36,851 bases of DNA from Coleofasciculus sp. B1-GNL1-01 (GTDB lineage Bacteria > Cyanobacteriota > Cyanobacteriia > Cyanobacteriales > Coleofasciculaceae), in assembly GCA_040220235.1 (NCBI GenBank), contig JAVJTO010000121.1. The stretch is one strand, 5' to 3'. How positions within the stretch are numbered: position 1 is the first letter of the stretch; the number at the start of each line of letters is the position of its first letter. Position numbers and translations under genes: made by a program. The notes under the pieces were generated by a model that ran no database searches, had not been told where the DNA came from, and saw only the letters and a list, made by a program, of their open reading frames with translations. Positions 1 to 36,851 of the stretch are shown piece after piece.

Positions 1-2
1 AC

Positions 3-185
3 CGGAAGACGATCAGCGTCGGGATACGGCTTGAACCCCAGGATTGGGAAAACCTCAATCAGCTAGCAGCCAGTCTGGGAATGACCCGCACGGAACTGAT
101 CACCCAAATATCCAGAGTCCAAAATCCACAAGACTTACAAGGGTTTCAAAAGGCGAAATATCTGGGGGAATCCTCAGCCAATTAA
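3..185 (+). CDS. RHH/CopG-like DNA-binding protein, unit 1 (5' end outside the window; not in ORF track)
   Basis: My translation: RKTISVGIRLEPQDWENLNQLAASLGMTRTELITQISRVQNPQDLQGFQKAKYLGESSAN*. Clear paralog of 340..555 (RLEPxDWE, LGM(T/S)R, identical C-terminus LGESSAN). Confidence 0.8.
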   Translation, partial: RKTISVGIRLEPQDWENLNQLAASLGMTRTELITQISRVQNPQDLQGFQKAKYLGESSAN

Positions 186-343
186 TCTTGGAAACCCAAG
201 AGGAATTGGCATATCTGGAACAAAAGTTACCTCGATTGAGGGCGCGGCTTAGCTGTCTTCAACAGCTATACCGGGATTTGCAGCAAAAAACCAGTGAAGA
301 CGGCGACGAGGAAGACGAAGTTGGCGATGAGGAAGGAGAATGA
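44..343 (+). CDS. Coiled-coil ORF with acidic tail in the -1 frame of RHH unit 1 (conserved part 164..343; TTG start at 44 doubtful)
   Basis: GGILSQLILETQEELAYLEQKLPRLRARLSCLQQLYRDLQQKTSEDGDEEDEVGDEEGE* is paralogous to the -1 frame at 534..740. Its stop overlaps the ATG of RHH unit 2 (ATGA, 340-343). Confidence 0.65.
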   Translation: MGKPQSASSQSGNDPHGTDHPNIQSPKSTRLTRVSKGEISGGILSQLILETQEELAYLEQKLPRLRARLSCLQQLYRDLQQKTSEDGDEEDEVGDEEGE

Positions 344-555
344 CTAACAAGCGCGGTAGACCAAAATCAGACAGGAACACCAAGACGGTGACATTGAGAC
401 TCGAACCGAGGGACTGGGAATTATTCCGTCAGAAAGCCAAAGCTCTGGGAATGTCGAGATCTCAGTTAGTGCAGAGACTAGCCAGAGGAGAAATACGGAT
501 CGATTCGGCGATACTCACAGAGGAACTACTGCTGGGGGAATCATCCGCGAACTGA
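340..555 (+). CDS. RHH/CopG-like transcriptional regulator, unit 2
   Basis: KRGRPK basic arm, beta strand KTVTLRL, helix-turn LGMSRSQLV typical of RHH proteins; SD-like AAGGAG just upstream. Confidence 0.8.
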   Translation: MTNKRGRPKSDRNTKTVTLRLEPRDWELFRQKAKALGMSRSQLVQRLARGEIRIDSAILTEELLLGESSAN

Positions 556-740
556 TTGATGAAAATGACCAGTTAACCGTATATCACAGTTCGCAAATAG
601 AATTCCATAACAACCGACTCAAACAGCTAAGCAATAGAAGGGCAAGGCTAGAACGTCTTTATGCCGAGTTGCAAACAAAGACTGGTAAAAACCTTGATGA
701 TGAAGACGAGGTTAGCGACGATAAAGGAGAGAATGACTAA
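534..740 (+). CDS. Coiled-coil ORF with acidic tail in the -1 frame of RHH unit 2 (no canonical start; not in ORF track)
   Basis: GGIIRELIDENDQLTVYHSSQIEFHNNRLKQLSNRRARLERLYAELQTKTGKNLDDEDEVSDDKGEND*. The frame is open 360..740 with no ATG/GTG/TTG before about 669; paralogous to 164..343. Confidence 0.65.
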   Translation, partial: GGIIRELIDENDQLTVYHSSQIEFHNNRLKQLSNRRARLERLYAELQTKTGKNLDDEDEVSDDKGEND

Positions 741-756
741 CAAACGCAGCAACTGA
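733..756 (+). pseudogene. Truncated start of a third RHH unit (MTNKRSN*)
   Basis: aaggagagaATGACTAACAAACGC repeats aaggagaATGACTAACAAGCGC at 333-354; similarity then ends. Confidence 0.55.
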
Positions 757-854
757 GTTAATGATTAGAGGGTGATTTACACGATCGCACAGCTTTTCTC
801 CACTCAATCCGATACAATAACTCAATCAGCATCCGGTAATTGCTACTAGAAACG

Positions 855-2021
855 ATGACCCAGCCAGAACGCCTACGCCGTTGGCGACTTCTCTTAGGCG
901 GTGGAGACGCCGATGGTATTTGTCAGGAGAATGGTCAGGGAGAAGCCGCAGATTCCTTTACCCTCAATCCAACGGATCAAGCCATTGATAATGCCCTCAG
1001 CGCCCTCTACGATTCTGACCGCCGTGGTGGACTTGGGAGTTCTTCCCCCAATATTGCCCGTTGGTTAGGCGACATTCGCACCTATTTCCCCTCATCAGTC
1101 GTACAGGTGATGCAAAAAGATGCAATGGCACGCCTTAACCTGCAACAGATGCTGCTGGAACCGGAACTGCTAGAAGCCATTGAACCGGATGTTCATCTCG
1201 TGGCAAATCTACTATCCCTTAGTAGCATTATGCCCAGCAAAACCCAAGAAACCGCCCGCCGTGTGGTGCGTCAAGTGGTTGAACAATTGCAGCGTAAATT
1301 AACCAACCCCACCCGCCAAGCCATAATCGGTAGCCTCAACCGTGCCATTCGCAACCGCCGTCCCCGCCATAACGAAATCGACTGGAACCGCACTATCCGG
1401 GCTAACCTAAAACATTATCAACCTAAATACGGCACAATTATCCCTGAAACCCTAATCGGCTACGGACACAAACGCAGTTCTTTACAAGATATTATCCTCT
1501 GTATCGACCAAAGTGGTTCTATGGCAACGTCTGTCGTCTATGCGGGAATCTTTGGGGCGGTGCTAGCCTCTCTCAGGGCAGTACAAACCCGAATTGTCGT
1601 ATTTGATACGTCGGTTGTAGACTTAACCGACGCCGCGCCAGATCCCGTAGACTTACTCTTTGGTACTCAACTGGGAGGCGGAACCGATATTAACCGCGCC
1701 CTCACCTACTGCCAAGGACTGGTGCGTCGTCCTCAGGACACTATTTTAGTGTTAATTAGTGACCTATATGAAGGGGGAAACCGGGAAGAAATGCTTAAGC
1801 GCGTGGCGGCATTGGTGGGATTAGGAGTTCAATTGATCACACTGCTTGCCCTCAATGATGAAGGTGCGCCCATGTATGATCATTGGATAGCCGAAAAACT
1901 TGCCGGATTGGGTATCCCAGCCATGGCTTGCACGCCTGACCAGTTTCCTGATTTAATGGCTGCTGCAATTCAGCGTCAAGATATTGCACAATGGGCGTCT
2001 GCACGGGGGTATGGTGTTTAG
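855..2021 (+). CDS. VWA domain protein, CoxE/YehP-like
   Basis: N-terminal RLRRWRLLLG, RWLGDIRTYFP, IDWNRTIRANL, MIDAS DQSGSM, GGGTDI, LISDLYEG. ATG at 855 preferred to TTG at 840. Confidence 0.85.
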   Translation: MTQPERLRRWRLLLGGGDADGICQENGQGEAADSFTLNPTDQAIDNALSALYDSDRRGGLGSSSPNIARWLGDIRTYFPSSVVQVMQKDAMARLNLQQMLLEPELLEAIEPDVHLVANLLSLSSIMPSKTQETARRVVRQVVEQLQRKLTNPTRQAIIGSLNRAIRNRRPRHNEIDWNRTIRANLKHYQPKYGTIIPETLIGYGHKRSSLQDIILCIDQSGSMATSVVYAGIFGAVLASLRAVQTRIVVFDTSVVDLTDAAPDPVDLLFGTQLGGGTDINRALTYCQGLVRRPQDTILVLISDLYEGGNREEMLKRVAALVGLGVQLITLLALNDEGAPMYDHWIAEKLAGLGIPAMACTPDQFPDLMAAAIQRQDIAQWASARGYGV

Positions 2022-2047
2022 TAGGGGTTTGGTTACCAAACCCTTAC
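2021..2047. repeat. REP-like palindrome
   Basis: gtaggggtttggttaccaaacccttac: GTAG-initiated imperfect palindrome directly after the VWA stop. Confidence 0.55.
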
Positions 2048-2121
2048 TCCACCAAAAAGGGGTAGTTAATCTGGATGTAGTGTTAACCAGAAAACGTCAG
2101 ACAAAAGACAACCAACAACTA

Positions 2122-2155
2122 TGACGGCAAAAGGACAGTTAAGCCTTTGCCGTCA
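2122..2155. terminator. Hairpin, possible terminator
   Basis: tgacggcaaaagg...cctttgccgtca inverted repeat downstream of the VWA gene. Confidence 0.4.
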
Positions 2156-2470
2156 CAATTTGTTATAATTTTTGCCAGGACTAGAAAACTCAATTTGTCA
2201 GGCGTTGCTGAATTAACAGCTTAATTCAGTGGCGCTTTTTCTTGAATCTTCACTTTACCGAAGTTTTCGTGAGAATGTCCACGAAAATTGCCGGAATTTA
2301 TCTAAATTTTAGGGCAGAGCCTAATTTTGTCAAGATTTTGCTTAGATCAAAGCGCTAGTTACACCCGATAACTCGATTATTCTCCAATTGGTCGCAGTTA
2401 TTTTTAAGATAATGGGCAATTGTGAAATTAAAGTGAAAACAGGAAACGAATTTTCTCTAAGGAAGGACAG

Positions 2471-3154
2471 ATGATTGAAACAGATAAGTCTTATATTTTT
2501 CTGGCAGGCGCTAGTCGCGGGGTGGGTCGAGAAATCGCCAAATACCTGGTTGAGCAAAACCAGAAGGTTAAAGCCCTGTTGCGTTCCCCAGACTCTCGCG
2601 CCGAGTTAGAAGCGATGGGGATTCAGGTGGTGATGGGAGATGCCCTAGATGCGGTAACGGTTGAACAAGCCATGCTGGGAGATCAACCGATTCAGGCGGT
2701 GATTAGTACGATAGGCGGCTTACCCAAAGAGGGTCAACGATCGGATTTTTTGGGCAACAAGCATTTAATTGATGCGGCACTCAAGGCTAAGGTACAAAAG
2801 TTTATCCTAATTTCCTCGATTGGGAGTGGTGAGAGTGCGATCGCCTTACCCCCCCAAGCGTTGACCACGTTGAAGCCTGTACTCATTGAAAAAGAACAAG
2901 CAGAGAACTATTTGAAGGATAGCGGACTGACCTATACTGTGATTCGACCCGGTGGGTTGAAGTCAGAACCTGCAACCGGAACGGGTGTGGTGACAGAAAA
3001 TCAAAAGGTGGCGGGAACGATTCATCGCGCCGATGTCGCCCAGTTAGTTTGTCAGTGCTTGTTCTCAGAGGCGGCAAATAATAAAGTCCTCGCCGCTATT
3101 GATCGGATGCAGATGTATGGGTATCCAGAGTTTGAGGAACTCAGCTTGACGTGA
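2471..3154 (+). CDS. NAD(P)-binding atypical SDR (NmrA/flavin-reductase-like) oxidoreductase
   Basis: Rossmann motif IFLAGASRGVG, KEQAE, YTVIRPGGL, IHRADVA. Confidence 0.9.
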   Translation: MIETDKSYIFLAGASRGVGREIAKYLVEQNQKVKALLRSPDSRAELEAMGIQVVMGDALDAVTVEQAMLGDQPIQAVISTIGGLPKEGQRSDFLGNKHLIDAALKAKVQKFILISSIGSGESAIALPPQALTTLKPVLIEKEQAENYLKDSGLTYTVIRPGGLKSEPATGTGVVTENQKVAGTIHRADVAQLVCQCLFSEAANNKVLAAIDRMQMYGYPEFEELSLT

Positions 3155-3599
3155 AGGGTTTGATCCAATGGCGCTGAATTGCCCAATCGAGAGTAAAACG
3201 GGCGATCGCAAATTCGATCAGACTCTCGATGACTAAGATACCCCAAACCCAAAAGGTATCGGTGATATCCGGCTGTCCCTCTATTACCGCCAAACCCCGT
3301 ACCAAACCAAACGCTAACACGACTCCCGCTTTCAGTTGGGGATTTTGGTCATCCCGGATGGCGTAGCGGTAGGTGACGCCAAACAAAAAGCCGGACAAAA
3401 ACGCGATCGCGACTTTGATCAATAGGGTTATATTAGCCCGGACATCCAGTAAGCTGAGGGCAGGGGACGGGGTGGATAGAAGCAGTGAGTGCAACAGCGC
3501 GATCGCACAATAGGTTAAGGCTAGGGATAATCCCCCCAGGATAGCTGCTTTCAGGGATTCGAGCCGTTCGGCGTCAGTTGGGTCAAAGGAAGAGTTCAC
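3141..3599 (-). CDS. Conserved hypothetical membrane protein
   Basis: About four hydrophobic segments; ERLESLKA and LFGVTYRYAIRDDQNPQLKAGVVLAFGLVRGLA motifs of a cyanobacterial/plastid family; 14-bp convergent overlap with the SDR gene. Confidence 0.75.
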   Translation of the reverse strand: MNSSFDPTDAERLESLKAAILGGLSLALTYCAIALLHSLLLSTPSPALSLLDVRANITLLIKVAIAFLSGFLFGVTYRYAIRDDQNPQLKAGVVLAFGLVRGLAVIEGQPDITDTFWVWGILVIESLIEFAIARFTLDWAIQRHWIKPFTSS

Positions 3600-3686
3600 G
3601 ACTTTCGAGCCTCAGGGTCAAAGACGGTTCAAATTGAATTATCATAAACGTTGGAGTCATTTCTTAACTATTACTCATAAAGCACG

Positions 3687-3776
3687 ATGGATATTTTGTC
3701 ATTAGGCTGGGTCGCCACTCTGGTTCTGTTCACTTGGTCGATTGCGATGGTAGTCTGGGCGCGTAACGGGTTCTAG
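3687..3776 (+). CDS. petN: Cytochrome b6f subunit VIII (PetN); not in ORF track
   Basis: [29 protein letters not shown], 29 aa, matching the PetN consensus. Confidence 0.95.
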
Positions 3777-3783
3777 AGAGATT

Positions 3784-3918
3784 GTGGAAGGTTCTGTTTT
3801 TACCGTCATATTTTTAGCGGCGGCTGGACTCTTACTCCTGGTGACGGGGGGTGTCGTTTACTTAACCGCCGTTGAATGGCGCGATCGCCGTCGCCGCGAT
3901 CGGGATAAGAAACTCTAA
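3784..3918 (+). CDS. 44-aa single-transmembrane microprotein downstream of petN; not in ORF track
   Basis: GTG start after GAGAG; MEGSVFTVIFLAAAGLLLLVTGGVVYLTAVEWRDRRRRDRDKKL*: TM helix plus basic tail, containing a HIP1 site. Confidence 0.75.
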   Translation: MEGSVFTVIFLAAAGLLLLVTGGVVYLTAVEWRDRRRRDRDKKL

Positions 3919-3929
3919 GTCCAATACTG

Positions 3930-4197
3930 TAGGGAATAGGGAAGCTGGGGGGGCTGGGAGAGAACAATTCCCCATATAGTAGGGGCACGGCAGTGCCCAT
4001 TGGTGTCAACTTAAAACCCCTCACCCCCAGCCCCTCTTTCCCCCTCGCAGAGGGGATAACAGAGTATGCTTCGCTTTTTTTGCACGGGGGAGGACTAAGG
4101 ATGTTTCACTCACTTTTGTTGCACGGGAGAGGGGAGCAAGAGAATCTGGTTCCCCTTCTCCCCACGGTGGGAGAAGGGGTTAGGGGATGAGGGGGAA
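3930..4197. repeat. Cluster of dispersed repeats (G-rich units, REP-like gtaggggcacggcagtgccc, ggtgtcaacttaa end, cccctcacccccagcccct...ggggttaggggatgagggg inverted element)
   Basis: Several palindromes; ggtgtcaactta recurs at about 7416; ORFs here are low-complexity. Confidence 0.6.
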
Positions 4198-4309
4198 ATG
4201 TAGAGCAGTAGATAGACACAGCTTAAAACCTTTTCAATGTTGAAAGCGGCTAGGTTTAGCGGTATAAGAAGATAACTGTACCTTCTGAATGCGCTCACAT
4301 CATTAGATT

Positions 4310-4801
4310 ATGGCTTCAACCTATTCATTTGATATCGTCAGTGATTTTGACCGACAAGAGTTGGTGAACGCCTTAGACCAAACCAATCGCGAAATTAGTA
4401 ACCGTTATGACTTGAAAGACACGAAGACAACGGTTGACTTGGGGGATGACACCATTACCGTGAATACCGACAGCGAATTCACCCTCGATACCGTACATAG
4501 CATTATGCTCACCAAAGCCACCAAGCGTAAACTCTCCCCGAAAATTTTCGACTACGGCAAAGTTGAATCAGCGAGTGGTAATCGAGTACGCCAAGAAATT
4601 AAACTGCAAAAAGGAATTAGTCAAGATATTGGCAAAAAAATCGCCAAACTGATTCGGGACGAATTCAAAAAAGTACAAGCCTCGATTCAAGGCGATGCGG
4701 TTAGAGTGACAAGTAAATCCAAAGATGATTTACAACAAATTATTCAGCGCTTGAAACAAGAGGAATTGCCTGTGGCGCTGCAATTTACAAATTATCGATA
4801 G
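4310..4801 (+). CDS. yajQ: YajQ family cyclic di-GMP/nucleotide-binding protein
   Basis: SFDIVS...QELVNALDQ...[26 protein letters not shown]...LQFTNYR; 163 aa. Confidence 0.95.
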
Positions 4802-4824
4802 AATCCGCAAGTTGGCGTAAAAAT

Positions 4825-4890
4825 GTAGGGGCGGGTTTAGGAATTAAATCAGGAAACCCACCTCAAACCAAACAACGAAACCCGCCCTAA
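4825..4890. repeat. REP-like element GTAGGGGCGGGTTT...AAACCCGCCC
   Basis: Same arms recur at 8397-8460, 22446-22506 and 24895-24957. Confidence 0.7.
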
Positions 4891-4942
4891 TCCCAACCTA
4901 AATTTATCGATTAACCTCAACAATGTTTAGGCTTACATCCCT

Positions 4943-5150
4943 TATAGCGCTACGCGCCAGGCAATAGGCAATAGTATAGCAACCGCCACAACGGTTAGGA
5001 CACTAAACTTGCCTCAAAAAAATACACGGCATTCATTTTATGTCCTAATGACCCTGGCGACTGCTATAAATAAAAAAGCTTACTAAATCAGGGGATTGAG
5101 CGATTTTGGCTTTTTCTTAATTTTTCCTAACGTGTCTGCGTAGTGCTATA
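4943..5150. mobile_element. MITE-like element (TIR TATAGCGCTACGC / GCGTAGTGCTATA) containing a nested MITE
   Basis: 13-bp TIR with 1 mismatch and TA ends; the same left end occurs at 36701. Confidence 0.65.
4975..5068. mobile_element. Nested MITE (TIR TATAGCA..CGCCA......TTAGGACA)
   Basis: Left tatagcaaccgccacaacggttaggaca versus reverse complement of right end tatagcagtcgccagggtcattaggaca. Confidence 0.7.
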
Positions 5151-5163
5151 CTCCGAAACTAAT

Positions 5164-5932
5164 CTAATCCATTATTGCTTTGGGATTATCATTAAAACTG
5201 ATTAAATTCAAATGCTCCGGATTTTGAATCAGATAGTTAGTGACGAGCCGCATATAAAGCTTGATGAAATAACGCCTGAATTTCCAACGGATGTCCATAA
5301 ACCGCCATGCGACGGTCAATCATAAATGCGGCTTCGGGAACTAATAAGGTGGGAGTCATATCGAAGCGCTGGCTTAAGCAAATATCCAGAATTAACTGGA
5401 TACCGCGTTGGAATTCCAACCGATGGACAATACTTTCATCAGGTCGATTGGCGATTTGACACGCTTTTTCATACGCCCGCAAGAGAATAATCCACCACAA
5501 CCCCGAATCAACAGGCGTAACTCTACCAATTGCCCGTTGACCAAAATCTGGCTCAATGTTTTGAGTTGATGTCACCTCAAAACTAGCAGGCATTAAGCCT
5601 TCTCCCAAGCGAATCCCATCAATGAGCAGTTCTTTGCCTTGCCAGGTTTTCCTCACTTGGGCAAATAAGCCTTCACCGTCTTTTGTCCATAGTTTATCCG
5701 ACTGTAAGCCGAGGGTGAATTCCAAAAAGTTGCGGACAATTTCCCGCTCCCCTTGCATGAGAAACGCCAGTCCCGATGGGATAAAATCGCGGACAAAGCA
5801 GTGACCATAATTAAGTTGTTCTTCTTGGGGAACAGGTTCCTTAGAGGCGACAGTGCCAACAGGCTGTTGCTGATAACTCATAATCGAGAGTTTCAGTCGT
5901 TCTTGTGCTGCTTTGACCATCTGGTTATTCAT
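5164..5932 (-). pseudogene. Alkaline/neutral invertase (GH100) with internal deletion
   Basis: Motifs LNYGHCFVRDFIPS, GLMPASF, DFGQRAIGRVTPVDSGLWWIILLRAY, FMIDRRMAVYGHPLEIQALF. ORF stops at 231 aa; an invertase-like C-terminus NYLIQNPEHLNLISFNDNPKAIMD* follows immediately in another frame (5238..5164). Confidence 0.8.
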
Positions 5933-5972
5933 TCACCTGCTCCTGTTTAGGTTTACCGTTGAACGACCATCT

Positions 5973-6000
5973 GTAGGGACACGACATGTCGTGTCCCTAC
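5973..6000. repeat. Perfect 28-bp REP-like palindrome
   Basis: gtagggacacgacatgtcgtgtccctac is its own reverse complement; lies just downstream of hemL. Confidence 0.8.
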
Positions 6001-6029
6001 CTCAAGCTTATGGCAAACTAATCTTATCC

Positions 6030-7331
6030 CTACAGACTTGACATAACCTCCCGCGCGGCTTCTAGCGTGCGGTCAATATCCTCATCGGTGTGCGCCAAGG
6101 AGGTAAATCCTGCCTCAAACTGGGACGGTGCCAGATAAATTCCCCGTTCTAACATGCCGCGATGGAAGCGGCTGAACTTGGCTAAATCCGACTTTTTGGC
6201 ATCGTCGTAATTACGCACAGGACCGACGGTGAAGAACATGCCAAACATGGCACTAATTTGTCCACCGCAAGCAGGATGTCCGGTTTCTTTGGCAATTTGT
6301 AATAACCCCTCGGACAGCTTTTTGGTGATTTTGTCAAGCTGTTCGTAAGTTCCCGGTTTTTGCAATAACTCTAGGGTTTTAATCCCAGCCGTCATCGCTA
6401 GGGGATTACCGGAAAGGGTGCCGGCTTGGTACATCGGACCAGCAGGTGCAACCATGGACATGATATCTTTACGTCCCCCATAAGCACCCACGGGTAAACC
6501 CCCACCAATCACTTTACCTAATGTGGTTAAATCGGGAGTGACGCCAAATTTTTCTTGAGCGCCGCCGTAGGCAATCCGGAACCCCGTCATCACTTCGTCA
6601 AAGACTAACAGCGCACCATGTTCCTGCGTAATCAAGCGTAAGCCTTCCAGGAATCCAGCATCAGGGGGAACAAAACCAGAGTTACCAACTACGGGTTCAA
6701 GAATCACCCCAGCAATACTATCTGGATTGGCTTCAAAGAGAGATTTGACGGATTCCAAATCGTTGTAAATGGCAGTCAGGGTACTACTTGTTGCCGATTT
6801 AGGCACACCGGGAGAGTCAGGTAAGCCAAGGGTAGCAACCCCAGAACCGGCTTGCACGAGCAGCATATCGGCGTGACCATGGTAACAGCCAGAGAATTTG
6901 ATAATTTTATCTCTGCCTGTAAAGGCACGCATCAGGCGAATGACTGCCATACAAGCTTCCGTACCGGAATTGACAAACCGCACCATGTCGATACTGGGAA
7001 CGGCTTCAATCACCATGGAGGCTAAAACGTTCTCTAGCGCAGAAGGAGCGCCGAAGCTTGTGCCTTTTTCGAGGGCGTCGTGCAGGGCGGAAATGACCTC
7101 TGGGTGGGTATGACCGCAAATGGCGGGTCCCCAAGTGCCAACATAGTCAATGTACTGATTGCCATCGACATCCCATACGTAGGCACCCTTAACCCGGTCA
7201 AATACAATGGGTTGTCCGCCAACAGACTTAAATGCCCGAACCGGTGAACTGACACCCCCCGGCATCAGGTTTTGGGCAGTTTGGAAAATTTCTTCTGATT
7301 TCGTAGTTGTCCAGGACGAGGTGGTAACCAA
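6030..7331 (-). CDS. hemL: Glutamate-1-semialdehyde 2,1-aminomutase
   Basis: [37 protein letters not shown] lysine [17 protein letters not shown]. Confidence 0.98.
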
Positions 7332-7430
7332 AACTGTCTCCTGTTATTTGATGCTTATCTCTATCAGGATAAAGTTTAGTGGTGATTCGGGAAATAGGGT
7401 AAGGGGGTAGGCGTTGGTGTCAACTTAGGA

Positions 7431-7519
7431 GTAGGGGAAGCAGGGGGAGTAGGGGAAGCTGGGGAAGCTGGGGGAGCTGGGGGAGTAGGGGAAGCTGGGG
7501 GAGCTGGGGAAGCTGGGGC
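7431..7519. repeat. G-rich 9-bp tandem repeat, about 10 units
   Basis: gtaggggaa/gctggggaa/gctggggga units between the pentapeptide gene end and the hemL start. Confidence 0.8.
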
Positions 7520-7584
7520 ACCCTCGCTGAAAATTAGGATTGGCAAGGGTTATAGCTTAACTGTCAGCAATGCCCTGCGCCAAA

Positions 7585-8364
7585 TTAGGGACAATCGCGA
7601 TTAGAAATAGTTCTATCGGGTAGAGTAGTATTACAAAATACTGCACCAGTTAAATCAGCATCTTGTAAATTAGTACGACTCAGGTCAACCTCCCAGAGGT
7701 TTGCTTCGCGCAAATCAGCATTAGTCAAAAAGCTATTACTCAAATTAGCCCCTCTGAGGTAAGCGCCATTTAAATTCGCGTTATTAAGTCTGGCATTACT
7801 CAGGTTCGCTTCTCTAAGATTAGCGGCTTTCAGATTAGCACCATTGAGTCTAGCTTTATCTAGATTGGCACGTCTGAGATCAGCGCCTCTGAGTTCCGCT
7901 AGAGTGAGAATCGATTGAGACAGATTGGCTTCACTCAAGTTGGCTAAACTTAACAGCGTTTGGGTTAAGTTCGCACCAATGAGAATAGCATTACTTAGGT
8001 TAGCCGCTTTGAAGTTAGCTTCTCTGAGATCCGCAGCCGTGAGATCTGCACCACCGAGAAAGGCGCGAGTTAGATCAGCATTTTTTAAGTCAGCGTTGCT
8101 GAGGTTAGCATTAATCAGGTCAGCATATTTGAGATTAGCATCACTGAGAGTCGCTTGGGTAAGGTTGGCTTGACTCAAGTCGGCATAAGTCAAGATACTT
8201 TGACTCAAGTTAGTATTACTCAGATCGGCATTAGTTAAGTCACAGGTAGAACATTCGCCCGTGTCTTGTAACTGTTTCAGATGGTCAGGATTTTCCGCGT
8301 TTAGAGGAGTGGCTACCCAAAAGGGCGTTAGAAGCAAGAGAATAGTCAGAATGTTGAGTTTCAT
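7585..8364 (-). CDS. Pentapeptide repeat protein with signal peptide
   Basis: MKLNILTILLLLTPFWVATPLNA-ENPDHLKQL...C..CDL followed by many A(D/N)Lxx repeats. Start at 8364 because the ORF-track extension runs through a REP. Confidence 0.9.
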   Translation of the reverse strand: MKLNILTILLLLTPFWVATPLNAENPDHLKQLQDTGECSTCDLTNADLSNTNLSQSILTYADLSQANLTQATLSDANLKYADLINANLSNADLKNADLTRAFLGGADLTAADLREANFKAANLSNAILIGANLTQTLLSLANLSEANLSQSILTLAELRGADLRRANLDKARLNGANLKAANLREANLSNARLNNANLNGAYLRGANLSNSFLTNADLREANLWEVDLSRTNLQDADLTGAVFCNTTLPDRTISNRDCP

Positions 8365-8396
8365 GAATAATACCTCAGCATAGAGGGAAGATTTTT

Positions 8397-8460
8397 GTAG
8401 GGGCGGGTTTAGGAACCTGCTTTTAGCTATTGATGGTAACGTTTGTGCAAAACCCGCCCT
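8397..8460. repeat. REP-like element
   Basis: gtaggggcgggtttag...aaaacccgccct. Confidence 0.7.
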
Positions 8461-8821
8461 GACTTTGTGCAGCAAGCCCTAAGTACTTCTCGGTAATCTG
8501 GGCAGAAGCGATCGCAAAAATTCCGCAATTTCACGGATTCTAACTCCTCGAGTCAGGAACTATGCTTAAAAAGCAAGGACAAGGAAGCAAACTCTCAGTT
8601 GTAGATGCAGTTCCCTGGTAGCTATCTCTCGCTGCCAGGATTTTTCTTTCGATAGCTTAACATGTGAGACACCTTGATTCCGTGGGATCGCGTAAATCTC
8701 TTTCTTTGAGACATTATGCCGACTCAAAAATCCGTATGAAGACTGAGGCGATTGTTAATTGTTATCGGTCAAAATAAAATCAATTACTGAGAACGTGAAG
8801 TTGGTCTACCCCTCTAAAGTT

Positions 8822-9070
8822 ATGCCTGAAGATACCTATAAACAATTACTCCAAGCTGCTACCGCCAGATATCATGCTTTATTATATCAAAGCTATAGTC
8901 AACTTAGTTTGGATGACAAAATATTTATCGAGAATTTCCGCTATTACAAACAAATGTCTTTGAATCAGGTGGTTCAAGCGTTAGACGATAACCTGAGGCA
9001 GCTCCAAGGTAAGGATTATTGGAGTGCTTGTCAAGATACTAAACTATTTAATTTTAGTATCGACCAATAA
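8822..9070 (+). CDS. Hypothetical protein (about 82 aa)
   Basis: Helical-looking ORF MPEDTYKQLLQAATARYHALL...; start uncertain (TTG 8759 or ATG 8822). Confidence 0.5.
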   Translation: MPEDTYKQLLQAATARYHALLYQSYSQLSLDDKIFIENFRYYKQMSLNQVVQALDDNLRQLQGKDYWSACQDTKLFNFSIDQ

Positions 9071-9099
9071 CCTCCTAAGAAATACCCTTTTACATAAAG

Positions 9100-9172
9100 G
9101 TAGGGGGAATAGGCGACCCGAGTCAACTGAGTGGACTGGTGTTGGTAATTAGGCTAAGCGGGTCGCCCCTAC
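9100..9172. repeat. REP-like element
   Basis: gtaggggg...ggcgacccg...cgggtcgcccctac; same arms at 26365-26427. Confidence 0.65.
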
Positions 9173-9474
9173 AGGTTGTTGTTTCTTTCTTGTATCACGG
9201 ATACTCACGTCCGTGGGAGGATCTCAAGAAAACCGCCCTTCGTCATAAAAGGAATGGTTTTGTAGCTTGTGTTACATTTTCGAGAAAATCTAGCATCGAT
9301 TTCAATTACTGGACTCGTATTTTAGACCGGAAAAGGTAAAATTTCCTGTTATTTGATGATATTTCCGCAAGCAAGTGATCGCATCTTGTCCCCTATCTGG
9401 AATCAACCTGTCACAGACTAAAGGATTCAGAAGAAGATGACTTAAAATGTAGTCAGTACCAAGCGAGAGTAGAA

Positions 9475-12400
9475 ATGGCGAGAAATTGTTTGCGGATTAA
9501 TCATCAAGGTGATTCGATTCAACTTTCCTGGCAACGCGGACAATCTAATCCTCGCCCTGCGCCATCAGTAACATTTACACATCCCTTTGACAAGCAAGCT
9601 TTAGTTGACTTGCGCTGGTATCTAGAAGAGTATTTGCGTTTTCCCTATGGCATTTATCCAGATCATGCCGCCAAGATTGAGCAAAAGTTTCAATATTGGG
9701 GAGAGCAGTTGTTTGAATTAGTCTTTCGCAGTAGTGAGCAAGCGCGGCAATTTTTTCAGGCGGCGACTTACGAAGGGTTGAATCAGTGCGAACTGGTGAT
9801 TACATCCGATAGTCCAGAGGTGCTGAATTTGCCTTGGGAGTTATTGTACTCGCCGAGCGATCGCCAATTTCTCGCACCCTCTTTAGCAGGGATGTCTCGC
9901 AGTCTCAGCGAGTATGCTGTCCGGGCAGAAATGGGTGATTTACCCCAGGATAAGCTGAATATTTTGCTGGTGATTGCCCGTCCTTATGGTGAAACTGATA
10001 TTGGGCTGAGAACCATTGCCCGTCCGTTGCTGGAAGCATTATCAAATATTCGCCAAAAAGTCAATCTCAAAGTGTTGCGTCCACCCAGCTTTGAGCAGTT
10101 CGAGCGAGAACTGAATGCCAATCGCGGGTTTTATCACATCGTTCATTTTGATGGACATGGGGATTTTGACGCCAACAGCATCGGATTTCAGCATACTTTG
10201 GGGGCTGCGGGGCAGGGAGTGTTGGTGTTTGAAAAGAATGATGGTTCGCCCGATATTGTTACGGCGGCACAGATTGCTCAGAATTTGGCAGATTGCCGCG
10301 TGCCGATTTTTGTCTTGAATGCTTGCAAATCGGCGCAGGAGGGAGAGGAAAAGTTTTCTTCTGTGGCGACGCGCTTGGTATCTTTGGGGGCTAAGGGTGT
10401 GGTGGCAATGGCGTATTCTGTCTATGCCCAAGCCGCTAAACATTTCATGGGGCGGTTGTATGGGGAGTTGGCGGCGGGTGCGAGTCTCGACAGTGCTGTG
10501 GCGGCGGGGCGAAAGGACGTTTTGAATAAGCCGCAGCGCCCTAGTCCCAAGGGCGATAAGCCTCTGCAAGATTGGCTGGTGCCCGTGCTATATCAGCAGG
10601 AATCCTACCAGCCGTTTATTCCCTCAACTACAGATGCAGATGTTCTGGATATTGAGGATTTCTTAGAGCCAACGGTTAGCAATTTGGTGGGGTTCCCAGA
10701 GGAGGGGGCTTACGGCTTTATTGGGCGAGACTACGATATTTTGCGGTTAGAGCGGGCATTTCGCCAAAACAATATCGTGCTGTTGCAAGGCATGGCTGGC
10801 GTGGGCAAAACTGAGTTAGCTTGTGGCTTTGCTCGGTGGCTAGAGGAGACTCAGGGACGTACTGGCAAGATGTTCTTCATGTCGTTTGAGCATGGGGCGA
10901 CGCTGAGTAATGTAGTGAATCAAGTGGGAAGGGAAGTTTGGGGCGACAAGTTTTCCCAGTATCGGGCAGAGCAACAACAGCAAGCTGTACTGAAATATCT
11001 GAAAACTCAGCAAAGTCTGTTGATTTGGGACAACTTTGAGCCTGTGGCGGGGTTTCCTGCGGGGAATGAGCCGTTGTTGAATGCGAGTGAGCGAGACAAT
11101 TTGCAACGGTTTCTCAAAGATTTGCGCGGCGGGAAGTCTTGGGTATTGATTACCAGTCGCCGAGAGGAGCGTTGGCTGGATTGTGGTTACAGGTTAGTGG
11201 ATTTACGGGGACTGCGCGAGCAGGATGTGGAGGAGTTGGCGGCGCAGATTCTGCAAACGGCAGGGATAGATAGGGCGGAACTGTCTTCTGAGTATCTGGA
11301 GTTGCTGAAATTGTTGGGGGGACATCCTTTCTCTTTACGGGTTGTATTGCCCAACCTCAAGAAGCAGAATGTTCAGCAAGTGATTGATGCTTGGCGGCAG
11401 GGACTCGATGCCTTCCAGGGAGCAGAGGAAGAAGGGCGGGATAAATCTCTCAGGCTGTCGCTGGATTATTCGTTTGCCAAGTTATCTGACAGATGCCGTC
11501 GGCATTTGCCCTTTTTAGGTCTATTCTCTGAGCGAGTTAATATTTATACACTCTCTTATCTCTTTAAAGATTGTGGCTTCGTGAATTTGCTGGATTTTAG
11601 GCATACATATCAGGCTATCTTTGGGGAAAACCTAGAAATAGAGGATTGGTTAAAAATTCTAAACGAGGCAGTAGAAGCAGGTATTTTAGAAAATCTGGCT
11701 GACGGTATTTATAAAATTCACCCTGCTCTACCTTGGTATCTGCGTCAACAGTTATCTCAACATTACAATCTTGAGGAACTTAGCAAAATTGAAAAAAAGT
11801 TGCTGCTTTTATACTTAATAGTAGCTGCGGCTCATGACATACAATACCAAGGCAATGCAGATAGAGCAACTACAGTCTTATTAATTGAAGAGCCAAACCT
11901 ATTGCAATATTTGCGATTTGCACAAAACCAAAAGGCTTGGGATGCAGCCGCAGGAATTTTAAGAGCTTTAGGTCAAGTTTATGATATCCTCGGTTTTTTT
12001 GCAGAATATCGATTATTGCGAGAAAGGGCGCTTGCTCAAATTGGTATAAACTTGGTGGAGGTTAAGGCAAAGGATGAAGGTGCTTTTGGATTTTGGACAC
12101 TATTAAAAAGTGCTGATGCTCTAGAAGCGCTTCGACGGGGTGAAATTGGGGAAGCTAGAGTGATTCATCAAGAAATTCTAGATGCATACACAGCGTTAAA
12201 TGACTCATCTGTCATTGGCGAAATTGCGATTGCCTATGTCAATTTAGGTACAATAGCACGAGAAAATCGTGATTTTGATGCAGCTTTTAACTATTATCAA
12301 AGTGCGCTGAAAATTTATAAAGATGTAGGTAATTCTTCTCAGAAAGCTGCGATTTATTACGAACTAGGAGTGACTGCACGACAAAAATGGGATTTTGAAA

Positions 12401-13107
12401 CTGCAATTGGCTACTACCAAAATAGTTTTAACATTTATCAAGATACTGGAGATTTTCATAGACTTATCGGTATTTACCAGGAAATGGGTATAATAGCACG
12501 ATATAAAGGAAATTTTGCTCAAGCCATTGTTAAGTATGAAAAAGCTCTCCATATTTGTAAACAATTAGGGCATGCTTACTTTGCTGCTGGTCTTTTCCAC
12601 GAGTTGGGAGAGGTAAAAAAGAAACAAGGATATTTGGAGGATGCAAGAAATTATTACAACAAAGCCCTCCAAATATATGAAGATAAGCAGGATTGGCAAA
12701 ATGCTTCAGATGAATATCAGGGATTAGGCGAAGTAGCGAAAGCACAAGGGGAAATCGATGAGGCAGAGGCATATTTTAAAAAAGCTCTTGAAATAAGGGC
12801 TGCGGCAAAAGATTGGTTTAAAGTAGCAGCAACGCTGGTTGAAATAGGCGAAATTTTAGAGGCTAAAAGAGAGGAGTTTGAAGCTTTAATAGTTTACATA
12901 CGGCTCTTTATAATTGATAGCCAACATAATAGAGCAGAATTTTGTTTTCGAGAATTGATTAGTTCAGATATCTGGAATTTAGGTCGAATGATTAAAGTGT
13001 TGGGAAATAGTAAGTTTGAGGCGGTTTGGCGAGAGGTGACAGGTGAGGAGTGTCCAGAAGAGCTACGTTCAGCAATTCAGGCAGCAAGTGAAGAAAGCGA
13101 GGAATAA
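9475..13107 (+). CDS. CHAT (caspase-like) protease - STAND/NB-ARC-like NTPase - TPR protein
   Basis: CHAT dyad HIVHFDGHG and VLNACKS, LPWELL; FIGRD, Walker A GMAGVGKT, Walker B LLIWDNFE, LITSR, LGGHPFSL; C-terminal TPR array (AYVNLG, YYELG, FHELG, YQGLG). Confidence 0.92.
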   Translation: MARNCLRINHQGDSIQLSWQRGQSNPRPAPSVTFTHPFDKQALVDLRWYLEEYLRFPYGIYPDHAAKIEQKFQYWGEQLFELVFRSSEQARQFFQAATYEGLNQCELVITSDSPEVLNLPWELLYSPSDRQFLAPSLAGMSRSLSEYAVRAEMGDLPQDKLNILLVIARPYGETDIGLRTIARPLLEALSNIRQKVNLKVLRPPSFEQFERELNANRGFYHIVHFDGHGDFDANSIGFQHTLGAAGQGVLVFEKNDGSPDIVTAAQIAQNLADCRVPIFVLNACKSAQEGEEKFSSVATRLVSLGAKGVVAMAYSVYAQAAKHFMGRLYGELAAGASLDSAVAAGRKDVLNKPQRPSPKGDKPLQDWLVPVLYQQESYQPFIPSTTDADVLDIEDFLEPTVSNLVGFPEEGAYGFIGRDYDILRLERAFRQNNIVLLQGMAGVGKTELACGFARWLEETQGRTGKMFFMSFEHGATLSNVVNQVGREVWGDKFSQYRAEQQQQAVLKYLKTQQSLLIWDNFEPVAGFPAGNEPLLNASERDNLQRFLKDLRGGKSWVLITSRREERWLDCGYRLVDLRGLREQDVEELAAQILQTAGIDRAELSSEYLELLKLLGGHPFSLRVVLPNLKKQNVQQVIDAWRQGLDAFQGAEEEGRDKSLRLSLDYSFAKLSDRCRRHLPFLGLFSERVNIYTLSYLFKDCGFVNLLDFRHTYQAIFGENLEIEDWLKILNEAVEAGILENLADGIYKIHPALPWYLRQQLSQHYNLEELSKIEKKLLLLYLIVAAAHDIQYQGNADRATTVLLIEEPNLLQYLRFAQNQKAWDAAAGILRALGQVYDILGFFAEYRLLRERALAQIGINLVEVKAKDEGAFGFWTLLKSADALEALRRGEIGEARVIHQEILDAYTALNDSSVIGEIAIAYVNLGTIARENRDFDAAFNYYQSALKIYKDVGNSSQKAAIYYELGVTARQKWDFETAIGYYQNSFNIYQDTGDFHRLIGIYQEMGIIARYKGNFAQAIVKYEKALHICKQLGHAYFAAGLFHELGEVKKKQGYLEDARNYYNKALQIYEDKQDWQNASDEYQGLGEVAKAQGEIDEAEAYFKKALEIRAAAKDWFKVAATLVEIGEILEAKREEFEALIVYIRLFIIDSQHNRAEFCFRELISSDIWNLGRMIKVLGNSKFEAVWREVTGEECPEELRSAIQAASEESEE

Positions 13108-13429
13108 TTATGTATTGTTTAGTTCGTTTTAACAGACTTGCGCTATGAGCCTTTAAATTGATTTCAATGCGGTGTGACGGCGTGACAATAAGTTCCAGTC
13201 AATATGTTAACGTGGTGGAAATTTATTTCAGAGGCTGTGACAGCATGGCAATAAATCCAATCAAGATGTTATCATTGGTGGAAATTTATTCCCGGTTATG
13301 GGTGAGGGTGAGCAATTTATTTTCCAGTGATGTGATGGTGTAATCCGCTCATCCGCCTAGCACGGTAATCCCATCCTGGGAACGAGATAATAACGAAGAT
13401 GATGCTCCAACATTCCGACGAGGTATACC

Positions 13430-13862
13430 ATGGAACCAAAATTAACCTCAGATGAAATCAACGCCAAACAGCAGCTATTGCAGGATTACGAACCCGCGCA
13501 AGAAGCATTTGCCATACTTGAAAAAAATCAGGGCAGACTTGATGCCAGTTTTGATGAACTGTGGGCGGAAAAAAATGATCCGCAAATGTTTGAAAAAGAT
13601 CCCAGTAAGCGCAAATCCCTCTGGAAGGTAATGTTGGGCGAACTCCGCAAAGAACTCTGCGGTGATGATGGCTTTCGTGGTAAAGTCAAAGAATACACAA
13701 AGAAACCAGATAGTGCGCCTTTGCTCACTGGGTTGATTGTCTCCCTCGTCGGCATTGCTGGGGCAAACGGATTACCCATTGATCCTGCGATCGCAACAAT
13801 TATTGTCTTAATATATCGTCAAAATTGGACTGAATACTTTTTGTGAATACACTGAACCTTAA
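13430..13862 (+). pseudogene. Small hypothetical protein with hydrophobic C-terminus, probable +1 frameshift near 13811
   Basis: ORF 13430..13846 ends IIVLIYRQNWTEYFL; removing one A at 13810-13811 gives ...PAIATIIVLYIVKIGLNTFCEYTEP* (stop 13862), a continuous helix. SD GAGG upstream. Confidence 0.6.
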
Positions 13863-13867
13863 ACTGG

Positions 13868-13954
13868 ATGTCACTGACTTAAGGATTTGTAGTGGGTAAT
13901 ACCAGCGTTGATGGCGCTGAAGCGCAACTACAAACTAGCTTATGTCAGTGACAT
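13868..13954. repeat. Small inverted-repeat element between convergent genes
   Basis: atgtcactgacttaag / cttatgtcagtgacat (15/16 match) enclosing tttgtagt...gcgctgaagcgc...actacaaa. Confidence 0.65.
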
Positions 13955-13974
13955 TTATTGATTTCTAGGCTCAA

Positions 13975-14694
13975 TTAAACTAAAGCTTTTGCCGCTGAAA
14001 ATTTTGATTTGGGAATGTCATAAGGGCGATAGTATATATCAACAATTTTAGCTAAATCCGCTAAGGTATAATTCGTGTCAAACAAGGATAACTTGAGGCA
14101 ATGAAAAAAAGCAATATCCATCGTCAATCCCAATTGCTGACAAAAGTTTTCTGAGAGTCTACTTCCATTACGTTTATGCCGCAGATGCCGAGCGACAAAC
14201 AGTTGTCTTAAAACAATGAGTTTTTGGAACAAAACCTCGATAATCCTGGCGGGCGACTGCAAGCCTGTCATCTCTCGTGTTGGACTCGGCGTATTCTGTT
14301 CAAATCTAAAGTGAGCATCTTTGAGTTGAAAGATTAAACACAGTTGCTGTACGACTTGTACTTGGAACAAATGTTCGAGTTGTTCACCCCGCAATGCACC
14401 TTGCTGTTTCAGATACAATCCCAGAGGTTGATCTTCTGGACACAACTGAGCCAGTTTCGTGACAACACGGTTACTTACCCACTCGTATTGCTGGATCAGC
14501 GAGAGTAACCCTTCATCGTTCAATTGGTTGGCGGCGGTGATAACATTCCCATTTTCTACCCAAATATAGTAAGACGACGCATCTCTTGACTCCGATCGCG
14601 ATCGCAGCATTAGTACGCCGCTTTTGTTTCCCTGATCAATAAATCGAAAAATTTCCGGCAGAGAAAAATCCGAAAGAAACCCTGTAATAGACAT
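13975..14694 (-). CDS. DUF4388/PATAN-like domain protein
   Basis: MSITGFLSDFSLPEIFRFIDQGNKSGVL, YYIWVENGNVI, PLGLYLKQQG, FRFE. Confidence 0.8.
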   Translation of the reverse strand: MSITGFLSDFSLPEIFRFIDQGNKSGVLMLRSRSESRDASSYYIWVENGNVITAANQLNDEGLLSLIQQYEWVSNRVVTKLAQLCPEDQPLGLYLKQQGALRGEQLEHLFQVQVVQQLCLIFQLKDAHFRFEQNTPSPTREMTGLQSPARIIEVLFQKLIVLRQLFVARHLRHKRNGSRLSENFCQQLGLTMDIAFFHCLKLSLFDTNYTLADLAKIVDIYYRPYDIPKSKFSAAKALV

Positions 14695-14816
14695 GGCTGG
14701 TGAATTGAACCCCTACAACTATTGTCTCGATTAACGGTTGAACTCAATCGCGATCGCCAGATCCGGTCAGATCGCGATTTATAATGAGTGGGTGTTGTTG
14801 TTGGCGATCTTGCTCT

Positions 14817-16076
14817 GTGACCCAAACTCCCCTTCCTAATTCCCGCTCCTCTACCGATGTGGTAAACGAACAACCGGATGCCTTAGGGCGTTTTGGCAAA
14901 TTTGGCGGCAAGTATGTGCCGGAAACTTTAATGCCAGCGCTGTTCGAGTTAGAGCAGTCGTTTAAACAGTACCGCAACCATCCCGATTTTCAGCAGGAAT
15001 TGCAACAGTTATTACGTGATTATGTCGGGCGTCCTAGTCCTCTATATTTTGCGGAACGTTTAACCGCCCACTATGCCAGACCCGATGGCGGTGGAGCGCA
15101 AATTTATTTGAAACGGGAAGACTTAAATCATACCGGCGCTCATAAGATCAATAATGCCTTAGCCCAGGTCTTATTAGCCAAGCGGATGGGCAAGAAGCGG
15201 ATTATAGCAGAAACTGGGGCAGGTCAACATGGTGTGGCAACGGCAACAGTTTGTGCGCGGTTCGGCTTGGAATGCATTATCTATATGGGTGTTCAGGATA
15301 TGGAACGCCAAGCCCTGAACGTGTTTCGCATGAGGCTGATGGGGGCAAAGGTTCAACCCGTTGCGGCGGGAACGGGTACGCTCAAAGATGCCACCTCAGA
15401 AGCGATTCGCGACTGGGTAACGAATGTGGAAACCACCCATTACATCCTCGGTTCAGTCGCCGGTCCTCATCCCTATCCCTTGCTCGTGCGTGACTTTCAG
15501 GCAATTATTGGTCAAGAAACCCGCACCCAATGTCAAGAGAAATGGGGTGGCTTACCGGATATCTTGTTAGCTTGTGTCGGTGGCGGTTCCAATGCAATGG
15601 GACTCTTCCATGAATTTGTTAACGAATCCAACGTGCGGTTAATTGGTGTTGAAGCGGCTGGGGAAGGTGTTACGTCTACCAAGCACGCCGCTACCCTAAC
15701 CTTAGGGCGTCCCGGTGTACTGCATGGGGCAATGAGCTACTTACTCCAAGATACCGATGGTCAAGTGGTGGAAGCCCATTCCGTTAGTGCGGGACTCGAT
15801 TATCCGGGTGTTGGACCCGAACACAGTTATTTGAAAGATAGTGGTCGAGCAGAATACTATAGCGTCAGCGACCAAGACGCGATCGCAGCGTTTCGCCAGT
15901 TATCGGAACTCGAAGGGATTATTCCCGCCCTAGAAACCGCCCACGCGATCGCATATCTAGAAACCCTCTGTCCTCAACTTCAGGGTAGCCCTAAAATTGT
16001 GATCAATTGTTCGGGTCGCGGTGATAAAGATGTACAAACCGTTGGTAAGTTGATTCAGTTAGACTCCCAGGATTAA
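14817..16076 (+). CDS. trpB: Tryptophan synthase beta chain
   Basis: [63 protein letters not shown] 14817 preferred as start. Confidence 0.98.
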
Positions 16077-16079
16077 ACA

Positions 16080-16619
16080 GTGCGGTCAACGTCTCTTTTG
16101 GTCATGAGTGGATTCCTGCTGCTAAAGTTAGGACTCAGTAGCTGTGATTCGGTGTTGAGTTTCAAGACAACCCCCATGAGTCAATCCGAATCTCCGGCAA
16201 CTGTGTCTCAACCGCAAAATGACGGTGATTTTACCAATTGGGAAGGGTTGGTGCATCAACAGATTAATCAATATCGCCAGTCCCAAAACCTGCCCCCATT
16301 AACCTTAGACGCAAGCATTAGCAAGGAAGCCAGACGCCACAGTCAGGCAATGGCAACCGGGCGCGTCCCGTTGGGTCATGGGGGATTTGAACAACGAGTC
16401 CGGGCGATCGCCCAATCCATGTCCTATCGCCAAGCGGCGGAAAATGTCGCCTATAATCAGGGCTATTCTGACCCGGCGACACAGGTGGTACAAGGTTGGT
16501 TAAAAAGCCCAGGACATCGAAAAAATATTGAAGGGGATTTTGATGTCACCGGGATTGGCGTGAGTAAAAATGCCAAGGGAGACTATTACTTTACCCAGAT
16601 TTTCATCAAGCGGCAGTAG
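16080..16619 (+). CDS. CAP/SCP domain protein, probable lipoprotein
   Basis: LGLSSC lipobox-like; INQYR, HSQAM, AENVAYN, GWLKSPGHRKNI, GIGV, YFTQIF. Confidence 0.9.
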   Translation: MRSTSLLVMSGFLLLKLGLSSCDSVLSFKTTPMSQSESPATVSQPQNDGDFTNWEGLVHQQINQYRQSQNLPPLTLDASISKEARRHSQAMATGRVPLGHGGFEQRVRAIAQSMSYRQAAENVAYNQGYSDPATQVVQGWLKSPGHRKNIEGDFDVTGIGVSKNAKGDYYFTQIFIKRQ

Positions 16620-16663
16620 TTTGTTATTTGTTCATGATTGATAATTCCTAATTCAGATATCTG

Positions 16664-17314
16664 ATGACTCATCCACCCATCGAGAAAGACGTGGCAGAAT
16701 TTCAAGTGTGCGATCGCGACCTTCCCGACGCCCTGCTGAAGACCTATCTCAACGCCGAAGCGATTGCTGTTGATACAGAAACCATGGGGCTAATCTATCA
16801 GCGTGATCGCTTGTGTCTGGTGCAACTGTGTGACCCCCAAGACCGGGTTACGGTGATCCGCATCGATAAAAAACAAACCGAAGCCCCCAATCTGAAGCAG
16901 TTGCTGGAAGCCCAAACCGTCTTAAAAGTCTTTCACTTTGCCCGTTTCGATCTCGCCATCTTACGCCAAAATCTGGACATCTACGTCCAGCCTGTATTTT
17001 GTACAAAAATTGCCAGTAAACTTGCCCGTACCTATACCAACCGCCATGGGCTGAAGGATTTAGTCATGGATCTCGAACAGGTGGAACTGGATAAGAGTTC
17101 CCAGAGTTCAGATTGGGGGAATCCCAATAACCTTTCCGATGAACAACTGCGGTATGCAGCGAATGATGTCCGTTATTTGCTGTCTGTACGGCAGAAACTG
17201 ATTACTATGTTGCAACGAGAAGAGCGCTGGCAACTTGCCCAAGAGTGCTTTGAGGCGTTATCCGTGATGGTGTCTTTGGATTTGCTCCTCTATCGAGATA
17301 TCTTTGAACATTAA
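16664..17314 (+). CDS. rnd: Ribonuclease D-like 3'-5' exonuclease
   Basis: AVDTET, RLCLVQL, KVFHFARFD, FCTKIASKL, SSDW, YAANDV. Confidence 0.9.
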   Translation: MTHPPIEKDVAEFQVCDRDLPDALLKTYLNAEAIAVDTETMGLIYQRDRLCLVQLCDPQDRVTVIRIDKKQTEAPNLKQLLEAQTVLKVFHFARFDLAILRQNLDIYVQPVFCTKIASKLARTYTNRHGLKDLVMDLEQVELDKSSQSSDWGNPNNLSDEQLRYAANDVRYLLSVRQKLITMLQREERWQLAQECFEALSVMVSLDLLLYRDIFEH

Positions 17315-17443
17315 GACACCATTACCTAGAGACCCTCTTTTGCTCAAGGGTGGATGAACCGAATTCCACCCAGAGTGATAACTGCTAGGATAAAAAAAAG
17401 GAAGTGTCAATAAGATTGCTGGATTTAGAAGTTTCCCATGCCC

Positions 17444-18010
17444 ATGACTGCTCAAGTTATCGTCGAAAAGAAAAAACTAGACAACCCGCCGCTAGATATT
17501 CACTATCTGGGCGATCGCGTTCTGCGTCAACCAGCGAAGCGGGTGGCTAAAGTAGACCAAAGCATCCGACAGTTAGCTCATCAGATGCTGCAAACCATGT
17601 ATAGCGCAGATGGTATCGGCTTGGCAGCACCACAGGTTGGGGTAAATAAACAAATCATTGTCATCGACTGCGAACCGGATAACCCAGAAAATCCCCCCTT
17701 GATTCTGATCAACCCCACGATTAAGCGTTTTGGTCAGAGTATATGTGATGCTCAAGAAGGGTGTTTAAGCGTTCCTGGCGTCTACTTAGATGTCAAACGT
17801 CCGGTAGAGGTAGAAGTTGCCTACAAAGATGAGAATGGACGCCCACAAAGATTGAAGGCAGATGGTCTACTTTCTCGCGCCATTCAACATGAAATGGATC
17901 ACCTGACTGGGGTTATGTTTGTGGATCGGGTGGAAAATGGATTGGTTTTGGCAGAAGAACTGCAAAAGTATGGCTTTTCTACCCAAGCGGTTAAACCATT
18001 TAAGTCTTAG
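17444..18010 (+). CDS. def: Peptide deformylase
   Basis: GIGLAAPQVG, EGCLS, QHEMDHL. Confidence 0.97.
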   Translation: MTAQVIVEKKKLDNPPLDIHYLGDRVLRQPAKRVAKVDQSIRQLAHQMLQTMYSADGIGLAAPQVGVNKQIIVIDCEPDNPENPPLILINPTIKRFGQSICDAQEGCLSVPGVYLDVKRPVEVEVAYKDENGRPQRLKADGLLSRAIQHEMDHLTGVMFVDRVENGLVLAEELQKYGFSTQAVKPFKS

Positions 18011-18111
18011 ACAATCTCAGCATAACTGTGCTAATGCCTTGTCCATGGAGCAATCCATGGACATTTTGCAACTGGCTCGGTTGTTTTGTATTTATCGTTA
18101 GGTTTAATTTA

Positions 18112-18306
18112 ATGACACCAAAAAGTGGTTTATTTTTGATGGGGTCTTGTATTACTGCAATTGCGGCTGTGGGTTCAATTTTTGAACTCTCTTCAGGAAC
18201 ACCCCAGTTAGGTGCATCCGTCACGGAAATTATCCTGGCGGGTAGTATTCCCTTGAGTGGCTTTTTGTTCTATGCGGCTGTTCGTGATGCGAGAGCAAAT
18301 CAGTAG
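18112..18306 (+). CDS. Small two-TM hypothetical protein (64 aa)
   Basis: MTPKSGLFLMGSCITAIAAVGSIFELSSG...LFYAAVRDARANQ; ATG at 18112 preferred to the ORF-track start. Confidence 0.75.
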   Translation: MTPKSGLFLMGSCITAIAAVGSIFELSSGTPQLGASVTEIILAGSIPLSGFLFYAAVRDARANQ

Positions 18307-18407
18307 AACTATGTTTCCCTGGGGTTTTGCGTCCGTTTTCTGTTGTCCGCTATCCGTTAGGCGTCACTAGGTTCATACTGGTCTAAGGATGGCTCACCAC
18401 TTGCCCT

Positions 18408-19751
18408 ATGACTGGTCAACATTGCCGTGGATTTTTGCGACCTCTGGCTGGCAGAGGTACAGCTAGACATTTATCTCCCTATCCTTTGTCTGAGGATGAG
18501 GAGATGGTGATTGGTCGTGATCCTAGCTGCCAAATTGCCTTAAACCCGAATCAGTATTTAATTGTATCGCGGCGTCATGCTACGATTCGTCCCTGTTCAC
18601 CCTGGAATCAGGGTTGGGAAATTTGTGATCTCAATAGTATTAATGGAACGTATGTTAATGGGTATCCGTTACGGGGATGCTGTCAATTACATGCGGGCGA
18701 TCGCATTGAATTGGGTCAAGATGGTCCTCAGTTTATTTTTGAGTGCCAGTTTAGTCCGTCTCCGTCCCCAGTCTCACCCGTTTCTTCAGCGTCATCGCTG
18801 ACATCTGTCAGTGTAATCGGACATAAAACTCCCGACACGGTTACCTTTAGCCAACTGTTTCCCCTCGCTTCAACGGGACAAGATTTAACCCAAAAGGCAT
18901 TTCTGAGACCCGCCATTCTCACGGTGGTGTTTGTGGTGTTAATGTTTATGGCGGTCGGTCAGGCAATGGTGTTTAATCTGCTATTGGCAACCTATTTAAC
19001 GGGTGCGGCTTCTTATTTTGTCTACCAACTCTGTGGTAAACCAAAACCGTGGTGGGTGTTATTGGGATCTGCGATCGCGACGGGTTTAATTTTAACCAGT
19101 CCGTTGTTACCTCTATCGATTATCGTTTTTCGCGACATCTTACCGGGAAGCTTACCCGAAGAAGGGGAACTGATCAGTTTCACGTCTCTGCTAATCCGCA
19201 TGTTTTTCGGGGCGGGTTTGATGGAGGAATTACTCAAAGCCCTGCCGATTATTGGGGCGTTTTTCTTGGGTAAACTGCTGCGTTCCCCGTGGCGAGAACA
19301 GATTGGCGTCTGGGAACCTCTGGATGGAATTCTCTTAGGTACGGCATCAGGGGTGGGTTTTACCCTGTTGGAAACCTTAGGACAGTATGTTCCGGATATT
19401 ATCGATAACGTCACCTTTCAAGCGGGTCAAGGATCGGCTCAACTGATGGGATTGCAATTACTCATCCCCCGTCTACTGGGTTCAGTGGCTGGACATATTG
19501 CCTATAGTGGCTATTTTGGTTATTTTATCGGCTTAAGCGTTCTCAAACCGCGAAAAGCTTGGCAAATTCTGGCAACGGGTTATCTGTGTGCGGCGATTCT
19601 CCACGCCTTGTGGAATGCTAGTGGGTTTGTCAGTAGTTTATTGTTAGCGGTGGTGGGGATTTTGTCTTATACCTGTTTAGCGGCTGCCATTCTCAAAGCT
19701 AGGGCAATCTCGCCGACGCGATCGCAAAACTTCGCCACCCGTTTATTTTAA
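18408..19751 (+). CDS. FHA domain + PrsW-family intramembrane protease
   Basis: FHA motifs IGRDP, VSRRHA, DLNSINGTYVNG; PrsW motifs MEELLKA, GFTLLET, GHIAYSG, LHALWN. Confidence 0.9.
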   Translation: MTGQHCRGFLRPLAGRGTARHLSPYPLSEDEEMVIGRDPSCQIALNPNQYLIVSRRHATIRPCSPWNQGWEICDLNSINGTYVNGYPLRGCCQLHAGDRIELGQDGPQFIFECQFSPSPSPVSPVSSASSLTSVSVIGHKTPDTVTFSQLFPLASTGQDLTQKAFLRPAILTVVFVVLMFMAVGQAMVFNLLLATYLTGAASYFVYQLCGKPKPWWVLLGSAIATGLILTSPLLPLSIIVFRDILPGSLPEEGELISFTSLLIRMFFGAGLMEELLKALPIIGAFFLGKLLRSPWREQIGVWEPLDGILLGTASGVGFTLLETLGQYVPDIIDNVTFQAGQGSAQLMGLQLLIPRLLGSVAGHIAYSGYFGYFIGLSVLKPRKAWQILATGYLCAAILHALWNASGFVSSLLLAVVGILSYTCLAAAILKARAISPTRSQNFATRLF

Positions 19752-19753
19752 CG

Positions 19754-19806
19754 ATAAAAATCCTCTACTCACTCTAAACATAAGCCAGAGAGCAGAGGAT
19801 TTTTAT
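19754..19806. terminator. Bidirectional terminator-like hairpin
   Basis: ataaaaatcctct...agaggatttttat directly after the prsW-like stop, between convergent genes. Confidence 0.6.
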
Positions 19807-20012
19807 ATCGGAGCGATTGACCAAGGAATGTTGATTGTTTTATGCCAGAGCCAATATTCCTTTTGCCAGTCAATGTCTTACGCTTTGATGAAACCAATTA
19901 ACCTGTATTCTCAAGTGCTAACTCAACACACTTATGCTTTGGAGAACCTTATGCACTGATGAACGATTTCTGCTTTTCTCCCGGAGAATGCAGGTTTAGT
20001 CAGCTTTTGTGT

Positions 20013-20531
20013 TTATTCTAAATTGAGAGTCCAAGACTCTAGTGAACCGGAGTCACCCGCAGAGCAATCATTAATAATCAGTTGCCAAGTACCAGCAGAT
20101 GGGCGTCCTTCAAATACAGACAAAGGCTGAGTTGCACAATAGTTACCACTGGGAATCACCGCATGAGACGCCGCTACGGAGTCAAAGCTATGGGAATAGT
20201 TATCGTTAAAGCTGTAATCCCCATTTAAATCATTGCTATAGCCACTGGTCGAAAATTGCGGTTGTCCGGGACGCCGGAATAAGTCAACCACAACCCCGCT
20301 TTCGACATGACGTAACTGGGCAATCAAGTCGCCCACCCAAGTATGTTCTAAGTTCTTCAGCGTGACGGTGACGTTACGAATCGCGATATTTTCCGTCACC
20401 ACAATCTCATCTTGAAAACTAGCCACTCCATCGGGAATGTTGCCACCACCACCGCAATAGGTGGAGTTCGCAGATGTGGCAATTTTAGCGTCTACAGTGG
20501 CAGTTGAGGTACGGTTCATTAGTTTAGACAT
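20013..20531 (-). CDS. Stand-alone proprotein convertase P-domain protein
   Basis: NIPD, VTVTLKNLEHTWVGDL, GTWQLIINDCSAGDSGSLESWTL. Confidence 0.85.
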   Translation of the reverse strand: MSKLMNRTSTATVDAKIATSANSTYCGGGGNIPDGVASFQDEIVVTENIAIRNVTVTLKNLEHTWVGDLIAQLRHVESGVVVDLFRRPGQPQFSTSGYSNDLNGDYSFNDNYSHSFDSVAASHAVIPSGNYCATQPLSVFEGRPSAGTWQLIINDCSAGDSGSLESWTLNLE

Positions 20532-21118
20532 AGGTTATAACTCCAAAACATGATTAAGTTGACAAAAGGTAAAACTCCGCTAGCGATCGCGAACTCATAA
20601 TGTTAATAAACTTTGCGCTTTGTTACGCACTGTTAATGCACCCTTAATTTTTTCTAATTTCGCGACCATTCAATAATCTCCTCTTAATTAATAATGGCAT
20701 CAGTTTGGCGTTTCTATCTAGTCCTTCTGGGGATCTTTACTGAAAAAAAACAATTTAATGGATACTAAACTGATATATCGATTTCCTGTATTCCTTGCCT
20801 GACCAGCGATTCAGGCTTAAGCGGTCAATATTATTGTCCCCATGTTTATGTGAATTTAATATAAAATTACATCCTCTATAACTTTGATTAATCTCTGGCG
20901 AGAGATTAAAAATCTTGTTCAAAAAACTGGGAATTGCTCCGCGAAGCCCTGACAAAAAACTGAGCCTGTACGCTGACAGAAGGATTCAGGCTACCCATTT
21001 TGAACTCAACCCGCTTAAAAGGATTAAGTTTAAAGCTTTATCGTGTAAATTTAGTTTCTTTTTAGTAAAGATTTGTTGCATAATTAACTAAAAAATTTTT
21101 GGGCAATCAATCCAAGAT

Positions 21119-21286
21119 CTAGCAAAAGGAAGGCAGAAGGCTCCAGGGCAGACTTCGGCGTGAGCGCGACTCAACTGAGCGGAGCGATCGCCGAACGTCT
21201 CAGTCGAACGCGGGCAGAAGATTTATTACTGCGATAGGGTCGTTTTAGCTGTTAAATCTGCCCTAACCTTTATGACAAAAGCTATA
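21119..21286. mobile_element. Degenerate MITE-like element with embedded short dispersed repeat
   Basis: Right end tgccctaacctttatgacaaaagctata (rc tatagc...ggttagggca) resembles the 4975 element; inside is ttcggcgtgagcg...tcagtcgaacg with a HIP1 site. Confidence 0.45.
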
Positions 21287-21573
21287 TTTATCTCTTGACA
21301 GATTAACTTGTTTCTGATTCTCAAAAAACTACACTCTGCCCGTCGGGTTCGTGCAGGTAATTGACTATCCTCAGATTCTGAAACCTTGTTTCTGTCATAC
21401 AGCGTATGACGTTGTTACACTATGTTGAATGATATGGCAATCGGTTCGCTTTGGCAAGCACTTAGCTGGATTAATTTTGGTTAATTTTGTAAAGATTTAT
21501 TAATTAGGCTTTGCTATATTGCGGATTTGGCACTTCCCGCCCATAGCTAGGCTATGGACGAGGATACCTTCGG

Positions 21574-22290
21574 TTATTCAGCCGTAGCCAGTTCTGTGCT
21601 ACCACCACTCCGACGACGGGTTAGGGTGTTGAAAAGCATCTGACCAATGGCTTTAATCAGATTCCCTTCTAATTCCTGGAACAGCTTCATATTCATGCCA
21701 AATGCCGCATTTGCCTCATCAACAATCCGTTCGGCGGTGGCGTCATCAATGGGGAGTTCATTCAAGGCTTGGCGATACTCGGCTTTGAACGCTTTTTCGT
21801 CAGGAATATCTTTAAACTCGTAAAAGGCTGTACCTTCACCCTCAGATAAATTCATCGCCCGTTGAGCAATCTTTTTCAGGATTTGCCCCCCGGATAAATC
21901 GCCCAGATAGCGCGTGTAGCAATGAGCGACTAAGAGTTCGGGTTCAGAGGCGGACACGTCGCGAATTCGCTGCACGTAGTCTTTCCCGGCGGCTGAAGGC
22001 GCTACTTGTTCGCGCCAGTTGGCACCGTAGTAATAGTGCAAGTCTTGCTCTAGACTTTTCTGGCGATTGAGTTGGGGAAAGTAGAGTTTTGAGAGAACTG
22101 GATGTTGGCGATGGCGCTCCATTTCTTCTTCCATCGCACTATAGACGAAGTAGAGATTGGCGACAAGTTTCCGGTAGGAGTTTTTTTCAACGACGCCTTT
22201 TAAAAAACATTTGACAAATCCCACGTTTTCTGCCATGGTGTGGGCTTTTTTGGTGCCCTCACGCAACTGGGTGGCTAGATTGGTACTCAT
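21574..22290 (-). CDS. ho1: Heme oxygenase (ferredoxin-dependent, phycobilin synthesis)
   Basis: LREGTKKAHTMAENVGFVKCFLKG, AHCYTRYLGDLSGGQIL, EANAAFGMN. Confidence 0.96.
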   Translation of the reverse strand: MSTNLATQLREGTKKAHTMAENVGFVKCFLKGVVEKNSYRKLVANLYFVYSAMEEEMERHRQHPVLSKLYFPQLNRQKSLEQDLHYYYGANWREQVAPSAAGKDYVQRIRDVSASEPELLVAHCYTRYLGDLSGGQILKKIAQRAMNLSEGEGTAFYEFKDIPDEKAFKAEYRQALNELPIDDATAERIVDEANAAFGMNMKLFQELEGNLIKAIGQMLFNTLTRRRSGGSTELATAE

Positions 22291-22414
22291 GTTAAATTTC
22301 CTATACCTAAGGTTAACGACTTGTGTATTTTTACGTCCAAAACGGATTCAAAACTGTCCCAAAGGCTTAGGTTAAACTGATATGATGAAAATTTATATTA
22401 AAAATTGTGAAGTT

Positions 22415-22442
22415 TTGGTCATTGGTCATTGGTCATTGGTCA
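22415..22442. repeat. (TTGGTCA)4 heptamer tandem repeat (STRR2-type)
   Basis: ttggtcattggtcattggtcattggtca. Confidence 0.85.
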
Positions 22443-22445
22443 AGT

Positions 22446-22583
22446 CGGGGCGGGTTTATTTACATCTGGGTGTAACCGAAAAGATAGTAGTGAAACCCGC
22501 CCCTACACAATTTGCCCCATCTGACACACCGAGCGAAGTCGAGGTGTTCCCCATCTCCCCCATCTTCCCCATCTCCCCTCTCC
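22446..22583. repeat. REP-like element, short palindrome and C-rich tandem repeat
   Basis: ggggcgggttt...aaacccgcccctac; caccgagcgaagtcgaggtg; ccccatct(c/t) repeats. Confidence 0.65.
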
Positions 22584-22593
22584 TGCTATAGCC

Positions 22594-23835
22594 TCAATCC
22601 TGCAAGATTGTTTTAGACACAATCCGAGTTTTCTTGCGATCGGCGTCTGAGAGTTCTTCCCCAGATTGCAAACGAGTCGCGTTAGTTTGCAGCACCGTGG
22701 CGGCACTTTGGTCTCCCATTTGGATCGCCGTATTAGCCGCCGTTTGTAACATTGTGGCAGCGCCAGAGCGATCGCCTGTTTGCAGTTTAGCTTCGGCTAT
22801 TTGAGTTTGCCTGTATTTGGCTAATGCCAGAATCGATTGTTGGACTTTCGTATTGGGAGACGGTTGATAGGTACTCTGAACATTAATCTCCACTGGAACT
22901 TGTTCCGACTTTAACCCCTCTTCCCCCGTAGCCGGGTCATCATAGAGTACTTGCAGCTTCGCGATCGCCTGATACCCTGGAGACAGTTGTCCCATATACA
23001 GATTTGCCAGAATCACCCGTTCGGCATCCGTCATCAAATCACCCAAGCGGACGACAAATTGGTCGCCTTGGGGTTGCAGGGGGAGTTCAATCGTATCTGG
23101 GGCGACTTGAGCGATGGGTTTGAATTCGGCAAACCGCACACCATCCATTAATTCACATAATAAGTAAGCATTAGTCAAGCCAACGGCTTGGATACGGTTA
23201 AACAAGCGTCCAAACTCCTGTACGGCTTGCTCCGGCTGTTCAATATAACAAAGCGTACCACTGCCCGAATCGGCAATTTTTTCTAGCACATCTTGGTTCC
23301 AACTTGCCCCAAATCCTAGGGTATTGATCGTCAGCTTATGCTCAACCGCGAAGTGGGCTAATTTTAAGCAGCGCTCATTGTCTCCATGTTCATTTTCGCC
23401 ATCCGTGAGCAAAAACACTTGAGACACGGCGTCAGCTTTTCCCTTGGCTACTTCTTCAATCCCCAGTTTCAACCCCTCATCAATCGCCGTTCCCCCATCG
23501 GCAGACAGTTGGCGGATTTGCGATTTAATCGTGTTCAGATTATCGATCGCTTGATTGGGAACCAACACTTTGGCACGATGATCAAAGGCAATCACAGATA
23601 TGCGATCGCCCTCCTTGAGTCGTTCAATCAGTTGCATCGCCGCTTTTTTCACCGTTTCCAGTGGACGCCCATGCATTGACCCACTGTGGTCGAGAATTAA
23701 GCATAAATTCAACGGTAGTGACTGATCCTGGGATTGGGTAATTGCCCGAATCGCGATCGATAACTGACGCTGGGAACTGGGTTGATTGGCATCCAGATTA
23801 GTATCGCTGAGGGCAGGGTGTAAACCAACTTTCAT
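22594..23835 (-). CDS. VWA domain protein (YfbK/Ca-activated chloride channel homolog type)
   Basis: PLNLCLILDHSGSM, GGTAI, LLTDGEN, LGFG..WNQDVLE. Confidence 0.9.
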   Translation of the reverse strand: MKVGLHPALSDTNLDANQPSSQRQLSIAIRAITQSQDQSLPLNLCLILDHSGSMHGRPLETVKKAAMQLIERLKEGDRISVIAFDHRAKVLVPNQAIDNLNTIKSQIRQLSADGGTAIDEGLKLGIEEVAKGKADAVSQVFLLTDGENEHGDNERCLKLAHFAVEHKLTINTLGFGASWNQDVLEKIADSGSGTLCYIEQPEQAVQEFGRLFNRIQAVGLTNAYLLCELMDGVRFAEFKPIAQVAPDTIELPLQPQGDQFVVRLGDLMTDAERVILANLYMGQLSPGYQAIAKLQVLYDDPATGEEGLKSEQVPVEINVQSTYQPSPNTKVQQSILALAKYRQTQIAEAKLQTGDRSGAATMLQTAANTAIQMGDQSAATVLQTNATRLQSGEELSDADRKKTRIVSKTILQD

Positions 23836-24112
23836 ATCTCAAACTCCTAAGCCAGTGAAAAGATGTAATTATAGTAACCTTCGTGTAATACATAAGTACT
23901 GATGAATGGCTGAGGTTGCTTATGGTACACCCTGAATCACAATCAATGCAAAGAACCACCCCAAACCACTTGATTTCGCCACAAAGGAGTCGCACCAACA
24001 CTTACGTTTTGAGACTTGCCTCTCTCAATCCCCACCATGTAAGACGGTGGGGTCGTTGAAAAGCACGCTACTATGTTTTAAAGATAGCGCCATTATTGCA
24101 TTCCCAAGGATC

Positions 24113-24769
24113 ATGAAACGACCGATTCAGGCAGTTCAATCAACTTACTATGGTCGGCAAAACTACCGCACCCCGCCACCTGATTTACCGTCACTGCTCC
24201 TCAATGAGCGGATTGTCTATCTAGGTTTGCCCTTGGTGCCACAGGTTACCGAATTGATTGTGGCAGAACTTTTGTATTTGCAGTACGACAATCCCGACAA
24301 GCCGATTAAAATCTACATTAATTCCACAGGAACCTCCCGTTACGATGGTGAACCGATTGGCTTTGAAACCGAAGCCTTTGCCATCTGTGACACGATGAAT
24401 TACATTCAACCCCCCATCCATACCATTTGTATTGGTTCGGCAATGGGGATGGCGGCGATGCTGCTGTCAGCGGGGACAAAAGGCTGTCGGGCAAGTTTAC
24501 CCAATGCCTCAATTGTGCTGCACCAACCCAAGAGTTATGCAAGGGGTCAAGCCACGGATATCCAAATTCGGGCGAAGGAAGTGCTAGCCAATAAGATCAC
24601 CATGATGGATATTTTGGCAAACAATACGGGTCAATCTGCCGAAAAGATTACCAAGGATATGGAGCGGATGTTGTACATGACACCTTATGAGGCAAAAGAG
24701 TATGGCTTGATTGATCGGGTGTTAGAGAGTGATGAGGTTCCGGCTGCTATCGCCGCCAGTGCGTCTTAG
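24113..24769 (+). CDS. clpR: Clp protease non-catalytic subunit ClpR
   Basis: RTPPPDLPSLLLNERIVYLG, YINSTGT, ETEAFAI; catalytic Ser replaced (GSAMGMAA); directly upstream of clpP; ATG at 24113. Confidence 0.9.
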   Translation: MKRPIQAVQSTYYGRQNYRTPPPDLPSLLLNERIVYLGLPLVPQVTELIVAELLYLQYDNPDKPIKIYINSTGTSRYDGEPIGFETEAFAICDTMNYIQPPIHTICIGSAMGMAAMLLSAGTKGCRASLPNASIVLHQPKSYARGQATDIQIRAKEVLANKITMMDILANNTGQSAEKITKDMERMLYMTPYEAKEYGLIDRVLESDEVPAAIAASAS

Positions 24770-24894
24770 TGCTTACATTTGATACTCAAAGGTCAGTCGT
24801 TGGGGTTCAGCTTCGGTAAACTATCTAGTCTCATGTCTAAACCCTTGCCAACTACAAATAAAGATGCGCTATGGCACGTCTCTACAATTTGATC

Positions 24895-24957
24895 AGGGCG
24901 GGTTTAGTCCAATCTAGGTGAACAGAAGAAACGATAGTTGTGAAACCCGCTCTTACA
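24895..24957. repeat. REP-like element in the clpR-clpP spacer
   Basis: gggcgggtttag...tgaaacccgctcttac. Confidence 0.65.
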
Positions 24958-24994
24958 GACCATTCAAAGCGTTTTCTAGAATTCGGAGTAAATT

Positions 24995-25591
24995 ATGCCT
25001 ATTGGTGTCCCCAAGGTTCCTTATCAACTTCCTGGTTCTCCTTACAGCGATTGGATTGACATCTACAATCGCCTCTACCGAGAACGGATTATTTTTCTGG
25101 GTAAAGAAGTCGATGATGAGATTACTAACCAGATCATCGCGGTAATGCTTTACCTGGATTCAGAAGATCAAAACAAAGATATTTATCTGTACATCAATTC
25201 TCCCGGTGGTTCAGTTACCGCAGGCATGGCGATTTATGACACCATGCAGCATATTAAGTCGGATGTGGTGACTATCTGTGTCGGTTTAGCGGCGTCGATG
25301 GGATCGTTCCTGCTGGCGGCGGGGAAGCAGGGGAAACGGTTAGCGTTACCCCACTCCCGGATTATGATTCACCAACCCTCTGGCGGTGTGCGCGGGCAAG
25401 CGACAGATATTGAGATTGAAGCCAGGGAGATTTTGCGAATCCGGCGTCAACTCAACCAAATCTACGCGGATAAGACGGGTCAAACGGTTGAGAAGATTGA
25501 AAAAGATATCGATCGCGACTTTTTCATGTCCGCGCAAGAGGCGAAGGAGTACGGACTGATTGACCGGGTGATTGAAGACAGAGCAGGCTAA
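24995..25591 (+). CDS. clpP: ATP-dependent Clp protease proteolytic subunit (ClpP3-type)
   Basis: [26 protein letters not shown] (catalytic Ser), MIHQP, DRDFFM. Confidence 0.96.
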
Positions 25592-25657
25592 GATAGACAG
25601 AATCGGTGGGGCAGTTCTAAAATACTGCCTCTACCCCTATCAGTGCTTGTCCTTGAG

Positions 25658-26236
25658 ATGAATCTGGCGGATTGTTATCGATTGTTAGGTTTAAGCGATG
25701 GCGCCTCTCGATCAGAGATTAAGGCATCGTATCGGCGTTTAGCACGCCAGTGTCATCCGGATGTCAATGTCGGTGACGGGCTGGCTCAAACCAAGTTTAT
25801 TGAGTTGACACAGGCGTATAAGCTGCTGCTGAATGCGATTAAACCGTCTGGGACAACTCACTCGGTTGAGGATTCCCAGACGGTTACGGTAACCAAGCAG
25901 CCGCCAGCCAAACCTCCCTCCATTCCTCCCCTATCAGAGATAGAATATCAGCTCAAATGGACATCCTACGAGCGTTTACAAGAATTACTTAAAGAACAAC
26001 GATTTGCCCGTGCGATCGCGCTGGTGGAGGGGTTAGCGCAACGGATTCCCCAAGATCCAGAGGTGCGACAGTGGCAAGCGATTACCTATCAATGTTGGGG
26101 ACGGTATTTGGTGAAGGATGGGCAATTGGATAAAGCCCGAATTTATTTGAAGAAAGCGTTGAAAACTGACCCCCATAATCGTTCTCTTTGGGCAGAAGTC
26201 GAACTCGATTTTCGCCGCATGGAACAGATGGTTTAG
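25658..26236 (+). CDS. J-domain protein with C-terminal TPR
   Basis: YRLLGL...IKASYRRLARQCHPD...AYKLL; C-terminal ARIYLKKALKTDPHN. Confidence 0.88.
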   Translation: MNLADCYRLLGLSDGASRSEIKASYRRLARQCHPDVNVGDGLAQTKFIELTQAYKLLLNAIKPSGTTHSVEDSQTVTVTKQPPAKPPSIPPLSEIEYQLKWTSYERLQELLKEQRFARAIALVEGLAQRIPQDPEVRQWQAITYQCWGRYLVKDGQLDKARIYLKKALKTDPHNRSLWAEVELDFRRMEQMV

Positions 26237-26364
26237 CGATACTTAAAAACAGTCACAGATTTTTTGGGTATGGAGTGCGATCGCTCTTTTTTTGGTATAC
26301 TTTTATCATGGGAAAATGTGCCGACCTATAGACTCGATTATCACTTCAAAGTTTAATCCTCACT

Positions 26365-26427
26365 GTAGGGGCGACCCGCTTGCATCAATCAATAATTGTG
26401 TCCGTTCAATTTGATCGGGTCGCCCTT
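26365..26427. repeat. REP-like element
   Basis: gtaggggcgacccg...cgggtcgccc. Confidence 0.65.
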
Positions 26428-26656
26428 TATAATCATGTCCTGAGGATTGCCGATAATTGCAATCCTGTAATAACCAGGGTTTCAGGCATTTTTCTTCAGG
26501 GGGGTTTGACCTGACATGATCTTACTCAATCCCCGGATTGGGGAAGATTACGAAATTTAAAAGAAATTGACGAATTATTAGTGAAAGGATAAATTAGATT
26601 TTTGTCCTAGCAAAACTTAAGATAGACTTGAAACAGCTACCCTAGAGGAGCGTTAA

Positions 26657-27136
26657 ATGTTTCGTTTTTATGCCGTTGCATCAACGTTAACCCTAGCCAG
26701 TGCTATGGGGTTGAGTTCTGAAGCGCTGGCTCAATCCGTTGATATTCCATTTACAGCTAGTGTTCCCATTGAAGTCACCTTTGATCAGGTTGTCTTGGGT
26801 ACGGTGGAAACAACGGCTAGCGGTGGTTCAGCTCAACTGCCTAATGTTATAGAATCTGTCAATCCAGCAACGGTGACATTACAGTCTAATACCTCTGCTA
26901 CACTCACAGTTTCACCGCCGAGTTTCATCTCTGGGTCAACACCTGATCCAGATGGGACAACATACATCACGTTTGTTACGGTGGGGACACAACAGGTGAC
27001 GGCGGATACGGCGGATGTGACGGTGAATCTTCCGGTGGGAATTAGTGATTTAGAAGTCGATATGCGTGTGGAAAGACCTGTACCCTTTCCGGCGGGAACG
27101 TACAACTATGCGGTGACGCTGACGGTTATCCCTTAA
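26657..27136 (+). CDS. Secreted pilin-like subunit 1 (chaperone-usher type, putative)
   Basis: SD GAGGAG; Sec signal ...SEALA/QSVDIPF; beta-rich; C-terminal PAGTYNYAVTLTVIP. Confidence 0.7.
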   Translation: MFRFYAVASTLTLASAMGLSSEALAQSVDIPFTASVPIEVTFDQVVLGTVETTASGGSAQLPNVIESVNPATVTLQSNTSATLTVSPPSFISGSTPDPDGTTYITFVTVGTQQVTADTADVTVNLPVGISDLEVDMRVERPVPFPAGTYNYAVTLTVIP

Positions 27137-27188
27137 CTCGTCTATCGATAATTGGTTCTTATGTGCATATACCTTTGAGGAGGTTTCT

Positions 27189-27716
27189 ATGATTGGTCGT
27201 TTAGTTGTAACATCCGGACTCGTTGTAGCGGGTGTTGTAGCGTTCAGTCCGAACGTGTTAGCGCAATCCGTTGATGTTCCATTTGAAGCGAATGTTGGTG
27301 AGCGTTGTAGTTTTGCTACTCCAGTTCCAGGAACGCTAGTGTACGAACCAGGACAACCTTTTATCACCTCTGATGCGCCTGGAGGTATCTCAGGTACGGT
27401 TGAAGTTTCCTGTAATACAACAGCAGATCTAGAAATTACTGATGCACGCTTCGTGTCCTTTACTCCCGCTGATCCGAATGCTCCTCCTATTACCTCTTTC
27501 CCCAGTCAACAATTGGATGCGATAGCAACAGTAGCAGGTAGCTTTAATCCATCAACAGCTACTTACAGCGGTCCGTCTGAAGGTGGAGGATTTCCAGGTG
27601 GCTCGTTATTGTTAGATCCGATTAACCAAACCGTAGAAGTTGATCTGGCGGTAGACTCAGGAGTTCCTTTAGCAGGTATCTATCAATATACGGTCACCTT
27701 AACAATTGTGCCGTAG
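27189..27716 (+). CDS. Secreted pilin-like subunit 2 (paralog, with Cys pair)
   Basis: SD GAGGAGG; signal ...NVLA/QSVDVPF; ERCSF...EVSCN; C-terminal LAGIYQYTVTLTIVP. Confidence 0.7.
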   Translation: MIGRLVVTSGLVVAGVVAFSPNVLAQSVDVPFEANVGERCSFATPVPGTLVYEPGQPFITSDAPGGISGTVEVSCNTTADLEITDARFVSFTPADPNAPPITSFPSQQLDAIATVAGSFNPSTATYSGPSEGGGFPGGSLLLDPINQTVEVDLAVDSGVPLAGIYQYTVTLTIVP

Positions 27717-27723
27717 GAGGTTC

Positions 27724-28023
27724 GTAGTAAGGGAACCTTAGCCTTGATCCAAGGCTGCCAGAAGCCCCCAACTCTAGCCAAATCAGGTTAGTTAGGCAGA
27801 ATCTAAAACAGGGCGAGTCGAGTGCATTGTTTGTAGTAAGGGAACCTTAGCCTTTATCAAATTCCGCCAGAAGACCCCAACTTTAGCCAAATCCGGGTTA
27901 GTTAAGCAGAATCTAAAACAGGGCGAGTCGTTCATTGTTTGGTTGTCCCGTTTACCTTAGCAGGGCGAGTCGAGTTCATTAATCGGTTGTCCCCTTTACG
28001 CTAGTGCAGCGACTCGCCCCTAC
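27724..28023. repeat. About 109-bp tandem duplication plus REP-derived arms
   Basis: gtagtaagggaaccttagcctt starts at 27724 and 27833; agggcgagtcg occurs three times, with the inverse cgactcgcccctac at about 28010. Confidence 0.8.
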
Positions 28024-28047
28024 CCCCTACCCTTCCCTGATACAGCT

Positions 28048-28857
28048 ATGACTTTAGCGTTTAATTCTGTCTTGCCAACCGTAACTCGCCTCAGTCGCTG
28101 GGCATTATCTGCGGCTTTACTGTGTGCAGGTGCGGCGCAAGCCCAAATGAGTGTTTCACCCTTAGTTATTGAAGCCCAAGCCAATCGCGGTCAAGCTCAA
28201 GCGATTATTAATGTTACCAATACCAGTAATCAACCCTTTCGGGGACGAGTTTATGCTGAATCTTTTACCTATGGGGATAATGGATTCCAAATCTTAGACT
28301 CTAGTTCTAGCGATTTAACCCCTTATCTGCAATTTTCTCCTAGGGAATTAACTGTACCACCGGGAGTGCAGCGGCGCATCCGTTTAATTACTCGCTTTCC
28401 CCCCAGTTTACCAGAAGGGGAATATCGAGCCGTTGTGTTTACGGAAACGCTTCGGGAAACGACGGATAGTGGTGGCAATTCTGTCGCGTTAACGGCACGA
28501 ATTGGCACAACAATTTATGTACGTCAGGGAGATTTATCGCCAATTTTGGCAGTGGAGAGTGCCAGTTGGAATTCAGAACAAGACCAAATTCAAGTCTTGG
28601 TGAACAATACCGGAATGGCATCGGCTCGACCTGGGGTAAGTTGGACGTTAAAGCAGGGGGAAACAGTTATAGAGACGGGGAGTTTGAAACCGACGGGAAT
28701 TGTGGCTGAAAGTCAGCGTCAGTTTCTCTTAAATTATCCTAATTCAGAACAATTAGCGGCAGGTCAATATCAGCTTACGGGTGAGTTGATCTGGGCGGAA
28801 GATGATCAGCGACGTACACAGCCGTTTAGCGTTGATTTGATGATTCCTACGCCGTGA
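28048..28857 (+). CDS. PapD-like periplasmic pilus chaperone
   Basis: Signal ...AAQA/QMSVSPLVIE; INVTNTS; FSPRELTVPPGVQRRIRL; GEYRAVVF; second Ig-like domain VNNTG...GQYQLTG. Confidence 0.8.
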   Translation: MTLAFNSVLPTVTRLSRWALSAALLCAGAAQAQMSVSPLVIEAQANRGQAQAIINVTNTSNQPFRGRVYAESFTYGDNGFQILDSSSSDLTPYLQFSPRELTVPPGVQRRIRLITRFPPSLPEGEYRAVVFTETLRETTDSGGNSVALTARIGTTIYVRQGDLSPILAVESASWNSEQDQIQVLVNNTGMASARPGVSWTLKQGETVIETGSLKPTGIVAESQRQFLLNYPNSEQLAAGQYQLTGELIWAEDDQRRTQPFSVDLMIPTP

Positions 28858-28966
28858 ATAAGGGGCGATCGCGTGGTTTAGCCGATTGGTTCTGAAGTTT
28901 TGGCTGGTGGGCAGTGCCTACCCTACGGTATATCTTGTGGTGTCGAGAGGGTGATCGTTTTTAACG

Positions 28967-29005
28967 CAGAGGTTCGCAGAGGTTGGCGCAGAGGTTCGCA
29001 GAGGG
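28967..29005. repeat. CGCAGAGG(TT) tandem repeat x4
   Basis: cgcagaggttcgcagaggttggcgcagaggttcgcagagg. Confidence 0.7.
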
Positions 29006-29172
29006 TTGTTGATGGTTTGAGTCGGGGAGGCGATGGGCTTTGTTCCCATACCAATAAAAGGGGTTTATGTCAAAAAAAGTCTGTGTTTTTTACGAAATAT
29101 ATGCCTCTAAGTTGTGCGGGTTTTGAGGGGAATTGTGACTGGCGTGAGATAGCTAAAATAGCGGATTAGATA

Positions 29173-31881
29173 TTGTCGGTTTTCCGGGCGCACGTCGGTG
29201 CGCCCCTACGTGTGGATTCTGTTTTGTGGCAAATTGCGATAATTGTTGGTTTGGTTGTGGGAATGGCGTCTAAGGCTGGTTCTGTTAGCCATTCCGGTTT
29301 TCATGAGACTAGGATTAGTCAAACACAGATGGAGGATGCGGAGTCTTCAGTTATCGACAATTCCGATAACTTTACGGTGTTTCCAGTAGGGGTGAATGTT
29401 GGGGGGCGTCCGGTGATTTTTAGTGTCTTGGTGCGGGGACAGGAAGATGGTAGCCAAGCGGTTGAGTTTGAGAAGTGGCTGATTCCTTTTGATGCGCTGG
29501 TTCAGGCGTTGAAGCTGGAGGTGACACCTCTACCCGATGGACAGTTGGAAGTGCGATCGCCTGGATTGATTACTCGCCTCAACCCCCAAGAGTTACAGAA
29601 TGACCCGGAGTTGGGGTTGGTGTTGTCGATTCAAGAGGTGGAAACCTTACTTGGGGTTCCCGCAGAATTCGATATCAATGAATACGCAATTATTCTGAAT
29701 CCCCCTTGGTTGGGACAGAAAACGGGGGGAATTGCGGCGACGGAAACCCCAGTACAACTGGACGGTTTACCCCGAATTACGCCAAACGATTTGACGCTAA
29801 CGGCGATTGAGGAACGGATTACAGCAACTGGTTCAGAGTCAACGTCGGGTTTTGAGTCTTCGTTTCTGAGTTATCGGGGGGAATTGGCGGCGGTGGGGAC
29901 GTTGTTATCGGGGAGTTGGTATGTCCGGGTGAATCAACCGGATTTCTTAGACTCGCCAACGTGGAGTCTCACAGAAGCCCAATATTTGCGACAAACGGAT
30001 GCGGCGGATTATGTGGTGGGTTCTCAACCGACGTTTTGGCGAAGTCAGGGGAGTGGGAATTATTGGGGAGTCACGACGCTTCGGCGACAAGGGTTTACAC
30101 CTCCCGTGACGTTTGGTGGGGGTGGATTTAGTCCAGGACAACGGTTACAGGCGTCACAGGTGGGACAGACGATTGTGGGTGAAGCGGAACCGGGGACGTT
30201 GGTACGGCTGACTCAGGGATTTAGCGATCGCGTTTTGGCTGAGGTTTTGGTGGATTCGTCGGGGGTTTATCGGTTTGAGGATGTACCGATTGGGGGTCAA
30301 CGGTTGGGGAATTATCGCATTTTATTATATCCTCAAGGACGCCTTTCGGCTCAACCGGAGGTGCGGGAGGCGACGTTTTCGACGGTTCCTGGACAAATTC
30401 CGGAGGGGGCTGCGGTAACGATTGTTTCGGTAGGTTGGACTCATCAACCCTCTAGATTGAACAATCAAAATTTTATTGGAGAATGGCAGAATTTTCAGGG
30501 GGGAATTGCCCAACGGTGGGGGATATCGGAAGATTTGACAATTGGGGTGGGGGGGATTTATGACCAAACAGCAAGGGGATTGGCGGATGTATTTTTTCGC
30601 CCTAATGGGATACCCTTGGAAGTGGCGGCGTCGGTGTTAAGCCCCGATCAAGAGGGGGATTGGGATATTAATGCGAATTTGCGTTATGAACCAACCTCTA
30701 CGATTAGTTTACAGTTTAACAGCGATCGCTTGTCCCAACGGCTTAACCTGAATTGGCGTGTCTTTCCGCGTTTGACGGTTTTGGGAACCTATAATAGTCG
30801 CGAGGGAACGGCGGTAGGGATGCAAACGGGATTCAGTCGTCGTGGTTTTTTTACCTTTGCCCGGGCGACGCTTGATGACCAAAATCGCTGGCGCTGGAAT
30901 GCGACACAACGGTTAGGATTTTTACAACTGAATCATCAGGGGAATGAATTGGGGTTTCGGTCTGAGTTGAATTATAATCTATCGCGCCGTTTTCTCGGTG
31001 ATGGCTATTCTGTACTGCTGAGTTATGAAACCCGCAACCTTCAGCGTCGGGATACTTTCGCCACAATTGGCTGGCGCTATCGATCCCCAGCGCGATCGCC
31101 TGATGGGAGTTATTTGTGGGATACTCAGTTAGGTTATGGGATTGGTTCTCGGGGTTCAGGCTGGATTGCCCAGGTACAAACTACAGTTATACCCGGTTTG
31201 CTGTTGCGGGGGCGGTATGATGGCGCATCGCTAACCTCAAATGAGGCGAATTATAGCCTAGAATTGGTGGCGAGTTTAAATGTACAGGATGGGATTTCTC
31301 CAGGCGATCGCCAATCGGATCGGTTTCGCGATCGCGGCGGGATATTAATTCAGCCGTTTTTTGATCGTAACAATAATGGTAAGTTAGATAGCGGCGAAGA
31401 CATCTACACCGAAAACCCAGAGTTATTATTAATTTTGAATAACCAACCGATTCAATCCTTTCGTCCCCAAGTCCAAGCCAATGGAATTCGGCTACGCTTA
31501 CCACCGGAAACCTATCGCCTCGACTTTGATCCGTCTGGATTTCCCCTAGATTGGCAAACCGTCAATGATGCATACAGGGTGGAGGTAGTGGCGGGAAGTT
31601 ATACACTTGTACAGGTTCCCTTAGTGTTATCCTATACTCTCTCTGGGGTAGTGACTGACGCCCAAGGAAACGTCGTTGCTGGGGCTAGGGTAGAAGCGAT
31701 TAGCGCCGATGGCAAACAACGACGATTTTCTGTCACGAATGGGGCGGGTGTTTATTATCTGGAACAGTTACCCCAGGGGACATTCACGCTGCAAATCAAT
31801 CAGCAACCCGCCCAACCAGGGACAATTACCCTGGATGAGGATGCAGAACCATTTCAGGAGTTAAATCTGCGATCGCGCTAG
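29173..31881 (+). CDS. Usher-like outer-membrane protein with C-terminal carboxypeptidase-regulatory-like/prealbumin-fold domains
   Basis: Hydrophobic N-terminus; WLIPFDAL N-domain; many amphipathic beta strands (about 30420-31290); FFDRNNNGKLDSGE; LSGVVTDAQGNVVAGARV...TNGAGVYYLEQL. Context after pilins and chaperone; start may be GTG 29212. Confidence 0.7.
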   Translation: MSVFRAHVGAPLRVDSVLWQIAIIVGLVVGMASKAGSVSHSGFHETRISQTQMEDAESSVIDNSDNFTVFPVGVNVGGRPVIFSVLVRGQEDGSQAVEFEKWLIPFDALVQALKLEVTPLPDGQLEVRSPGLITRLNPQELQNDPELGLVLSIQEVETLLGVPAEFDINEYAIILNPPWLGQKTGGIAATETPVQLDGLPRITPNDLTLTAIEERITATGSESTSGFESSFLSYRGELAAVGTLLSGSWYVRVNQPDFLDSPTWSLTEAQYLRQTDAADYVVGSQPTFWRSQGSGNYWGVTTLRRQGFTPPVTFGGGGFSPGQRLQASQVGQTIVGEAEPGTLVRLTQGFSDRVLAEVLVDSSGVYRFEDVPIGGQRLGNYRILLYPQGRLSAQPEVREATFSTVPGQIPEGAAVTIVSVGWTHQPSRLNNQNFIGEWQNFQGGIAQRWGISEDLTIGVGGIYDQTARGLADVFFRPNGIPLEVAASVLSPDQEGDWDINANLRYEPTSTISLQFNSDRLSQRLNLNWRVFPRLTVLGTYNSREGTAVGMQTGFSRRGFFTFARATLDDQNRWRWNATQRLGFLQLNHQGNELGFRSELNYNLSRRFLGDGYSVLLSYETRNLQRRDTFATIGWRYRSPARSPDGSYLWDTQLGYGIGSRGSGWIAQVQTTVIPGLLLRGRYDGASLTSNEANYSLELVASLNVQDGISPGDRQSDRFRDRGGILIQPFFDRNNNGKLDSGEDIYTENPELLLILNNQPIQSFRPQVQANGIRLRLPPETYRLDFDPSGFPLDWQTVNDAYRVEVVAGSYTLVQVPLVLSYTLSGVVTDAQGNVVAGARVEAISADGKQRRFSVTNGAGVYYLEQLPQGTFTLQINQQPAQPGTITLDEDAEPFQELNLRSR

Positions 31882-32288
31882 CGTGTCCGATAGGACGTAT
31901 CGCCCTAACTCAATCCAGGACGAGAAAAGAGGGAACCCAAGATTTCACAAATCCGTGAGACATACTCTATAATATAAAACCTCATCAAAAGTTCAGTTCT
32001 GAAGCTATAGCATAGTTTGGTAATTTTAACTCATTTTAGCTAGATTTTTTATAGTTCACTGACACTTGACATTTATTTCTTTATACTAGAGAAAGCTACG
32101 ACAAAATTAGTCATAAATGTAGTAACCCTGCAACCTCACTAAAGCGAAACCAAGGATAGCTTGGGTTGATATATTATCAATAACAACCTCTTCTAAGTCG
32201 ATTAACTACCCCCGACAGGGTGATTTTTGATCGACATAACCCATTAAACCAGTCCAGTGCATTTCTACCTCAAAATCAGGGAAAACTC

Positions 32289-35200
32289 ATGTCTACACCG
32301 ATTCAGTTCAGCCGTTGGTTAACGATAGTCTTGTTCATCCCATTGGTATTTCTGAAGCAGGAACCGCTACAAGCCGAGTCGATAACGGCGGCTGATGATG
32401 GAACGAATACAAGTATTAATTTAGAAGGGAACCAGTTTAATATTACAGGGGGAACGCTTTCCGGAGATGGCGCGAATTTGTTCCATAGTTTCCAGGAATT
32501 TGGACTCGATGCTAATCAAGTTGCTAACTTTTTGTCGAATCCTCAAATTATCAATATTCTGGGTAGAGTATCTGGGAACGAAGCGTCGATTATTAATGGG
32601 TTAATTCAGGTCAGTGGGGGAAACTCTAATCTATTTTTAATGAATCCGTCCGGATTTATTTTTGGGTCAGATGCCAGTCTGAATGTGCCAGGAAGTTTTA
32701 TGGCAACGACGGCAAATGGGATGGGTTTTGAGAATGGTTGGTTTAATTCCAGTGGCGAGACGGACTATCAATCGTTGGTCGGTTCTCCCAATCGTTTTGC
32801 GTTTACGATGGATCAGCCAGGAAGCATTATTAATGCGGGTGAATTGGCAGTAAGTGAGGGAGAACATTTAACCTTGCTGGCGGGTCAATTGATCAACACA
32901 GGAACCCTTTCCGCCCCTGGGGGTACTATTACGATGACGGCGGTTCCTGGAGAAAACTTAGTCCGGATTTCTCAAGCGGGGATGTTACTGTCTTTAGAAA
33001 TTGAAGCCGCAACGGGGGAAGATGTTCTGCCAACAGCAGAGGGAATTTCACCATTACAATTAGCTGAGTTACTCACCGGACAAGATGAACAGAGTACAGG
33101 CGTTATTGTTGACTCAGCAAATACGGTGCGACTCATCGGTTCAGATGTGGTAATTCCCACTATATCAGGAACAACAATTTTATCTGGCGTGATTGATACC
33201 TCTAGTGAACAAGTGGGGGGTAATGTCTATCTAGTGGGCGAACAAGTGGGATTACTGAATGCCACAATTAATGCGTCCGGTGGTGATGGCGGTGGCACAG
33301 TTTTGATTGGTGGCGGGTTTCAAGGACAAGGTACGATACCGAATGCTTTACAGACATTTGTAAGTTCAGATTCCGTTATTTATGCTGATGCACTTGAACA
33401 TGGAAATGCTGGGCTGGTTGTGGCTTGGGCAGATGAAATCAACCGTTTTTATGGCAGTGTGAGTGCCACGGGGGGCGAAACTTTCGGTGATGGCGGTTTG
33501 GTGGAGATATCGGCTAGAGATAGTTTGATTTTCCGAGGATTGATTGATCTTGGGGCAACATCGGGAAATCTAGGAACTATCTTATTTGATCCGAAGAATA
33601 TCACGATTAGTGATGGAGGAACGGATGATTTCAATCTCAATAATGCCTTTGGCGAAAATTCAGGCAACTCAGTTACCTTTGATGCGGATCAATTTAATGC
33701 CCTAATGGGGAATGTGGTTCTGCAAGCAAATAATGATATTACGATTAATCAGAGTATCGATGCGAGTAACATTGGCACGTTGACGCTGCAAGCAGGCAGA
33801 AGCATCACGATTAATAATGTGCTGATTAACTTAGCGGGGGGTAACTTTAGCGCCACAATTAATGATGAAAATGCTGTAGCCGCCCAGCGAGAATCCGGAG
33901 TTGCCCAATTTGTGATGAATTCAGGGTCGCAACTTTTCACAAATGGGGGTAATATTTCCATAAAACCGGGAAGTGACGGTAATGCGATCGGAACGGTACA
34001 GCTTAATGGTGGAATACTTAATTCTGGGACAGGTGCGATTGATATTACCGGGAGAGGAAGCAGTGACGGTGCCGCAAAAACGGGGATTTTTCTGAGTAAT
34101 GGTGCGGTTGTGGAATCAACAGGAACAGGTACTATTACTTTAGAGGGAACTGGTGGTTCTGGGACAAGTGCGACTCGCGGTATCGAGATTCAGAATCCTG
34201 GAACAAGGGTAAGTTCTGAAAATGGCGATATTTTAATTAACGGTATTGGTGGAGACTCAACCGGAAACGATAACTTTGGTATTTTTATGCTGGGTGGGGT
34301 GGTTGAATCCACAGGAACAGGCACGATTACCCTAGAGGGTACAGCGGGAATGGGAACAGATGGGAATCGAGGTATTCAGATTCAAAATGCAGGAACCGTA
34401 AGTTCAAATAATGGTGATATTCTCCTCAGGGGTGAAGCCGGAAATGCCACGGGAAACAATAACTTTGGTATTTTTATGCTGAGTGGCGGTGTGGTTGAAT
34501 CTACAGGTTCAGGGAATATTACCCTAGAGGGTACAGGGGGAACAGAGGCTTCCAGTCGCGGAATTCAGATTCAGGATTCGGGGACAACGGTAAGTTCTAA
34601 TACGGGTGATATTCTGCTAAGTAGTACGGGACAAGATGCAACCGCTTCAGATAATATCGGTATTTCTCTGCTGGGAAGTGGTAGGGTTGAATCTCAAGGT
34701 ATTGGAAATATTACGCTGACCAGTGAAGGTAGTATTGATGCTAGTAGTGGCATCCTGGATAGTAGTTCGCCGACGAATGGTGGAACGATTGCGCTAACTA
34801 GCCAAAATGGGGCGATTACGACGGGTGATATTAATACCTCTGGTGATATCAATGGCGGGAATCTTGTCATCGAAGCCAATCGGGAAATTACCACTGGGAA
34901 AATTAACACCACTGGTGGTTCTGGGGGAGGGGGTAATGTTAGCCTTAATGCCCCTAATGATATTCAAGTTAGCTGGATTAATACAGAAGGGGGTACAGCA
35001 AGCGGCACAGTTGATATTAACACTGACAGCTTTTTCCGTGCCACTGATATCTTTACCGCCGCTAATGGCATACCTGCAAGTATCTCTACAATTGGGGGGA
35101 GTGAAGGAGGCAATATTACGATTAGCCATGGCGGAGAAAATGAAACACCGTTTGAAATCGGTGATGCAACGACGAATGGCATAGCTGCTGCCCTTACCAC

Positions 35201-36698
35201 GGGTAGTGCGACAATTTCTCCGGTGGAATCATTCCCCTCAACTCAAACGACAGGAAATATTCAGATTATTAGTGCAGGTTCTCCACAGACACCTGTTCCT
35301 CCACAGACACCTGTTTCCGCAGACCTAATTCTTTCCCCGAGTGACATTTACAATCTTTATGAGGGGATTGATTCAGACCATTTTATCGAGTCTCTACCTT
35401 TTATAGACACCACAGGAAATGTGACTCAAGCGCTGCCGATTATCAACGCCTCAACCGCCCTTTTGACCCTACAAGATGCGGCAGGGGCAACAAATCGCTA
35501 TATTGAATCCTTAGAACAAGCCCGACTGAAAGAATTTGCGGATTACTTTGGGCGAGATTTCTCTCAGTATTCAATTTCCTTAGCCAGTATTGAACAGACG
35601 TTGGCAGAAATTGAACGCCAAACCGGGAATCGTTCTGCCGTGGTTTATGCGGTAACCCAACCCGATGGAGTGAAATTAGTCCTCTTTACCGCCGCCGCTG
35701 AACCTGTCACTAAAGTTATCCCGGTTAATCGCGACCAACTTCTAGGAGTTACGAATGAACTGCGAGTCCAACTGACGGATGCATTTCGCCGCCGGGGGAA
35801 TGGTTATTTGAAACCCGCGCAACAACTTTATCAGTGGTTAATTGCCCCGATTGCATCGGAACTGGAAGCGGCTGAAATTGATACGTTACTCTTTTCCATG
35901 GATGCGGGATTACGGACGATACCTATGCCAGTCTTGCATGATGGTCAACAGTTTTTGATTGAAAACTACAGCCTCAGCATGATTCCCACATTCAGCCTGA
36001 TGAATAGTAATTATCAGCCGCTGACAAATCCGCGAATCTTAGCGATGGGGGCATCAGAATTTACGGAACTTAATCCGTTACCAGCGGTTCCAGTTGAGTT
36101 ATCGACGATTGCCCAAGAAGTGGGTGGTCAAGTTTTTCTGAATCAGGAGTTTACGTTAGAGAATTTAATTCAAGAACGCCAGCGTTATCCTTATGAAATT
36201 ATTCACTTAGGCACTCATGCCGATTTTAACTCTGGGGGACCCAGTAATTCCTATGTGCAGTTATGGAATGACAAGCTAACTTTAGCCCAAATGCAACAGA
36301 TGAATTGGGATAATCCGCCTGTGGAGTTATTAGTTTTATCGGCTTGTCGCACGGCGGTGGGAGACAATCAAGCCGAGTTAGGATTTGCTGGATTAGCCGT
36401 GGCGTCGGGTGTGAAGAGTGCTTTAGGTAGTGTCTGGCAGGTGAGTGACCAAGGGACATTGGCTTTAATGACTGAGTTGTATAACCAATTAGGTCAGACT
36501 CCAATTAAAGCAGAGGCGCTAAGAGAAGCCCAGTTATCAATGTTGCGGGGAAGTGTCGTGATTGAAGAAGGACAATTGCGCGGAAGTGGAACGCAAAGTG
36601 GGGTATCGTTGCCGCCACAATTGGCTGAGTTGGGACAAGTTGATTTATCCCATCCTTATTATTGGTCGGGATTTATGATGATTGGTAGTCCGTGGTAA
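32289..36698 (+). CDS. Filamentous haemagglutinin N-terminal (TPS) domain / beta-helix / CHAT protease
   Basis: Signal MSTPIQF...[33 protein letters not shown]; Gly/Asn/Thr repeats; [25 protein letters not shown], dyad IHLGTHADF and [15 protein letters not shown]. Confidence 0.93.
34080..34730 (+). repeat. Intragenic about 63-aa repeats (3.5 copies)
   Basis: GIF(L/M)..G.VVESTG(T/S)G.ITLEGT.G.....RGI.IQ..GT.VSS..GDIL repeated, also conserved at DNA level. Confidence 0.8.
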
Positions 36699-36700
36699 GT

Positions 36701-36851
36701 TATAGCGCTACGCGCTAGGCAATAGGCAATAGGCAATAGGCAATAGGCAATAGGCAATAGGCAATAGGCAATAGGCAATAGGCAATAGGCAATAGGCAAT
36801 AGGCAATAGGCAATAGGCAATAGGCAATAGGCAATAGGCAATAGGCAATAG
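36701..36851. repeat. MITE-like left end followed by an (AATAGGC)n array of at least 18 units running off the window
   Basis: tatagcgctacgcgctaggc then perfect aataggc repeats; the same left end at 4943 carries only about 2 units. Confidence 0.9.

Follow-up and report, generated by a model that had tools for sequence, protein, structure and literature searches.

Ribbon-helix-helix genes followed at a conserved G run by a −1-frame coiled coil in cyanobacteria: a candidate frameshift site with an alternative start

Two tandem RHH/CC units at a contig end

The window, a 36,851-nt stretch of contig JAVJTO010000121.1 from Coleofasciculus sp. B1-GNL1-01, opens with two tandem units. Each consists of a small ribbon-helix-helix (RHH) gene and a coiled-coil (CC) segment with an acidic tail that lies in the −1 frame (Table 1). 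The frames meet at a run of five G within CTGGGGGAATC, which occurs at 162-172 in unit 1 and at 532-542 in unit 2. In unit 2 the −1 frame is free of stops from position 360 onward and has no ATG, GTG or TTG ahead of the G run, and the predicted frameshift product of this unit is 133 aa long. An earlier sequence-only reading of this DNA had listed the RHH ORFs and their common LGESSAN ends, the shared element around the G run, the similarity in the −1 frame and the positions of the Shine-Dalgarno (SD)-like sequences, all of which were reproduced here.

Table 1. Features of the two RHH/CC units and of the adjoining remnant (window coordinates)
Feature	Position	Strand	Description
Unit 1 RHH ORF	3..185	+	Frame 0; 5′ end missing; LGESSAN, stop TAA at 183-185
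Unit 1 purine-rich AAGG	150..153	+	10 nt 5′ of the G run; fails the strict SD-like motif list
Unit 1 candidate shift site CTG_GGG_GAA	162..170	+	G run 164-168
Unit 1 CC and acidic-tail ORF	164..343	+	−1 frame; reads GGILSQLI...; heptad-rich helix
Unit 1 hairpin	177..210	+	GCCAATT (177-183) pairs with AATTGGC (204-210); inner stem CTTGG/CCAAG; 6-nt spacer after GGGGGAA
Unit 1 CC stop TGA	341-343	+	Shares bases with the unit 2 start (ATGA)
Unit 2 RHH ORF	340..555	+	71 aa; C-terminal LGESSAN, then stop
Unit 2 SD-like AGAGGA	519..524	+	10-11 nt 5′ of the shift site
Unit 2 candidate shift site CTG_GGG_GAA	532..540	+	G run 534-538
Unit 2 CC and acidic-tail ORF	534..740	+	−1 frame; reads GGIIRELI...; heptad-rich helix
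Unit 2 hairpin	547..594	+	GCGAACTG (547-554) pairs with CAGTTCGC (587-594); 6-nt spacer
Third-unit start remnant	733..756	+	ATGACTAACAAACGC..TGA (MTNKRSN, then stop); runs into the end of the unit 2 CC ORF

Unit 1 is cut at its 5′ end by the assembly, since the window begins at base 1 of the contig. Contigs from two sequencing runs (X2 and X3) join position 747 via 16 nt to base 1, and this junction restores a full unit 1 start behind a unit-2-like end. The genome has a further contig end (C171, locus L021) with one extra complete unit and one partial unit, the latter matching unit 1 at 90.6% identity over 170 nt. Tandem Repeats Finder reported no array because the units are too diverged.

The RHH domains of both window units score just under the family cut-offs. 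Unit 1 matches Pfam RHH_4 (E = 2.1e-5, 24.9 bits versus a cut-off of 25), and unit 2 matches a NikA-like family (E = 1.3e-5), RHH_4 and RHH_1, all narrowly below cut-off; the scores for the window units are 25.7 versus 27 for the NikA-like family and 19.1 versus 20.5 for RHH_1. Several homologues carry a precomputed PF01402 assignment and the source name ‘ribbon-helix-helix protein, CopG family’. A PHROGs search gave a weak ‘transcriptional repressor’ match for the RHH alone.

Neighboring genes include one that is VWA CoxE-like and a conserved, divergently oriented gene of 155 aa that has no Pfam match. A toxin gene, as would accompany an RHH antitoxin in a type II toxin-antitoxin system, is absent among the neighbors. 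PADLOC returned no matches, nor did Rfam over window positions 1-1000 or blastn of unit 2 against plasmids, and the C171 end, scanned for promoters and terminators, gave results at chance level.

Conservation changes frame at the G run

Members of the RHH/CC family occur in other cyanobacterial families and, within the window’s own family, in 17 of the 36 other genomes. We collected 40 distinct RHH+CC pairs, defined by different 300-nt contexts, from about 30 cyanobacterial genomes of several families. In a tally of profile matches the CC lies in the −1 frame in 39 of the 40 pairs and in frame in one, counts that overstate independence in that the units are related by descent. The −1-frame arrangement is not a product of chance. 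The T_GGG_GGA_A run is invariant in most RHH+CC units and is kept across cyanobacterial families, far beyond the two paralogs in which it had been noticed.

Exactly at this run, conservation leaves frame 0 and continues in frame −1, as seen in 18 site-anchored units. Frame-0 identity is 0.89 for L, 1.0 for G and 0.78 for E at the site and drops afterwards, and frame −1 identity from the run onward is G 1.0, G 0.79, I 0.46, L 0.55, Q 0.69, L 1.0, I 0.89 and E 0.89. Codon changes 3′ of the site are synonymous in frame −1, where frame 0 reads S, F, C or L. Within the genus, pN/pS of the unit 2 CC is 0.10-0.43 in five of six pairs.

The window site, G_GGG_GAA, does not fit the X_XXY_YYZ slippery heptamer, as the sequence-only reading had correctly stated. 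Two relatives carry other letters at the equivalent position: CTG_GGA_AAC in L048 (heptamer G_GGA_AAC) and CTG_GGA_AAA in L086 (heptamer G_GGA_AAA). G_GG.A_AA.C and G_GG.A_AA.A are heptamers used by IS elements, according to the available part of PMC4066793. The Coleofasciculus genome encodes tRNA-Gly(CCC).

In three Okeania assemblies (P0107, P0067 and P0106) the predicted RHH-CC product is encoded in frame. The junction reads ...FLGGILKQLI, in proteins that read ...EELFLGGILKQLI, and the P0107 DNA (L085) has CTG_GGG_GGG_ATT, with a run of 7 G versus 5 G in relatives. The −1 ORF is truncated directly after the site. When 401 genomes of the order were searched with the Okeania fusion, no further in-frame RHH-CC turned up. 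Rather than demonstrating a trans-frame product, the Okeania gene could have arisen by joining two proteins that interact with each other.

In its AF2 monomer model, the Okeania fusion forms helices at residues 27-39 and 44-52 (pLDDT 75-86) and a single long helix at 62-109, with no strand assigned. Foldseek against the PDB placed CopG (TM to target 0.67), NikA, NikR, Arc and MatP among the top rows; no match reached E ≤ 0.001, the best E being 0.28. The best PDB profile match was MazE6 (E = 0.013, not significant), and the homodimer prediction for the fusion scored 0.29 versus a mark of 0.42.

Several other loci were considered as in-frame RHH-CC genes and rejected. The RHH of L083 carries a different C-terminal domain, and in L060, L061, L063, L065, L066 and L084 it is joined to a larger domain. 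L073 and L082 belong to a subfamily in which both frames are open after a shorter G run. Two single-member hybrids (P0044 and P0058) switch frame upstream of the site and were taken as indels or errors. An A_AAA_AAG just 5′ of the RHH ATG was dropped as an early shift site, being found in one unit type only.

Candidate stimulators and the overlapping −1 frame

A hairpin begins 6 nt downstream of the site in both window units, within the 5-9 nt range of known −1 cassettes. The +7..+86 region of unit 1 folds at −27.5 kcal/mol (z = −4.4 versus mononucleotide shuffles), and both hairpin arms of unit 2 differ from those of unit 1 in a compensatory manner. Across an alignment of 15 units the hairpin has 9 pairs, with 84% of cells paired and compensatory changes in four of the pairs. 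Its covariation score was reached in none of 500 shuffles, and controls slid along the alignment were 11-39% paired. Part of the pairing arises because the arms encode the conserved QLI and DQLA.

Of 20 units, 13 carry an SD-like motif within 6-17 nt upstream of the site, compared with a background of 27% when other in-frame positions in these genes are scored. In most units it is located 10-12 nt upstream of the run. The SD spacing rule for −1 frameshifting is taken from the available part of PMC4066793. The proposal of SD-like sequences about 10 nt upstream in both window units holds for unit 2 (GAGG/AGGA, 10-11 nt) and not, by the strict list, for unit 1, whose AAGG falls outside it.

The −1 frame also extends back through the RHH gene. 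Of 21 units, 17 have an ATG in this frame lying 4-25 nt ahead of the RHH ATG, mostly at −13, −16 or −19; in first or stand-alone units this second ATG, 13-19 nt upstream, opens the −1 frame. A TAnAAT-like box is placed such that the transcript may begin 5-8 nt before this upstream ATG. The sequence-only reading had counted a conserved independent start for the −1 ORF as evidence against its proposal, and these ATGs, in a −1 frame held open throughout the RHH, provide such a start. It does not lie within the DWE codons, the example that had been given.

Stops in the −1 frame are avoided within the RHH, with 0-1 observed versus 3.2-5.9 expected (P = 0-0.058 in 18 of 18 units), and the +1 frame over the same region has the expected number. 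The avoidance is visible in codon usage. A T at the third codon position precedes AA/AG/GA codons in 3 of 339 cases in the RHH versus 124 of 716 otherwise, compared with 58/251 versus 84/412 in the CC control and 31.1% in both contexts genome-wide. Long ORFs run through the RHH into the CC in 45 of 61 family representatives, where the CC starts at residue 59-117 and mostly at 63-74.

The peptide overprinted on the RHH in the −1 frame differs at 20-38% of amino acids versus 0.6-21% in the RHH frame, at 7-19% nucleotide difference. Purifying selection on this peptide was not seen, and it evolves as if unconstrained. Such freedom is odd for a functional protein segment.

Four of 21 units (window unit 2, L086, L018 and L028) have an intact CC without a usable −1 start. 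In window unit 2 the −1 frame lacks a start and is interrupted by stops at nt 5 and 17, and in L086 it meets a stop 110 nt into the RHH. The complete unit on C171 in the same genome has a −1 frame open beyond chance, together with an upstream start.

Because the −1 ATG is conserved and the −1 frame is held open, a frameshift is unnecessary for CC expression in most units, and the CC is probably also made without one.

Proposed expression, alternatives and known systems

We favor a reading in which both routes exist, with a probability of about 0.58. Each unit would then give a short RHH protein, a frameshifted RHH-CC protein and an RHH-less CC protein (X-CC) begun at the upstream ATG. As an account of the locus, programmed frameshifting draws support from the frame switch, the covarying hairpin, the L048 and L086 heptamers and the Okeania orthologue; the conserved −1 ATG and the open −1 frame weigh against frameshifting as the sole route.

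We infer slipping, and a rate at which it would concern only some ribosomes. Most ribosomes that start at the RHH ATG would stop five codons past Leu-Gly-Glu and release an RHH DNA-binding protein of about 71 aa. Others would slip back by one base on the G run, where tRNA-Gly on GGG could re-pair with GGG and tRNA-Glu could shift from GAA to GGA with a G·U pair in the middle. The slip may be aided by the SD-like stretch about 10 nt upstream and by the hairpin 6 nt downstream. Slipped ribosomes would go on to read the coiled coil and acidic tail and thereby make the RHH-CC protein. X-CC, which is probably produced as well, would come from the upstream −1 ATG and have an unconstrained N-terminal half. 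In arrays, the overlap of CC stop and RHH start (ATGA) may couple the next unit to ribosomes in the −1 frame. One may speculate, tentatively, that three proteins are drawn by two tricks from one short mRNA region, with X-CC as a built-in partner or antagonist and with the frame choice in unit 1 setting the output of the array.

The units could instead be two overlapping genes with no programmed shift, the CC being read only from the upstream −1 ATG and the G run being a dual-coded junction (LGE/GG). Stop avoidance across the RHH, the upstream ATG of 17 of the 21 units and the long ORFs of most representatives (45/61) all agree with this, and each position of the run would be fixed by one frame or the other if LGE and GGI were both selected. 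The G_GG.G tetramer is moreover described as not shift-prone in E. coli in the accessible text of PMC4066793. However, overlap without a shift leaves unexplained the covarying hairpin 6 nt past the run, the SD-like enrichment, the canonical heptamers of L048 and L086 and an intact, selected CC in units that lack a −1 start, and the Okeania fusion cuts the −1 ORF just past the site. We consider it unlikely on balance. Much less probable is internal initiation, with the G run serving as Shine-Dalgarno sequence and the CC begun at a nearby Ile, Leu or near-cognate codon of the −1 frame. GGGGGA is similar to GGAGG, an ATG (L017) or TTG (L011) can follow soon after the run, and Sharma et al. put the weak G_GG.G signal in E. 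coli down to SD-like internal initiation (PMC4066793, available part). Yet no conserved start stands at a workable spacing (most units have ATC 1 nt past the run), the variant sites GGGAAAA and GGGAAAC make poor SD sequences, and a hairpin beginning 6 nt downstream would impede initiation.

Transcriptional slippage, in which RNA polymerase inserts a G in the run and creates an mRNA for the LGGI fusion, would yield a product identical to that of a −1 ribosomal shift, and G-run length does vary among relatives (5 G; 7 G in Okeania). We nevertheless give it very little credence. Five G is short for known bacterial sites of transcriptional slippage, the downstream hairpin and upstream SD-like motif are ribosomal stimulators, and G_GGA_AAA and G_GGA_AAC are not homopolymers. 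Metagenome and metatranscriptome contigs (three RNA-library runs and one DNA run) carry the G run without indel, a weak point as contigs drop rare variants. Hardly credible at all is gene decay or assembly error, whereby a one-base deletion would have broken an ancestral in-frame RHH-CC gene and the CC would have been lost. In-frame relatives exist and many copies lie at contig ends, close to IS elements and an intron, but the identical break recurs in 39 of 40 units, drawn from many different assemblies and families, and the CC frame is intact and conserved, with pN/pS below 1 in five of the six pairs.

The favored two-route reading has partial counterparts in known systems. The slippery site of E. 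coli dnaX is preceded by an SD-like element at about 10 nt and followed by a hairpin at about 6 nt. The RHH/CC units resemble dnaX in carrying a candidate three-part signal of this layout, in two predicted products with a common N terminus and in belonging to a cellular, non-mobile gene. The dnaX site is A_AAA_AAG, whereas the units have G_GGG_GAA or G_GGA_AAA/C, and the shifted dnaX ribosome stops at once and gives a short product, whereas the shift proposed here would give a long product with an added domain.

In IS911 and other IS3-type orfA-orfB elements, a small DNA-binding OrfA is likewise joined by a shift to a −1 ORF, aided by SD-like and stem-loop stimulators, and the downstream frame of IS911 (OrfB) can also start independently. 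Unlike these elements, the RHH/CC units have no transposase and no inverted repeats, and the added part is a 60-aa coiled coil. They form tandem arrays, and their −1 frame stays open along the whole of the upstream gene and has an ATG beside the first start.

The predicted RHH-CC architecture resembles that of RHH repressors that oligomerize via a C-terminal coiled coil and would suggest a repressor role. P22 Mnt and E. coli MatP share the arrangement of an RHH and a C-terminal coiled coil, but are single ORFs and have no significant sequence or fold match to RHH-CC. Rz and Rz1 of phage lambda are nested out-of-frame genes and parallel the units in having a second ORF, held open by selection, in another frame of shared DNA; the overprinted part of RHH/CC differs in being without amino-acid constraint, and the candidate slippery site additionally links the frames.

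To our knowledge, few bacterial genes that are cellular and non-mobile have a conserved −1 frameshift; the list comprises dnaX, copA, csoS2, cdd and a handful more. The copA and carboxysome cases are covered in the available part of PMC5009743. The portion of the recoding literature accessible to us holds no account of this RHH/CC system. If correct, the frameshift would add a whole family of small regulators of filamentous cyanobacteria to this set, with a slippery site outside the canonical heptamer rule. Natural ‘controls’ occur next to one another, namely sites with a canonical heptamer, an in-frame allele, and units that have or lack a start of their own. The units likewise carry a caution, in that good frameshift signals at a frame transition can coexist with an ordinary second start. 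For dual coding in bacteria, the avoidance of −1 stops across an upstream gene offers a signature that is both clean and testable. Current gene callers turn these loci into either a CopG protein of 71 aa or a hypothetical ORF of 130-170 aa whose N terminus has no meaning.

The tandem array and its relatives

The array consists of two and a bit head-to-tail units, each with an RHH (ribbon-helix-helix) ORF in frame 0 and a coiled-coil (CC) ORF in the -1 frame after a G run. All the sequence statements made earlier on window bases 3-756 proved correct on re-reading of the DNA. The frame-0 ORFs score slightly below the Pfam cut-offs for RHH families (NikA-like, 25.7 vs 27; RHH_4, 24.9 vs 25; RHH_1, 19.1 vs 20.5), and their homologues in public collections are labelled 'ribbon-helix-helix protein, CopG family', several with PF01402. 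The -1 peptides of the window units have no family match.

Features of the array, its site variants and its surroundings (L, loci fetched from relatives; L021 is contig C171 of the window's genome)
Feature	Position or locus	Remarks
Unit 1 frame-0 ORF	<3..185	5' end lost at contig start; C-terminus ...KAKYLGESSAN*
Unit 1 -1-frame ORF	164..343	peptide GGILSQLILETQEELAYLEQKLPRLRARLSCLQQLYRDLQQKTSEDGDEEDEVGDEEGE*
Unit 2 frame-0 ORF	340..555	71 aa; C-terminus ...EELLLGESSAN*
Unit 2 -1-frame ORF	534..740, open from 360	peptide GGIIRELIDENDQLTVYHSSQIEFHNNRLKQLSNRRARLERLYAELQTKTGKNLDDEDEVSDDKGEND*
CTGGGGGAATC	162-172 (unit 1), 532-542 (unit 2)	common to both units
Unit 1 hairpin	177-210	begins 6 nt past GGGGGAA
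Unit 2 hairpin	547-594	begins 6 nt past GGGGGAA
ATGA overlap	340-343	unit 1 -1 ORF stop and unit 2 ATG
Remnant unit start	733-756	MTNKRSN*; overlaps end of unit 2 -1 ORF
VWA CoxE-like gene	855-2021	downstream of the array; E 1e-50
Invertase-like ORF	5237-5932 (-)	231 aa
CHAT and TPR protein	9475-13107 (+)	1210 aa
Site variant GTGGGGGAAC	L038, L047	
Site variant CTGGGGGAAC	L041	
Site variant CTGGGAAAC	L048	
Site variant CTGGGAAAATCC	L086	
Site variant CTGGGGGGGATT	L085	in-frame case
155-166-aa gene	L021:790-1254 (+)	MKHSDWLRLQSEGE...
155-166-aa gene, other loci	L022:1864-2328, L029:2426-2890, L032:3114-3611, L033:2624-3121	
Insertion in array	L022:3187-7479 (G003:C57)	genome of the window's genus

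The source genome comprises 8.66 Mb in 172 contigs, and the window spans bases 1-36,851 of one of them. Another contig end of this genome (C171) carries a third unit in full and part of another, which shares 90.6% identity with unit 1 across 170 nt and ends exactly at the G run; the assembly is therefore broken within the array. In contigs from two public runs (X2, X3), 15 nt at window 733-756 continue via 16 more bases to base 1, a junction that yields the full unit 1 start. Strains thus differ in unit order, and recombination of arrays seems to take place at the conserved unit start. At all seven array junctions seen, the CC stop overlaps the ATG of the next RHH gene (ATGA or ATGACTAA), which suggests that downstream units could be fed by ribosomes coming in the -1 frame.

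The unit 2 -1 peptide matched 18 of 61 related genomes: the window's own, 17 of the 36 others in its family, and none of the 24 that represent 24 different families elsewhere in the order. A profile of ten -1 peptides matched 11 of 401 genomes sampled across the phylum, which belong to four additional families. For the fetched loci, RHH and CC profile hits were tallied as distinct 300-nt contexts; the CC lies in frame -1 in 39 of 40 RHH+CC pairs and in frame in one (Okeania), and rows lacking an RHH partner are contig edges, disrupted units or unrelated coiled coils. Conservation of the G run, proposed as a check by the sequence-only reading, is borne out by YTGGGGGAAT in most units and variants in few. 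As the units are kin, they do not count as independent cases.

The G run is shorter in a related RHH sub-family (TTGGGGAAT in L073, G624:C48; CTAGGGGAAT in L082, G683:C106). Frames 0 and -1 both stay open for 35-50 codons past it, and the tail in use could be either. Five loci (L060, L061, L063, L065, L084) encode a similar N-terminal RHH (MPKGQKKSKG...LSRSELVEQIGRG) that continues in frame into a 100-130-aa domain bearing the motif YVGSS..NL..RF; L066 has a similar RHH with a different tail.

Probable frame change at the G run

Among 18 units anchored at the site, pairwise identity in frame 0 is 0.89 for L, 1.0 for G and 0.78 for E and then decays, the tail reading ECCAS, ELLSS, ECSTT or ESLPN in distant members. 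From the run on, frame -1 gives G 1.0, G 0.79, I 0.46, L 0.55, x, Q 0.69, L 1.0, I 0.89, x and E 0.89. Past the run, substitutions leave the frame -1 residues unchanged (ATC/ATT; CTC/CTT/CTG/TTG; TTA/CTG) and alter those of frame 0. The conservation of both frames across the site, described earlier from the window, takes the form of a handover at the run, where selection switches frame.

A predicted 9-pair stem follows the site. Across 15 diverse units 84% of its cells are paired, vs only 11-39% when partners are slid by 1-3 columns; four stem pairs show compensatory changes, and none of 500 shuffles reached the covariation score. Synonymous choices covary between the arms (CAACTG/CAGTTG, CAATT/AATTG, CAGCT/AGCTG, and GCGAACTG/CAGTTCGC, whose second arm lies at another downstream place). 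The conserved QLI...DQLA residues account for part of the pairing, but not for the changes on both arms.

SD-like motifs, taken from the list of Sharma et al., lie 6-17 nt upstream of the site in 13 of 20 units, against a background of 27% for in-frame positions elsewhere in these genes; 10 of the 13 have one or more listed motifs that end 10 or 11 nt short of the site. The SD-like sequences earlier noted in both window units hold up for unit 2, which meets the list, but unit 1 has only AAGG.

Textbook X_XXY_YYZ heptamers occupy the site in two relatives, G_GGA_AAC (L048) and G_GGA_AAA (L086), both among those used by IS elements according to Sharma et al. (PMC4066793). One sub-family of the family representatives reads ...SGK[IL]... 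here, which, judged from protein, fits GGGAAA. The window has G_GGG_GAA, rightly described before as non-canonical; in that study, the G_GG.G tetramer is not shift-prone in E. coli, and its signal is ascribed to SD-like internal initiation. The window's genome encodes tRNA-Gly(CCC), and the perfect re-pairing one base back proposed by the sequence-only reading is possible.

In 4 of 21 units (window unit 2, L086, L018, L028) an intact CC has no usable -1 start. Window unit 2 has -1 stops at nt 5 and 17 past its ATG and no ATG, GTG or TTG thereafter, and L086 has one at nt 110. Within the window's genus, pN/pS of the unit 2 CC is 0.10-0.43 in five of six pairs and 1.2 in one, on small counts; the unit 1 CC is less clear.

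The predicted frameshift product exists as an ordinary gene in three Okeania assemblies (P0107, P0067, P0106; mutual identity 91-94%; junction ...PTEELFLGGILKQLIQE...). P0107 (130 aa, Okeania sp. SIO3B5), the sole one examined as DNA (L085), reads CTG_GGG_GGG_ATT. These proteins align with the RHH ORFs as far as LG and with the -1 peptides from GG, and their closest relative, L086 (88%), is frameshifted. Alternatively, it may be two interacting partners joined in one gene.

An AF2 model of the Okeania fusion (mean pLDDT 77.6) has two short helices (27-39, 44-52) and a long one (62-109, pLDDT about 95). The top Foldseek rows are CopG, CopA, NikA, NikR, Arc and MatP, none significant, and among solved structures the best match by sequence has E 0.013. 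An RHH followed by a C-terminal coiled coil is the layout of RHH proteins that oligomerise via that coiled coil; Mnt and MatP share this architecture with the predicted long product (RHH-CC). Short and long forms might differ in oligomer state and operator binding.

Probable reading of the -1 frame across the RHH gene

All 41 'longer' database matches to the CC profile are ORFs that begin upstream of the RHH gene and run through it in the -1 frame. Likewise, 45 of 61 family representatives at 50% identity (64 matches minus three unrelated long proteins) are long -1 ORFs across the RHH, with the CC starting at residue 59-117, mostly 63-74. Because gene callers would call any open frame, openness was tested directly by redrawing synonymous codons from the genome's own usage. 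Inside the RHH gene, 0 or 1 -1 stops were observed vs 3.2-5.9 expected (P 0-0.058 in each of 18 units), and +1 stops were as expected (P 0.15-1.0). The avoidance also depends on context: third-position T before AA, AG or GA occurs in 3/339 RHH codons vs 124/716 other codons (17 units); the ratios are 58/251 vs 84/412 for the CC region in its own frame, and 31.1% in either context for long ORFs of the genome.

The RHH is free of -1 stops in 19 of 21 units. A conserved independent -1 start, which the sequence-only reading had named as counting against it, is present: in 17 of 21 units, a -1 ATG precedes the RHH ATG by 4-25 nt (mostly at -13, -16 or -19) and lies some 12-15 nt past a TAnAAT-like box. 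The -1 peptide over the RHH differs by 20-38% in amino acids vs 0.6-21% in the RHH frame, at 7-19% nucleotide difference; the -1 frame here keeps passage, not peptide sequence. Array-internal units are without the upstream -1 ATG and have TAA or TAG shortly past the RHH start. Their types recur elsewhere as first units with few nucleotide differences, so their open frame may be inherited rather than selected in place.

In one unit type (L035, the C171 unit; L013; L019), and not family-wide, the upstream -1 ORF reads A_AAA_AAG directly before the RHH ATG; ribosomes slipping to -1 at this point would hit a TGA that overlaps that ATG.

Frameshifting alone leaves the open -1 frame and its upstream ATG unexplained. 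Two overlapping genes read without any frameshift leave unexplained the hairpin with its covariation and classic spacing, the enrichment of SD-like motifs, the textbook heptamers, the units with no -1 start and the Okeania fusion, in which the -1 ORF is cut off directly past the site. Since each pure model leaves facts unexplained, we think that both routes operate and that lineages lean on one or the other: frameshifting at the run would give RHH-CC, and independent initiation in the -1 frame an RHH-less CC protein. We put the probability that frameshifting is a real, selected route at roughly 0.58.

The array stretch occurs in 20 public runs, eight of them RNA libraries, which can contain DNA. 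No indel at the run was found in public-run contigs, which cannot show rare variants, starts or levels. A full-text literature search on RHH, frameshift and cyanobacteria returned nothing on this family in the result listings and the openings of abstracts; the supplementary frame-transition cluster lists of the GeneTack study could contain it. The searched passages of Antonov et al. 2013 (PMC3711429) have no 'ribbon' or 'CopG', and 'cyanobacteria' only in a table; the first 300,000 characters of Atkins et al. 2016 (PMC5009743) have neither 'ribbon-helix' nor 'CopG'.

Genomic neighbourhood

Within the window's family, five genomes have a conserved 155-166-aa gene oriented divergently to the first RHH unit. 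Pfam, PADLOC and PHROG give no match for it, its Atlas clusters are cyanobacterial 'hypothetical protein', and it is likely a target or partner of the array. Elsewhere, array neighbourhoods hold many restriction-like and transposase genes; no toxin partner was found beside the array, nor any PADLOC match.

In L022, an IS200/IS605 element and a group II intron break the array within a unit. Between them they encode an IS200-like transposase, an IS605 OrfB/TnpB-like gene and, for the intron, a reverse transcriptase/maturase with HNH; the remaining array and the VWA CoxE gene follow. Further along the window, the match of the invertase-like ORF to the alkaline/neutral invertase profile covers only positions 1-198 of 435, and the ORF is possibly a truncated or split gene. 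Another window protein combines a CHAT protease-like domain with TPR repeats, and in L029 a CHAT protein adjoins the array too.
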